A DNA stretch of 64,000 nucleotides from Candidatus Nomurabacteria bacterium (lineage in GTDB: Bacteria > Patescibacteriota > Minisyncoccia > Phycocordibacterales > UBA9973): contig JAIOPO010000005.1 in assembly GCA_021413905.1 (NCBI GenBank), forward strand, positions 2,027-66,026, in the 5' to 3' direction. Shown in pieces: positions 1 through 64,000 of the stretch. Both the position numbers and the translations under genes were made by a program. Within the stretch, counting starts at the first letter, position 1; every line of letters begins with the position of its first letter. Below the pieces are notes generated by a model. It did no database searches, was not told the DNA's origin, and was given only the letters and a program-made list of their open reading frames with translations.

Positions 1-100
1 CGAAAAATAAAATGCGTAATACCAGAAAATCCATTAAAAATACCAACTCTAAAATAAATTAAAAATAATAAAAATACAACACCAGTAATGATGTTTTGCA
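1..100 (-). CDS. Partial ORF (N-terminus only; continues beyond window start) of a small membrane protein immediately downstream of mreB; possibly mreC-like
   Basis: On the minus strand an ATG lies about 20 nt after the mreB stop and opens MQNIITGVVFLLFLIYF... (a hydrophobic TM segment) running off the window edge. The MreC assignment rests on synteny only. Confidence 0.2.
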
Positions 101-120
101 TTTTTTTTCTTTTTTGTTTT

Positions 121-1167
121 TTATCTAGGAGGTAACTCATTTTGATTACTGATCAAAACTTCACGATAAGATTCTATATCATCTAAAATAATACCTGTGC
201 CTCGCGCCACTGCGGACAATGGATCATCTACTAAATGAACAGGTATTTTTAAAACACTTTGTAAAAGCTGATCAAGTCCAGGCAACAAAGCTCCACCACC
301 TGAAAGAGTAATACCTTGATGCATAATATCAGAAAGAATTTCTGGAGGAGTAGTTTCCAAAACATCTTTTACACCATCGACTAATTCTTTCACAGAAGCA
401 GAAATAGCTTCACGAATATCAGAATCAGTTACTACTACCTCACGAGGAAGCCCTGTCAACAAATCTCTCCCGCGAACTTCTGTCTCCATATAATCTGTCG
501 GTATTGCTGTGGCGATAGCTATTTTTACAGCTTCAGCTGTTTTTTCTCCAATTAAAATTTTAAATTCATCACGCATATATGAAATGATGTCATTGTTCAA
601 TCTGTCTCCCGCGATTTTTAAATTGCTTGATTTCACAATTCCACCCAAAGATATGACAGCGACATCAGTAGTACCTCCCCCGATATCAATAATCATAGAG
701 CCCACCGGCTCCATGATAGGTAAACGAATACCGATAGCGGCAGCCATAGGTTCTTCGACGAGATATACTTCACGCGCGCCCGCGCTACGAGCAGCATCAT
801 ATACAGCACGAGTCTCCACATTTGTGATTCCAGAAGGCACTCCGACAACCACACGCGGGCGCGCAAATTTCTTTGACATTTTATCCGCTTTATTTATGAG
901 ATATGAAAGCATTTCTTCTGTCACTTCAAAATCTGAAATAACTCCGTCTACAAGTGGACGAATAGCTTTGATATGTCCTGGAGTTCTACCCAACATTTCT
1001 TTCGCAGTGATACCGACAGCGAGAATTTGATTTGTCTTTTGATTCACAGCAACAACAGAAGGTTCATTTATTACTATTCCGTGACCCTTTAAATACACCA
1101 AGGTATTTGCTGTACCCAAGTCTATACCGATATCATTGGACATTAATTTGTAAAAATTTTTAAACAT
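121..1167 (-). CDS. mreB: Rod shape-determining protein MreB (actin-like ATPase)
   Basis: 348 aa. The N-terminal phosphate-1 motif is IGIDLGTANTLVY, and the actin fold is colinear across the full length (DIGGGTTD, LSGGGALL). Confidence 0.9.
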   Translation of the reverse strand: MFKNFYKLMSNDIGIDLGTANTLVYLKGHGIVINEPSVVAVNQKTNQILAVGITAKEMLGRTPGHIKAIRPLVDGVISDFEVTEEMLSYLINKADKMSKKFARPRVVVGVPSGITNVETRAVYDAARSAGAREVYLVEEPMAAAIGIRLPIMEPVGSMIIDIGGGTTDVAVISLGGIVKSSNLKIAGDRLNNDIISYMRDEFKILIGEKTAEAVKIAIATAIPTDYMETEVRGRDLLTGLPREVVVTDSDIREAISASVKELVDGVKDVLETTPPEILSDIMHQGITLSGGGALLPGLDQLLQSVLKIPVHLVDDPLSAVARGTGIILDDIESYREVLISNQNELPPR

Positions 1168-1170
1168 AAT

Positions 1171-2418
1171 TTAAAACAATTTTAATAATTCATCAACGCT
1201 AACGACCTGACCTTTTTCTTCATTTCTTTTTTTGACTTCCACGCCATTCTCCTTCATACTTCTTCCGGAAACAACTACACGATATGGCATACCCAATAAA
1301 TCCGCATCTGCAAATTTTTCTCCGGCAGACATTCCTGTTCTGTCATCAAATAAAACTTCAACTTTATTTTTTTGCAAAATTTCATAAACTTCATCCGCGC
1401 GTTTCTTTACTTCTTCATCTTCTCCCAACATCAAAAGATGCACCTTAAATGGAGCCACTTCTTCCGGCCAAATTATACCTTTATCATCAGATAAAACTTC
1501 AACAATAGTTCCCATGAGTCTACTAATACCAATACCATAAGCACCCATAAAAACAGGTAGAGTTTCTCCTTTTTCATTATTAAAATTTAAATTCAAAGGT
1601 TCTGAATAACGTTTACCATAAGTAAATATATTACCAACTTCAATAGCTTTATGCTCTACTAAATTTTCACGTTTTATTCCAAGAGATGCTAAAACTTCAT
1701 CGTTTAACACTTCTTTGTTTACAGCTATTCCAGTATTTTCATCTAAATAAATTAAATCTTCTCCAACAGAAGTAATTGTCTGAAATTCATGAGAATATTT
1801 TGAAAACATTCCACCTGAAGCAAAAACAACATAAGTTATATGTCCTAATCCGACTCTCTTGTAAACATTCATATAAGCAACTTTAGATTTTTCATAAAAT
1901 TCATTATGTTCTATTTCATCTTTACAAAAAGAATACATGTCTTTCATTAAAAATTCTCTACCACGCAAAATTCCAGCTTTTGCTCGAAGTTCATTTCTAA
2001 ATTTAGTTTGGAATTGATATATATAAGAAGGTAAATCACGATAAGAATTAATAAAATTTTTCATTATATTAGTAACAGGTTCTTCGTGAGTACAGCCAAG
2101 TCCAAGCTCAGTATCATTTTTTAATTTTGTTTTAAACCACACATCTACTTTTTCATCACTCCATCTGTCTGTTTTTTTCCAAAGTTCAGAATCTTGAAGA
2201 GCTGTCATTGAAATCTCTTGTCCACCAATGGCATTCATTTCTTCTCGCACAATATTTTCAATTTTTTTCAAAACACGAAGTCCAAGAGGCAAAAATGAAT
2301 AAACCCCCGCCATTTCTTTATGAATAAATCCCCCACGAGTCAAAAGCTCAGCATTTTTGGACACTTCGTCCGCCGGTACTTCTTTCCTCGTTTTTGTAAA
2401 AAGTTTAGATTGTCTCAT
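1171..2418 (-). CDS. proS: Prolyl-tRNA synthetase, short form lacking the INS editing domain
   Basis: 415 aa. The N-terminus MRQSKLFTKTRKEVPADEVSKNAELLTRGGFI...LPLGLRVLKKIENIVREEM is near-colinear with the bacterial ProRS N-terminus, and class II motifs are present. The length is too short to contain the INS domain. Confidence 0.85.
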   Translation of the reverse strand: MRQSKLFTKTRKEVPADEVSKNAELLTRGGFIHKEMAGVYSFLPLGLRVLKKIENIVREEMNAIGGQEISMTALQDSELWKKTDRWSDEKVDVWFKTKLKNDTELGLGCTHEEPVTNIMKNFINSYRDLPSYIYQFQTKFRNELRAKAGILRGREFLMKDMYSFCKDEIEHNEFYEKSKVAYMNVYKRVGLGHITYVVFASGGMFSKYSHEFQTITSVGEDLIYLDENTGIAVNKEVLNDEVLASLGIKRENLVEHKAIEVGNIFTYGKRYSEPLNLNFNNEKGETLPVFMGAYGIGISRLMGTIVEVLSDDKGIIWPEEVAPFKVHLLMLGEDEEVKKRADEVYEILQKNKVEVLFDDRTGMSAGEKFADADLLGMPYRVVVSGRSMKENGVEVKKRNEEKGQVVSVDELLKLF

Positions 2419-2489
2419 TTCTTCATCTTACTCGAAAAAAGCTTTTTTGGCAAAATTTAATCAAATTAGACATATTTCGTACTATAGAG

Positions 2490-3254
2490 TTGCAAAAAAA
2501 TGAACTTTCTGATAATATAAAAACTATGCAAAAAGTAGAAAATCAAAAGGAAAATACAGACGTATTAGTCGAGCAAATGTTCCAGGTTGGAGCGCATTAT
2601 GGCTATTCAAAAACAAGAAGACACCCTAGTCTTTCTTCTTTTATTTATGCCACAAAAAACAAGACTGATATCATAGATCTTGAAAAAACAAGCATGATGC
2701 TAAATGAAGCTACTGAATTCGTAAAGACTTTAGGTTCAAAAAACAAGACTATTCTATTCGTAGGCACAAAGCCAGAAGCTCGCGAAATAATCAAAAATAC
2801 AGCTGAATCATTGAATATGCCTTATGTCATCGAAAGATGGATCGGGGGTACTTTTAGTAATTTCATTGAAATAAAGAAAAGAATCGTAGAACTTGAAAAT
2901 TACAGAAAAGATAATGCTACAGGAAACCTAGAAAAATATACAAAAAAAGAAAGAGTTGTTTTAGCTAAAAAAATGGAAAGACTTTCAAAATACTATTCTG
3001 GTCTTATCGATTTAAAGAAAATCCCTGATGCTGTCTTTATAATAGATGCAAAAGCAGAACACATTGCAGCCACTGAAGCTCGCAAATCAAATGTTCCTGT
3101 TATAACTCTTGTAAATTCTGATACAAATATAAAAGGTCTTGATTTCCCTATAATCGGAAACGATGCCGCTATACCTTCTATTAAATTCTTTGCTGAATCT
3201 ATAGCTAAAGCTTACAAAGCTGGTCAAATGTCAATGCCAGCCAAAGAAGTCTAA
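2490..3254 (+). CDS. rpsB: 30S ribosomal protein S2 (true start may be the internal Met near 2526)
   Basis: VGAHYGYSKTRRHP is the conserved S2 N-terminal motif. The ORF carries a roughly 12-aa N-terminal extension relative to typical S2. Confidence 0.85.
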   Translation: MQKNELSDNIKTMQKVENQKENTDVLVEQMFQVGAHYGYSKTRRHPSLSSFIYATKNKTDIIDLEKTSMMLNEATEFVKTLGSKNKTILFVGTKPEAREIIKNTAESLNMPYVIERWIGGTFSNFIEIKKRIVELENYRKDNATGNLEKYTKKERVVLAKKMERLSKYYSGLIDLKKIPDAVFIIDAKAEHIAATEARKSNVPVITLVNSDTNIKGLDFPIIGNDAAIPSIKFFAESIAKAYKAGQMSMPAKEV

Positions 3255-3303
3255 ATTATAAATTTTTAACTCACTGAAAAATCAGTGTGGAGTAATTAAA
3301 CAT

Positions 3304-4083
3304 ATGTCAATACAAATCACAACAGAACTTATTAAAGAATTAAGAGATACTACAGGCATTTCTGTAATGCAATGTAAACGTGCTCTCGAAGAAGCAGAAG
3401 GTGATATGAAAAAAGCGCTCGCAATTCTTAAAAAAACAAGTTCTGATATTGCTCTTAAAAAAGCAGACCGCGAAGCAAAAGACGGGGCTGTGACAGTATT
3501 GACCGAAGGAAATAAAACAATTTTGCTCGCTTTGCATTGTGAAACTGATTTCGTATCAAAAAACGAAGACTTTACTTCCCTTTTAAACAATCTAGCTAAA
3601 AAAGCTCTAACTGAAGGAATTGAAAAAATGAAAGAAGGATCAAAAGACATGATAGATCCTATAATTCAAAAAACTGGTGAAAATATCCAACTTGGAGATG
3701 CATATGAAGTAAATGGTGATATTGTTGGAAATTACGTTCACAATGGCAAAATGGCCGTCGTGGTATCTCTTGTGGGAGGTAATACAGAAATTGCAAGAGA
3801 TGTTGCAATGCATGTGGCAGCCATGAGACCTGAATACATCACAACTTCTGAAATAGATGAAGAAGCAAAGAAAACAATGACTGAAATATTTGAAAAAGAA
3901 GTAGCGGGTTCTGATAAACCAGAAGAAATAAAAAAGAAAATGCTCGAAGGAAAAATAAATACTTATTTCAAAGAAAAAACATTGGTTGAACAACCTTTTA
4001 TTAAAAATCCGGAAGAAACAATCGGACAACTCTTGCAAAAGAACAAAGCTGAAATCAAAGAAGTAAAACGCTATTCAATCTAA
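3304..4083 (+). CDS. tsf: Elongation factor Ts
   Basis: MSIQITTELIKELRDTTGISVMQCKRALEEAEGDMKKA is the EF-Ts UBA-like N-terminus. The gene directly follows rpsB, the conserved rpsB-tsf order. Confidence 0.85.
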   Translation: MSIQITTELIKELRDTTGISVMQCKRALEEAEGDMKKALAILKKTSSDIALKKADREAKDGAVTVLTEGNKTILLALHCETDFVSKNEDFTSLLNNLAKKALTEGIEKMKEGSKDMIDPIIQKTGENIQLGDAYEVNGDIVGNYVHNGKMAVVVSLVGGNTEIARDVAMHVAAMRPEYITTSEIDEEAKKTMTEIFEKEVAGSDKPEEIKKKMLEGKINTYFKEKTLVEQPFIKNPEETIGQLLQKNKAEIKEVKRYSI

Positions 4084-4089
4084 GAATAT

Positions 4090-4500
4090 ATGCAATTACC
4101 TCTAATTTTATTTTTTGGATCACTTATAGGAATCATCGTGATGATTGCCAGAAAATTATTATATTTGCAAACAAAAGAAATGCAAATGACAGAGGAATTT
4201 TTATTGGAAATTCCAAATTTAGAAGAGGTTAAAATAAACACCTTAAAAAATATAAAAAAATACGGTTTTGTGACTTTAGTCATTTCTCTGCGTTTATATG
4301 TATTGTCTATTGATTTTATAAAAGAAAAAACAAAACAAGGTTCAAATAAAATCAAAAATTATTTCCATAAACATTTTCCTAAAAAAGAAAAAGTCACCGG
4401 TTCAAAAGAAGCTTCAGGTTTCTTGAAAACTATCTCCGAATACAAAAAAAAGATAGACAAAATCAAACATCGCATCAAACAAGAAGAAGGGATAAATTAA
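4090..4500 (+). CDS. Hypothetical small membrane protein with lysine-rich C-terminal half
   Basis: The ORF has an N-terminal TM segment (LILFFGSLIGIIVMIA) and a K-rich tail. No recognisable family. Confidence 0.35.
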   Translation: MQLPLILFFGSLIGIIVMIARKLLYLQTKEMQMTEEFLLEIPNLEEVKINTLKNIKKYGFVTLVISLRLYVLSIDFIKEKTKQGSNKIKNYFHKHFPKKEKVTGSKEASGFLKTISEYKKKIDKIKHRIKQEEGIN

Positions 4501-4538
4501 TTTGATTTTTATATTTCTTTTTGGTAATATACATATAC

Positions 4539-4614
4539 GCCGCTTTAGCTCAGTTGGTAGAGCAACGCTTTTGTAAAGCGAAGGTCCTCGGTTCGAGTCC
4601 GAGAAGCGGCTCCA
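4539..4614 (+). tRNA. tRNA-Thr (anticodon UGU)
   Basis: The 7-bp acceptor stem is GCCGCTT/AAGCGGC, the D-arm is AGCTCAGTTGGTAGAGC, the anticodon loop is TTTGTAA, the T-arm is GGTTCGAGTCC, and CCA is encoded. Confidence 0.85.
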
Positions 4615-4653
4615 AAGTTTTCAAAATAGGTTCTGTTCAAAGCATAACTAAAA

Positions 4654-4690
4654 CGAAGGACTAGACACGAGTCCGAGAAGCGGCTCCAAA
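4654..4690 (+). other. Degenerate duplicate of the 3-prime end (T-arm plus acceptor 3-prime strand) of the adjacent tRNA-Thr
   Basis: CGAGTCCGAGAAGCGGCTCCAAA at 4668-4690 is an exact 23-nt copy of tRNA-Thr 4594-4616. An upstream CGAAGG also matches. No 5-prime half is present. Confidence 0.5.
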
Positions 4691-4692
4691 AT

Positions 4693-4726
4693 AAAATCCC
4701 TTAACCTAGGGATTTTATTGTTTTAA
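4693..4726. terminator. Bidirectional rho-independent terminator
   Basis: A 9-bp stem AAAATCCCT/AGGGATTTT with a 6-nt loop is flanked by T-runs on both strands. It sits between the tRNA-Thr region (+) and the convergent CDS ending at 4730 (-). Confidence 0.6.
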
Positions 4727-4729
4727 TTA

Positions 4730-5437
4730 TTATTTTTTAAACTCTTTAGAATCAGAAGTGTCTTTGTCTTTCGGTAAAAGTTTTATTATATCTGGATAAA
4801 GTTTTTCCACATCTTCAATACTCTTAAAACCTGTAACTTTTTTTTCATTTACAACCAAGGCTGGCAATTTTGTATCTTCTATTTTGTAAATTTTTATAAG
4901 CGCGCGCAAAGCTGAAAGATCTAAATTATAATCAAAAGAGTACACTCTCAACTCAGGATATTTTTCACGAAGTTCTGTCAGAACAAAACCTTGTTTGGTG
5001 CATTCAGTACAGTTTTCAGCTGTCGTATAAAAATACAAAATCGGCACAAATTTATTACCACAACGAGCATTTATTTTTTTAGTTAATAAATAATCTTTAA
5101 TTTCCAAAATAGTATAGTATCTTTTCAGTTCTGTAGCTGTGGCATTATCTTTAAAATTATTTTCACTATACTCTATCTTTTGAGCCATATCAGAAAGTTC
5201 CGCAGAAAGATTTTCTCCTCCGTCATTTTGTTCACAAGAAAGTTCTGACAATAAAGCAAATTGGGTTTCTGAAGACAAAATATCTGTCTCAAGTTTATCT
5301 TGAACTTGTCTCATTGATTGTATTTTTTGATTTGTAAAAAAATTACTCAAACCTCCAGCTAATGCAAAAAGACCGCAAGTCAAGAAAAAAACTATTATAT
5401 ATTTTAACCAATCATTTTTTTTATATTCTGTTTCCAT
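4730..5437 (-). CDS. Membrane-anchored thioredoxin-fold protein with a CxxC (CTEC) motif
   Basis: An N-terminal TM segment and a coiled region are followed by a C-terminal block around CTEC that resembles a glutaredoxin/thioredoxin fold. Confidence 0.5.
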   Translation of the reverse strand: METEYKKNDWLKYIIVFFLTCGLFALAGGLSNFFTNQKIQSMRQVQDKLETDILSSETQFALLSELSCEQNDGGENLSAELSDMAQKIEYSENNFKDNATATELKRYYTILEIKDYLLTKKINARCGNKFVPILYFYTTAENCTECTKQGFVLTELREKYPELRVYSFDYNLDLSALRALIKIYKIEDTKLPALVVNEKKVTGFKSIEDVEKLYPDIIKLLPKDKDTSDSKEFKK

Positions 5438-5442
5438 ATTTT

Positions 5443-6723
5443 TTAAATATTATTATCACCTATTAAATAATCTCTCTCTTTAGACCAACTAGCCTCTTTA
5501 GAAAATACAGCGTTCCAAACAGCTTTCATGAGCCACACAGGGGCTAAAAAGGTATATATAATGAGAAATAAAGGAATATCCCAAAAAGGAATACGTCCTC
5601 TATCTTTTATCATATTTCTGCCATTAAACAAAGAAACTATAACTAAAATATACAATATAATCGATATAAAAACAAAGGTTTTTGTACTAATGAAAAATAA
5701 ATTAAAAGAAGAGAGGTCTGTACTAATAAAATGAAAACCGACAGCCTGACTTTGCAAAATTTTATTTACAATAAATTCATAAAACTGAGAAAAAGTAAAA
5801 AACAAAAGAAAAATTGTTCCAATTACAGAAATAAAACCTGAAGGTAAAGTAAAGACTCCGATCGTACCATATTTTGGTTTAAAAAATAATTCCCTATAAT
5901 CGAGAGCGTTTTTTATAAAACCATAAATCCAACGAACACGTTGACGATATAATTTCGGTACACTATTTGGACTATTTGTATAAACATAAGCATCAGGACA
6001 ATGATCTATCTTTAAACCATGTTTTTGCATACGCAAAGCTATTTCTTGATCTTCTGTTTGATGCGCTTTTGTGTAAAAACCCAATTGATCAAAAACGGTT
6101 TTTCTAAAAATAGAAAAAGGTCCCGGAGTGACATGAATACCACCCAAAAAGGCAAGCATTTTCTTGTTATAATGTGCCATATCATATTCCGCACGCTGAG
6201 CATATTGAAGCAAATTTTTTGGATTAAGTACTACAATAGAAGGAGCGACAGCCATAGTCTTTGGATTTGAAAAATAAGTTATAATTCTTTTCAGAGCTTC
6301 AGGGTGAACGGTCGAATCCGCATCTAAACAACCAACAAATTCTGTTCTTATATTTTCCAAACCTTTATTAAGAGCATGATGCTTGCCTTGTTTACTCTCT
6401 TTAAAAAGACGAATTTGAGGATACGATGAATATTTTTGTAAAACTTCCCAAGTCTTATCTTTGGAAGCATTATCTATGACAATAATATCGAGTTTTTCTT
6501 TTGGATAATCTAAAAACAATAAAGATTCAACAGTTCTACTCACTGTATTTTCTTCATTATAACAAGGGACCAGAACAGTAACAGATGGGTAATTTTCAAG
6601 TTCTATTTTGTCTTTTCTGATTAAAATTTTTTTTCTATTTTCAAAAAAAGTCACAAGAAAAAAAACTTGCACATAAACGGCAAGGAAAGTAAGTATATAA
6701 AATATAACGTTTAAAAAAGTCAT
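5443..6723 (-). CDS. Family 2 processive glycosyltransferase (PgaC/IcaA/NodC-like membrane synthase)
   Basis: The GT-A core shows VLVPCYNEE, DNASKD, a DAD motif and the processive-synthase motif QRVRW. One N-terminal and about four C-terminal TM helices are present. Confidence 0.75.
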   Translation of the reverse strand: MTFLNVIFYILTFLAVYVQVFFLVTFFENRKKILIRKDKIELENYPSVTVLVPCYNEENTVSRTVESLLFLDYPKEKLDIIVIDNASKDKTWEVLQKYSSYPQIRLFKESKQGKHHALNKGLENIRTEFVGCLDADSTVHPEALKRIITYFSNPKTMAVAPSIVVLNPKNLLQYAQRAEYDMAHYNKKMLAFLGGIHVTPGPFSIFRKTVFDQLGFYTKAHQTEDQEIALRMQKHGLKIDHCPDAYVYTNSPNSVPKLYRQRVRWIYGFIKNALDYRELFFKPKYGTIGVFTLPSGFISVIGTIFLLFFTFSQFYEFIVNKILQSQAVGFHFISTDLSSFNLFFISTKTFVFISIILYILVIVSLFNGRNMIKDRGRIPFWDIPLFLIIYTFLAPVWLMKAVWNAVFSKEASWSKERDYLIGDNNI

Positions 6724-6774
6724 TTATTTAAAATTACCTTTATATTATAACAGATTTTTAGTTAAAATGCAAAA

Positions 6775-6806
6775 CAGCCCCGCGCCTTTGGCGCGGGGCT
6801 GTTTTT
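6775..6806. terminator. Strong GC-rich rho-independent terminator
   Basis: A perfect 12-bp stem CAGCCCCGCGCC/GGCGCGGGGCTG with a TTT loop is followed by TTTTT. It lies downstream of the minus-strand CDS 6812-7111. Confidence 0.7.
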
Positions 6807-6811
6807 AAAAA

Positions 6812-7111
6812 TTACATTTTTCCTTCCATACTTGCAGGAGCATCTGTTCCACATGAAGAACAAGTTCCACCCATACATTTCTTGCACTTGCAACCAAAAA
6901 TACTCATAACAGCAGCAAGACCAACTAAAACATATACTAATGCCTCAAGCTTAGAAACAGAACCCAAAAGCATGTAAACAAGATTCCATTCCTTACCCAT
7001 AAACATACCTACCCCAACCAAACCCCAGTTTAAACCACCAACAATTACTAAAATTTTAGCAATTAAGGCTGGAACACAAGAACCACACTTACCACATTTT
7101 GAATTACACAT
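6812..7111 (-). CDS. DUF378-like small membrane protein with Cys-rich termini
   Basis: The central block LVIVGGLNWGLVGVGMF matches the DUF378 GxNWGLVG signature. The N-terminus carries CNSKCGKCGSC and the C-terminus carries CKCKKCMGGTCSSCG. Confidence 0.5.
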   Translation of the reverse strand: MCNSKCGKCGSCVPALIAKILVIVGGLNWGLVGVGMFMGKEWNLVYMLLGSVSKLEALVYVLVGLAAVMSIFGCKCKKCMGGTCSSCGTDAPASMEGKM

Positions 7112-7217
7112 ATTTTTTTATTTTGTTAAAAATTAAATTAATAATATTAATAAAGACCTTATGCATAAAGTATACCATATACATAAAAAATGATACAATA
7201 GACTTATTAACAATAAA

Positions 7218-7904
7218 GTGAATAACATGGAAAATAAACAAAAAATAAATACAATATTATCAGTATTTTTACTAATAGCTTTGATATTAATAGGTATATT
7301 TCTTTTAAAAGGAAAAACACCTATACCTAAAAATATAGTTAAGAACATCAAAAAAGAATTATTACCTGTATCAGATCAAGATTTTTCAACGGGAAACAAA
7401 GATGCTTTATTAACAATAGTAATGTATGAAGATTTTCAATGTCCTTTTTGTGGAAAATTTGATAAAGAAACAGAACAACCTATTAGAAATACTTATGTAA
7501 AAGATGGAAAAATCCAATTAGTATATAGAGATTTTGTTTTTTTAGGAGATGAATCAATAAAATCCGCGCAAGCAGCTAGATGCGCCGGAGAACAAGAAAA
7601 ATTTTGGGAATACCATGATTTCCTTTTTACTCATCAAAATGGAGAAAATAAAGGAGCTTTCGCTGATTCAAATTTAAAATCTTTTGCAAAAGAAATAGGT
7701 TTAAATGAAAAAAAATTCAATGATTGTCTTGATTCCGGAAAATACACTAAAGCTATATTAGACTCCACTGAAGAAGGTCATAATGCTGGAGTAAAAGGAA
7801 CACCAAAAGGTTTCATTTTAAAAAATGGAATTATTGTAGATACTATAAATGGAGCAGAAAACACAACAACAGTTTTTTCTAAAATTGAAAAAGCTTTAAA
7901 ATAA
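7218..7904 (+). CDS. DsbA-family thiol:disulfide oxidoreductase, membrane-anchored
   Basis: An N-terminal TM anchor is followed by a thioredoxin fold with the active site CPFC, in DsbA-like context (FQCPFCGKF). Confidence 0.65.
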   Translation: MNNMENKQKINTILSVFLLIALILIGIFLLKGKTPIPKNIVKNIKKELLPVSDQDFSTGNKDALLTIVMYEDFQCPFCGKFDKETEQPIRNTYVKDGKIQLVYRDFVFLGDESIKSAQAARCAGEQEKFWEYHDFLFTHQNGENKGAFADSNLKSFAKEIGLNEKKFNDCLDSGKYTKAILDSTEEGHNAGVKGTPKGFILKNGIIVDTINGAENTTTVFSKIEKALK

Positions 7905-7915
7905 TAAATAAATTA

Positions 7916-7946
7916 AAAACTCCACTAAAAAAGTGGAGTTTTTAAT
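7916..7946. terminator. Bidirectional rho-independent terminator between the convergent dsbA-like gene and rpoD
   Basis: A 10-bp stem AAAACTCCAC/GTGGAGTTTT with loop TAAAAAA, flanked by A/T runs. Confidence 0.6.
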
Positions 7947-9236
7947 TTAGTCAAAATAATTTCTTAATCTTGCTATTTTTTCATGTTGACGAAGCTTGTC
8001 ATGAACCTTGGCTTCAATTTGACGAATACGTTCGCGAGTAACGCCGAATTCTTCACCTACTCTCTCAAGAGTGTGTTGAATGCCGTCTGTCAGACCATAA
8101 CGCATTTCAAGAATCTTTTTCTCTTTTGGATTTAGTTCGTCGAGAACTTCACGAATTTGATCGGAAAGAATACGCTGTGAAGATTCTTGATCTGGACGTA
8201 AAATTTTATCATCAGGAATAAAATTTTCCAAAGTTGATTTATCATCATCATCTCCTACTGGCTGTTCAAGAGAAATAGTTTCTTGAGAAATATTTTCAAT
8301 CACATGGATTTTTTCAACCGGTATACCCATCTCTGTGGCTATCTCTTCAGCCAACGGCTCACGCCCTAAATCTTGTGAAAGCCTGCGGTGTGTTTGTTTA
8401 TATTTTGAAATTGTTTCCACCATATGCACAGGAATACGAATAGTGCGACTTTGGTCTGCTAATGCACGAGTGATGGATTGACGAATCCACCAAGTGGCAT
8501 AAGTAGAGAATTTATAGCCTTTTGTCCAATCAAATTTCTCAACTGCTTTGAAAAGTCCCAAATTCCCCTCTTGAATCAAATCAAGCAATGTCAGGTCTGC
8601 ACTTCTACCTACGTATTTTTTCGCAATAGAAACGACCAGACGCAAGTTTGCACGAGCAAGCAAATTCTTTGCTTCTTCATCTCCTTTTTCAATTCTTCGT
8701 GCTAAATCTTTTTCTTCACTTGCATGTATCAAAGCATATTGACCTATTTCTTTTAAATACATTTGAATAGAATCATGTAATGTTGATTTATTTATATCTC
8801 CAGTTAAATCAGCATCTAAATTCAAAAGGTTTCCGCCTTCTAATACATCAATACCAGCAACAGAAAATTGTTCATATAATTCATCTAAGAAAAGAATATT
8901 GTTTTCAATATCAGGAAATGTTTTTAGAATCTCATCGTAAGTAATAAAACCTCTTTTTCTTCCTTTTTCTATCAATTCTTTTGAAAGTCTTTCAAATTCT
9001 TGTGCTTTTTTCTGAGCCGCAGTTAATTTCACCACTGCTTCTTTTTTAATTTTTTCTTTTTTTACAACAACTTTTTTAACTTTCTTCACAGCATTAGGAG
9101 CTTTTTTTACAATTTTCTTTACTGTTTTTTTTACGATATTTTTTAAAACTTTTTTATTTGTTTTTTTTACAACTTTCGAAACCTTTTTCACTATTTTCTT
9201 TACTGTCTTTATTTTTTTAGTTTTATTTTTTTTCAT
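7947..9236 (-). CDS. rpoD: RNA polymerase sigma-70 factor RpoD with a lysine-rich N-terminal extension
   Basis: Region 2.x is [39 protein letters not shown], and regions 3 and 4 are present. The first roughly 65 aa are KK-repeat rich ([13 protein letters not shown]...). Confidence 0.9.
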
Positions 9237-9250
9237 ATTTTTAATATTTG

Positions 9251-11017
9251 TTATTTATTTAAACGACCATTTTTAATTTCTTGTATTTTTTTATTAATTT
9301 CACTTATTTCCTTTAAAATTTGATTCGACTTTTCTCTATCTTTATTATTTTCATACAAATTCAATTCTTGCATTTTTTTAAATAATTCTTCTTTTAAGAA
9401 TTCTTCTTTTAAATTAAATAATAATTCTTGAATATCTTGTTCTAAATTGACATTTTCATCATAAAAAACTTCTGCTTCATATATCAAACCTTCTTTATCG
9501 TTTTTATTTTTTTCAATAATTTCTTCTTTTGAAATTTTCAAAATATCAGTCAAATCTTGCAAAATTTTATTAGTTTCTATTTTTGGATTTGGAACTTTTT
9601 GTTGCCAAAATATAACACCCATCAGTCTACGTTCAATATAATCTTTTCTAAAAACTTTATTTTTTACATTTATGACATTACTTATTTCAACTTTTTCAAA
9701 ATTCATTTCTTTTTCTACTTTTTTCAAATCATCTTGCAATGCTTTTTCTGGTATCTGGGTTTTATCACTGATTTTTTTTATAAAATGCATTTTTTCTATT
9801 GAGCTGTCCAAAGCATTTATAAAAGGCAATATATTTTCTTGTATTTCTCTACCGACTTTTCTCATATCATCAATATTTTTTTTCAAAGCTTTATCTAACA
9901 AAAATTCAATTAAATGTTTTGAATTTCTAATTGCACTTTTCCAAGCTTCAACACCTTGCTTAGAGATTAAATCAGCCGGATCAAAACCTTCAGGAATCAT
10001 AGCTACTTTTACATCCATCCCTAAAGATAGGGCTATTCTACCTGCACGAAAAGAAGCTTTTTCCCCTGCCTTATCTGAATCAAAAGCCAAAACAATATTA
10101 TCAGAAAGACGCAAAACTAAACCAAGATTAGAAATTACATTTTCTTTTGAAATGGTAGAATCTGACAAAGCTGTACCTGAAGATGCAATTGTATTTTTAA
10201 AACCTGCTTGATGAGACAAAACTAAATCCATTTGACCTTCAACTAAAATTGAAAAATTATTTTTTCGAATTGAATCTTTTGCTTTGTCTATACCAAAAAA
10301 TACTGAAGATTTGTTGAAAATAGGTGTCTCCGGAGAATTTAAATATTTTGCTTGTGTTATTTGACCTGAGTCTGCCGAAAGATCATCAAAGATTCTACCT
10401 GAAAAAGCAATTACCCGACCACTAGAATCAGCAATGGGAAATATAATTCTACCACGAAAACGATCGTAGAAACCTTTTTCTGATGATTTAATCAAACCAG
10501 CGAGCTCTATATCTTTATCATTAAAATTTTTATTTTTTAAATAATTATAAAGTTCACGCCAATCATTTTTCGCAAAACCAATTCTGAAATCTTTTATACT
10601 TTCATTCTGCAATCCTCTATTTTTCAAATAACTTAAAACTTGCTGATTTTCTGTTAAATTCTTAGAAAAATATTTAGTCGCTTCTTCCATGACTCTATAT
10701 AATCTTTCTTTTTCACTTTCAACTTCTTTATTGTAACCTTCAAGAGGTACACCTGCGCGCTCGGCTAAAAGTTTCAATGCTCCTTTAAAATCAAGACCTT
10801 CGAATTCTTCTACAAAAGTAAAAATATCACCTTTAGCGGAACAACCAAAACAATAATAACTCTCCCTGTCAGGGGAAACATAAAAAGATGGCGTCTTTTC
10901 ATTATGAAAAGGACAGCGAGCTTTAAAATTTGCCCCCGACTTTTCCAACTTTATATAAGAAGAGACTACTTCTTCAATTGAAAGCCTCTCCTTGATTTTT
11001 TGAACTGGAGAGTTCAT
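9251..11017 (-). CDS. dnaG: DNA primase DnaG
   Basis: The CHC2 zinc finger is [37 protein letters not shown] domain follows (EGQMDLV...DSDKAG). Confidence 0.9.
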
Positions 11018-11023
11018 ATTTTT

Positions 11024-14000
11024 TTATTCTTCTTTATTTAATTCTAGATTTTTTCTAAAACCTGTTCCAACCGGAATCAAACGTCCGATGATTACATTTT
11101 CTTTCAAACCTCTGAGCAAATCAACTCCCCCTTTTATAGCATTTTCAATCAACACACGATTTGTGTTTTGGAATGAAGCAGCAGAAAGCCAACTCTTTGT
11201 TCGTAGAGAAACTTCAGTAATACCAAGTGGCATGATTTCAGCTTTTGCTTCTTTACCGTCAATACCTTTTATTCGAATATTTTCTTCAATAAGAGATGTA
11301 TTTTCAACAATATCACCAATAGAAAAATTAGTTTCACCTGCATCTTTTATTTTTCTTCTTGAGAACATTTGACGAATTATTATTTCAGTATGTTTTCTAG
11401 AAATAGAAGCACTCTGAAGTTCGTAAACTTTATTGATTTCTCTAATGATATATTCTTCGGCCATTTCTTTACTACCGTATTTGAATATTTCAGCAATATC
11501 AGCAGAACCGTCAGTCAAAAGCTCGCCTTTCTTTATTTTATCACCAGCTTTAACTAAAGGATTTCTTCTGTAAGCAACAGTATATTCAATTTCATTTGAT
11601 TTACCATCAGCTTTTGAATCAGACAAAACTTTAATAAGTTTTTCTTTTCCATCTTTGTCTTTAACTTCTACAACTTCACCATCTGTTTGAGAAACAACAG
11701 CAGGATTCTTTGGAATTCTTCTTTCAAAAATTTCTTCAACACGAGGCAAACCAGTAGTGATGTCCACACCCGCGACACCTCCGGCATGGAATGTACGAAG
11801 TGTAAGCTGTGTTCCAGGTTCACCGATAGCTTGAGCAGCAATAATACCTACAGCTTCACCGAGATTTACCAAATGATTTCTTCCCAAATCTAAACCGTAA
11901 CACATTTGACACAAACCGTGAGCTGTACGACAAGTCAAAGGAGAACGCACAAACACTTCTGTAAATCCAGCTTTTTCTATAACATTAGCTTCTTCTTTAG
12001 TAACAAGAAAACCTTTATGGTAAACTACATTTCCATTTTCATCTTTCAAATCTGCTCCCAAAACACGTCCACGAATATTTTTAGAAAGAGGAATTTCTAT
12101 ACCAGAAACATTTTCTTTTGTAACAATTTTTCCTTCTTTTGTACCACAATCTGCTTCTGTAATAACAACATCTTGAGCAACATCCACGAGTCTACGAGTC
12201 AAATATCCAGCTTTTGCAGTATTCAAAGCAGTATCAGATGCTCCTTTACGCGCTCCGTGTGTAGTAACGAAATACTCAATAGAAGAAAGACCTTCTTGGT
12301 AACAAGGAATAATCGGAAATTCCACTGTGCGACCTTGGTTGTTTTGAATCAAACCGATCATACCTGTCATCTGAGAAAGTGATGTCATATTACCTCTGGC
12401 ACCAGAAGTAAATAAATCATAAGTAGATCCATTTTTATCCAAAGTATCAGGTAATATTTTTTCTAATTCTTTTTTAGTATGTGTCCAGATTTCAATAATC
12501 TTTTGATATTTCTCTTCATCAGAAAGAAGACCGTCTTGCCATTGAGAAATTATAGTATCTTCTAATTTTTTACCATCAGCAATAATTTTTGGTTTTTGTT
12601 CTGGGACTTTTATATTATCCAATCCCCATGTTGTTCCGGAAATTGTTGAATGTTTAAAACCGAATTGTTTTATTTTATCAAGCAAAGGAGGAGTTTGATC
12701 TATACCGTATTGCATAATGAGTTCATCAACAAGAGCTGAAACTCTTTTTTGTGTTATCTCATCATTAATATAATCAAAGTCATTAGGCAAAATTCCATTA
12801 AACAACAATTTTCCTACAGTTGTATCAAAAAGTTGACCTTGGAATTTAGCATATTTATGAGTATCAGTACCCATAACTTTTATTTTTGCACGAAGTGAAA
12901 CAACACCGTATTCATATGCAGTGATAGCAGCATTTGGACTTGAGAAATATTTTCCTTCACCCTTTTCACCGTCAACATTCTTTGTCATCCAATAAGAACC
13001 GAGAACCATATCCATACGAGGGTTTGCAATAGGTTCACCATTTTGTGGTTTCAAAAGATTTTTGTTAGCAGCCATCAATTCTTTCGCTTCATATTGAGCT
13101 TCTTCAGAAAGAGGCACATATACAGCCATTTGGTCTCCGTCGAAGTCAGCGTTGAAAGCCTGACAAACAAGAGGATGTACTTGGATAGCATTACCTTCAA
13201 TAAGAATAGGGTTGAAAGCTTGTATACCTAAACGGTGCAAAGTAGGCGCACGGTTTAAGAGAACATATTTTCCGGCAATAACTTCTTCGAGCATTGCCCA
13301 TACTTCTGGTGTTCTTTCTTCGATCAATTTATTAGCTCCACGAATATTAAATGCGAGTTCAGCCTGCAATATTTTTGAAATAACAAAAGGTTTGAAAAGT
13401 TCCAATGCCATATGTTTTGGCAAACCACATTGATTTAATTTCAATTGAGGACCAACGACGATAACAGAACGTCCGGAATAGTCCACACGCTTACCGAGCA
13501 AGTTTTGACGGAAAAGACCTTGTTTTGATTTCAAGTTATCAGAAAGAGATTTCAACGCTCTTTTTTGAGATTGACTCATGGCTACAGTGTCATTTTGTTT
13601 TGCAATAGAGTTATCAATCAAAGCATCAACTGCTTCTTGGATAATTCTTTTTTCATTTCTTAGAATAACATCTGGAGCATTGATTTCTTTCAATTTTCTT
13701 AGACGATTATTTCTATTTATTACACGACGATATAAGTCATTCAAATCAGATGTTGCATGACGTCCACCATCGAGGGCCACCATCGGACGAAGCACAGGAG
13801 GTATAACAGGGATAACTGTAAGGAACATCCATTCTGGGCGAACTTTTGCATAAGTCATAGCACGGATAAGAGAAAGTCTTTTTTGGATTTTTTCTTTTTC
13901 TATTGTACTTGCTTTTTCAAGCATTCCTTCAGTGTGAGCTTTTAATTTATTCAAATCCAAATTTTTGAAAATAGAATAGATAGCTTCAGCACCGATATTT

Positions 14001-14632
14001 GCTTCAAAACATGTACCGTATTTCAAAGAATAATGATGGAAAGAAATTTCATTCAAAACTTTTCCTTCATATATTTCTCCAATTTCTTTTTTAGTTGTAG
14101 TAAGAAGATTTTTTAATTTCTCGCGAGTTTCTTCATCAGCTGAATTTTTTAATTTAGCTTTATATTCTCTTTCCAAATTTTGTACTATTGTTTCTTTTTC
14201 ATCTTCATGAACTTTTGTGATTATATAACCCGCAAAGTATATTACTTTTTCTAAATCAGAAACAGAAATATTCAAAAGAATACTCATACGAGATGGTACT
14301 CCACGCAAAAACCAAATATGCGCGACAGGAGTAGCGAGTTCTATATGGCCCATTCTTTCACGGCGAACAATAGAACGAGTAACTTCAACTCCACATTTCT
14401 CACAAATAATATCTTTATATCTTATTCTGCGATATTTTCCACAATAACATTCATAATCTTTTTCTGGACCGAAAATCTTTTCGTCAAAAAGACCTCCGCG
14501 TTCACTACGACCTGTACGATAATTTATAGTCTCTGGTTTTGTAACTTCTCCATAAGACCATTCTTTTATTTGCTCAGGTGATGCGAGTTTGAGCGTAATA
14601 CTATCAAATTCAGTTGTGTTTAAAGTTTTCAT
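11024..14632 (-). CDS. rpoC: DNA-directed RNA polymerase subunit beta-prime
   Basis: 1202 aa. The Zn-binding N-terminus (CYCGKY...CEKCGVEV), NADFDGD and the trigger-loop region are present. Confidence 0.95.
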   Translation of the reverse strand: MKTLNTTEFDSITLKLASPEQIKEWSYGEVTKPETINYRTGRSERGGLFDEKIFGPEKDYECYCGKYRRIRYKDIICEKCGVEVTRSIVRRERMGHIELATPVAHIWFLRGVPSRMSILLNISVSDLEKVIYFAGYIITKVHEDEKETIVQNLEREYKAKLKNSADEETREKLKNLLTTTKKEIGEIYEGKVLNEISFHHYSLKYGTCFEANIGAEAIYSIFKNLDLNKLKAHTEGMLEKASTIEKEKIQKRLSLIRAMTYAKVRPEWMFLTVIPVIPPVLRPMVALDGGRHATSDLNDLYRRVINRNNRLRKLKEINAPDVILRNEKRIIQEAVDALIDNSIAKQNDTVAMSQSQKRALKSLSDNLKSKQGLFRQNLLGKRVDYSGRSVIVVGPQLKLNQCGLPKHMALELFKPFVISKILQAELAFNIRGANKLIEERTPEVWAMLEEVIAGKYVLLNRAPTLHRLGIQAFNPILIEGNAIQVHPLVCQAFNADFDGDQMAVYVPLSEEAQYEAKELMAANKNLLKPQNGEPIANPRMDMVLGSYWMTKNVDGEKGEGKYFSSPNAAITAYEYGVVSLRAKIKVMGTDTHKYAKFQGQLFDTTVGKLLFNGILPNDFDYINDEITQKRVSALVDELIMQYGIDQTPPLLDKIKQFGFKHSTISGTTWGLDNIKVPEQKPKIIADGKKLEDTIISQWQDGLLSDEEKYQKIIEIWTHTKKELEKILPDTLDKNGSTYDLFTSGARGNMTSLSQMTGMIGLIQNNQGRTVEFPIIPCYQEGLSSIEYFVTTHGARKGASDTALNTAKAGYLTRRLVDVAQDVVITEADCGTKEGKIVTKENVSGIEIPLSKNIRGRVLGADLKDENGNVVYHKGFLVTKEEANVIEKAGFTEVFVRSPLTCRTAHGLCQMCYGLDLGRNHLVNLGEAVGIIAAQAIGEPGTQLTLRTFHAGGVAGVDITTGLPRVEEIFERRIPKNPAVVSQTDGEVVEVKDKDGKEKLIKVLSDSKADGKSNEIEYTVAYRRNPLVKAGDKIKKGELLTDGSADIAEIFKYGSKEMAEEYIIREINKVYELQSASISRKHTEIIIRQMFSRRKIKDAGETNFSIGDIVENTSLIEENIRIKGIDGKEAKAEIMPLGITEVSLRTKSWLSAASFQNTNRVLIENAIKGGVDLLRGLKENVIIGRLIPVGTGFRKNLELNKEE

Positions 14633-14650
14633 AATATATTTTTTATTTTA

Positions 14651-17600
14651 TTAATTATTATTTTCTTTAATAGAAGACTTGCTCAAATCCACATCCATAG
14701 CAAGACCACGCAAATAATTCAACATAACATTGAAAGATGCTGGAGAATTCGGATGTTTAATCGGCTCATTTTTTATAATAGAATCAAAAGTCTGTGAACG
14801 ACCAAGTATATCATCGGACTTTATTGTTAACATTTCACGCAAAGCATATGCAGCACCGTAACCTTCGAGCGCCCACACTTCCATTTCTCCAAATCTTTGT
14901 CCTCCACCTTGAGCTTTACCTCCGAGTGGTTGTTGAGTGATAAGAGAGTAGGGACCAATAGAACGCATATGTATTTTGTCTTCCACCATGTGGTGCAATT
15001 TCAACATATACATATATCCGACAGCGACATTTTGTTCAAAAGCTTCACCTGTGCGTCCGTCAAAAAGTTGAACACGGCCATTTTCTGGAATTCCAGCTTT
15101 CTTTAATTCTTCTTGAATTTCTTCTGTTTTTGCTCCTAAGAAAGGAGGCACGATAGCTTGATAACCTAAAGTATTAGCTGCCATACCTAAATGCATTTCT
15201 AAAATTTGTCCCAAGTTCATACGAGAAGGAATACCAAGTGGAGACAAAATAATATCCACAGGAGTACCATCTGCCATATATGGCATATCTTCTTCGGGTA
15301 AGATTGTAGAAATAACTCCTTTGTTTCCATGACGTCCTGAAAGTTTATCACCAACAGAAATATTTCTAACTTGAGCGACTTCAATAACGATTTTCTTGAT
15401 GATTCCAGCTTCAAGAGTATGACCCAAATCTCTAGAGAATATTTTTACACCAATAACACGTCCACGCTTACCGTGTTCCATGCGAAGTGATGCATCTTTT
15501 ACATCGCGAGCTTTTTCAGCAAAAATAGAACGCAACAATCTTTCTTCAGGAGTGAGTTCTGTCTCGCCTTTTGGTGTAATCTTACCAACCAAAATATCAT
15601 TTTCACGAATTTCAGCACCTATGCGAACAACACCATCCTCATCCAAATCTTTAAGTTTTAACTCTCCGACATTTGGAATATCACGAGTAGTTATTTCAGG
15701 TCCAAGTTTTGTATCACGAACAACACAAATAAATTCTTCAACATAGATAGAAGTAAATTTACTTTTCTTTACCAATCTTTCAGAAACAATAATCGCATCT
15801 TCGTAGTTTGATCCAGACCATGACAAGAATGCCACGAAAATATTTTGACCAACAGAAATTTGTCCATTTACTGTAGATGTAGTATCAGCCAAAACATCTC
15901 CTTTTTTAACTTTATCTCCGACATTCACAGCGGGACGTTGATGAAAAGATGAGAAATTGTTATTTCTCAAAAAATTCACAAGTGTATAAGTTTTTTCTTT
16001 TTTACCTGTGACTACTATTTTCTTTGCATCAAGATAAGAAACAACACCATCTTCTTCTGCTAATACCAATCTTCCAGAATCACGAGAAGCTAATTCTTCT
16101 ATACCTGTAGCAACCAATGGAGCTTCTGGTAAAACACAAGGCACTGCTTGTTTCTGCATGTTTGATCCCATCAATGCTCTATTTGCATTATTATGTTCAA
16201 AGAAAGGAATCATGGATGTTGCAATAGAAAAAGCTTGGTTTGTGGCAACATCAATAAAATCAACTTCATCACGAGGAATAAGACCCGGTTGAGTTTTGAC
16301 ACGAGATGCTACTTTTTCATCTGTAATTTTTCCATCTTCAGAATATGGAGTTCCGGCATGCGCAATGTTATATTTTTCTTCTTCAAGAGCATTCAAGTAA
16401 ACAATATCTCCTGTTATTTTTCCATTTTTAACTTTTAAATAAGGTGTTTCAATAATACCGAAATCATTGATTCTTGCATAAGTAGCCAAGTGTAAAATCA
16501 ATCCAATGTTTGGACCTTCTGGTGTGTGAATAGGACAGACTCTACCATAGTGAGAAGGATGCACGTCACGCACCTCAAGACCTGCACGCTCACGAGTAAG
16601 ACCTCCTGGCCCTAAAGCAGAAAGCAAACGTAAATGTTCAAGTTCCGCCAACACATTTTCTTGACTCATAAATTGAGACAATTGGTTTGTTGTAAAAAAT
16701 TCTTTTATACGAGCTTGAAGTGGACGTTGATTTATGATTTGTACAGGCATAGCTGTATCTACATCAATAGTAGACATTCTGTCTTGCACATTTCTTTTTA
16801 TTTGCATTATACCTGTGCGAATTTTTTGTTGTAACATTTCACCAACAAAACGCACACGTCTTTGACCCAAGTGATCTATGTCATCTGCTTTTGAACCTGG
16901 AGTAGTATTCAAATCAATAATATTTCCAACAATAGTGAAAATATCTTCTTTTGAAATAGTTCTGCGAGCCATTTCATCTTCGTCCATTGATTTACCAAAA
17001 CGATTGTTAAATCGAAAACGTCCAACAGGAGAAAGGTCGTATCTTTCTGAAGTAAAGAGAGAATTTATGAATTCTTTAGCATTGTCCGGAGTAGCCATAT
17101 CTCCGTCTCTTAAACGCTTGTAGATTTCAATATATGTTTCAGCTAATGTCTTAGCTGGATCTTTCGCAATGGAAATTTTCATACTTTCTTCCCAAGCTGG
17201 ATTTCCAGAAAAAGCTTTCAAAATTTCTTCATTTGAAGAATAACCCATCACACGCAAGAGAGCTGTTACTGGGAATTTTCTCTTTTTGTCTATTCTGACA
17301 TACATCGCTCCGTCTGATTCTGATTCTATTTCAATCCATACACCACGAGCTGGAATTATTTTTGCTCCGAAATATCTTTTTCCTTTACTTTCAGATTCTG
17401 TAAAGAAAACTCCGAAAGAACGCGCAAGTTGTGGAACTATGACACGTTCGACTCCATTTATTATAAAAGTTCCATGAGCAGTCATCAAAGGAATTTCAGA
17501 CATGAATATTTCTTGTTCTTTTACAGTACCAAGAATTTTATTTGTCAGTTTTACACGTGCCTTTATTTGACCTTCATAAGAAAGCTTGTTTACCTTTGCA

Positions 17601-17830
17601 TGATTCTCATCACACTTTGGTTCACCTAGAGAAAATGAAGTAAAATCCAATTGAAATTTTTTCCCGGAATAATCCGTAATTGGAGAAAATTCTTTAAACA
17701 CTTCTTTAATACCTTCTTCCACCAACCATTTGAAAGATTTGACCTGTGACTCGATCAAATTTGGAAATTCGATGAGAGGTTTTTTGTATCTTGAAAAATA
17801 CTTCTTGGGACGGATGTTGTCTTTTTGCAT
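14651..17830 (-). CDS. rpoB: DNA-directed RNA polymerase subunit beta
   Basis: 1059 aa. Conserved beta-subunit blocks are present (GEMEVWALEGYGAAY, HMVEDKIHMRS), and the gene sits immediately upstream of rpoC. Confidence 0.95.
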   Translation of the reverse strand: MQKDNIRPKKYFSRYKKPLIEFPNLIESQVKSFKWLVEEGIKEVFKEFSPITDYSGKKFQLDFTSFSLGEPKCDENHAKVNKLSYEGQIKARVKLTNKILGTVKEQEIFMSEIPLMTAHGTFIINGVERVIVPQLARSFGVFFTESESKGKRYFGAKIIPARGVWIEIESESDGAMYVRIDKKRKFPVTALLRVMGYSSNEEILKAFSGNPAWEESMKISIAKDPAKTLAETYIEIYKRLRDGDMATPDNAKEFINSLFTSERYDLSPVGRFRFNNRFGKSMDEDEMARRTISKEDIFTIVGNIIDLNTTPGSKADDIDHLGQRRVRFVGEMLQQKIRTGIMQIKRNVQDRMSTIDVDTAMPVQIINQRPLQARIKEFFTTNQLSQFMSQENVLAELEHLRLLSALGPGGLTRERAGLEVRDVHPSHYGRVCPIHTPEGPNIGLILHLATYARINDFGIIETPYLKVKNGKITGDIVYLNALEEEKYNIAHAGTPYSEDGKITDEKVASRVKTQPGLIPRDEVDFIDVATNQAFSIATSMIPFFEHNNANRALMGSNMQKQAVPCVLPEAPLVATGIEELASRDSGRLVLAEEDGVVSYLDAKKIVVTGKKEKTYTLVNFLRNNNFSSFHQRPAVNVGDKVKKGDVLADTTSTVNGQISVGQNIFVAFLSWSGSNYEDAIIVSERLVKKSKFTSIYVEEFICVVRDTKLGPEITTRDIPNVGELKLKDLDEDGVVRIGAEIRENDILVGKITPKGETELTPEERLLRSIFAEKARDVKDASLRMEHGKRGRVIGVKIFSRDLGHTLEAGIIKKIVIEVAQVRNISVGDKLSGRHGNKGVISTILPEEDMPYMADGTPVDIILSPLGIPSRMNLGQILEMHLGMAANTLGYQAIVPPFLGAKTEEIQEELKKAGIPENGRVQLFDGRTGEAFEQNVAVGYMYMLKLHHMVEDKIHMRSIGPYSLITQQPLGGKAQGGGQRFGEMEVWALEGYGAAYALREMLTIKSDDILGRSQTFDSIIKNEPIKHPNSPASFNVMLNYLRGLAMDVDLSKSSIKENNN

Positions 17831-18034
17831 AATTTATAAAAATTACGTCCAAAATAAAAAGAAAAATGAAAAAGCAAAATGCCTTTATCATTAAAAGCTA
17901 TTTAATTCGGACGATGGCTAATAATACTATTAAACTAATAATTAAAATCCAAAAGAGTACATCCGAAACTCAATCTATTACTCAAACAAAAGTATACTCC
18001 AACGCCCACAAAAAGTCAAATATTGTTTAAGTAT

Positions 18035-18754
18035 TTATTTTGTATTCTTTTTCCACTCATCTATCAGCTTGTGATTGCCGGAAAGTAAAACTTTTGGCAC
18101 CTTATATTTTTTTATTTTTCCATTTATTTTCTTATCATGAGCGAAGCCGAAGGAATGTTCTAAAACTTCCGGTCTTGTGTAAACTTCACTTGAAGAAACA
18201 CGTTCTTCTTCAAGTGATTCAAATTTACCTAAAACACCTGGAATTTGCCGAGACACAGAATCCAATAAAACCATCGCCGGCAATTCCCCTCCAGTCAAAA
18301 CGTAATCTCCTATTGAGAATCTTTCAAATTTCAAGGATTTATCCTGAGCCTGCCGAAGGATCTTGTCCACTCTCGCATCTATACCTTCGTATCGTCCACA
18401 AATCAAAATAATATCCGTATATTTTTTTGAAATATTTTTTGCAATACTTGTTGTAAATTTTTCTGCACTAGGAATAAAATTAATAATCAAAATTTTACTT
18501 TTTTTATTTTTTATTTTTGAAATAGATTTTTCTACTGCTTTAAGAATAGGTTCTGCGCGCATCACCATACCCGGACCTCCACCGTAAGGTTTATCGTCTA
18601 TAGGTTTATAATTATTTTTAGGGGCTTTAACAAAACCTCGAGGATTGTAAAACTTCACAGAAATATGTTTGCTTTCTATTGCCCGCCCAAGAATAGACTC
18701 TTTTAAATAAGAATCAAAAGCCTCTGGAAAAATTGTAATTATATGAAAATTCAT
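18035..18754 (-). CDS. trmD: tRNA (guanine37-N1)-methyltransferase
   Basis: MNFHIITIFPEAFDSYL... and the SPOUT fold blocks (GGPGMVM, CGRYEGID). Confidence 0.85.
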   Translation of the reverse strand: MNFHIITIFPEAFDSYLKESILGRAIESKHISVKFYNPRGFVKAPKNNYKPIDDKPYGGGPGMVMRAEPILKAVEKSISKIKNKKSKILIINFIPSAEKFTTSIAKNISKKYTDIILICGRYEGIDARVDKILRQAQDKSLKFERFSIGDYVLTGGELPAMVLLDSVSRQIPGVLGKFESLEEERVSSSEVYTRPEVLEHSFGFAHDKKINGKIKKYKVPKVLLSGNHKLIDEWKKNTK

Positions 18755-18761
18755 AAAAAGA

Positions 18762-18792
18762 AAAAACGTGATATATTTATATCACGTTTTTT
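18762..18792. terminator. Hairpin/terminator between the KH-protein gene and trmD
   Basis: A 10-bp stem ACGTGATATA/TATATCACGT is flanked by an A-run and a T-run, so it is symmetric on both strands. Confidence 0.45.
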
Positions 18793-18804
18793 CTAAAATT
18801 TCAA

Positions 18805-19128
18805 TTAAATTCCCTTTAAATCTTCCATTGCTTGATCAACAGTTTTTGTTGACATTCCAGAAGTCATAGGTCTTGTACTACCCTCTGGCTCGTTAATTTT
18901 TAGATTAACGCGCGCATTATTCTTCATACCAATAACTCGGAGAAGAGTGCGGATAGCTTTAGCTGTGTTACCCATTCTTCCGATAATCTTGCCCATATCG
19001 GCAGGATTCACAGTAAGACTGATAAGCACACCCATTTCGTCAACAGTACGATCGAGTTTTACATCGTTCGGATTATCAACGAGAGCTTTTACTACGTATT
19101 CTAGAAACATCTTGTCAGCGTCTTGCAT
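18805..19128 (-). CDS. KH-domain RNA-binding protein (UPF0109/YlqC-like)
   Basis: The GxxG KH motif is IIGRMGNTAKAIRTLL. The gene sits in the canonical position between rpsP and trmD. Confidence 0.7.
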   Translation of the reverse strand: MQDADKMFLEYVVKALVDNPNDVKLDRTVDEMGVLISLTVNPADMGKIIGRMGNTAKAIRTLLRVIGMKNNARVNLKINEPEGSTRPMTSGMSTKTVDQAMEDLKGI

Positions 19129-19232
19129 AATATTCAGTACGTATATATTTTTAATATCACAGTTCTTCGACTAAAATAACTGCTTACAACTAATTATACA
19201 AATTAGAGATTTTTTTTGCAAACTAAAAAAAA

Positions 19233-19541
19233 TTATTTTTTAGTTTTAGCTTCTTTTCTTGAAACAGTAGGTTTCTTTTTTGGCAAAACATTTTTCTTTT
19301 TACCTTCGATGATTTTATTATGAACTAAAAAGTTGTGTAATGTATCTGTCAATTGAGCTCCTGTTGAAAGCAATTGAGTTATTCTTTCAGCATTAAAACT
19401 AGTAGTACCAGCTTTAGGATTATAAGTACCGACGATTTCTAAAAACTTACCACTCTTTGTGGAGTTCTTTGAATCAGTTAAAACAACACGAAAAGCCGGG
19501 TCGTTCTTTCTGCCTATTCTTTGTAATCTTATTTTTAACAT
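19233..19541 (-). CDS. rpsP: 30S ribosomal protein S16
   Basis: MLKIRLQRIGRKNDPAFRVVLTDSK is the conserved S16 N-terminus. A basic C-terminal tail follows. Confidence 0.85.
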   Translation of the reverse strand: MLKIRLQRIGRKNDPAFRVVLTDSKNSTKSGKFLEIVGTYNPKAGTTSFNAERITQLLSTGAQLTDTLHNFLVHNKIIEGKKKNVLPKKKPTVSRKEAKTKK

Positions 19542-19596
19542 TCATATAGTGTAGCATAATATATAAAAAACGCAAATAGTATGCTATATTAAAGGA

Positions 19597-21609
19597 ATGA
19601 AGACAGAAAACAAGCATTTGGAAGGAATTATATCAATAACATCAAAGGGCACAGGTTATGTGGCTATAAATGATGGTAAAAATCCTAGTCCAAAGAAAAA
19701 TGGTGAAGATCCGGAAATAGATTATAAACATCTTAATACTGCCCTGCACGGAGATACCGTGCAAATAATTCTCCACCCAAAAGGAAAAACAAGACAAACA
19801 GCCGAAGTTTCAAAAATAATCTCACGAGCCAAAAAAGGTTTTTCTGGCATTTTGGAAATGTCCGAGAATATGTATTTTTTAAAACCTGACGATGCAAAAA
19901 TGTATACAGATATTTTGATATCGGACAAAAATTTAAATGGAGCAAAAAATGGTGATAAGGTTTATGGAGAAATAATTTCATGGAAAGATTCTCGCAAAGC
20001 ACCCGAAGGAAATATAATAAAAGTTTTTGGACGCCCTGGAGACAATGATGTAGAAATGCATGCAATAGCACTGGAAAAAGGGTTCTCTGCCGAATTACCC
20101 GACAAGGTGGAACAAGAAGCAGATAATATAAAAAATTCTGGAATAAATGAAAAAGATTATGCAGACAGACGAGATTTTAGAAAAATTCTAACTTTCACTA
20201 TTGATCCTTCAGATGCAAAAGATTTTGATGATGCGATTTCGTTTCGTATTCTTCCCCCTCTCCTTAATAAGGAGAGGGGGCTAGGGGGTGAGGTGTATGA
20301 AATAGGTATACATATCGCTGATGTATCACACTATGTAAAAATCGGTTCTGCTCTAGATGAAGAAGCTAGAGAAAGAGGTACTTCGGTTTATTTAGTAGAT
20401 CGTACAATACCGATGTTGCCAGAAAATCTTTCAAATGATTTGTGTTCCCTTGTGCCAAATAAAGATCGTCTCACAATGAGTGCAGTATTCACAATTGATA
20501 AAAATGCAAAAGTCATAAATGAATGGTATGGGCGCACTGTGATACATTCTCAAAAAAGATTTACTTATGAAGAAGCAGAAATTTCTATAAATAAAGCAGA
20601 CGCGCCACTACACAAAGAACTTTTAATTTTGAATAATTTAGCAAAACAATTAACCAAAGAAAGATTTGCAAATGGCGCGATATCACTCGACCAAGAAGAA
20701 GTAAAATTCGTCTTGGATGAAAAAGGTGTGCCGATAAAAGTCATAAAAAAAGAACGCGGAGATTCAAACAGACTTATCGAAGAATTTATGCTTTTAGCAA
20801 ATAGAAAAGTAGCAGAAATAATGTCTCAACATGTAAATAAAAAAGGTGAAAAAATAAAAAACAATGAAAATGTATTTGTCTACAGAATTCACGACAAACC
20901 GACACCAGAAAAAACAGAAGACTTGGCATTTTTCTTGCGTAGTTTAGGATATAAAATTTCTCTAAAAGGCGGAGTGATTCCCTCTTATGAAATAAATAAA
21001 ATAATAAAAAGTTTGGAAAATAAAGCCGGCAAAGATGCAGTCCACAGAGCCATAATCCGCTCTATGGCAAAAGCAGTTTATTCAACTCAAAACATAGGAC
21101 ACTATGGTCTAGCATTTAAATATTACACTCATTTCACTTCCCCTATCAGACGTTATCCGGATATATTGGTACATCGCATGTTAATGGACTTTTTAAATAA
21201 TAAAAAAATTGGAAAAGATAAATTAAAAGAATTTGAAAATATTTCTCGCAAATCTTCTGAACAAGAAAAACGCGCTTCTGATGCAGAACGCGCTTCTATC
21301 AAATACAAACAAGTAGAATATATGTCTTCAAGAATCGGACAAACTTTTGAAGGTATTATCAGCGGTATTACCGAATGGGGCATGTATGTCGAAGAAATCG
21401 AAACAAAATGCGAAGGTATGATACGCGTCCGAGATCTGACAGATGATTTTTATATTTATAATGAAAAAAAATTAGAACTCTTGGGGCAAAAAAAGAAGAA
21501 AAGTTACAAGCTCGGTGATAAAGTAAAAATAAAAGTAAAAAATGTTGATTTAGAGAAAAAAACAATTGACTATATATTAAATGAACCTAAAACTTCATCC
21601 AAAAATTAA
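19597..21609 (+). CDS. rnr: Ribonuclease R / RNase II-family 3-prime to 5-prime exoribonuclease
   Basis: The RNB catalytic motifs are present (DPSDAKDFDDAIS, GIHIADVSHYV), together with N-terminal cold-shock-like domains and a C-terminal S1 domain with a K-rich tail. Confidence 0.85.
   Translation: MKTENKHLEGIISITSKGTGYVAINDGKNPSPKKNGEDPEIDYKHLNTALHGDTVQIILHPKGKTRQTAEVSKIISRAKKGFSGILEMSENMYFLKPDDAKMYTDILISDKNLNGAKNGDKVYGEIISWKDSRKAPEGNIIKVFGRPGDNDVEMHAIALEKGFSAELPDKVEQEADNIKNSGINEKDYADRRDFRKILTFTIDPSDAKDFDDAISFRILPPLLNKERGLGGEVYEIGIHIADVSHYVKIGSALDEEARERGTSVYLVDRTIPMLPENLSNDLCSLVPNKDRLTMSAVFTIDKNAKVINEWYGRTVIHSQKRFTYEEAEISINKADAPLHKELLILNNLAKQLTKERFANGAISLDQEEVKFVLDEKGVPIKVIKKERGDSNRLIEEFMLLANRKVAEIMSQHVNKKGEKIKNNENVFVYRIHDKPTPEKTEDLAFFLRSLGYKISLKGGVIPSYEINKIIKSLENKAGKDAVHRAIIRSMAKAVYSTQNIGHYGLAFKYYTHFTSPIRRYPDILVHRMLMDFLNNKKIGKDKLKEFENISRKSSEQEKRASDAERASIKYKQVEYMSSRIGQTFEGIISGITEWGMYVEEIETKCEGMIRVRDLTDDFYIYNEKKLELLGQKKKKSYKLGDKVKIKVKNVDLEKKTIDYILNEPKTSSKN
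20254..20280. repeat. 27-bp perfect GC-rich palindrome in-frame inside rnr
   Basis: CCCCCTCTCCTTA-A-TAAGGAGAGGGGG has 13-bp arms and a 1-nt spacer, followed by CTAGGGGGTGAGG. It encodes PPLLNKERGLGG, which lies between the two conserved RNB motifs, a segment that is usually shorter. Confidence 0.8.
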
Positions 21610-23461
21610 ATATTTGCTCTGGCTTTGCATTGCATTTAGCGTGGGTATTTCATCTGCTTTTTTTATCACAAAAGCGATAGGATATTATAAAATAGATAGC
21701 AAGACAGCATATCAAAATGTAGAAAATACAAACACTATAACAGAGGACAATACACCAAAGAATTTTTATTTTATAAAAGATCCAAATCAAAAACCAAAAA
21801 TCTCAGCAAATGCATATGTCGTCGGTGATTTGGATACAGGTGAAATAATTTTAGAAAAAAATGAAAATGACATCTTTCCTATTGCTTCCGTTTCCAAACT
21901 CATGACGAGTTTGATAGGCACCGAATTATCAAAAGATGAAGATATTGCACAAGTCACCAAAAATGCGCTCGCGACTTATGGCAAAAATGGTGAATTGCAT
22001 TTAGGAGAAAAAATAAAAGTAAATGAACTTTTTTATCCACTATTAATGGAATCTTCAAATGATGCAGCTGAAGTTATAGCCGAATATTTCAATCGTGATT
22101 CTTTTATTTCCAAAATGAATCTAGAAGCAAAAAAACTTGAAATGAATGCTACTTCTTTCGAAGACCCTAGCGGTCTATCACCAAACAATAAATCAACAGC
22201 ATTGGATTTGTTTAAACTTTCAGGATATTTAGTAAAAAATAAAGAAAATATTTTGGAAATAACCAAAAAGAAAAGTTACTTGAATGCGAAACACAATTGG
22301 TTCAGCACAAATCAATTCTTGCGAGAAGAAGGATATCTCGGAGGTAAAAGCGGATATACAGACTTGGCAAAACAAACAGGCATTTCCCTCTTCTCAATCC
22401 CTTTAGGAGAATCTGGAACCAGACATATTGCAATAACACTTCTGCAAACTCCAGACCGTTACAAAGATGCAAAAAGTCTTTTAACTTATTTGCGTAAAAA
22501 TGTTTATTATGGAGGTGAAGATGATGCAAATACTGCCTGGGTGAAAGAAAAAGAAGGACTGCCAGACATTGAAGAAAAAGATTTTGTCACACTTGCATTT
22601 GTCGGAGACATAATGCTCGACCGTGGAGTTAGAAGCTCTGTAAACAAAAATTTCAACGGAGATTATTCTGCTCTTTTTGACAATTTAGATATTTTGAAAA
22701 ATTATGATATTTCTTTTGCAAATCTTGAAGGCCCAGCATCAGACCAAGGAAAAGATATGCATAATCTATATTCCTTTGAAATGGATCCTTCTGCTATACC
22801 AGCTATTAAAGGTGCCGGTTTTGATATTTTGTCAGTCGCCAATAATCACGTCGGTGACTATGGACGAGATGCATACATTGATACTCTTGCAAGATTAAAA
22901 GAAAATGAAATTCTTTATGCGGGAGGAGGTAACAATTCCACAGAAGCCGAACAACCGACAATAATAGAAAAATACGGAATGAAAATCGGCTATTTAGCAT
23001 TTTCTGACAAAGGCCCGGACTGGATGCAAGCCACATCTGAAAAAGCCGGACTCCTTTTGGCTAACAATCCGCGTTTTGATGAGATAATTTCAAATGCTTC
23101 TAAACAAGTAGACTATCTCATAGTATCATTTCACTTCGGCGAAGAATACCAAACAAAGCATAACGATAGACAAGCGTATCTCGCACACAAAGCCATAGAT
23201 GCCGGCGCGAAAATAATCATCGGCGCACATCCGCACGTAGTGGAAGATACCGAAGTTTACAAAAAAGGATTCATCGCTTATTCCCTGGGCAACTTTATTT
23301 TTGACCAAAAGTTTTCAGAAAACACAATGCAAGGAATGTTGCTAGAACTCAAACTAAACCGTGACGGATCAATATCTGCAAAGAAAAATATAATAAAATT
23401 AGATTCTGTCTTTCAACCCCAAAAACCTATTTTAGGTAAAGAAGAAAAAGTGAAGTTTTAG
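21581..23461 (+). CDS. Fusion protein of an N-terminal D-alanyl-D-alanine carboxypeptidase (S11, PBP5-like) and a C-terminal CapA/PgsA-like metallophosphatase domain
   Basis: The N-terminal half carries SxxK (SVSKLM), SxN (ESSNDAAE) and KTG-like (GKSGYT) motifs after a signal/TM anchor. The C-terminal half carries CapA-type blocks (AFVGDIMLDRG, ANLEGP, SVANNHVGDYG, GAHPHVV). The start overlaps the rnr 3-prime end by 29 nt. Confidence 0.7.
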   Translation: MNLKLHPKIKYLLWLCIAFSVGISSAFFITKAIGYYKIDSKTAYQNVENTNTITEDNTPKNFYFIKDPNQKPKISANAYVVGDLDTGEIILEKNENDIFPIASVSKLMTSLIGTELSKDEDIAQVTKNALATYGKNGELHLGEKIKVNELFYPLLMESSNDAAEVIAEYFNRDSFISKMNLEAKKLEMNATSFEDPSGLSPNNKSTALDLFKLSGYLVKNKENILEITKKKSYLNAKHNWFSTNQFLREEGYLGGKSGYTDLAKQTGISLFSIPLGESGTRHIAITLLQTPDRYKDAKSLLTYLRKNVYYGGEDDANTAWVKEKEGLPDIEEKDFVTLAFVGDIMLDRGVRSSVNKNFNGDYSALFDNLDILKNYDISFANLEGPASDQGKDMHNLYSFEMDPSAIPAIKGAGFDILSVANNHVGDYGRDAYIDTLARLKENEILYAGGGNNSTEAEQPTIIEKYGMKIGYLAFSDKGPDWMQATSEKAGLLLANNPRFDEIISNASKQVDYLIVSFHFGEEYQTKHNDRQAYLAHKAIDAGAKIIIGAHPHVVEDTEVYKKGFIAYSLGNFIFDQKFSENTMQGMLLELKLNRDGSISAKKNIIKLDSVFQPQKPILGKEEKVKF

Positions 23462-23464
23462 AAA

Positions 23465-25777
23465 CTATTTCGCAATAGCGGCGGCTTCGTCGAATTTGAT
23501 AGATAAGAGTTTTGAACCACCGTCGGCGCCGATGGTGACACCGTAGAGGACGCCAGCGCGAGACATTGTCTCGCGATTGTGAGTGACGACGATGAGCTGT
23601 GAATGCTTTGAAAGCTTTTCCACCATATCACCATATCTGCGAGAATTCGCTTCATCTAGGGCTGCGTCTGTCTCATCTAGCACCAAGAATGGCGGAGGAT
23701 TAACTTGAGACATAGCAAAAAGAAGTGCGATAGATGTGAGTGAGCGCTCTCCTCCAGAAAGAGCGTGTAGTTCTTTTACTTTTTTATGGGGAAGCGAAAC
23801 ATTTATCTCAATACCATGCTCAAAAACGATATCCTCTCCATCTGACTCACCATCATCTTTTTTCTTTTTTTGTTCAGCCACGACAGACAAAAAAGCAGAA
23901 CCTCCACCAAACATAATTGAGAAAAATTCTTGAAATTCTGTATTGATTTTTTTCACACCTTCCTTGAATTCAAAATCTATTTTTTCTTTCAAATCCGCCA
24001 TCAACACACGCAAAGATTCTATACTTTTTGCCAAATCTTCTAATTCTTTTGCTAAAAAATTATCACGCTCACTGACTTCTTCATACTCTTTCATAACTTC
24101 CGCCCCGCCGATAAGCCCTGCGTCTTCGAGTTTTATTTTCAAGCGTTCTATTTTTCTTTTTTGTTCTTCTTGAATATATCTATCTATAGAACCTTGTATT
24201 TCAAAATCTTTATATGAAAGAATTTCATACCCCACCAAGACAGAACCTTCTTTAATTTCATTTTCAAAGTTTTCTATTTCACGTGAAAGATTTTCTGCTT
24301 TTACATTTATTACATTTAATAATGAAGAGAGTTCACTATGTCTCATTTTTAAATTGAATTTTTCTCTTTCACTTTCTCTTTTACTTTCAATTTCTTTATT
24401 GATTTCATTTTTTAAAATTTCCAAATTGGAAAGAATTTTATTTTCTTCAGTCTGGAGATTTTGCATTTCTATCAGAATTTCTTGTTGATTTTGTTTTAAA
24501 TTTTGCAATTGCTCCTCAAAAGCCAAATCCCGAGAGATTTCTGAATGATCTGACTGAACCAAAAATGAGGACAAATTAGAACTCGAAGAAGGTTCTCGTG
24601 ATTCGGCAACCCTAGCAAATCTATCTAAAATATCTTTTATTTTTTGTAAAATCGGCGCGACATTTTCCAATATATCCATATGCATCGCTTCCTCCAAATA
24701 TTCATTGGCTTCACGTAAAAAATCAGCAAATTCTTCTTGCTCTATGGAGATTTTTTTAATATTTTCTATTTTATTTTCTTGTTTTATGGCAACAGGTTTT
24801 TGTGCGCGATGCTCTTCCATTTCTATCATTCCCTCAATACGTCCAAGTTTACGATCCATCTCGCCTCGAATTGCGCGTATTTCAGAAATTTTCTTTTCCA
24901 AATTTCGCACTTCTTCTGTTTTTTTATTTTCTTCTAAAGAATTATTTTCTTCAGTATTTGAAATTTTTTCTGAAATAATAGAAAGTTCTGCAGAAATTTT
25001 ATTTTTCTGATTATTTAAATTATTTTTTTCTTGATCCAAATACACACTTTCTTTTTTTAAATATTCTTTATATAAACCCAGCAATTCGACTTTCATATCT
25101 TTCGCTTTTTCAAATTTCTCAACTTGTTTTTTCAAGAAATTCAAATGAGGAGCATTTTCTCTACGCAGTAAAACAACTTCTTTCATATTTGTATTTGTCC
25201 TGTCGAGCTTTCTTTCAGATTCTTTTATTTTGTATTGATAGACTTTCAAACCCAAAGCATCTTCCACCATCTCACGTCTGTCACGTGGAGATGCATTCAA
25301 TATTCTATCAGCTTCACCCTGAGAGATAATATGATGTCCAGAAGAACCAATATTCACAGAAGCCAAAAGATTTTGTATATCTTTGAGACGAACTTCTGTG
25401 CCATTCAAAATATATTTATTTAATCCATCAATATGCACTTCACGAGAAATGGAAATAATATCATAATTTAAATTTATATTCTCACCGCTCTCATTTGATA
25501 ATTTAAAAACTTTATCAGCATTATTAAAATAAATAGTCACCGACGCACGCGTGCCTTTTGGCAAGTTTTTAGAGCCTTTAAATACAAGGTCAGAGCCCGC
25601 TTTTCCTCGCATTGATTTCATTGATTGCTCACCCAATACAAAACGAAATGCCTCCACTACGTTAGACTTACCAGAGCCATTAGGCCCAACAACAGAAACC
25701 ACTGGACTCAAAAATTCCAAAGATGTTTTTTTGGCAAAAGATTTAAAACCGTTTATTTCTATAGAATTTAAACGCAT
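23465..25777 (-). CDS. smc: SMC-family chromosome segregation ATPase, short form with no obvious hinge domain
   Basis: The SMC N-terminus is MRLNSIEINGFKSFAKK...VGPNGSGKSNVVEAFRFVLGEQ. A long coiled coil follows, and the C-terminus has LSGGERSLTSIALLFA...LVLDETDAALD. At 770 aa it is far shorter than the roughly 1180 aa of bacterial SMC. Confidence 0.7.
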   Translation of the reverse strand: MRLNSIEINGFKSFAKKTSLEFLSPVVSVVGPNGSGKSNVVEAFRFVLGEQSMKSMRGKAGSDLVFKGSKNLPKGTRASVTIYFNNADKVFKLSNESGENINLNYDIISISREVHIDGLNKYILNGTEVRLKDIQNLLASVNIGSSGHHIISQGEADRILNASPRDRREMVEDALGLKVYQYKIKESERKLDRTNTNMKEVVLLRRENAPHLNFLKKQVEKFEKAKDMKVELLGLYKEYLKKESVYLDQEKNNLNNQKNKISAELSIISEKISNTEENNSLEENKKTEEVRNLEKKISEIRAIRGEMDRKLGRIEGMIEMEEHRAQKPVAIKQENKIENIKKISIEQEEFADFLREANEYLEEAMHMDILENVAPILQKIKDILDRFARVAESREPSSSSNLSSFLVQSDHSEISRDLAFEEQLQNLKQNQQEILIEMQNLQTEENKILSNLEILKNEINKEIESKRESEREKFNLKMRHSELSSLLNVINVKAENLSREIENFENEIKEGSVLVGYEILSYKDFEIQGSIDRYIQEEQKRKIERLKIKLEDAGLIGGAEVMKEYEEVSERDNFLAKELEDLAKSIESLRVLMADLKEKIDFEFKEGVKKINTEFQEFFSIMFGGGSAFLSVVAEQKKKKDDGESDGEDIVFEHGIEINVSLPHKKVKELHALSGGERSLTSIALLFAMSQVNPPPFLVLDETDAALDEANSRRYGDMVEKLSKHSQLIVVTHNRETMSRAGVLYGVTIGADGGSKLLSIKFDEAAAIAK

Positions 25778-25778
25778 A

Positions 25779-26474
25779 CTAATCTAACCAATGTTTTAAT
25801 TTTAATGCATTTTCTGCGGCTTTTTGTTCAGCCTCTTGTTTTGATTTTCCTTTTCCTTCAGCTATGAGTTCAGAACCAAAATAAATACCAACAGTAAAAT
25901 GTTTATCATGATCTGGACCTGTTTCATTTAATACTTTATATGCCGGAGTAAAACCGACAAATTCTTGAGATTTCTCTTGTACTAAACTTTTTGCATCACG
26001 CCATAATTTTTTAGAAACAATCTCATCGATATTTGGCAATAAAGTTTCTCGCACAAATTTTTCTGCAACATCATAACCTTGATCCATATAGACCGCTCCG
26101 ATATAAGCTTCATAAGTATTTGCCAAAATATATTGACGAGCTTTACCAGTGTCTTTCATTTCGCCTTTTGATAAAAGTAAGAAATCATTCATGTCTGTCT
26201 TCGAAGCAATTTCAGAAATAATAATTGCATTTACGAGTGCAGAACGAAGAGCCGTCAATTCACCTTCGGCATAATTTGGATATTTTTTATATAAAAAATC
26301 TGTAACTATTAACTCTAAAACGGCATCACCCAAAAATTCCAAACGCTCATTGTGCGCCAAACCGACATTCGGATTTTCATTTATATAAGAACGATGAATA
26401 AAAGATTGTTTCAATAAATCTTTATTTTTAAAAACTATATTTGTCTTTTTTTCGAACTCAGAAAAATTTATCAT
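25779..26474 (-). CDS. rnc: Ribonuclease III
   Basis: The RNase III signature is ERLEFLGDAVLELIV, with a C-terminal dsRBD. Confidence 0.9.
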   Translation of the reverse strand: MINFSEFEKKTNIVFKNKDLLKQSFIHRSYINENPNVGLAHNERLEFLGDAVLELIVTDFLYKKYPNYAEGELTALRSALVNAIIISEIASKTDMNDFLLLSKGEMKDTGKARQYILANTYEAYIGAVYMDQGYDVAEKFVRETLLPNIDEIVSKKLWRDAKSLVQEKSQEFVGFTPAYKVLNETGPDHDKHFTVGIYFGSELIAEGKGKSKQEAEQKAAENALKLKHWLD

Positions 26475-26490
26475 AAATTTTTTCCCGGTG

Positions 26491-27429
26491 TTATTTTTTA
26501 CTAATAATCTCTATCGCTTTTGATATCAAAGGAATAATATCATTATAAATGCGAAGCTCTGGAATCTCGGAAAGTTGAAACCATTTTGCGCCGTCGAGTC
26601 CTCCTGATTCTTCGAGCACTAATTCTCTATACTCACTTTCTGCTAAGAAGTATGTAACCTTTTTCAAAATTTTACCTTGCTCTGGATGTTTCGCCACATA
26701 TTGATTTTCTCCGAGTTTCTCTTGAATATTAACATCCAAACCTATTTCTTCTTTTATTTCTCTTTTTGTAGCATCTTCTTCATTTTCGCCTTCCTCTATG
26801 CCACCTTTGGCAATAGTCCAATAACCAAAAACATCATGAACCATTGCAAAATAAATATTATTGTCTTTTTTAGCATACACCAATGCTCCACCTTTTTTTT
26901 CTACTGGAAGTTTGGAGATATCTACAGGTTCTTCTATTTTTTTCTTTTTGCTAATCTCATCTTTGCCTGGCTCACCCATTTCTTTGTAAACTGCCCCTAA
27001 AACACCATTGATAAATTTGCTGGAATTTTCCCCACCGAAAGTTTTTGCCAATTCGATAGCTTCATTGATAGCTACTTTTGGAGGGACTTGATTTCTGTCA
27101 CCAAACAAAAGCTCGGTCAAACCTATACGTAAAATATTTCTATCTACAACAGAAATTTTATCAATAGGCCAATCAGGCGCAGCTTTTTCTATTATCTCAT
27201 CGATAACTTCTCTTTTTTTTAGAACTTGTTCCAATAAAAAAGCTACAAAAACATCATCTTCTAAACCAGGAGCGAATTCTTTCAAATTACGAGCCATAGC
27301 TTCTTTTACATTAACATCTTTTCCATTTAGGAAATCCCACTCGAAAAGTGTTTGTAAAACTATTGATCTAGAAAGGTGCCTGTTTGCCATAATTAATGAA
27401 CTAAATGAATATAATTTAACAATATTCAA
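26491..27429 (-). CDS. nusB: NusB-like antitermination domain fused to a C-terminal Nudix hydrolase domain
   Basis: The N-terminal roughly 150 aa carry NusB motifs (LQTLFEWDF, DRNILRIGLTELLF, VAINEAIELAKTFGGENSSKFINGVLG). The C-terminal roughly 150 aa carry a complete Nudix box, GGIEEGENEEDATKREIKEEIGL. Confidence 0.75.
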   Translation of the reverse strand: MNIVKLYSFSSLIMANRHLSRSIVLQTLFEWDFLNGKDVNVKEAMARNLKEFAPGLEDDVFVAFLLEQVLKKREVIDEIIEKAAPDWPIDKISVVDRNILRIGLTELLFGDRNQVPPKVAINEAIELAKTFGGENSSKFINGVLGAVYKEMGEPGKDEISKKKKIEEPVDISKLPVEKKGGALVYAKKDNNIYFAMVHDVFGYWTIAKGGIEEGENEEDATKREIKEEIGLDVNIQEKLGENQYVAKHPEQGKILKKVTYFLAESEYRELVLEESGGLDGAKWFQLSEIPELRIYNDIIPLISKAIEIISKK

Positions 27430-27477
27430 TATGTTAAAAACATAAAGAATTGCAATTAATTTTTAAAATGCTTTTGA

Positions 27478-27696
27478 TTAAGCTTTTTTAGCTTTTGCTT
27501 TCTTGATTTTCTTTTCAGCTTTTTTAACCAAATCCAATACTTTCATACCACGATAAAAACCACAAGCTTTACAAACTGTGTGTTTTTTCTTTAGTTCACT
27601 GCAATTTGCGCATTTCGCAAAACTCGTGCTTTTTAAAGCATGATGTGAACGTCGGTTCGCTGTATGGGATTTTGTATGTCTCATTCGTACTACCAT
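27478..27696 (-). CDS. rpmF: 50S ribosomal protein L32 with a lysine-rich C-terminal tail (the ORF extends to 27738; the likely start is MVVRMRHTK at 27696)
   Basis: MVVRMRHTKSHTANRRSHHAL...C..C...HTVCKACGFY is the L32 zinc-ribbon pattern. The tail is KKAEKKIKKAKAKKA. Confidence 0.75.
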   Translation of the reverse strand: MVVRMRHTKSHTANRRSHHALKSTSFAKCANCSELKKKHTVCKACGFYRGMKVLDLVKKAEKKIKKAKAKKA

Positions 27697-27772
27697 AAAA
27701 CCATTATAGCATATTGATTTTGAAATGCAATAAATCATTTTATAATTTCAAAAAATGTGATATTATGGAAAT

Positions 27773-29017
27773 ATGGAAGAAAATAAAGATAAAGATCATA
27801 AAAAAATAGGCCGAGAAATGGAACTTTTCACTTTTAGTGATTCTGTAGGTAAAGGTTTACCTATTTGGTTACCAAAAGGCGCTACCGTGCGCAGAGAACT
27901 TGAACGTTTTATAGTGGACGAAGAAATTCGCCGTGGATATCTACACGTACGTACTCCTGATATTGCCAAGCTTGATTTATATAAAAAATCCGGACATTAT
28001 CCACATTACCAAGATTCCATGTATGCTCCTATTGTTATCGATGACGAAGAATTTATGCTTCGCCCAATGACTTGTCCACATCATTTTGAATTGTATTTAC
28101 ACAAACCTCATAGCTATCGCGAGCTACCTATGCGCATAGCCGAACTCGCACAACTCTACAGATATGAACAGTCCGGAGAACTTATGGGCCTACAAAGAGT
28201 TCGTACTTTTTGTTTAGCAGATGCACATATAATATGTAAAGATGAAACACAAGCTATAGAAGAAATCGGCAATGCTTTAGACCTGATTGAATACGTCACT
28301 TCAGTTTTTAATTTAAAACTTGATGTTGATTACAGATATCGTCTATCATTAGGAGACAGAGATAATCACGAAAAATATTATAAAAATGATGAAGCTTGGG
28401 AAAAAGGCGAAGACTTGATGCGCAAACTTATGCAAAAAAGAGGTTCTAAATTTGAAGAAGCCAAAGATGAAGCCGCTTTTTACGGACCAAAAATAGATAT
28501 TCAAATGAAAAATGTAAACGGTAAAGAAGATACTGCATTCACAGTACAATATGATTTTTGTATGCCAAAAAGATTTGAATTAAAATATATGGGCGAAGAC
28601 GGTAATGAACATCAAGCTTTTGTTGTTCACCGTTCATCTATAGGCGCAATTGAAAGAATAATGGCATTCCTAATAGAAAAATACGCCGGTGCATTCCCTC
28701 TTTGGCTTTCCCCTACTCAAGTCGCAATTGTTCCTGTGCGAGAAAACCACGAAGAAGAAGCAGAAAAGATAAATCAATTGTTAAAAAATAATTCAATCAG
28801 AGTGCAAATTTTACACTCAGGAGATTCTATTGGCAAAAGAATCAATCACGCAAAAGCTGAAAAAATACCTTATGTAATAGTTCTAGGAGACAAAGAAATG
28901 TCTGCAAACACTCTCACAGTGGAAAAACGCGACGGAACAAAAATAGAAAATATTTCACCTGTTGATTTTCTAAAAGAATTGCAAGAGAAAATAAATTCTA
29001 AATCTTTGGAGTTATAA
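27773..29017 (+). CDS. thrS: Threonyl-tRNA synthetase, catalytic core plus anticodon-binding domain only (no TGS or editing domains)
   Basis: DHKKIGREMELFTF...GLPIWLPKGA and class II motifs are present. The 414-aa length is well below the roughly 640 aa of canonical ThrRS, and only 34 bp of upstream intergenic sequence is available. Confidence 0.85.
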   Translation: MEENKDKDHKKIGREMELFTFSDSVGKGLPIWLPKGATVRRELERFIVDEEIRRGYLHVRTPDIAKLDLYKKSGHYPHYQDSMYAPIVIDDEEFMLRPMTCPHHFELYLHKPHSYRELPMRIAELAQLYRYEQSGELMGLQRVRTFCLADAHIICKDETQAIEEIGNALDLIEYVTSVFNLKLDVDYRYRLSLGDRDNHEKYYKNDEAWEKGEDLMRKLMQKRGSKFEEAKDEAAFYGPKIDIQMKNVNGKEDTAFTVQYDFCMPKRFELKYMGEDGNEHQAFVVHRSSIGAIERIMAFLIEKYAGAFPLWLSPTQVAIVPVRENHEEEAEKINQLLKNNSIRVQILHSGDSIGKRINHAKAEKIPYVIVLGDKEMSANTLTVEKRDGTKIENISPVDFLKELQEKINSKSLEL

Positions 29018-29026
29018 TATTTAAAT

Positions 29027-29053
29027 AAAAAATCCCCGTATGGGGATTTTTTA
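29027..29053. terminator. Bidirectional rho-independent terminator between convergent thrS and gyrB
   Basis: A 10-bp stem AAAAATCCCC/GGGGATTTTT with loop GTAT is flanked by A and T runs. Confidence 0.65.
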
Positions 29054-29054
29054 T

Positions 29055-32995
<3,941 letters not shown>

Positions 32996-33003
32996 AAATT
33001 TAT

Positions 33004-33990
33004 TTATTGTGAAACATTGGTCGGTGCGACCATGTGTTTCAAAACATTATAACATTTATTTTTATTTTTAATAGCTTCATTTTGACATAATTCCGGTGAA
33101 TTATAGACCAATTCATTATGAAAATTATAATAACGAATAAGCCCCTCAAAACAAGCATCAACATTTTTAAATACAAAACAATAATTTTCCCCTTCTTTTT
33201 CTTGTGTAATATGATGCTTCATAAAACCAACTCCGGAACCAACAATGCAACTTACTCTCAAGGAAGAAGAAGTTATGGATTCACATTTTTTAATATTATC
33301 CAAAGATTCCGTAGACATTTTATACCTTGGAGCATAAAAATAACAATTATTATTATAAGGAGTTTTAAAAGTGGAACAAAAATCAAATGCATCTTCAAAA
33401 TGCGTAATTACTTTATTTATACCAGTATTCTCATCATCAAAAATATGCATAAAAACACCATCGTAACAATTTGACCTTTGAGATTTTTCTTTATAAGAAT
33501 CACAAAAACTTAAAGATTTTTTAACATCGCCGTTCAAAGCAAACATGAGACCATGTCCAACTCCATGGAAACAACGATTTAAATTAGCGGGTAAACATAC
33601 TGAATTTAATTCATTCAATAATTGATCTTCTTTCAGAAAACCAAACTTTTCTTCTATAACTCCATGAATATATCCTGCCCCACAAACATCATCTTCATAA
33701 GACATCGCGCCAGAGAAACCATATTTCAAATAAGCATGATGTCCTATTTCATGAGCTACACCATGACAAGAATTTGCAAGACTTTCATCTGAAATAATTT
33801 CTTCTCTCAATATTGCAAGCACTTGACTGGGTGTCTTTTTGTCTAACATTTGCATTAACTCTTCGCGAGAATAATGTGGCAAAGTTTTTTGTTCTTTTTT
33901 AATATTTAAATAAAAATAAATAGAGAAAATAAAAAACAATACAGCAAAAATAACCAGTGTTTTTCGAATAAGACCTGGTGATATTTTCAT
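33004..33990 (-). CDS. Membrane-anchored Cys/His-repeat protein containing an HExxH motif, encoded between pheS and pheT
   Basis: An N-terminal TM segment is followed by about six repeats of C-x(9-12)-C-x-G-x-x-H (CHGVAHEIGHH, CGAGYIHGV, CFHGVGHGLM, CYDGVFMHI...). HEIGH resembles a zinc-metallopeptidase motif, but the family is not recognised. Confidence 0.45.
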   Translation of the reverse strand: MKISPGLIRKTLVIFAVLFFIFSIYFYLNIKKEQKTLPHYSREELMQMLDKKTPSQVLAILREEIISDESLANSCHGVAHEIGHHAYLKYGFSGAMSYEDDVCGAGYIHGVIEEKFGFLKEDQLLNELNSVCLPANLNRCFHGVGHGLMFALNGDVKKSLSFCDSYKEKSQRSNCYDGVFMHIFDDENTGINKVITHFEDAFDFCSTFKTPYNNNCYFYAPRYKMSTESLDNIKKCESITSSSLRVSCIVGSGVGFMKHHITQEKEGENYCFVFKNVDACFEGLIRYYNFHNELVYNSPELCQNEAIKNKNKCYNVLKHMVAPTNVSQ

Positions 33991-33997
33991 AAAATTT

Positions 33998-34723
33998 TTA
34001 AAACTGATTCAATCTTAAGTCCCCTTGATAAAAAAGACGCACGTCGGGGATATTCCAGCGTATCATAGCAATACGATCGAGACCTCCACCGAATGCAAAA
34101 CCTTGAAATTTTTCCGGATCGAGTCCTAAATTTTTTAAAACATTTGGATGCAACATTCCCCCGCCCATCATTTCCAGCCATTTGCCATTGAATTTTGCAT
34201 GCACTTCCACAGACGGCTCGGTAAAAGGAAAGAAACTCGGACGGAATTCTATTTCAATATTTTCACCCAAAGCTTTTTTATAAAATTGCGTCAGCACACC
34301 TTTCATATGTGCCAAAGTCCCCGCTCCACTTTTGTCTTCCATAGGTACAATAGCAAAGCCGTCAATTTGATAAAATTGCATTTCGTGAGTTATGTCTGTG
34401 GCTTCATTTCTGAAAACTTTGCCTATAGAAATATACGCGCAAGGAAATTTATTTTCTTTCCCTGCCATTTCAATCATACGCGCTGTGGTATTTGTATTAT
34501 GAGTGCGCAAAACTTTTTCACTTTCATTTTTAATATAAAAAGTGTCTTGCATGTCGCGCGCCGGATGATCTTTCGGTACGTTCAACGCGTCAAAATTATA
34601 AAAAGTATTTTCCAACTCCGGACTGTTTGCAATTTCAAAACCAAGCTCGGAAAAAACTCTATAAGCTTCATTGGCTAATATAGAAAGTGGATGCTCGCTA
34701 CCCTTTTGAATATCATTTTCCAT
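33998..34723 (-). CDS. pheS: Phenylalanyl-tRNA synthetase alpha subunit, catalytic core only
   Basis: Class II motifs 2 and 3 are present (FRPSFFPFTEPSVEV, GFAFGGGLDRIAM). At 241 aa it lacks the N-terminal coiled-coil extension. Confidence 0.85.
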   Translation of the reverse strand: MENDIQKGSEHPLSILANEAYRVFSELGFEIANSPELENTFYNFDALNVPKDHPARDMQDTFYIKNESEKVLRTHNTNTTARMIEMAGKENKFPCAYISIGKVFRNEATDITHEMQFYQIDGFAIVPMEDKSGAGTLAHMKGVLTQFYKKALGENIEIEFRPSFFPFTEPSVEVHAKFNGKWLEMMGGGMLHPNVLKNLGLDPEKFQGFAFGGGLDRIAMIRWNIPDVRLFYQGDLRLNQF

Positions 34724-34727
34724 TTAA

Positions 34728-34955
34728 TTAATAGTTATGCCATTCAAGAGAATAATAGTGAGGACTTATATACTTTAAAACATAAGTACCATTAACATCT
34801 TGAATTTTCATATCGGCCTTATAATCACTAGACGTCTTTGCATTTTCAAAAAAATCTAAAACATAACTATCATTCCAATGATTTCTTAAATATTCCAGAG
34901 CATGGTCGACATCGCCATTATTCTCTATGTCACATTCATAAATTTTTGTAATCAT
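34728..34955 (-). CDS. Hypothetical small acidic protein
   Basis: A 75-aa ORF tightly packed between trhO and pheS. No recognisable motifs. Confidence 0.3.
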   Translation of the reverse strand: MITKIYECDIENNGDVDHALEYLRNHWNDSYVLDFFENAKTSSDYKADMKIQDVNGTYVLKYISPHYYSLEWHNY

Positions 34956-34962
34956 AAAATTA

Positions 34963-35997
34963 TTATATCATATCTATCTTAAATTTCTTGTAATTTTTTT
35001 TGTATTGATTTTGATGCTTTTGACGAGCTGAGCCGACTAAAAATTGATTTACTTTTTTCGGGAATTTATCGCAAATTTGGCAAATGCGACCACAATATCC
35101 ATCTAGATTTTTTTCACAGTTTTCACAAACAATAAAAAGCAGATGACAAGAAAGATTTTTGCAATGTTTGTATTCGTCTGATTTTTCTTTTTCACAAATT
35201 TGACAAAATGAGATTATTTCATCCCCCACTTTCTCGCCCATTCTTTCATCAAAGACGAAATTCTTGCCTTTGAATTTATTCTGCAAGCCGAGCTCTTTGA
35301 CTCTATGCGCATAATCTATAATCCCACCCTTGATATGTTTTACATTTTTAAATCCATTATGTTTCATCCAAGCCGAAGCTTTTTCACATCTGATACCGCC
35401 GGTACAATAAAGCAAAACTTCTTCATCTTTTTTATCTTTAAACATATCACGCACTTTTTGGAGTTGTTCACGGAAAGTATCCACATTCATTATTTTTGCA
35501 TTTTCAAAATGCCCTATCGCCGCTTCGTAAACATTACGCATATCTATCACTGTCGTCCCGCGAGTAATCATATCATTCACATCTTCAGCCAATACGTATT
35601 CACCGGTGTCTGCCGGATTAAAAGTCGCATCATCGAGTCCGTCAGCCACTATTTTATTTCTCACTTTTATTATGAGTTTCAAGAAACTAATTTGTTTTTC
35701 TTCGACGGCAATTTTATAAGGCACGCCTTTAAACTCTGGTATGTTTTGTATAAATTTATCAAAAGCTTCGAAATTATGTTCCGGCACATTCATCTGCGCA
35801 TTGATGCCTTCATTCGCGACATAAATTCTACCAAGACATTTCAATTCTGAAAGTTTATCGAAAAGAGTATCCCGCATTTCTTTCGGATTTTCTATACGCG
35901 CATATTTATAAAAAGAAAGAGTCTTTCTTTTAAAATTCTCACGCGCCAAGTCCGCCAAAAGCTCCTCTTTATTTTTCGTATTCGCCTTCTTTATCAT
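34963..35997 (-). CDS. trhO: Rhodanese-domain protein of the UPF0176/YceA family (tRNA uridine-34 hydroxylase TrhO-like)
   Basis: The N-terminal domain FYKYARIENPKE...GRIYVANEGINAQ is followed by a rhodanese domain with the catalytic Cys (CTGGIRCEKAS) and a C-terminal Cys cluster (CQICEKE...C..C). Confidence 0.7.
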   Translation of the reverse strand: MIKKANTKNKEELLADLARENFKRKTLSFYKYARIENPKEMRDTLFDKLSELKCLGRIYVANEGINAQMNVPEHNFEAFDKFIQNIPEFKGVPYKIAVEEKQISFLKLIIKVRNKIVADGLDDATFNPADTGEYVLAEDVNDMITRGTTVIDMRNVYEAAIGHFENAKIMNVDTFREQLQKVRDMFKDKKDEEVLLYCTGGIRCEKASAWMKHNGFKNVKHIKGGIIDYAHRVKELGLQNKFKGKNFVFDERMGEKVGDEIISFCQICEKEKSDEYKHCKNLSCHLLFIVCENCEKNLDGYCGRICQICDKFPKKVNQFLVGSARQKHQNQYKKNYKKFKIDMI

Positions 35998-36053
35998 ATT
36001 TTCATATTAACGATAAAATGCCCATTTTGCAAGACTTATGCTACTATTAAATT

Positions 36054-36149
36054 ATGAAAAAACAAATGATTGTTTTAGTCATTCTAATAGCATTTTTCTC
36101 CATCTTGGGCTTCTACCTCGGCTGGCTAGACAATGGACCGAGGTTTTAA
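36054..36149 (+). CDS. Possible 31-aa single-TM micropeptide (not in ORF track)
   Basis: ATG at 36054 opens MKKQMIVLVILIAFFSILGFYLGWLDNGPRF*. It is the only plus-strand ORF in a minus-strand gene run. Speculative. Confidence 0.2.
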   Translation: MKKQMIVLVILIAFFSILGFYLGWLDNGPRF

Positions 36150-36171
36150 ATTTTTGTAAGAAGTATTTTTA

Positions 36172-36375
36172 CTAATTACTTATAACTTTTATGTCGTAAG
36201 TATCAATATCATCAAAAGTATAATTTTGTGGCAAATTATTTTTTATAAATTGTTGAGTATTTAGTTGAAATTCTCTTAAATCAGAACTTGCCGGTATTGA
36301 AAAAATTTCCTCAAAGTCCCCTTTTCTGATTTGTATCTGATTCAAAAGAATATTTACTGTAATTTCTTTTTTCAT
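36172..36375 (-). CDS. Hypothetical small protein
   Basis: A 67-aa ORF 6 bp downstream of the secreted-protein gene, likely cotranscribed with it. Confidence 0.3.
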   Translation of the reverse strand: MKKEITVNILLNQIQIRKGDFEEIFSIPASSDLREFQLNTQQFIKNNLPQNYTFDDIDTYDIKVISN

Positions 36376-36380
36376 ATAAT

Positions 36381-36932
36381 TTATAGATTTATTTCCATTT
36401 TTTGATTAACTAAGTTAGTGCAACTTTCTTGACTAATGTACTTAGTTCCATTGACTAAATCACCGAGCCAAGAACTATTACCAATTAAATCACTTTGTGG
36501 AGTGCAAGTAAGTAGTCTTTTATTTTCATAAGCGTCAAGTAATACAACTATCTTACCTGCACCTGAAACTAAAACAAAACATTGATTGAATTTTTGATTA
36601 TAATGATTCTGTTGATAAAAAGGATGTTCTTTGGATTGTCTTAAAATTCCATAGGGATCCATTTGCTCTGTAAAGTCAGTAAGTGTTTTTTCAGCTTGAT
36701 TTGCACATTTTGCCTGTAAATTTAAATCAACTGAAGTTGAACTTTTAACCTTCTCGTTATTATTAACTTTATTAGTAGGGACTGCAACAGAAACTTGAAC
36801 TACTGGTGGTTGAACAATTTTTTTATGAAACCAAGAAAATGGATTCCACCAAGAAGCCATAGCAATAGAAGGTAAAACAAAAACAGCCATTATTATAATT
36901 CCTGCAAATTTCGCATATTTTATATTTTTCAT
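36381..36932 (-). CDS. Hypothetical secreted protein with a signal peptide and 4 Cys
   Basis: The N-terminal signal/TM segment is AKFAGIIIMAVFVLPSIAMA. The mature part has conserved-looking Cys residues. No known family. Confidence 0.45.
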   Translation of the reverse strand: MKNIKYAKFAGIIIMAVFVLPSIAMASWWNPFSWFHKKIVQPPVVQVSVAVPTNKVNNNEKVKSSTSVDLNLQAKCANQAEKTLTDFTEQMDPYGILRQSKEHPFYQQNHYNQKFNQCFVLVSGAGKIVVLLDAYENKRLLTCTPQSDLIGNSSWLGDLVNGTKYISQESCTNLVNQKMEINL

Positions 36933-36985
36933 AATATTTGTATTTTACGCTTTCTAAACTTAGATTTCAAGCAAGACATCCTAAA

Positions 36986-37020
36986 TGTTATAAACTCTGC
37001 GATAGCAGAAAGTCTAACAA
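36986..37020. promoter_or_regulatory. 35-bp imperfect palindromic site (operator-like), copy 1, upstream of 36381-36932
   Basis: TGTTATAAACTCTGC-GATA-GCAGAAAGTCTAACAA has a TCTGC/GCAGA core. About 30 of its 35 positions match site 37551-37585. Confidence 0.5.
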
Positions 37021-37049
37021 ATACTACGACTATAAAAAACTTGAGTTAT

Positions 37050-37532
37050 TTACTTTTTTATATTATATCCTTTTGCAAGTTTGAAAGTTTTAAGACTTTC
37101 TTTAAGTCCAATATTTTCTATATAATCTAAAAACTTTTTCGGCAAAGGCGACGGACCCACCCAAACACTCTTTTGTATCATAATATAATTGAATTTCTTT
37201 AAATGCCAACGAAGCCATTCCCTCTCAGCTTTCTTTGGTTCAGGCACATCAAACATCACTATTAAATCTTTCGGTGCATCTTTTTTAAACTTAAAATCAA
37301 ATTGCTTTAGTGAATCAATTTTTTTATTTATATAGTCCTTGCCTTTCATTGTAATATGCAAACCTTCACAATCTTCCACAAATCCTTCTTTTAATAAATA
37401 CGACATTGTTCCTCGCAGTGAATTTGGTGAATGATTTTTAAATTTCGGCAAACCTAAAAAATCTACACGCATTCCTTTGTAGTTGAAAGATTTTTCACTC
37501 AGCTCTTTTAATAAATCAAATGCAATAGTCAT
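37050..37532 (-). CDS. Winged-helix domain protein with a C-terminal Cas2/VapD-like domain (PaaX-like regulator?)
   Basis: The N-terminal roughly 85 aa look like a wHTH (LRGTMSYLLKEGFVE...). The C-terminal block LIVMFDVPEPKKAEREWLRWHLKKFNYIMIQKSVWV follows the Cas2 pattern (beta-strand-DV ... R..L...L...G..Q.SV[FW]). Domain calls are by eye. Confidence 0.45.
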   Translation of the reverse strand: MTIAFDLLKELSEKSFNYKGMRVDFLGLPKFKNHSPNSLRGTMSYLLKEGFVEDCEGLHITMKGKDYINKKIDSLKQFDFKFKKDAPKDLIVMFDVPEPKKAEREWLRWHLKKFNYIMIQKSVWVGPSPLPKKFLDYIENIGLKESLKTFKLAKGYNIKK

Positions 37533-37550
37533 AAATAAAGTATATCAAAT

Positions 37551-37585
37551 TGTTAGAAACTCTGCTATCGCAGAAATTATAACAA
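37551..37585. promoter_or_regulatory. 35-bp imperfect palindromic site, copy 2, 19 bp upstream of the start codon of 37050-37532
   Basis: TGTTAGAAACTCTGC-TATC-GCAGAAATTATAACAA, near-identical to site 36986-37020. Confidence 0.5.
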
Positions 37586-37603
37586 TTATTGTTTTATAAC
37601 AAA

Positions 37604-40597
37604 CTATTTATAAATCTCTGCGCGTTTGCAATACTCGCATTTGGTATTTTTGCCATACGAATTATAATTACAAGGGCGAGCAATCCATTCTCCATTTTTT
37701 AGGAGATTGTCATAGTCGGCAATGTCTTTAATTAACAAATCTATTTTTTCTCTGTCTATGTGTGTAGAATAAAGAGCATTTTTGTCATCTTTTTTTGCTT
37801 CAAGGAAAAGAAGTTTGGAAGCGTATACATCTTTGCCTTTTTCTGCACCCGCGACGAGATACGAATACATCACAAGCTGACGCATCAATGTGGAAAGCCT
37901 GCCTTCTTCATCTATTTTTTCAATCACGCCTTTTGTTTTCACACTGCCGGTTTTAAAATCAGTCACCGTAATATCACCATTTGAATTTCTTTCTGTTAAG
38001 TCCAACTTTCCATACATCAAAAGCTCCGGGAATTTCGGATCTCTAAATTGCAAAGACCTTTCAGACATATAATCTTTCGCTAAAGTTTCGTAATAATTTT
38101 CCACCCAATGCATTACAGCATTTTCTGCATCTTTTGCCAGTTTTTTTAATTCTGTTTCATTACTGACTCCTTCTTTTTCCAATTCACTTTTTATTTTTTC
38201 TTTTATCTCAGCACTTTTCGGTAAAGTTTCGTTTTTCAAAATAAATTCTATCGCAGAGTGCACAGCAGAACCGAGACCAAGCGAAGTACTTTTGACTTCC
38301 GGCAATTTCAAAAAATTCCTAAAATACCATTTCCAAGGACATTCAAAAAAGTTATTCAATAATGACACAGATACTTTACTCTCATGATAATTCTCTCGCA
38401 CAAAAGTTTTTATATCTTCTAAAATATCCCCTTCCTCGCGTTGCATTACTTTCGTATATATTTGCGGTCCGTGTGTCAAAATTTCTTTTTGTGTTTCTTC
38501 ACGAGTTTTTTTATTAAAATGATTCTCGGGTAATTCTCGAATAATTTGCGCAAGCTCCATCGTCCCACCTGTGTAATTCTCATTCGCATATGAAATATTA
38601 CAAAATTCTTTCGCGCGAGTTATGGCTACATACAGCTCCCTTTTCACGGACTCAATATCTTTCTCTGCTATATGCATTTTCACTTTTTCAGGTAGAGTAA
38701 AACCATTTTTCTTTTCAGACATTATTACCTCTTCATTCATATGCGCTATCCAGACGGCTTTGTATTCCAAGCCTTTTGATTTGTGCAAAGTCATCACTTG
38801 CACGCCACTTTTCGTGCCAAAAGATGCCAAAGAAATATGACTGCCGTAACTTTCCAAACGTCTGAAATATTCTAAAAATTCTGCTAAACTTTTATTTTTA
38901 TCCCCGCCTCCTCGGCGGGCAGGCTTCTGCTCAAAAAGCATTGCAATATGTATGAAACTCCGCACGACTTCCACATTGCGTATCAATTCTTCGTGAGTTT
39001 TGGATTCATCAATTAAAAATTCATTGCCGACAGTGCTGACTATTACAGAAAGTTTTTCATTGGAAAGAGTATCTATCCAATTTTTCAATTTACCGCCCCA
39101 CTTTGAAATTGCGTTTTCTCCGGCGAAAAGTCCACCATCTTTGCCTTCGCCTATCAAATCTTCAATATTTAATTTATCCGGCTTTAATGATTTTAAAAAT
39201 TTATGCGCGGAAAAAGTTTCAATACCGCTGTATTTATCCAGTAATGATTCTGAAAGAGGAATGCTGTTATATGGATGAGCGATAATATTTAAAATTCGCA
39301 ACAAGCTTTGTGTTTCTGAAACATCAAATAAAGATAAATTTTTCCCAGCAGAAACAGGCACACCCATATTGTGCAATATTTCTATGGCATTTCTTACGTG
39401 ATAGTTTTTCGGCACGAGTATTGCGCAATCTTCGGGCTTTACCCCTTTATCAATTAAATTTTTGAAATATAAACCTGCGCCCAAAATCTCATCTCTCTGA
39501 TATGCATATTCACTCAAATATATTTTCTCACTACCATTTATATTACTTTTTAATTTTTCATTTGAAATAGAACTCTTCAATAAATCATCTGCCAAATCCA
39601 AAATATTTTGCGTAGAACGATAATTCTCAGTAAGTGTGATTTGTTTTGCTTTGCCAAATGTATGTGCAAATTCTTCAAAATATGACATCGATGCTCCAGA
39701 GAATCCGTAAATGAGTTGCCTGTCATCCCCCACTACAAAAATATTTGGCTTTTCTTCGTCTTTCCAGACAGCTTTCAAGAAATTATTTTGCACCCCACTG
39801 GAGTCTTGATGTTCATCTACCAACACATATTGATAATTTTCTTTTATATCTGAGCGTATGTCTTCATAATCTTCCACGAGTCTGACTGTGTATTCCAAAA
39901 TATCATCATAATCCATAAAGCCTTCCGTGACTTTTTTTTCTTCATACATTCGATAAAATTCCACGACTTCGCGCGTGCGTTCGAGAGATTCTATTTTGTT
40001 TTTTATTTCTTTTTTGAGTTGTCCTTTACTTTCTCCTCTTGAAGAAATACTATCGGGATCATTTTTTAAATTCTCAATATCCGCTTCGACATAAGACAAA
40101 AATTCCTCCGGTGTCAGCCTTTCTCTTTTTAATATTGAAATCAAATGTTTCAAATCGGAAAAATACATTACCGGATTTGCTCGCGGACGCAGATGCTCCC
40201 ATTCATTGTTTTGCAAAATATCGTCCACTAAAAATACCGCTTCATCATCAGAAAGCAATTTCGGCATTATTTTAAAACCAATATTTTCATAATTCTTCTC
40301 AATCAAATTTATGCCAAAACTATGAAATGTGGAAATGTGCACTTTGTCGGCATCATTGCCTATGTATTCCGCCAAGCGACTTTTCATCGCCTTCACGCCG
40401 GAATTTGTAAAAGTCAGACACAAAATACTGTCTGCTGTGGTATCCGTCTCCTTCAAAATATTCGCAATCCTCAAAGCCAAAATCTGCGTCTTGCCCGTGC
40501 CCGGACCAGCGACAACCATCACCGGACCATCAAGCGTATCCACTGCTTCTTTTTGTTCTTTATTTAATTTTTTATATTCTTCGTTAAATTTTTGCAT
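37604..40597 (-). CDS. UvrD/PcrA-like SF1 DNA helicase fused to a C-terminal PD-(D/E)XK nuclease with a Cas4/AddB-type 4-Cys cluster
   Basis: Walker A is VVAGPGTGKTQILALR, with UvrD motifs (TFHSFG, VLVDEHQDSS, VVGDDRQLIYGF). The C-terminus shows ECPWKWY ... D-x-D-x-K (YGKLDLTE...VTDFKTG) ... CNYNSYGKNTKCEYC. Confidence 0.8.
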   Translation of the reverse strand: MQKFNEEYKKLNKEQKEAVDTLDGPVMVVAGPGTGKTQILALRIANILKETDTTADSILCLTFTNSGVKAMKSRLAEYIGNDADKVHISTFHSFGINLIEKNYENIGFKIMPKLLSDDEAVFLVDDILQNNEWEHLRPRANPVMYFSDLKHLISILKRERLTPEEFLSYVEADIENLKNDPDSISSRGESKGQLKKEIKNKIESLERTREVVEFYRMYEEKKVTEGFMDYDDILEYTVRLVEDYEDIRSDIKENYQYVLVDEHQDSSGVQNNFLKAVWKDEEKPNIFVVGDDRQLIYGFSGASMSYFEEFAHTFGKAKQITLTENYRSTQNILDLADDLLKSSISNEKLKSNINGSEKIYLSEYAYQRDEILGAGLYFKNLIDKGVKPEDCAILVPKNYHVRNAIEILHNMGVPVSAGKNLSLFDVSETQSLLRILNIIAHPYNSIPLSESLLDKYSGIETFSAHKFLKSLKPDKLNIEDLIGEGKDGGLFAGENAISKWGGKLKNWIDTLSNEKLSVIVSTVGNEFLIDESKTHEELIRNVEVVRSFIHIAMLFEQKPARRGGGDKNKSLAEFLEYFRRLESYGSHISLASFGTKSGVQVMTLHKSKGLEYKAVWIAHMNEEVIMSEKKNGFTLPEKVKMHIAEKDIESVKRELYVAITRAKEFCNISYANENYTGGTMELAQIIRELPENHFNKKTREETQKEILTHGPQIYTKVMQREEGDILEDIKTFVRENYHESKVSVSLLNNFFECPWKWYFRNFLKLPEVKSTSLGLGSAVHSAIEFILKNETLPKSAEIKEKIKSELEKEGVSNETELKKLAKDAENAVMHWVENYYETLAKDYMSERSLQFRDPKFPELLMYGKLDLTERNSNGDITVTDFKTGSVKTKGVIEKIDEEGRLSTLMRQLVMYSYLVAGAEKGKDVYASKLLFLEAKKDDKNALYSTHIDREKIDLLIKDIADYDNLLKNGEWIARPCNYNSYGKNTKCEYCKRAEIYK
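38900..38926. repeat. GC-rich 27-nt hairpin-forming element, copy B, in-frame in the helicase-nuclease gene
   Basis: ATCCCCGCCTCCTCGGCGGGCAGGCTT encodes KPARRGGGD. CCCGCC/GGCGGG can pair. Similarity extends into the GCTTTTTGA flank, for about 45 nt in total. Confidence 0.65.
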
Positions 40598-41507
40598 TAT
40601 TTTTTATCATCACTTTAGACTTCCAAAAGAAAAATCCGATAATTGAAATAGTCAAAAGTGGAGAAATGTATTCAGGGACTTCGTGCCCGAAGCTTTGGAG
40701 GATCATAATAATACCCAAAACTAAAATGGAATACATCGCGCCATTTTTGAGATAAACATATTTTTTAATATTTTCAATATTGCCCATCGTGAGCTTGCGG
40801 ACAAGATACGCTCCCAAGCCATTGCCGAGCAAAATCAAAGGCACGGAAAGAGTAAAAGCAAATGCACCCAAAACACTGTCTATGGAAAAAGTGGCATCAA
40901 TGATTTCCAAGAAAAATAATTTACTTAAATCAGAACTAGCAGAACTCTTGAGTTCTTTTTCAGACTCTTCTGCGTTTTGTTTGAAACCGTGCGTGATAAA
41001 AAACAAAGTCGAGCCAACAACTGCACCGAAGCCCATCATACTGCTTTGTTTCAAAGCAAACCATGCAATGAAAGCGAGAACGACGGAAACTATCGCATAA
41101 AACCACACGCCTTTTTTCATAAAAAATCTTTCAGGATTTGGCAAGCCAAAATGTTTCTCTTCCAAGAAAAGCCAATGTAAAAATAAAAATAAAAGAAATA
41201 CTCCTCCAGCGACGAGGAGTATCGGCGCAGATTTTACAATTGATTCGTGGACAATAGGGTCAGAAGACCAAGCAGCGGAAAGGACTTGCATAATGCTGAG
41301 CGATGGATTAAAAGCCCAGACAATACAAAATGGCAATACTCCACGGACGACAACAACTGCAAGTAAAAATCCCCAGAGCAGGAACCAACGCTTTGCCTTG
41401 GCGCTCATTGTGGACAATACTTCAGCATTTATAACCGCATTGTCCAAAGACGAAATGGACTCAAAAACCGCAAGTCCAACTATTGTAAATAAAGCTGTGA
41501 ATAACAT
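40584..41507 (-). CDS. Integral membrane protein, TerC/DUF475-like
   Basis: Multi-TM protein; the N-terminal ESISSLDNAVINAEV resembles the TerC-family SxDN motif. Weak assignment. Confidence 0.4.
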   Translation of the reverse strand: MLFTALFTIVGLAVFESISSLDNAVINAEVLSTMSAKAKRWFLLWGFLLAVVVVRGVLPFCIVWAFNPSLSIMQVLSAAWSSDPIVHESIVKSAPILLVAGGVFLLFLFLHWLFLEEKHFGLPNPERFFMKKGVWFYAIVSVVLAFIAWFALKQSSMMGFGAVVGSTLFFITHGFKQNAEESEKELKSSASSDLSKLFFLEIIDATFSIDSVLGAFAFTLSVPLILLGNGLGAYLVRKLTMGNIENIKKYVYLKNGAMYSILVLGIIMILQSFGHEVPEYISPLLTISIIGFFFWKSKVMIKNNAKI

Positions 41508-41509
41508 AT

Positions 41510-42274
41510 TTATAGTTTACTATATTTTCCAATCTTTGTCCGCTTGATGGAATACGCAAGTGCTGGTATATTTATTTTCTCTCCCAAAGAATGTGCAATC
41601 CCCCGCACGTATGTACCAGAGCCACATTTTATTTTGAAACTTGCAGAAAAAAATTGCTCAGGCAATTTTTTTCTGCCCAACCCCCCTAATTCTCTTTTCC
41701 AAATTTTTAAAATTTCTTTTTGTCTGAAATCACCATTTACTTTCGCAATTCTTTTTTCAATGTTTTCTAAAAGTTTTTCTCTGCCGATTTTTTTAATTTT
41801 TATAAATTTTAAACTTTTTACAAACACTTCTCTTGTCGGCGTTTCCACCTCTTCGCCTTCACGTGCATAAGCAAACAACGGCTTGCCTTTCACTGTCTTG
41901 GAAGAATACATCGGATATTTTTGCGTGAATTTTCCGGTAAAATATTTTAAATTTTCTTTTATATTTTTTTCTAAATTTTCACTCTTGAGGTCTTGCCTAA
42001 AGATTTTTTGCAGTTTTCCTAAAATATCATAAGTATCCGTCGCGAAGCCAAAAAGAATTTCAAATTCATATTCTTTATCCAAATTCAAATACTTTTCTTT
42101 TTGTTTGCATTCTTTCCCAACAAGCACTATCAAAAGCCCAGAGGCCATCGGGTCCAATCTACCAGCATAAGTCATCGGCATATCTTTGTATTCCTTATTC
42201 TTCGCACGAAATTGCTCCAACGCTTCCAGCGGAGTTTGTCCTTCTTTTTTGTTAAGTAAAATTACATTTTTCAT
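41510..42274 (-). CDS. truB: TruB-family tRNA pseudouridine synthase
   Basis: YAGRLDPMASGLLIVLVG resembles the TruB catalytic-Asp motif (GTLDPxAxGxL). Confidence 0.6.
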   Translation of the reverse strand: MKNVILLNKKEGQTPLEALEQFRAKNKEYKDMPMTYAGRLDPMASGLLIVLVGKECKQKEKYLNLDKEYEFEILFGFATDTYDILGKLQKIFRQDLKSENLEKNIKENLKYFTGKFTQKYPMYSSKTVKGKPLFAYAREGEEVETPTREVFVKSLKFIKIKKIGREKLLENIEKRIAKVNGDFRQKEILKIWKRELGGLGRKKLPEQFFSASFKIKCGSGTYVRGIAHSLGEKINIPALAYSIKRTKIGKYSKL

Positions 42275-42336
42275 TTATTTTAAAATCATAACACAGAACC
42301 TTTCTTTTTTCTTAAAATAATGTAGATTAAATATAT

Positions 42337-42421
42337 GGAAGCGTCGCATAGCGGTCTAGTGCGCAGACCTGGAAAGTCTGTGTGGGGCAACCCACCGAGA
42401 GTTCGAATCTCTCCGCTTCCG
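42337..42421 (+). tRNA. tRNA-Ser (anticodon GGA), type II
   Basis: The acceptor stem is GGAAGCG/CGCTTCC with discriminator G, the anticodon loop is CTGGAAA, a long variable arm is present, and the T-arm is GGTTCGAATCC. Confidence 0.85.
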
Positions 42422-42457
42422 CAAAATTTGGTATTTGTATTTTTTCTGCTATTATAA

Positions 42458-43315
42458 ATGCATCTTATGCGATATTTTTATTTAGTGGGTAAAATTTTAA
42501 TAGTTCTTTTTGCCACCATTGGGATGGTTTTTACTTTTATATTTTTCGGCATTCGTTATGGTTGGACAAATGTAAAAGGAACAATAAAAGAACGCAATGA
42601 TTCATTTCTAGAAAATCTACCTAAACAAAAATCAATAAATGAAATAATAAACGGCGTACAATACCCGCATTACGCTTGGGAAGATTCAGCAGAATGGCAA
42701 GTAATGAAAACTGTATTTATTCGAGACAAAGATATTATAAATAAAGCATCAATAGATGCAGGCATATCCCCTCGTATTTTACTCGGAGGTATTATCGGTG
42801 AACAATTCAGATTCTTTACAAATTCACGCGATTCATTTAAAAAATATTTTGAACCTTTAAAAATACTCGCTTCCCTTTCTAAATTTTCTTATGGCATAGC
42901 CGGATTAAAACCAGACACAGTGGCACGAATTGATGTAAATTTGAAAAATCCAAATTCTGTTTTTTATTTAGGAACTGATATGGAAAACATTGTGACTTAT
43001 CCTGACGGTGCAGATATAACAAAAACACAATTCGACAGAATTACAGATGTAAAAAATCCATATTACTCTTATCTCTACACAGGGCTTTTTATGAGACAAG
43101 TGACAATGCAATGGAATGCAAGTGGTGTAGACATATCAAATAATCCAGGTGTGCTTTCTACTTTATATAATTTGGGTTTCAATAGATCTATACCGAAATT
43201 AAATCCCGTGGCAGGTGGAGCAATTATCACAATAGATGGCACAGAATACAGCTTTGGACAATTAGGAGATGAATTTTATTATTCTGCAGAATTAAGAGAA
43301 GAATTTCCACAATAG
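42458..43315 (+). CDS. Hypothetical membrane-anchored protein
   Basis: An N-terminal TM segment is followed by a roughly 250-aa domain. E...SYGIAGLKPDT is faintly lytic-transglycosylase-like, which is very tentative. Confidence 0.35.
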   Translation: MHLMRYFYLVGKILIVLFATIGMVFTFIFFGIRYGWTNVKGTIKERNDSFLENLPKQKSINEIINGVQYPHYAWEDSAEWQVMKTVFIRDKDIINKASIDAGISPRILLGGIIGEQFRFFTNSRDSFKKYFEPLKILASLSKFSYGIAGLKPDTVARIDVNLKNPNSVFYLGTDMENIVTYPDGADITKTQFDRITDVKNPYYSYLYTGLFMRQVTMQWNASGVDISNNPGVLSTLYNLGFNRSIPKLNPVAGGAIITIDGTEYSFGQLGDEFYYSAELREEFPQ

Positions 43316-43353
43316 CATTGACATTATCAAACTTAATACTGTAAAATAGTAAT

Positions 43354-43770
43354 ATGGAACAAAATAAAAATATAGTAAATTATCATGGTCATTATTATGG
43401 AAAGTTAGTGCGTTCAATTTTTTTAATTGGCGCAATAATTATGATTGTCACTTATCCTTTTTTTAGTCCACTTATCAGTATTCCATTACCATTATTTTTG
43501 ACAACAATAATTCTATTAGTATTGGTTGGTGGTTTAATAGACCCATTATCAAAAATAATTTTTATTTTTACATCAATATTACCAGCACTAGGGTTAGTAA
43601 TGTTTGAATATTACGGTTTTTACGCATATCAACATCTACCAATAAACGACACAAAAAGTGTTTTATTTTTTTGGACAAATCAAATACTCGCTTTAATGTT
43701 TTTCTTTGCGACATATTTTTCTGTCAAAACATTACGTGCAATGTACGAAGGAACAATGACTTACGAATAA
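43354..43770 (+). CDS. Hypothetical polytopic membrane protein
   Basis: 138 aa with about 4 TM segments. No motifs. Confidence 0.35.
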   Translation: MEQNKNIVNYHGHYYGKLVRSIFLIGAIIMIVTYPFFSPLISIPLPLFLTTIILLVLVGGLIDPLSKIIFIFTSILPALGLVMFEYYGFYAYQHLPINDTKSVLFFWTNQILALMFFFATYFSVKTLRAMYEGTMTYE

Positions 43771-46292
<2,522 letters not shown>

Positions 46293-46298
46293 ATTTTA

Positions 46299-46895
46299 TT
46301 ATTGAATCCAATTAAATAAATTTTCTGAAAAAGAAATTTCTTTTTGTCCTGAACCTTGTTTCCAGTAAACGGTAGAAATGATTTTAATTTCATTATTAAA
46401 GTTTAAAGAATTACTCAAGCCATCAACTTTTATAGTTCGAACAAAACCAGAATCACGACCACTAACATAACCATATTTACCAGAATTTTCATCATATAAC
46501 ATAGGACAAATATTATTAACACAAGCAGGGACTAAAACACTAGTAATGCCATTATTATATAAATATATATCACCACGATCATTCAAATAACAACCAGTTA
46601 AAGATACAGCAACATCACAATTTACTAAAATATTTTTAAAATCATTCCAACCAGAAGTATTGGAAGTTAAAGCGAAACTATCTCGTATATTTCTCACATA
46701 TTCTACACCCTCTTGAGCTAAATATTCAGCTGTCATTTTTTGTTTAGCATAATTCGTATCAGAAATACCATTGGATAAAATAACCATCAAAGATAATATG
46801 GAAATAGAAAAAATAGAAATAGCTACAAGAGTTTCAATGATAGTAAAACCCTTATGAAAGTTAAATTTAATTTTTGTTAATGATGATATATTCAT
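46299..46895 (-). CDS. Type IV pseudopilin (prepilin-type N-terminal cleavage/methylation domain)
   Basis: KGFTIIETLVAISIFSI matches the G/FTxIE prepilin motif. Confidence 0.7.
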   Translation of the reverse strand: MNISSLTKIKFNFHKGFTIIETLVAISIFSISILSLMVILSNGISDTNYAKQKMTAEYLAQEGVEYVRNIRDSFALTSNTSGWNDFKNILVNCDVAVSLTGCYLNDRGDIYLYNNGITSVLVPACVNNICPMLYDENSGKYGYVSGRDSGFVRTIKVDGLSNSLNFNNEIKIISTVYWKQGSGQKEISFSENLFNWIQ

Positions 46896-46899
46896 ATAT

Positions 46900-47499
46900 T
46901 TAAGGTGTATCTAATAATCTTTGAGAGACAGAGGTTTGTAAAGAAAAAGGTGTTACTAATGTTCTTCCTTTGTAAGTTATTTCACCTATTAATTTTATTA
47001 AAATTAATGGTTGTTGATTGTCTGTAGGATTCGAACCAACGACCAAAAAACCTGAACCTGTTTTTAATTTTATATTATCAAGGCTTAATTTAGAAAAAAT
47101 TAAAGGATCAGTGTATGGTGCCAACACAACAGCTTTTAAAATTTCTCCATTATTATTTATATAATAAACCCACTCTGAATTATCAACTGAAGATTTAAAA
47201 GAAACACCCCAACAATTACTACCGTCTTTTACCGCATAACCTTCATTTAAATTTTGGTCTATACAATGATAATCATATCCTGTTCTTATATTTCTAGACA
47301 TATCCTCCATAATAAATGATAAATTATCCATAATATCACGATAATTTTGAGATTTGTTATGAAGTAAATTTGCATTTAACAATGCACCCATACCTATAAT
47401 TACTATTATTAGAAATAACGAAATAGCTATCATTGTTTCAATAATAGTAAAACCTTTTTCATTTACTTTTAATTTAATTTTAAATAAATTATTACTCAT
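46900..47499 (-). CDS. Type IV pseudopilin
   Basis: EKGFTIIETMIAISLFLIIV prepilin motif. Confidence 0.7.
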   Translation of the reverse strand: MSNNLFKIKLKVNEKGFTIIETMIAISLFLIIVIIGMGALLNANLLHNKSQNYRDIMDNLSFIMEDMSRNIRTGYDYHCIDQNLNEGYAVKDGSNCWGVSFKSSVDNSEWVYYINNNGEILKAVVLAPYTDPLIFSKLSLDNIKLKTGSGFLVVGSNPTDNQQPLILIKLIGEITYKGRTLVTPFSLQTSVSQRLLDTP

Positions 47500-47502
47500 A
47501 TA

Positions 47503-48099
47503 CTATTTTATTTGAACTTGACCTGATGGATAAATATCAATATTGGCACTTACGGATTGTGGTGAAATTATTTTTACAGAAATATATGAAACAGTACAAT
47601 TTAAAGTTGGTGAATAAAAAGAAGCTCCAACATTTGGTCTAGTATAGACTATATCAATATCATTAACACTAGAAGGACAACCGTTACCAAATACATTTAT
47701 ACTATTAATTCTATTATTTTTTGTAATATTAATACTATCTAAACATTCAGTACCAGAATTCAAACACCCGCCAGAACCTTCGTCGTATTGTTGATTTGAA
47801 TCATAGTCAGCAAAATATGTAAAAGAAGAAGGATTTGAAATATTAAAATAAATTCCATAAGAAGGACGCCATCCTATTGGTGCATTATTTTGAAATTTTC
47901 CAGACATTGCTGTTTTTTGAGCTTCGACTATTTTTAAAGCTATTTCATTTGATAAATTTCTAATATCTATTTTTTCTTGAAATTTAGCATAATTAAAGAT
48001 TATAGTAGAAGACATAATAGAAAAAATACCTAAAACAATAATAAGTTCTATATAAGTCATCCCCCTATTAAATTTAATTTTTTTATTTTTAAATTTCAT
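47503..48099 (-). CDS. Type IV pseudopilin
   Basis: NRGMTYIELIIVLGIFSIM prepilin motif. Confidence 0.7.
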   Translation of the reverse strand: MKFKNKKIKFNRGMTYIELIIVLGIFSIMSSTIIFNYAKFQEKIDIRNLSNEIALKIVEAQKTAMSGKFQNNAPIGWRPSYGIYFNISNPSSFTYFADYDSNQQYDEGSGGCLNSGTECLDSINITKNNRINSINVFGNGCPSSVNDIDIVYTRPNVGASFYSPTLNCTVSYISVKIISPQSVSANIDIYPSGQVQIK

Positions 48100-48108
48100 C
48101 AGAAAAAA

Positions 48109-48924
48109 TTAATGTGCAATTGAAAAAATATTTAATTCAAACAAAAATGAAATAAAAGAACCTATTATCAAAAAAGGAGCAAAAGGTATTTCGCTTTTAA
48201 TTTTATGTTTATCTGAAAAAAACAATAACAAAACACCGATAAAAGCGCCTGTCCAAAAAGAAATAACAACACCAGATAAAAGTCTTGAAATACCTAAAAA
48301 CCAACCAAGTGGAATCATTAATTTTGCATCACCTAAGCCCATCCATGTTCCCTTTGAAAATAACCACATAAGAGCAAAAGGAATAGATATAACAAAACCA
48401 GAAACAAATTCTGAAATATTTGGCAAATGTAAATTTAAAGAATAATCAGAAAATAAAAATAAACCACAAAAAGATAAAATACTTAAAAAAACCACCAACA
48501 TGTCTGGTATTATTTTATGTCGCATGTCATAAACAGCAATAATCATCAATAAACAAAAAAATACAGCATAATATCCGTAAGAAAAAATAAAATTAAAAAT
48601 ATTTCCATAAAAAATATTTTGAAGTTTAAAAAACAAAAGAGCAAACAGAAAACCTGTAATAAATTCAACTAAAAAATATTGAATAGATATATTTGTCTTA
48701 CAATTTTTACATTTACCTTTTAAAAATAAATAACTAAACATAGGTATTAATTCATACCAATTCAACTTATTTCTACAAGACATACAAGAAGACCTACCAC
48801 CAAAACTTTTTTGTGTATTATATCTCAAAATAACAACATTCAAAAAACTGCCGATAATAGCACCAAAAATGAAAAAAATAATTGTTAAAATTGAAACCAT
48901 AAAAATTAAATAAATTATTGACAA
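48109..48924 (-). CDS. pilD: Prepilin peptidase (A24 family)
   Basis: The N-terminal CxxC...CxxC zinc motif is CMSCRNK...CKNCK. The polytopic membrane core carries the catalytic Asp motifs (AVYDMRH, GLGDAKL). Confidence 0.85.
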   Translation of the reverse strand: MSIIYLIFMVSILTIIFFIFGAIIGSFLNVVILRYNTQKSFGGRSSCMSCRNKLNWYELIPMFSYLFLKGKCKNCKTNISIQYFLVEFITGFLFALLFFKLQNIFYGNIFNFIFSYGYYAVFFCLLMIIAVYDMRHKIIPDMLVVFLSILSFCGLFLFSDYSLNLHLPNISEFVSGFVISIPFALMWLFSKGTWMGLGDAKLMIPLGWFLGISRLLSGVVISFWTGAFIGVLLLFFSDKHKIKSEIPFAPFLIIGSFISFLFELNIFSIAH

Positions 48925-48990
48925 TGTATATTAACTTGTAAAAATAAATAAATGTTAATACTAACTAAGTATAACATATCTAAAAAACAA

Positions 48991-49017
48991 AAAACCACTC
49001 AAAAAGAGTGGTTTTTT
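48991..49017. terminator. Rho-independent terminator downstream of pilA
   Basis: A 10-bp stem AAAACCACTC/GAGTGGTTTT with loop AAAAA, flanked by A and T runs. Confidence 0.55.
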
Positions 49018-49034
49018 GTTAAAAATTATCTTTA

Positions 49035-49496
49035 TTAACTACACATACCAGCTGCAGCTGTTCCAGCTTTTGCCCAACCAGAACTATCAACACACCATGT
49101 TCCTCCACCTTTCAAAACAGGAACACTGATAGCCCATTTTTGACCATCAGCGCTTGTATTACAAACGGGAGCAGTACTTTGTGTTGTAATATGAGCAATA
49201 CCTGCAGTAACATTAGTATCAACAAACATAGTACCAGTTGTAGCACATGAATTCACAGCAGTACTTCCATCAGCATTATATTTATTACCATTAGAATCGT
49301 ACCACAATTCAGCTTGTGCACGGATATTAGACATATCTGCCTTAACAGCAGCATCTGAACCTTTTGATCGAGCAGAATTCAAAGAAGCCAAAACAACTGA
49401 AGCCAAAATACCAATAATAGCAACGACTACTAACAATTCTATTAATGTAAAACCTTTTTTAAAACTATTTTTTTTCATAATTATTTTTAAAAACAC
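49035..49496 (-). CDS. pilA: Type IV major pilin
   Basis: KKGFTLIELLVVVAIIGILASVVLASL is the canonical G/FTLIE class III signal. Two C-terminal Cys pairs are present. Confidence 0.8.
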   Translation of the reverse strand: MFLKIIMKKNSFKKGFTLIELLVVVAIIGILASVVLASLNSARSKGSDAAVKADMSNIRAQAELWYDSNGNKYNADGSTAVNSCATTGTMFVDTNVTAGIAHITTQSTAPVCNTSADGQKWAISVPVLKGGGTWCVDSSGWAKAGTAAAGMCS

Positions 49497-49575
49497 TTAA
49501 TTTATAATTTAACTTAACGATAAATCAGCAATGTAAAACTGATTTTTTTCGACTTATATTTAATGCACACTATTA

Positions 49576-49584
49576 TTATATCAC
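49576..49584 (-). promoter_or_regulatory. Candidate extended -10 element (TGATATAAT) of the pilA promoter
   Basis: The minus strand reads TGTGATATAAT about 80 nt upstream of the pilA ATG. A CCACAATAA direct repeat lies just upstream. No good -35 is evident. Confidence 0.3.
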
Positions 49585-49622
49585 AACTATTCTTTCCACA
49601 ATAAGTTATCCACAATAATAGA

Positions 49623-50831
49623 TTAACTTATACCTCCAGCAATATTATAAATAGGCATAAGAACAGAAACAAGAAGAATTCCAACTCCAAGACCCAATAC
49701 TACAATCATAACAGGTTCGATAAGTCCAACAAGTGTATCTACAGCATCATCAACTTCTCTTTTATAAAAATCAGCCAGTGTTTTTAATATTTGACCAAGA
49801 GAACCGGTTTCTTCACCAACACGTACCATCTGTACCATGATATTTGGCATTTCATTTGGATGTTTTTCCAAAGAAGCAGATAAAGTTAAACCAGATTTTA
49901 CACTATCAGCAGCATCTTTTAAAACTAATCTGTAAATTTTACTACCGACCACCTCAGCGGTAATATCTATGGCACGAACGATAGGAATACCAGAAGTAAG
50001 CATTGTATCCATATTGTCTGCCATACGAGAAAGATAAAGTTTTTTATACAAAGTACCAATTGCTGGAATAGACAGACGAATTTTGTCCAAATACTCCTTT
50101 CCTGTATTGGTTGAAGATAAACGCCAAATCCAAATCCCTAAAGAAATTAAAAAAATCAAAACGAGAAAACCATAATGTATAAAAAATCCTGAAAGACCTA
50201 TGATTATTTTTGTATAAAAAGGAACAACTTGTCCGGAATCTAAAATAATAGCAGATAATTTTGGAATAACGACCACGAACATCAAAGTCATAACAATAAA
50301 AAATGTAACAACGACAAAAGCTGGGTAAATAAGAGCATTTCTTGTTTTTGAAGTTAATGCATATTGCCTATCTAAATAATCCGCCAAATGAGAAAAAGTT
50401 TGATTTAATTTTCCTGTTTCTTCTCCAGACTTTACCATATTCACATAAAAATCAGAAAAAACATCTGGATGTTTTGCTAAAGCAGATGATATGGAAAAAC
50501 CAGCTTGTAAATCATCACCGATAATTGTTAATTTTTTAGACAATAATTTATTTTCTGCATTACTGGCCAACATAGTAAAAGTTTTTAATGCTGAAACTTG
50601 AGCTTCAAACAATGTTGAAATTTGTCTAGACAATATCACGACATCTTTCATTGGAACTTTTTCAAAAACAGATATCTCAAAAAAAGACTTTCTTTCATTT
50701 TCCTCTTTTATGGAAATAACAATAAATCCACGTCTTTGTAATCCACTAATAGCCACATCTTTATTTGATGCATCTATTGAACCTTCTCTGTTTATTCCTT
50801 TGTCGTCTACAACTTTATATTTAAAAAGCAT
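49623..50831 (-). CDS. pilC: Type IV pilus inner-membrane platform protein (GspF/PilC family)
   Basis: Two T2SS-F repeats flank TM segments (LTKTRNALIYPAFVV..., GEETGSLGQILKTLADFY). Confidence 0.85.
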   Translation of the reverse strand: MLFKYKVVDDKGINREGSIDASNKDVAISGLQRRGFIVISIKEENERKSFFEISVFEKVPMKDVVILSRQISTLFEAQVSALKTFTMLASNAENKLLSKKLTIIGDDLQAGFSISSALAKHPDVFSDFYVNMVKSGEETGKLNQTFSHLADYLDRQYALTSKTRNALIYPAFVVVTFFIVMTLMFVVVIPKLSAIILDSGQVVPFYTKIIIGLSGFFIHYGFLVLIFLISLGIWIWRLSSTNTGKEYLDKIRLSIPAIGTLYKKLYLSRMADNMDTMLTSGIPIVRAIDITAEVVGSKIYRLVLKDAADSVKSGLTLSASLEKHPNEMPNIMVQMVRVGEETGSLGQILKTLADFYKREVDDAVDTLVGLIEPVMIVVLGLGVGILLVSVLMPIYNIAGGIS

Positions 50832-50835
50832 AAAA

Positions 50836-51909
50836 TTACATTAATCTTTCCAAAGCATTTGGATTTAAAGAAAATTTATAAGCGTTCTCTATTGTTATTT
50901 CCCCCGCTCTGACTAATTCAATCAATGATTTATTTAAATCAACCATACCACTCTCAGAACCAGTTTCTATTACTATATCAATTTCGTGTGTGCGTTTCTC
51001 TCGAATTAAATTTGAAACAGCTTTATTGTTTATCAATAATTCATATGCCGGAATCAAACCACCAGTAATTCTAGGCACTAATCGTTGTGAAAAAATACCA
51101 AGCAGAGAAGAAGCTAATTGAACACGAATTTGATCTTGTTGTTCTGCAGGAAAAGAATCTATTATTCTATCAATTGTTTGTGATGCATTATTCGTATGAA
51201 GCGTAGAGAAAACCAAATGTCCAGTCTCTGCCGCTGTAACAGCCGTAGAGATAGTTTCAGTATTTCTCATTTCACCAATCATAATAACATTTACATCTTC
51301 ACGAAAAGCAGATTTTAAAGCAATATGAAAATCAGAAGTATCAATACCGACTTCACGCTGATTAATGATTGATTTTTCTGGTTTATAAATATGTTCAATC
51401 GGATCTTCGATTGTTAAGATATTTTTAGACTCTTTTTTATTTATTAAATTAATCATCGCAGACAGAGTAGTACTTTTACCTTGTCCAACAGGACCAACAA
51501 CTAAAAAGAAACCTTGTTTTTTTTGAGCTAAATCCGCAAGAATTGACGGTAATTTTAATTCTTCTAAATCTCCAACTTTTGGTATCAATCTTAAAGCAAT
51601 ACCGACAACACCTTTTTGGAAAAAAGCATTACATCGTAAACGAATTTTTTCAGGAGAATCAGCTAAAGTAAACTCATAAGAAAAATCAATCTCCTGTTTT
51701 TCTAAAAATTTATTTATTCTTTCTTTGTCTATTAAAACAGATAAAATAGATAAAACATCTTCTTTTGAAAATATAGGATGTTTCACTAATTGAATTAACT
51801 CACCATTTACACGAATAAAAGGATTTCTATCTACACCTAAATGCAAATCTGATCCGCCTTCACGAATAAGAGTTAAAATAAGTTCTTCTATTTCTTTTTT
51901 ATAATCCAT
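50836..51909 (-). CDS. pilT: Twitching-motility/retraction ATPase PilT
   Basis: 357 aa. Walker A is GPVGQGKSTT, with Asp box, Walker B and His box (EDPIEHIY). The N-terminus DLHL resembles PilT. Confidence 0.85.
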   Translation of the reverse strand: MDYKKEIEELILTLIREGGSDLHLGVDRNPFIRVNGELIQLVKHPIFSKEDVLSILSVLIDKERINKFLEKQEIDFSYEFTLADSPEKIRLRCNAFFQKGVVGIALRLIPKVGDLEELKLPSILADLAQKKQGFFLVVGPVGQGKSTTLSAMINLINKKESKNILTIEDPIEHIYKPEKSIINQREVGIDTSDFHIALKSAFREDVNVIMIGEMRNTETISTAVTAAETGHLVFSTLHTNNASQTIDRIIDSFPAEQQDQIRVQLASSLLGIFSQRLVPRITGGLIPAYELLINNKAVSNLIREKRTHEIDIVIETGSESGMVDLNKSLIELVRAGEITIENAYKFSLNPNALERLM

Positions 51910-51928
51910 ATTGTATTTTAGTTTTAAA

Positions 51929-52321
51929 TTAAGAAACTTTTTTAGGCATAATACCTAAAACCTGATCAATCACTTCAGATGGAGTGGAATTAGCTTTAAT
52001 TATAAAGCCGTCTACTCCCAATTCTTTACCTTTATCAATATCTTGTTGTTGACCTTTATTAGAAAGAATAACTTTTACTGAATTTTCAGAAAGTTTTTCA
52101 GAATTAATTTTTTCCAACAATTCAAAACCATCCATCTCAGGCATTATAATATCAGTTAAAATTATTGCCGGATTCAATCCTGACTTTAATTGTTCTAGAG
52201 CTTGCATTCCTCCAGAAGCAGTATGAACATCGAAATTATTTTGATTAAATTTCAACGCATACATATCCAAAAGGAAACCGTCATCATCAACTATTAAAAT
52301 TTTCTTTTTTTCTCCATCCAT
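51929..52321 (-). CDS. Stand-alone response-regulator receiver domain (CheY/PilH-like) inside the pilus locus
   Basis: ILIVDDDGFLLD...ILTDIIMPEMDGFELLEKI is a REC domain. The phospho-acceptor Asp is in the sequence context AIILTDIIMP. Confidence 0.7.
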   Translation of the reverse strand: MDGEKKKILIVDDDGFLLDMYALKFNQNNFDVHTASGGMQALEQLKSGLNPAIILTDIIMPEMDGFELLEKINSEKLSENSVKVILSNKGQQQDIDKGKELGVDGFIIKANSTPSEVIDQVLGIMPKKVS

Positions 52322-52392
52322 AAGTATCTATAATTATATAACAAATTTTTTTTTAGCAACAGCCCTCATATATATCCCTGTGGACAACTCGA

Positions 52393-54144
52393 TTAATCAT
52401 TATCATTTGAAAAATTATAGACCTCTTGAAAAGGTATAATACCGTCTATAGCTTTAAGCATAGCGTCTTCTCGCATCATAAGCATTCCATTTTTTCTAGC
52501 AACTTTATATATCTCAGAATCAATAGGATTTTTCAAAATAACATTTTGCATTTCTTTATCAACAGCAAACATTTCATAGACTGCTATACGTCCCCTTGTA
52601 CCAGATGGACATTCTGAAGAAGTTCCAGTTTCATACATTTCAGATTTAATTTCTATTTCTTTTTTAAATTCTTCTGGCAAATCTTTCATTTGTTCTTCTA
52701 TTTGAAGCTTGATACTTGGATCCATAGCAACAAGTTTACGAGCAGAAGGACAAGTCAGTCTAGACAAACGTTGAGCCACAGATAATACTAATGTTGGAGC
52801 AATAAGATAAGGATCGACTCCCATATCAATCAAACGTGGTATCGCACCTATAGCATTATTCGTATGCAAAGTAGACAAGACCAAATGTCCAGTCAAAGCT
52901 GCTTGAATTGCAAGCTCTGCTGTTTCCTTGTCACGTATTTCTCCAACCATAATCACATTTGGATCTTGACGCAATATAGAACGAAGACCTGATGCAAAAG
53001 TATATCCTATTTCTGGCATTATTTGAGATTGATTAATATCCGGCATATGATACTCAACAGGATCTTCTAGGGAAACTATGTTACTTTTTTCTTTATCCAA
53101 TTCATTCATCATAGAATAAAGAGTAGTGGATTTTCCAGATCCAGTAGGTCCTGTAATTAAAATAAGTCCGTATGGTTTTGTAATCGCTTCGCGAATCATT
53201 TCTAAATTTCTTTTAGACAAACCAAGTTCACTTAAAGGCTTTACTCCTTTTTCAGAATCCAAAATACGCATTACGACTTTTTCTCCATAATAAGAAGGCA
53301 TTGTTGAAACACGAAAATCTATTTTTCTACCATCAATACTTGTACTAAAAGATCCATCTTGTGGTTTTCTTTTTTCATCAAGTCTTAATTTTGCAAGTAT
53401 TTTAATACGAGCAACGACACCACTATGCACATTCGCAGGTAAAACTATCGTAGTATGCAAAGTTCCATCTACACGATAACGTACTTTTACTTTTTCACCA
53501 GTATGTTCTATATGTATATCTGAAGCATTACCTTCTATTGCATTACGTAAAATCACAGCTACGATTTTTATAACAGGTGCATCCTCTACTATTTTTGTAT
53601 CTTCGCCCTTTTTTAAAGATGAAATATCTTCATTTATTTTTTTCATTTCATCTATATTTTTTATATCTAAATTTTGATCATCGTTAAATTCTTCCAAGGC
53701 TTCACCAACTTGGTTGGATATTCCTTTATAATTTTCCATTATTTCAAAATAATCTGTTTTAGAAATTAAAAATATCTTAAAAGGTATGCCTATTTTAGCA
53801 GAGATAAATTGCAATGCATCCATTGCTTGAATATTTTCAGGATCCACAATACCAACTTCAAGAACACCATCTTTCAAATCTATCGGAGTACAATTATAAT
53901 GCCTAGCAGAATCTTCGGGAATATATTTTAATATATCAAAAGACATATTTTTAGCATCAATTTTTCTAACAGGAATATTAAAATAATCTCCTTTTGTTTC
54001 CAATATTTTTTCTTCAGAAACACCAAAATCAGCTAAAGAAGTGTCAATATCGCCATTATATTTCTCTTGAGCTCGATTTTTAATCTCACCTATTTGGCTT
54101 TCATCTATCAAACCTTTTTTTGATAATTCTTCTAAAAAACTCAT
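52393..54144 (-). CDS. pilB: Type IV pilus assembly ATPase PilB (GspE family)
   Basis: An N-terminal GSPII_E_N domain is followed by Walker A GPTGSGKSTTL, the His box and a tetra-Cys motif (CPS...C). Confidence 0.85.
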   Translation of the reverse strand: MSFLEELSKKGLIDESQIGEIKNRAQEKYNGDIDTSLADFGVSEEKILETKGDYFNIPVRKIDAKNMSFDILKYIPEDSARHYNCTPIDLKDGVLEVGIVDPENIQAMDALQFISAKIGIPFKIFLISKTDYFEIMENYKGISNQVGEALEEFNDDQNLDIKNIDEMKKINEDISSLKKGEDTKIVEDAPVIKIVAVILRNAIEGNASDIHIEHTGEKVKVRYRVDGTLHTTIVLPANVHSGVVARIKILAKLRLDEKRKPQDGSFSTSIDGRKIDFRVSTMPSYYGEKVVMRILDSEKGVKPLSELGLSKRNLEMIREAITKPYGLILITGPTGSGKSTTLYSMMNELDKEKSNIVSLEDPVEYHMPDINQSQIMPEIGYTFASGLRSILRQDPNVIMVGEIRDKETAELAIQAALTGHLVLSTLHTNNAIGAIPRLIDMGVDPYLIAPTLVLSVAQRLSRLTCPSARKLVAMDPSIKLQIEEQMKDLPEEFKKEIEIKSEMYETGTSSECPSGTRGRIAVYEMFAVDKEMQNVILKNPIDSEIYKVARKNGMLMMREDAMLKAIDGIIPFQEVYNFSNDND

Positions 54145-54147
54145 AAT

Positions 54148-54600
54148 TTAAGGTGTTAAAGTTTTATTAGTATTTGTTTTTGTATTAGTATTTGTTGGAA
54201 TAATATTTGATAAATTATCAACAGAATTTACATTAACCGGAACAACGTTTGATAAATTTACAGGTATTACATTAACGTCTGAACCAATAGGAGCAAATGG
54301 ATTCGGTCTACCTTCTGTACCATCTTGAACCAAAACAATACTTGAATCGTGTAAATTATTAAAAATAGAATCTTTCAACAAAGAATCATCTAATTTAATA
54401 TTCTTAACATTTAAAAGCAAAGACAGAAAATCACTTCCTGGAATATTTGTACTATCTGTAATATTTTGAACATTTGTATTGTTTACAGTTGAAACAAGTC
54501 CGGCAGTTTCACTATTTGGTTTCATTAAAAAAACATAAATAGAAACCAGAGATCCGGCGACTAATATCAATATTATAAATGTTTTTATTTTTGAAGACAT
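54148..54600 (-). CDS. Hypothetical membrane-anchored protein in the pilus locus (PilP-like position)
   Basis: An N-terminal TM segment is followed by an N/T-rich C-terminus, which includes a tandem TATTAGTATTTGTT coding repeat. Confidence 0.35.
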   Translation of the reverse strand: MSSKIKTFIILILVAGSLVSIYVFLMKPNSETAGLVSTVNNTNVQNITDSTNIPGSDFLSLLLNVKNIKLDDSLLKDSIFNNLHDSSIVLVQDGTEGRPNPFAPIGSDVNVIPVNLSNVVPVNVNSVDNLSNIIPTNTNTKTNTNKTLTP

Positions 54601-54601
54601 T

Positions 54602-55189
54602 TTAATTTTTTAACCAATAAGTTTTAATTTTAAAACCATACTTATAAGAACTTGAAGATTGATTTGAATTCAAACCATTACCAGAATCTGAAGTAAATTG
54701 GACAGAAGAAATGTCTACAATTCTTAAATTATTTTCCAAATCTTTTATAAAATTTAAAAAATTACTATAAGTACCTTGGGTGGAAAACTCTAAATTCCAT
54801 ACTCCATATTCTTTATTTGATTGAGTATTGACTCCACCTTTTATACTGACAGCTGTGGCATCCGCACCAGTAGTATCATATTTTACATCTTTCAACACCA
54901 TTCCATACGGAGATGCTATTTTTTCTATTTCTAAAATCAAACGAATATTATCCACATTGTCAGGTAAAAATTTCTGCAATTTATCTAAAGTATCTGGAGT
55001 AATTTCATTATATTTTTGAGTAAGTTTATCTCTTTCTGATTCTAAAACTTTAGAGTTACTCAATGCTTCATCATAAGCAACAACATTTTTTTTCAAAGAA
55101 GAAACTTCTTTGAAAAGTGGATCTGTAAACATGAAGAAACCTCCTACAGATACTCCTATTAAAATTATTGGTGTAATAAATCTGAACAT
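54602..55189 (-). CDS. pilO: PilO-like pilus assembly protein
   Basis: An N-terminal TM segment is followed by a coiled coil, in the position and topology expected of PilO. Confidence 0.5.
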   Translation of the reverse strand: MFRFITPIILIGVSVGGFFMFTDPLFKEVSSLKKNVVAYDEALSNSKVLESERDKLTQKYNEITPDTLDKLQKFLPDNVDNIRLILEIEKIASPYGMVLKDVKYDTTGADATAVSIKGGVNTQSNKEYGVWNLEFSTQGTYSNFLNFIKDLENNLRIVDISSVQFTSDSGNGLNSNQSSSSYKYGFKIKTYWLKN

Positions 55190-55192
55190 AAA

Positions 55193-55795
55193 TTAATTTT
55201 GAGTTGTATTTTTAATCATCTGTTTATAATTTAACAATGTAGGATCCACCGAAAAATCTAAATCAAATAAAACATTACCTTTATCATCCAAAGAAAGATT
55301 TGAAAAAACAGGATCAATAATCATTTTATTTTTACTAAATAAATCAGACTGTAAAGCAATAGAGCGATATCCTAATGCTTGTCCGCTCATTTTTACGCTT
55401 ATTTTTGATTTTTTATCATCACCAGCAGAGTAACTAAATTTTGTATAACGTACATTTTTTAGAGTTGACTGTGAAAGTATTTCAAAAATTGGTGAAATAG
55501 AAACATGATTTGCTAAAATTTCCTTAGAAGCATTTAACCTTTTGTCTAGAATTTGAAGTTGATTTATTTTTTGTGGTTCAAAACGATTTTTAGCCAAGAT
55601 TAAATCATTTTGCATTTTAGTAATATTGGTTTGCAACATACCTTTATAGAAATAAAGACCAGCTGAAGCTAAAATAATTATAAAAAATACAAACAAAGAT
55701 AAAACAGTAAAAATACCAATAGGACGAGAAGAAGCGGAACGCTCTTCAATCATTGGTTTCTTTGGTATAAATGATGTTTGAAAATTTTGATCCAT
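55193..55795 (-). CDS. pilN: PilN-like pilus assembly protein
   Basis: A short cytoplasmic N-terminus, a TM segment and a coiled coil, encoded directly downstream of pilM. Confidence 0.55.
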   Translation of the reverse strand: MDQNFQTSFIPKKPMIEERSASSRPIGIFTVLSLFVFFIIILASAGLYFYKGMLQTNITKMQNDLILAKNRFEPQKINQLQILDKRLNASKEILANHVSISPIFEILSQSTLKNVRYTKFSYSAGDDKKSKISVKMSGQALGYRSIALQSDLFSKNKMIIDPVFSNLSLDDKGNVLFDLDFSVDPTLLNYKQMIKNTTQN

Positions 55796-55815
55796 TTATT
55801 TTTTTATTATCTCAT

Positions 55816-56943
55816 TTATTGTAATTTTCGTAAAGCTAAACCTAATGCAATTGCAAATTCAGGACCTGTAACTTCTAAAACTTTTTCTAAAAAAGCCGGT
55901 GCTTTGATTTTAGAAAAAGGATGACCTGTAACCACATCCATTCTAAAATTACTCGTAGCAACTTCAGCAACACCTTTTAATAGAGAACCACCGCCAGTCA
56001 GAATAACTTTACTGATAGTTCGATCGTACTTCTTCTCATATCCTAATAATACATTATTTGTTTCTGAAAAGATATAGTCAATGTGTGTTTTTATAATATC
56101 TGTTAAATTTTGTTCTGAAGGATTACCAAAAAGACCGTATTCTTTCTTCATTTCTTCTGCTTTTGAAAAAGGAATACTTAAAGTTTTAGAAATTGATTCT
56201 GTAATATCTGCCCCTCCTCTATTTATAGTATGAAAACTGCGAACAGCTCCGAATTCTACTATGGATAATTTGGTACGAGATGCACCCAAATCCATCAACA
56301 AAACAGGAGAAAGTTCATGATCAAAATTTGCACGAATAGAAGAAAAAATTTCAACTTCAAAAAAATCTGATTTTAAATTTAATTGATTTACAAGAGAACG
56401 ATATTTTGAAATAGCATCATTTTGTATAGCAACGACCAATACTTCTTTTTTCTGCAAAGATGAATCCGCAACATCAAGATTATTTGCCTCTTCAAAAGAA
56501 GATTCTTTTTTAGGAAACAAAAAGTAATCCAAAGAAACTTCATTGATAGGTAATGGAATATATTTACGAGCTTCATTTGGTACGATAGACGGGATCTCAT
56601 TTTCTTTCACTTGGCCAGGTAATTCAATACTGAATATCAAACTTGATTGTGCTGGTATAGCAAAAGCAGATGAAGTAGTAACTACGCCTGATTGTTTTAA
56701 AACTTCTTTTAACGCTTCGAAAATCTTTTCAATAGGTAAATTGGTAACGCGTCCTATATCAGTATCTGCATATGGACCTAAAGCTATTGCGCCATATGTT
56801 TCAAGAACCGCTTTTCCTTCTTTTTTCTTTATTTCAACAACTTTAATAGAAGAAGAACCGATGTCTATGCCGACAGCGCTATTAACAGAAGAACTATTAA
56901 ATATACTAATATTTCCAAATAAATTTTTAAACGGATTATCCAT
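55816..56943 (-). CDS. pilM: Type IV pilus assembly ATPase-like protein PilM (actin fold); the start is taken at the internal Met to avoid comFC overlap
   Basis: VGIDIGSSSIKVVEI is an actin-like phosphate-1 motif, and the FtsA/PilM fold is colinear. The ORF track extends to 57048. Confidence 0.75.
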   Translation of the reverse strand: MDNPFKNLFGNISIFNSSSVNSAVGIDIGSSSIKVVEIKKKEGKAVLETYGAIALGPYADTDIGRVTNLPIEKIFEALKEVLKQSGVVTTSSAFAIPAQSSLIFSIELPGQVKENEIPSIVPNEARKYIPLPINEVSLDYFLFPKKESSFEEANNLDVADSSLQKKEVLVVAIQNDAISKYRSLVNQLNLKSDFFEVEIFSSIRANFDHELSPVLLMDLGASRTKLSIVEFGAVRSFHTINRGGADITESISKTLSIPFSKAEEMKKEYGLFGNPSEQNLTDIIKTHIDYIFSETNNVLLGYEKKYDRTISKVILTGGGSLLKGVAEVATSNFRMDVVTGHPFSKIKAPAFLEKVLEVTGPEFAIALGLALRKLQ

Positions 56944-56977
56944 AATTTTATGATAAAATACTTTATAAGTATAGCAT

Positions 56978-57646
56978 ATGAATATATTAGAAACTATATT
57001 AAATATAATTTTCCCTGTGAATTGTGAGATTTGTGGAAAAAATGACACAGATTTTTGTCTTGATTGTTTAATTTTGGCACCAGAAGCTGAACGAGAAAAT
57101 GCAAAATGGATATTTTCAATGTTTGACTATCGTCATCCGCCCATCAAAAAATCAATTTGGCTTTTAAAATACAAAAATAAAAAACGTCTTGCTAAAATAT
57201 TTGCAGAAGTTTTATACGGCAGAATATTGGAAGAATTGGCAGATTTGTTTGTATTTGAAAATTTTAATAATCCTATTTTAATTCCCATTCCCCTTGCACC
57301 AAAACGAAAAAGAGAAAGAGGTTATAATCAAACAGAACTCATTTGTGAAAATTTAATAAAAATTGATGCAAAAAATTCTACAAAACAAAATGCAAATTTC
57401 ACATTTGAAAAAAATATTTTAATAAAACCCAAAGACACTGAACACCAAGCTCGCATTAAAAACAGAAACAAAAGACTGAAAAATCTTAAAAATTCTTTTA
57501 TGATTAAAAATCCGGAAAAAATAAAAGGTAGAAATATAATTCTCATAGATGATGTCACTACGACAGGTGCCACCTTGGATGAAGCTCGTAAAACTCTTAA
57601 AAAATACGGTGCCAAAAAAATCTTTGCTTTTACTATAGCGCACTAA
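56978..57646 (+). CDS. comFC: ComF family protein (ComFC-like phosphoribosyltransferase-domain competence protein)
   Basis: An N-terminal 4-Cys zinc finger (CEICGK...C..C) is followed by a C-terminal PRTase motif IILIDDVTTTGATL. Confidence 0.75.
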   Translation: MNILETILNIIFPVNCEICGKNDTDFCLDCLILAPEAERENAKWIFSMFDYRHPPIKKSIWLLKYKNKKRLAKIFAEVLYGRILEELADLFVFENFNNPILIPIPLAPKRKRERGYNQTELICENLIKIDAKNSTKQNANFTFEKNILIKPKDTEHQARIKNRNKRLKNLKNSFMIKNPEKIKGRNIILIDDVTTTGATLDEARKTLKKYGAKKIFAFTIAH

Positions 57647-57686
57647 AAAACATTAATAAACTCTAATTTTATGTTAAAATAAAAAA

Positions 57687-59507
57687 ATGAAAAATTTTAT
57701 AGAAAAATATGGAATAGCTATTTTGGTGTTGATTGGTTTGTTTTGTCAGGGTATTTTTCATTTATTACACAATGTATCAATGGGAAATTATATTGCAATA
57801 ATCGTCGCAATTATCGCATTATTACCCACAATATTTAAAATAATTTCTGATATTGTCGCAGGTTCATTTGGTGTAGATGTCATAGCTCTTGTGGGTATCA
57901 TAGCTTCCCTTTTGCTCGGTGAATATACAGCAGGACTCATAATATTATTGATGCTTTCAGGCGGAGAAGTTTTAGAAAGATACGCCCTATCAAAAGCTCA
58001 AGACGGAATATCACATTTGATAAAAGAAAATCCAACACAAGCGAATGTGATTGACGGAGAAAAAGAATATATATTGCCTATTAATGAAGTAATGGTCGGC
58101 ACTTTAATCTTGGTTAAACAACATGAATTAATTCCTTTGGACGGAATAGTCATCAAAGGTGAATCTTTGGTAGATGAAGCAAAAATCACAGGAGAAAGTG
58201 TGCCGGTTAAAAAAACAAAAGATTCATTGGTCATGAGTGGAAGCATCAATACAGGATCCCCTTTATATATACAAACTACAAAAAGAGACACGGAAAGTAC
58301 TTATCAAAATATTATTTATTTGGTTGAAAAAGCGCAAAAAATAAAACCGAATTTTATTCGTATGGCGGACAGATATAGTGTAGTATTTACGATTATTACT
58401 TTTATAATGGCTTTCGGTGCATATTTTTTTACCGGTGAATGGATCAATGCTTTATTGGTATTGGTGGTGGCTACTCCTTGCCCGCTCATTCTCGCAGCAC
58501 CGACAGCATTTGCTTCCGGTATCAGCATGCTCGCGAAATATGGCGTAATAGTGCAAAATCCAGACGCATTGGAACGTCTTTCAAAAGCGGAAGTTTTTCT
58601 TTTTGATAAAACAGGCACACTCACCTATGGGACACCTAAAGTGCATAAAATAGAAATATTCGATAGTAAATACTCCGAAGAAGAATTGATGAAAATGCTT
58701 TTTTCAATTGAAAAATTTTCTACACATATACTATCCGACTCTGTGACAAATTATGCAAAAGAAAAAAATATAAATTCTTATGAAATTGAAGATTTTTGTG
58801 AAAATTTAGGTGAAGGCGTTTGCGGAAAAATAAATAATAAATTTATAAAATGCGGAAAATACACTTTTGTGCAAAATGATTTGAATGCAATAGAAAAAGA
58901 GCGTGAAGATGATTCTATGTATGTATACATATCCATGGATGGCTCTGTCTTGGGCAGAATTTCTTTTTTAGATGAAGTCAGACCAAGCATGAAAAATTTT
59001 ATCGTAAAATTAAAAAATATGGCGCCAATAGTCGCCCTTGTGTCCGGAGACAAAAAGAAAAGAGCAGAAAAAATAGCAAACCTTGTAGGTATAGATATTG
59101 TTGAATCAGATTGTTCTCCGGAAGACAAAGTTAAAATAGTAGAGAAATATTTAAAAATACATCATGGTGTGGTGATGGTCGGAGATGGTATCAACGATGC
59201 TCCGGCTTTGGTACGCTCTGATGTGGGTATTGTCATGAGTTCAGGCAGTAACAATGTAGCGACATCAAATGGCAGTATGGTTATCACAGGAGATAATCCG
59301 GAAGTAATCTTGCAAGCGATAAATATAACAAAAAGAACATTGTATATAGCACAACAATCCATATTCGTCGGACTCGGGCTTAGTATTATTTTAATGTTCT
59401 GCGGAGCGTTTAAATTATATACTCCCGTCCAAGGCGCATTGATGCAAGAAATAATCGATGTGATAGTTATAGTCAATGCATTACGCGTACGAACTATAAA
59501 AAATTAA
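57687..59507 (+). CDS. P-type ATPase, P1B-like, with a PCP transmembrane motif and no N-terminal metal-binding domain
   Basis: TGES, DKTGTLT and GDGINDAPAL are present. TM6 carries ATPCPLILAAP (PCP). The 606-aa length is short, with about 6 TM segments. Confidence 0.8.
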   Translation: MKNFIEKYGIAILVLIGLFCQGIFHLLHNVSMGNYIAIIVAIIALLPTIFKIISDIVAGSFGVDVIALVGIIASLLLGEYTAGLIILLMLSGGEVLERYALSKAQDGISHLIKENPTQANVIDGEKEYILPINEVMVGTLILVKQHELIPLDGIVIKGESLVDEAKITGESVPVKKTKDSLVMSGSINTGSPLYIQTTKRDTESTYQNIIYLVEKAQKIKPNFIRMADRYSVVFTIITFIMAFGAYFFTGEWINALLVLVVATPCPLILAAPTAFASGISMLAKYGVIVQNPDALERLSKAEVFLFDKTGTLTYGTPKVHKIEIFDSKYSEEELMKMLFSIEKFSTHILSDSVTNYAKEKNINSYEIEDFCENLGEGVCGKINNKFIKCGKYTFVQNDLNAIEKEREDDSMYVYISMDGSVLGRISFLDEVRPSMKNFIVKLKNMAPIVALVSGDKKKRAEKIANLVGIDIVESDCSPEDKVKIVEKYLKIHHGVVMVGDGINDAPALVRSDVGIVMSSGSNNVATSNGSMVITGDNPEVILQAINITKRTLYIAQQSIFVGLGLSIILMFCGAFKLYTPVQGALMQEIIDVIVIVNALRVRTIKN

Positions 59508-59511
59508 TTTG

Positions 59512-59596
59512 CGGAGGCGGTGAGATTCGAACTCACGGTCCGGTAAGGGACGACGGTTTAGTAAACCGTTGATTTAAACCACTCATCCACGCCTCC
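59512..59596 (-). tRNA. Type II (Ser-like) tRNA whose anticodon reads ACU
   Basis: On the minus strand the acceptor stem is GGAGGCG/CGCCTCC with G73. The D-loop has GG, the anticodon stem ACGGT/ACCGT carries loop TTACTAA (positions 34-36 = ACT), a long variable arm is present, and the T-arm is GTGAG-TTCGAAT-CTCAC. Confidence 0.7.
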
Positions 59597-59768
59597 TTCG
59601 TTTGATATCCACACCAACGTAGATAACATATATATCTTATACTCTATTTTTTTAGAGTCAAATTTATTTTTTTAAAAAATGGAAAAAATACATAAATATG
59701 CTAAAGTGTTTAATGTAAGTTGAATAAATGGAGCCGTGTGTTATTGGTTTTTAAGTTAGTATAATTAT

Positions 59769-59857
59769 GGAGCCGTGTCAGAGCGGTCTAACGTACCTCT
59801 TTGCTAAAGAGGCAGGGGCTTCAAAACCCCTCGACGGTTCGAATCCGTCCGGCTCCG
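59769..59857 (+). tRNA. tRNA-Ser (anticodon GCU), type II
   Basis: The acceptor stem is GGAGCCG/CGGCTCC with G73, the anticodon loop is TTGCTAA, a long variable arm is present, and the T-arm is GGTTCGAATCC. A TATAAT lies 4 nt upstream. Confidence 0.85.
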
Positions 59858-59892
59858 CAACAAATCGAAATCCAAATCTGCGCGAGAAATAT

Positions 59893-61050
59893 TTATTTAT
59901 ATTTCTGTATAACTTCAGAAACAATTTTTACTACATTTTTATCAAGCATTGATGGCAAGATTTTATTTACAGACAAATCTGTTACAGAGTCCGCAAGAGC
60001 TTCTGCAATATCCAAAAACATTTCAGTTTTAAATTGCGGAATATTATTTTCAAGCATTCCTTTAAAAGCTCCAGGGAAAACAAGAGAATTATTTAATTGA
60101 TTTTGAAAATCACTGCGTCCTGTGGCTACGATAAACGCGCCAGCTTCATATGCTTCGTCAGGCATTATCTCCGGTGTCGGATTTGCCAAAGCAAAAATTA
60201 TCGGCTTCTCTGCCATAGAGCGCACCATCTCCCCCGTCAAAAGACCCGGCTTGGAAAGACCAATAAATACATTTGCATTTTTTACAGCATCAGCCAAACC
60301 TCCTTTTTCCATATGAGCATTACTCATCTCCAATAATTCTTTTTTTTCTTTTGTCAGATCTGTTCTTTCAGAATGAATAATGCCATGACTGTCGCAATAA
60401 ATAATATTTTTTATTCCATACATTATCAAAAGTCGTGCAGTCGCCACACCCGCTGCACCGATGCCATTTATTACTATTTTTACATCTTCTTTTTTAATGC
60501 CGGATAATTTCAAAGAATTTATAAGTCCGACCAAGGTGACAGTCCCCGCGCCCCATTGATCATCATGCATCACAGGTATATTCAATTCTTTCCTCAACCT
60601 TTCTTCAATTTCAAAACATCTCGGAGCAGAAATATCTTCCAAGTTTATTCCTCCGAAAACAGGTGCTATTTGTTTTACCGCTTTTATTATTTCTTCCGTG
60701 TCTTGCGTATCGAGACATATTGGAAAAGCATCTACGTCCGCAAATTCTTTAAATATTGCAGCCTTGCCTTCCATCACAGGTATAGATGCAAGTGCACCCA
60801 AATTCCCAAGCCCTAATATCGCAGAACCATCAGAAACGATAGCCACCGTATTTCTTTTCAGAGTATATTCACGAGCGAGAGATGGGTCACGAGCTATTTC
60901 CCTACTGACTTCTGCCACTCCCGGGCTATATGCCAAAGAAAGCACATCCAAAGAATCGAGTTTTATCTTGCTTATAGTCTCAATCTTACCATGATATTTC
61001 GCATGCAATTCCAATGATTTTTTATATAATTCTTCGTGTATTTCAGACAT
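59893..61050 (-). CDS. NAD(P)-dependent malic enzyme (short, MaeB N-domain type)
   Basis: LSLAYSPGVAEVSREI and the dinucleotide-binding motif GIGAAGVA are present. The 385-aa length is typical of small malic enzymes. Confidence 0.8.
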   Translation of the reverse strand: MSEIHEELYKKSLELHAKYHGKIETISKIKLDSLDVLSLAYSPGVAEVSREIARDPSLAREYTLKRNTVAIVSDGSAILGLGNLGALASIPVMEGKAAIFKEFADVDAFPICLDTQDTEEIIKAVKQIAPVFGGINLEDISAPRCFEIEERLRKELNIPVMHDDQWGAGTVTLVGLINSLKLSGIKKEDVKIVINGIGAAGVATARLLIMYGIKNIIYCDSHGIIHSERTDLTKEKKELLEMSNAHMEKGGLADAVKNANVFIGLSKPGLLTGEMVRSMAEKPIIFALANPTPEIMPDEAYEAGAFIVATGRSDFQNQLNNSLVFPGAFKGMLENNIPQFKTEMFLDIAEALADSVTDLSVNKILPSMLDKNVVKIVSEVIQKYK

Positions 61051-61106
61051 ATTTAAAGTATAACAGATTTTATATTATTTTATAATTTTGTTATAATGAA
61101 TTTATT

Positions 61107-61358
61107 ATGGAAAATAAAGTAATAGAAAAAATAGCAAGTGTAAATAAAGATATTAAAAAACAAACTTCCGGTTATATTTTGACGGCTTTTGGTTTAGTAG
61201 TTGGTTTGGCGTGGAATGACGCGATTAAAAATTTAATTGAATTTCTTTTCCCTCTAAATCAAAATTCAATCTTGGCAAAATTCCTCTACGCAATAATTTT
61301 GACAATACTCATCATTCTCGCCGGAAAATACATTTTCAAAAATTCAGAGGAGAAATAA
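61107..61358 (+). CDS. Hypothetical small membrane protein
   Basis: 83 aa with two TM segments. Confidence 0.3.
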   Translation: MENKVIEKIASVNKDIKKQTSGYILTAFGLVVGLAWNDAIKNLIEFLFPLNQNSILAKFLYAIILTILIILAGKYIFKNSEEK

Positions 61359-61360
61359 AT

Positions 61361-62098
61361 TTACTGCGCTAAATTTATAACAATAAATATAAAAGCTACA
61401 CCGAGAATTGTGGCAATAGTTGTCCACTTTGTCGGATGTGCGTGATAGCTCTCAGGCACTAAATCAGACGCACCAATATACAAAAAGAAACCGGCAAATA
61501 AAGCCAATACAAGTCCCAATGTGGATTCTTGCACAGTTATAAAAACAGACAAAATAATTCCGAGGACAGGAGTAAATGCATTCACTAAAAGCCATCGCAT
61601 TGCTTGTTTTTTATTTCCACCAGCTTTGAAAATAGCAGTCACAGTATTTATACCATCTGAGAAATCATGAGCGAGTACTGCCACAGCGACTACTGCACCG
61701 AGCACAGGAGAAACTTTAAATGCTAATCCAATACCAAGTCCATCTAAAAAACTATGAAAAGACAAACTTGAAGCTCTCAAAGTACCCCTATTGGAATGCT
61801 CATGGTTATGTTCAATATTTTCCAAACATGTATTGTCTGTATGAGAATGCAAAACAAACATCCTGTCTAAAATCAAATATAAAATAAAACCCAAAGCCAC
61901 CACTCCTGTCACAAAAAGTATAGGATACATAGAACTTATGTCCAATGCTTCTGGCAACAAATCAAAAAATGCCACACCTATCACAGCTCCAGCAGAAAAA
62001 CCTGTAATCAAATGCGTTTTGTCCTTGAAACGCAAGGAAAAAAAACCTCCTAAAAATGTAAATAATGCCGTAGATATAGCTATTAAAAATAAAGTCAT
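61361..62098 (-). CDS. ZIP-family metal cation transporter (ZupT-like)
   Basis: Polytopic protein with a His-rich loop (HNHEHS) and the ZIP motif HDFSDG in a TM helix. Confidence 0.7.
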   Translation of the reverse strand: MTLFLIAISTALFTFLGGFFSLRFKDKTHLITGFSAGAVIGVAFFDLLPEALDISSMYPILFVTGVVALGFILYLILDRMFVLHSHTDNTCLENIEHNHEHSNRGTLRASSLSFHSFLDGLGIGLAFKVSPVLGAVVAVAVLAHDFSDGINTVTAIFKAGGNKKQAMRWLLVNAFTPVLGIILSVFITVQESTLGLVLALFAGFFLYIGASDLVPESYHAHPTKWTTIATILGVAFIFIVINLAQ

Positions 62099-62163
62099 AA
62101 AGATATTATATAGATAAAAAAGACAATAGACAAATATTCAATTAAAAATGTTATAATAAAAAT

Positions 62164-62916
62164 ATGAATGAAGAAGAGATAAAAAAATTAAAAGAAGAAA
62201 ATGAAAGATTGCGACAACTTTGTGCTATAAAATCTGACATTATTTCTATTAGCGCACATCAGATACGCACATCCCTTTCAGCTTTGAAATGGATAATAAA
62301 AATGTTTCTAGATGGAGATTTAGGTAAAATAACTTTTGAACAAGAAAATCTTTTACGTAAAGCTTATGAAAGCAACGATAGATCCATAAATACCGTCAAT
62401 GATTTATTACTAGCAAATAAGACCGAGAATGTCACTGAGAAAGAATATATTTTTGAATCAGTAAACATGGTAGAAATAATAGAAAAATCAATTTTTGATT
62501 TTTCTGGTGAATCTTACAATAATGGAATTGAAATTATATTTTTAAAACCAAATGAAAAAATACAAGAAGTAAAAGCTGATAAAGAAAAAATTAGAGTTGT
62601 GTTTCAAAACCTTCTAGAAAACGCGATAAAATACAGCAATTATCATGGGAAAATTTTTATCGGAATCAGAATGAATGAAGAAAATTTTATTGAAGTGTCA
62701 GTCAAAGATACAGGAATAGAAATCTCAGAAGAAAACAAATCAAAAATATTTGAAAAATTTTACAGAACTCCGGAAGCACAGAAAAAAGAAGTTGTTGGTT
62801 CTGGCATAGGTCTTTTTACTGTGAAAAAAATAGTCGAAAATCATGGTGGAAAAATATGGTTTAATAGTGAAAAAGGCTCCAGTACAACGTTCTTTTTCAC
62901 AATTCCAATATTTTAA
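62164..62916 (+). CDS. Cytoplasmic sensor histidine kinase (HisKA plus HATPase_c, no TM segments)
   Basis: The H-box is ISAHQIRTSLSAL, the N-box is LLENAIKYS and the G-box is GSGIGL. An N-terminal coiled coil is present. Confidence 0.7.
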   Translation: MNEEEIKKLKEENERLRQLCAIKSDIISISAHQIRTSLSALKWIIKMFLDGDLGKITFEQENLLRKAYESNDRSINTVNDLLLANKTENVTEKEYIFESVNMVEIIEKSIFDFSGESYNNGIEIIFLKPNEKIQEVKADKEKIRVVFQNLLENAIKYSNYHGKIFIGIRMNEENFIEVSVKDTGIEISEENKSKIFEKFYRTPEAQKKEVVGSGIGLFTVKKIVENHGGKIWFNSEKGSSTTFFFTIPIF

Positions 62917-62957
62917 AATGATTTGTTTTTTAAATAACTTAATAGTATAATAAACAT

Positions 62958-63335
62958 ATGGCAAAGAAAATACTTATAATCGAAGATGACAGTTTCCTTC
63001 AAGGACTTGAGGCTACAAAACTTCAAAAAGAAGGATACGATGTAGTAACAGCATTAAACAGCATAGAGGCTTTTAAAGTAATAGATGATAAAAAAGATGA
63101 AATCGATCTTATCCTTCTCGATTTACTTTTACCAGAAGTTGATGGTTTTATGATACTTGAAAAAATTCGTGAAAATAAATCTTTACTTACAATACCCGTC
63201 ATAGTATTTTCAAATCTTTCAGAAGAAAAAGATATTAAACGAGCTCAAAAACTCGGCATAAGTGAGTTCATGGTTAAATCAAATTTTACTTTGGACGAAT
63301 TGGCGAAAAGAATAAAAGATTTGATCGGATTATAG
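62958..63335 (+). CDS. Stand-alone response-regulator receiver domain
   Basis: ILIIEDDSFL...LILLDLLLPEVDGFMILEKI is a REC domain with no output domain (125 aa). Confidence 0.7.
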   Translation: MAKKILIIEDDSFLQGLEATKLQKEGYDVVTALNSIEAFKVIDDKKDEIDLILLDLLLPEVDGFMILEKIRENKSLLTIPVIVFSNLSEEKDIKRAQKLGISEFMVKSNFTLDELAKRIKDLIGL

Positions 63336-63352
63336 CAATATAATGCAATTGC

Positions 63353-64000
63353 AAGATAAACTCGAAATAAAATTTCGATTGGATGAAGCACAGAAAAAAG
63401 CTTTACATAAGCTTAAGATTTTTTCTGTGCATGATTTACTTTTTCATTTTCCTATTAGATATTCAGATATAAGCCAAGTGAAACAAATAACAGAATTAGT
63501 ACCAAATGAAATAGCCACAGTTTACGGCAAAATTTCGAAACTAAAAACCAAAAAATCTTTTAAAACAAAAGTTCCGATGGGAGAAGCTGAAATAGCAGAC
63601 CTTTCAGGTAAAATAAAAATCACTTGGTTTCATCAAGCTTATCTGGCTAAAATGATACACGAAGGTGATACTGTCATGCTCACAGGTAAAGTAAATCAAG
63701 GTAAAAATGGTATCTATTTAGCAAATCCTGAATTTGAAAAAACACCAAATATGCCCATAGATGCACATGATACACTATTTGCCAAAGAAGGCATCAGTAA
63801 TGAGGGTTTTTCTTTTCCTGTATATCCTGAAACAAAAGGAATAACATCAAAATGGTTTTATCATAAAATAGAAAAAATAATCGGAGACAAAACACTCGAC
63901 AATATCACAGATTATATACCACAAGATATATTAAAAAAATACAATTTGCCAAGTTTAAAAACAGCGCTCATTTGGATACACAAACCAAAAGACAAAAAAG
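63353..64000 (+). CDS. recG: ATP-dependent DNA helicase RecG, N-terminal part (continues beyond window end)
   Basis: The translation MQLQDKLEIKFRLDEAQKKALHKLKIFSVHDLLFHFPIRY...GKISK...MLTGKV matches the RecG wedge-domain N-terminus and stays open to position 64000. Confidence 0.7.

Follow-up and report, generated by a model that had tools for sequence, protein, structure and literature searches.

A tRNA-Ser with anticodon ACU kept beside tRNA-Ser(GCU) in CPR bacteria: a probable A34 decoder of AGU in a split codon box

The only widespread bacterial tRNA with A34 or I34 is tRNA-Arg(ACG), the partner of the deaminase TadA. Textbooks and reviews exclude A34 from two-codon boxes in every domain and in phages, usually on the ground that A34, or the inosine made from it, would make the border between two amino acids indistinct. 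Unmodified A34 can read beyond U in the family boxes of Mycoplasma and mitochondria. Metagenomes have also yielded allo-tRNAs, which combine serine identity with unusual cloverleaves and non-serine anticodons. A 2021 review describes ANN anticodons as universally missing from split boxes, naming the Ser-Arg box and including phages, and cites Leu-AAG and Thr-AGU of Leuconostocaceae as extra A34 tRNAs (PMC8007984). CPR bacteria appear to be without tRNA-Arg(ACG) and to leave inosine wobble unused (PMC8629427). A survey of virus tRNAs gives no anticodons in its text (PMC6409571), and our literature search, whose partial coverage makes an earlier notice possible, found no description of tRNA-Ser(ACU) in bacteria or phages.

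Here we describe a gene that, judged by its sequence, is a serine isoacceptor with this supposedly excluded anticodon, found in a stretch of DNA of 64,000 nt (the window, by which we mean the whole stretch analysed). With canonical tRNA-Ser(GCU) it shares the type II form, the long variable arm, G73, the pairs G1-C72, G2-C71 and A3-U70, U33 with A37-A38, and the codon box; it differs in having A34 instead of G34 and in belonging to a separate paralogue lineage, 58–79% identical to the GCU gene of the same genome. The comparison with tRNA-Arg(ACG) and TadA reveals a common encoded A34, U33-A34-C35 context and A37, but the ACU gene has U36 instead of G36, is type II, and serves a split Ser/Arg box in which I34 would misread AGA; moreover, CPR loci related to the window use tRNA-Arg(GCG), in agreement with published data (PMC8629427). 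The tRNA-Thr(AGU) of Mycoplasma and the A34 tRNAs of Leuconostocaceae also place a bacterial A34 outside the Arg CGN box, but they serve family boxes, in which loose reading is harmless, whereas the ACU tRNA serves half of a split box. Allo-tRNAs resemble it in joining serine identity elements to an unexpected anticodon and differ from it in geometry and anticodon, since the ACU gene has the normal 7/5 acceptor/T-stem arrangement and an anticodon that fits a serine codon. We consider it likely, at a probability of roughly 0.65, that the ACU tRNA is a decoder of AGU with an unmodified A34, working beside tRNA-Ser(GCU) in CPR bacteria.

The window has about 32% G+C and is densely coding. The genes around the tRNA pair encode type IV pilus proteins, a P-type ATPase, malic enzyme and a ZIP transporter, together with a histidine kinase and response regulator that form a two-component system. 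An NCBI protein under the name of Candidatus Nomurabacteria bacterium matches the ATPase with 100% identity, and the homologues that follow go by names such as Patescibacteria, Peribacteria and Woesebacteria, so that the host, as judged from this protein, is a CPR (Patescibacteria) bacterium. ARAGORN called four tRNA genes in the window, including tRNA-Ser(act) at 59511–59596 on the minus strand, with the anticodon at tRNA position 35 in the program's own count, and tRNA-Ser(gct) at 59769–59858 on the plus strand. Rfam model RF00005 matched the ACU gene end to end with 57.4 bits. Its RNA can be written GGAGGCG UG GAUG AGUGGUUUA AAUC A ACGGU UUACUAA ACCGU C GUCCCUUACCGGAC C GUGAG UUCGAAU CUCAC CGCCUCC G, with an acceptor stem of 7 bp, a D-stem of 3 bp, an anticodon stem of 5 bp, a variable-arm stem of 4 bp (GUCC/GGAC), a T-stem of 5 bp, the T-loop UUCGAAU and discriminator G73; CCA is not encoded. 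The D-arm, with its short stem and long loop, aligns in register with those of the other Ser tRNAs of the window. The serine identity set is present (G73, G2-C71, A3-U70 and a long variable arm with a paired stem), and the anticodon loop is UUACUAA, in which A34 (59562), the position that is G34 in a GCU isoacceptor, is followed by C35 (59561) and U36 (59560). The gene thus has every structural feature of a bacterial type II tRNA-Ser, and none of the marks of a pseudogene (broken stems, low score, non-conservation) fits it. ARAGORN and Rfam therefore agree with the first-pass annotation, which had reported a type II, Ser-like tRNA with G73 and anticodon ACU next to a GCU isoacceptor and had proposed tRNA software as a check. 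From these and the comparative data below, we hold the feature to be real, conserved and very probably a functional gene. The coordinates are collected in Table 1.

Table 1. Positions of the two tRNA genes and of associated sequence elements in the window.
Feature	Position	Strand	Basis
tRNA-Ser(ACU), type II	59512..59596	-	ARAGORN, Rfam RF00005, covariation in 36 homologues
Anticodon A34-C35-U36 of tRNA-Ser(ACU)	59560..59562	-	plus strand reads 'agt'; sequence and ARAGORN
Promoter-like site for the ACU tRNA: TTGACT, 16 nt, TAAGAT	59634..59661	-	consensus scan; putative
Promoter-like site for the GCU tRNA: TGGAAA, 16 nt, TAAAGT	59680..59707	+	conserved in relatives; putative function
12-mer, upstream copy: ATG and first 10 nt of tRNA-Ser(GCU), in the 5' leader	59728..59739	+	exact direct repeat
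12-mer, second copy, across the true 5' end of tRNA-Ser(GCU)	59767..59778	+	exact direct repeat
tRNA-Ser(GCU), type II, G73, loop UUGCUAA	59769..59857	+	ARAGORN; Rfam 43.1 bits

We searched metagenomes with a generic pattern for long-arm tRNAs, defined by the loop YUACUAA, a T-loop and some of the invariant D-loop positions, which gave one match in the window and none in shuffled windows. The JGI metagenomes yielded at least 120 matches, with a full ARAGORN tRNA-Ser(act) in 117 of the 120 loci listed, and IMG/VR likewise at least 120, with a complete tRNA-Ser(ACU) in every one of the 120 listed; in both scans together, 237 of the 240 listed loci hold a full gene. The 236 ACU sequences among the listed matches form 125 clusters at 88% identity. 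These counts come from a pattern that fixes the loop as YUACUAA, so the frequency of G34 orthologues is outside its reach, and only the three pairs found through RecG (see below) were sampled free of that bias. Five metagenomic genes (L083, L031, L120, L063 and L065), the nearest relatives among the loci listed, are the same as the ACU gene of the window save for compensatory changes in the variable arm, which across the six genes has the versions GUCC/GGAC, GUUCC/GGAAC and GAACC/GGUUC. A divergent tRNA-Ser(GCU) lies 69–97 nt off in four of the five (L083, L031, L120 and L063), and no GCU partner was found beside L065.

The cloverleaf was examined in 36 CPR-like members of the family. Stem cells are paired in 98.7% of cases, versus 33–58% when the partners are slid, double (compensatory) changes occur in 19 of the 25 pairs, and in homologues each of the five variable-arm pairs has changed in a compensatory way. 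None of 500 shuffles reached the covariation score, and G1-C72, G2-C71, A3-U70 and G73 are invariant in the 36 sequences. On comparative evidence, this conservation pattern is that of a working tRNA with serine identity, not of an error or a pseudogene. The opposite view, that A34 stems from faulty sequencing or assembly, or from a recent mutation that inactivated a spare copy of tRNA-Ser(GCU), could appeal to the reported universal absence of A34 from split boxes (PMC8007984) and to the Logan contigs of run SRR15633504, which carry both flanking genes and end inside each of the two tRNA genes, the spacer thus coming from one assembly. Breaks of this kind are expected when several genomes of one sample share near-identical tRNAs. 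The same anticodon and backbone recur in the five near-identical genes of other samples, and A34 is found in 237 independent contigs overall with covarying stems. In addition, the cloverleaf is perfect, its 57 bits exceed the score of the neighbouring GCU gene, and the two neighbours are merely 64% identical. We therefore regard an error or a decayed spare copy as extremely improbable, and neither the pseudogene nor the sequencing error at the single G/A position that had been raised at first reading withstands the comparison.

The relation between the two serine tRNAs was also addressed by comparing genomes. While the ACU gene of the window has the low identity to its GCU neighbour just given, it is 91–95% identical to the ACU genes of other genomes. 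In 31 loci with both genes, the ACU gene shares 58–79% identity with its own GCU gene and 78–100% with its best ACU match elsewhere. Each of these 31 ACU genes is closer to an ACU gene of another genome than to any GCU gene, which indicates that the ACU genes are, by these identities, an old paralogue family and not the product of a recent G34-to-A change; the converse holds for 29 of the 31 GCU genes. Of the origins proposed at first reading, the paralogue is thus supported, although as an ancient one, and a recent G34-to-A variant is at odds with the separate old lineage of the ACU genes.

A sample blind to the anticodon was obtained through RecG, whose gene lies a few kb from the tRNA pair both in the window, as L002 shows, and in the loci L031 and L063. 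We took four RecG homologues on long Paceibacteria contigs, 79–86% identical to the RecG of L031, with flanks of 10 kb. A divergent GCU/ACU pair stands just upstream of recG in three of the four, always with A34, and the fourth has no Ser tRNA within range. The adjacent P-type ATPase was less informative as an anchor: a scan of genome contigs gave nothing nearer than 35% identity, and the homologues in protein databases (62–69% identical) were not syntenic and had no tRNAs nearby. Pair-bearing loci encode RecG, DnaG, FtsW, SecDF, enolase and SMC, and in their sequence they read as chromosomes, not mobile elements. In a contig of 905 kb (L022), the primase carries the NCBI name Candidatus Woesebacteria and its close homologues are from Collierbacteria or Microgenomates; on the strength of this primase and of the ATPase of the window, the ACU family spans at least two CPR classes, Paceibacteria and Microgenomatia.

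Codon usage in the window indicates which codons such a tRNA would meet. AGU is four times commoner than AGC (218 AGT versus 53 AGC), and AGA is the top Arg codon (278 of 747 Arg codons). In an alignment of the ATPase, AGT encodes the invariant Ser of columns 184, 204 and 566, AGC the nearly invariant Ser of column 280, and AGA the invariant Arg of column 432. These columns rule out a reassignment of AGA or AGY. Reassignment of UGA as the cause of the missing TGA stops is likewise unsupported, as GC-richer relatives use TGA stops.

The same data bear on the possibility, also raised at first reading, that A34 is edited. In that case a TadA-like enzyme would deaminate A34, and the resulting ICU anticodon would read AGU and AGC and, weakly, AGA. 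The loop retains U33-A34-C35-N-A37, as in the edited tRNA-Arg(ACG) except for position 36, phage arrays with Ser(ACU) often carry Arg(ACG) as well, and cultured Salmonella jumbo phages carry a Ser(ACU) gene in hosts that have TadA. However, the TadA-substrate loop is U33-A34-C35-G36-A37, from which the ACU gene departs by U36, and ICU would add nothing beyond GCU for AGY codons while putting Ser at the commonest Arg codon, including the invariant Arg column. Furthermore, the CPR loci with a GCU/ACU pair carry tRNA-Arg(GCG) and never tRNA-Arg(ACG) (five loci with the former, none with the latter), in line with the apparent absence of tRNA-Arg(ACG) from CPR bacteria (PMC8629427). No Arg tRNA lies within the 64-kb window. 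A search for a deaminase domain found none in eight of the ten window ORFs of 130–198 aa, the window being part of a genome; two further ORFs of 199–285 aa were also taken in. Inosine is probably absent since the related loci use tRNA-Arg(GCG), and it would be costly since AGA, the main Arg codon, would be read as Ser. We therefore find editing to inosine quite unlikely.

Our preferred reading, decoding by an unmodified A34, would operate as follows. The ACU gene would be transcribed from its own promoter, processed and completed by post-transcriptional CCA addition. The long variable arm, G73 and the pairs G1-C72, G2-C71 and A3-U70 would let SerRS charge the tRNA with serine. A34 would remain unmodified in a group that, to judge from tRNA-Arg(GCG) in related loci and from the literature, apparently has no TadA/I34 system, and would form a Watson-Crick pair with the U of AGU. 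The GCU isoacceptor would cover AGC and could read AGU by wobble. An unmodified A34 that read more than U would risk placing Ser at AGR codons. Salmonella has TadA, and the presence of Ser(ACU) in its jumbo phages means that absence of TadA cannot be the whole story. Two observations stand beside this scheme. The rationale from AGU bias is incomplete, as the GC-richer loci L026, L085, L090, L100 and L116 have more AGC than AGT and yet keep the ACU gene. Other split boxes in the same loci are nearly all served by G34 (for Asn, 69 G34 versus 0 A34), which leaves the AGY exception unaccounted for. A speculative explanation is that, in organisms with few tRNA-modification enzymes, the ACU tRNA would serve to out-compete a weakly modified tRNA-Arg(UCU) at AGU.

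tRNA-Ser(ACU) is not confined to bacterial chromosomes, and many uncultivated phage genomes have one. Many ACU matches lie in dense tRNA arrays, one of which (L037) holds 19 tRNAs and a tmRNA, and some array loci carry phage-family proteins. BLAST with a phage ACU query matched one group of jumbo phages (Salmonella phages 7t3, Munch, SE_PL and PHA46, Erwinia phage Hallingskeid and Klebsiella phage fENko-Kae01), among which the ACU anticodon was confirmed in 7t3 only. The 7t3 gene (MK773491, 329274–329364) has the anticodon ACT, the loop CUACUAA and discriminator A, and is annotated just as 'tRNA-Ser'. It shares the anticodon and the type II shape with the gene of the window, and differs from it in loop and discriminator; moreover, the phage genes (in the array loci examined and in 7t3) have no GCU partner. 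When the tRNA of the window was itself compared by BLAST with GenBank phages, the three matches checked held tRNA-Ser(UGA) genes alone. In IMG/VR, a GCU gene occurs in 1 of the 120 listed loci found by the ACU pattern. As a control, 120 IMG/VR loci were taken with tRNA-Asn(GUU) as the anchor; 18 of them contained Ser(GCU) and 3 Ser(ACU), which rules out ACU as the dominant AGY tRNA of phages; in phage sequences, Ser(ACU) is, on these counts, a recurrent minority form.

Another idea is that the ACU tRNA acts mainly outside routine decoding, either in escape from anticodon-loop nucleases or as a donor of Ser-tRNA for cell-envelope synthesis. The nucleases would be aimed at G34 or at other Ser tRNAs, and the ACU anticodon would serve evasion or be incidental. 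Phage tRNAs have been proposed to dodge anticodon nucleases by changes in the anticodon loop (PMC10264068), phage tRNA arrays often contain Ser(ACU), and one array locus (L020) encodes a repair protein of the RNA ligase/polynucleotide kinase type. The CPR gene, on the other hand, has housekeeping genes as neighbours and GCU as its partner, and its vertical conservation extends over two classes, so that it looks like core translation; its anticodon fits an abundant codon that means Ser, and our analysis identified no nuclease directed at tRNA-Ser(GCU). A mainly non-decoding role seems unlikely to us.

Decoding of AGU by the ACU tRNA can also be stated in a broader form, to which we give even odds: Ser(ACU) would be a translationally active A34 isoacceptor of a split box, fixed before Paceibacteria and Microgenomatia separated, kept since then beside tRNA-Ser(GCU), and present also in many phages, cultured enterobacterial jumbo phages among them. 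If this is true, the rule that keeps A34 out of split boxes does not constrain decoding universally, and the Ser AGY box has a particular need for a Watson-Crick reader of U. The family would then be a natural test case for the behaviour of unmodified A34 in a split box; it could help to ask if the exclusion of A34 elsewhere depends on TadA, and it raises the question why AGY alone is the exception. There are practical consequences as well. Annotation pipelines label such genes plain 'tRNA-Ser', as in the phage 7t3 record, and codon-adaptation indices and code-inference tools that assume AGY decoding by G34 only would mis-model CPR and phage genomes. The ACU gene is visible to any tRNA finder.

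The neighbouring tRNA-Ser(GCU) has features of its own. It had been described as canonical, which is not fully the case: in the alignment of Ser tRNAs its D-stem is weak, with U10.U25, C11-G24 and A12.C23, two of the three pairs being non-Watson-Crick, whereas the D-stem of the ACU gene is regular. Rfam, whose model also matches this gene over its full length, marks the same mismatches. This odd D-arm is found again in at least ten related genomes, and its conservation rules out that the GCU tRNA of the window is a decaying copy. Nor do the two genes converge, as had been stated; they are divergent, their 5' ends (59596 and 59769) facing each other across an AT-rich spacer of 172 nt. On the ACU side, the promoter-like site predicts a leader of about 30 nt, and at the corresponding point of their spacers the relatives carry an extended -10 (TGnTATACT or TGnTATATT). 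On the GCU side, a TG at 59699-59700 gives the promoter-like site an extended -10, and the motif ATGGAAAAA...TATGnTA(A/G)AGT is also present in the spacers of eight related loci (L031, L066, L081, L083, L138, L264, L265 and L266). Because each side of the spacer has conserved promoter-like motifs, the two genes appear to be transcribed separately.

Finally, the 5' end of tRNA-Ser(GCU) is duplicated in the window. The first-pass annotation had noted that this end, with a preceding ATG, recurs about 39 bp upstream, and an exact repeat of the 12-mer ATGGAGCCGTGT is indeed present, its copies 39 nt apart with 27 nt between them. By chance, a window should contain 0.025 repeats of this kind (12-mers with six or more G/C that recur within 100 nt), and 2% of Markov simulations produced one. 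The repeat is absent from nine relatives with the same GCU-side promoter motif, in which the distance from the -10 to the tRNA is 10–33 nt; in the window this distance is about 60 nt, and the extra stretch equals one 39-nt unit made of leader and GGAGCCGTGT. Upstream of the two copies the sequence is loosely similar (GTT..TAAGTT..ATAA..ATGGAGCCGTGT), as expected of a decayed tandem copy, so that a local 39-nt tandem duplication of the leader and the first 10 nt of the tRNA, private to this genome, fits better than an integration scar. RNase P would remove the upstream copy from the GCU precursor.

Two further interpretations of the duplicated end, namely that a mobile element left it as an att-type scar or that it is a leader element which competes for the acceptor stem and modulates processing, are in our opinion doubtful. 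The 12-mer is exact and improbable by chance, and a predicted fold of the precursor pairs the upstream copy with the 3' acceptor strand, displacing the true 5' strand, from which the upstream copy might affect processing of the GCU precursor. Against them, integrases normally duplicate the 3' ends of tRNAs, the copies are only 27 nt apart, and the nine relatives without the repeat indicate that it is not conserved. Neither an integrase nor a transposase was found among the neighbouring genes tested (the ATPase, malic enzyme, ZIP transporter, histidine kinase and response regulator), and the repeat flanks no integrase-bearing insert. Of the integration or duplication scar proposed at first reading, the duplication part therefore stands, as the 39-nt unit, and the integration part is not supported. 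Comparable sequences exist elsewhere: the tRNA-Thr of the window is followed, 74 nt downstream, by a second copy of its 3' end, and in locus L137 the spacer holds a pseudo 5' half of the GCU gene that is longer and of independent origin. From these two cases, tRNA ends in this lineage seem to undergo small duplications commonly.

The tRNA-Ser(GCU) gene of the window encodes a bacterial tRNA-Ser whose weakened D-arm is conserved. Its D-stem retains a single Watson-Crick pair, C11-G24, flanked by U10.U25 and A12.C23, and the D-arm GUGUCAGAG(U/C)GGUCUAACGUA is unchanged across many related genomes, while their other stems vary. GCU genes with this D-arm were found in the window and in loci L031, L066, L068, L081, L082, L083, L120, L131, L137 and L264-L266. 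At L137, the spacer between the ACU and GCU genes also contains a pseudo 5' half of tRNA-Ser(GCU), GGAGCCGTGTCAGAGTG ... CTAACGTACCTCTTTGCCAAAG, which is split after G18 by an insert of ~118 nt with its own hairpin.

Two independent Logan contigs of the source run SRR15633504 stop within the ACU (L001) and GCU (L002) tRNA genes, which leaves just one assembly covering the spacer and the anticodon region. These breaks were probably caused by near-identical tRNAs common to co-occurring CPR genomes.

Coordinates of the features discussed (window positions unless another locus is named)
Feature	Position	Remark
tRNA-Thr(UGU)	4539-4614	
Direct repeat, two copies of CGAGTCCGAGAAGCGGCTCCAAA	4594-4616 and 4668-4690	23 nt
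tRNA-Ser(GCU)	59769-59857	
End of Logan contig L001	~59537	window equivalent
End of Logan contig L002	~59785	window equivalent
759-aa protein, RNA ligase family match	L020 6882-9161	PHROG match

On a phage-like metagenome contig of 1.85 kb carrying a dense tRNA array (L075), ARAGORN called tRNA-Ile(aat) and tRNA-Tyr(ata), two further split-box A34 anticodons, alongside Ser(act) and Arg(acg). In the control IMG/VR set, anchored on tRNA-Asn(GUU), Cys(aca) was called once and Tyr(ata) twice. A different isoleucine gene, tRNA-Ile(tat), lies just downstream of recG in all four RecG-anchored Paceibacteria loci (L264-L267). Prokaryotes have generally lost this anticodon (PMC8007984), and its presence in all four loci suggests that AUA is decoded without lysidine in this group.

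Another phage-like tRNA-array locus with Ser(act), L020, encodes a protein matching phrog_8238, annotated as RNA ligase (E = 5.6e-199). Polynucleotide kinase and phosphatase families match it more weakly, and these matches suggest a tRNA-repair enzyme.

Among the window's 54 long genes, 47 end with TAA, seven with TAG and none with TGA, and no in-frame TGA was found in their ~19,700 codons. TGA terminates 53 out-of-frame shadow ORFs in the window, and TGA stops are similarly scarce in low-GC relatives, whereas GC-richer relatives do end genes with TGA. Compositional avoidance seems a more likely explanation for the missing TGA stops than recoding.

Finally, the last 21 nt of tRNA-Thr(UGU) plus AAA recur as an exact copy of CGAGTCCGAGAAGCGGCTCCAAA 74 nt downstream. 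The arrangement looks like an att-type scar at the 3' end of a tRNA gene, and the repeat is followed by a hairpin and a T-run.
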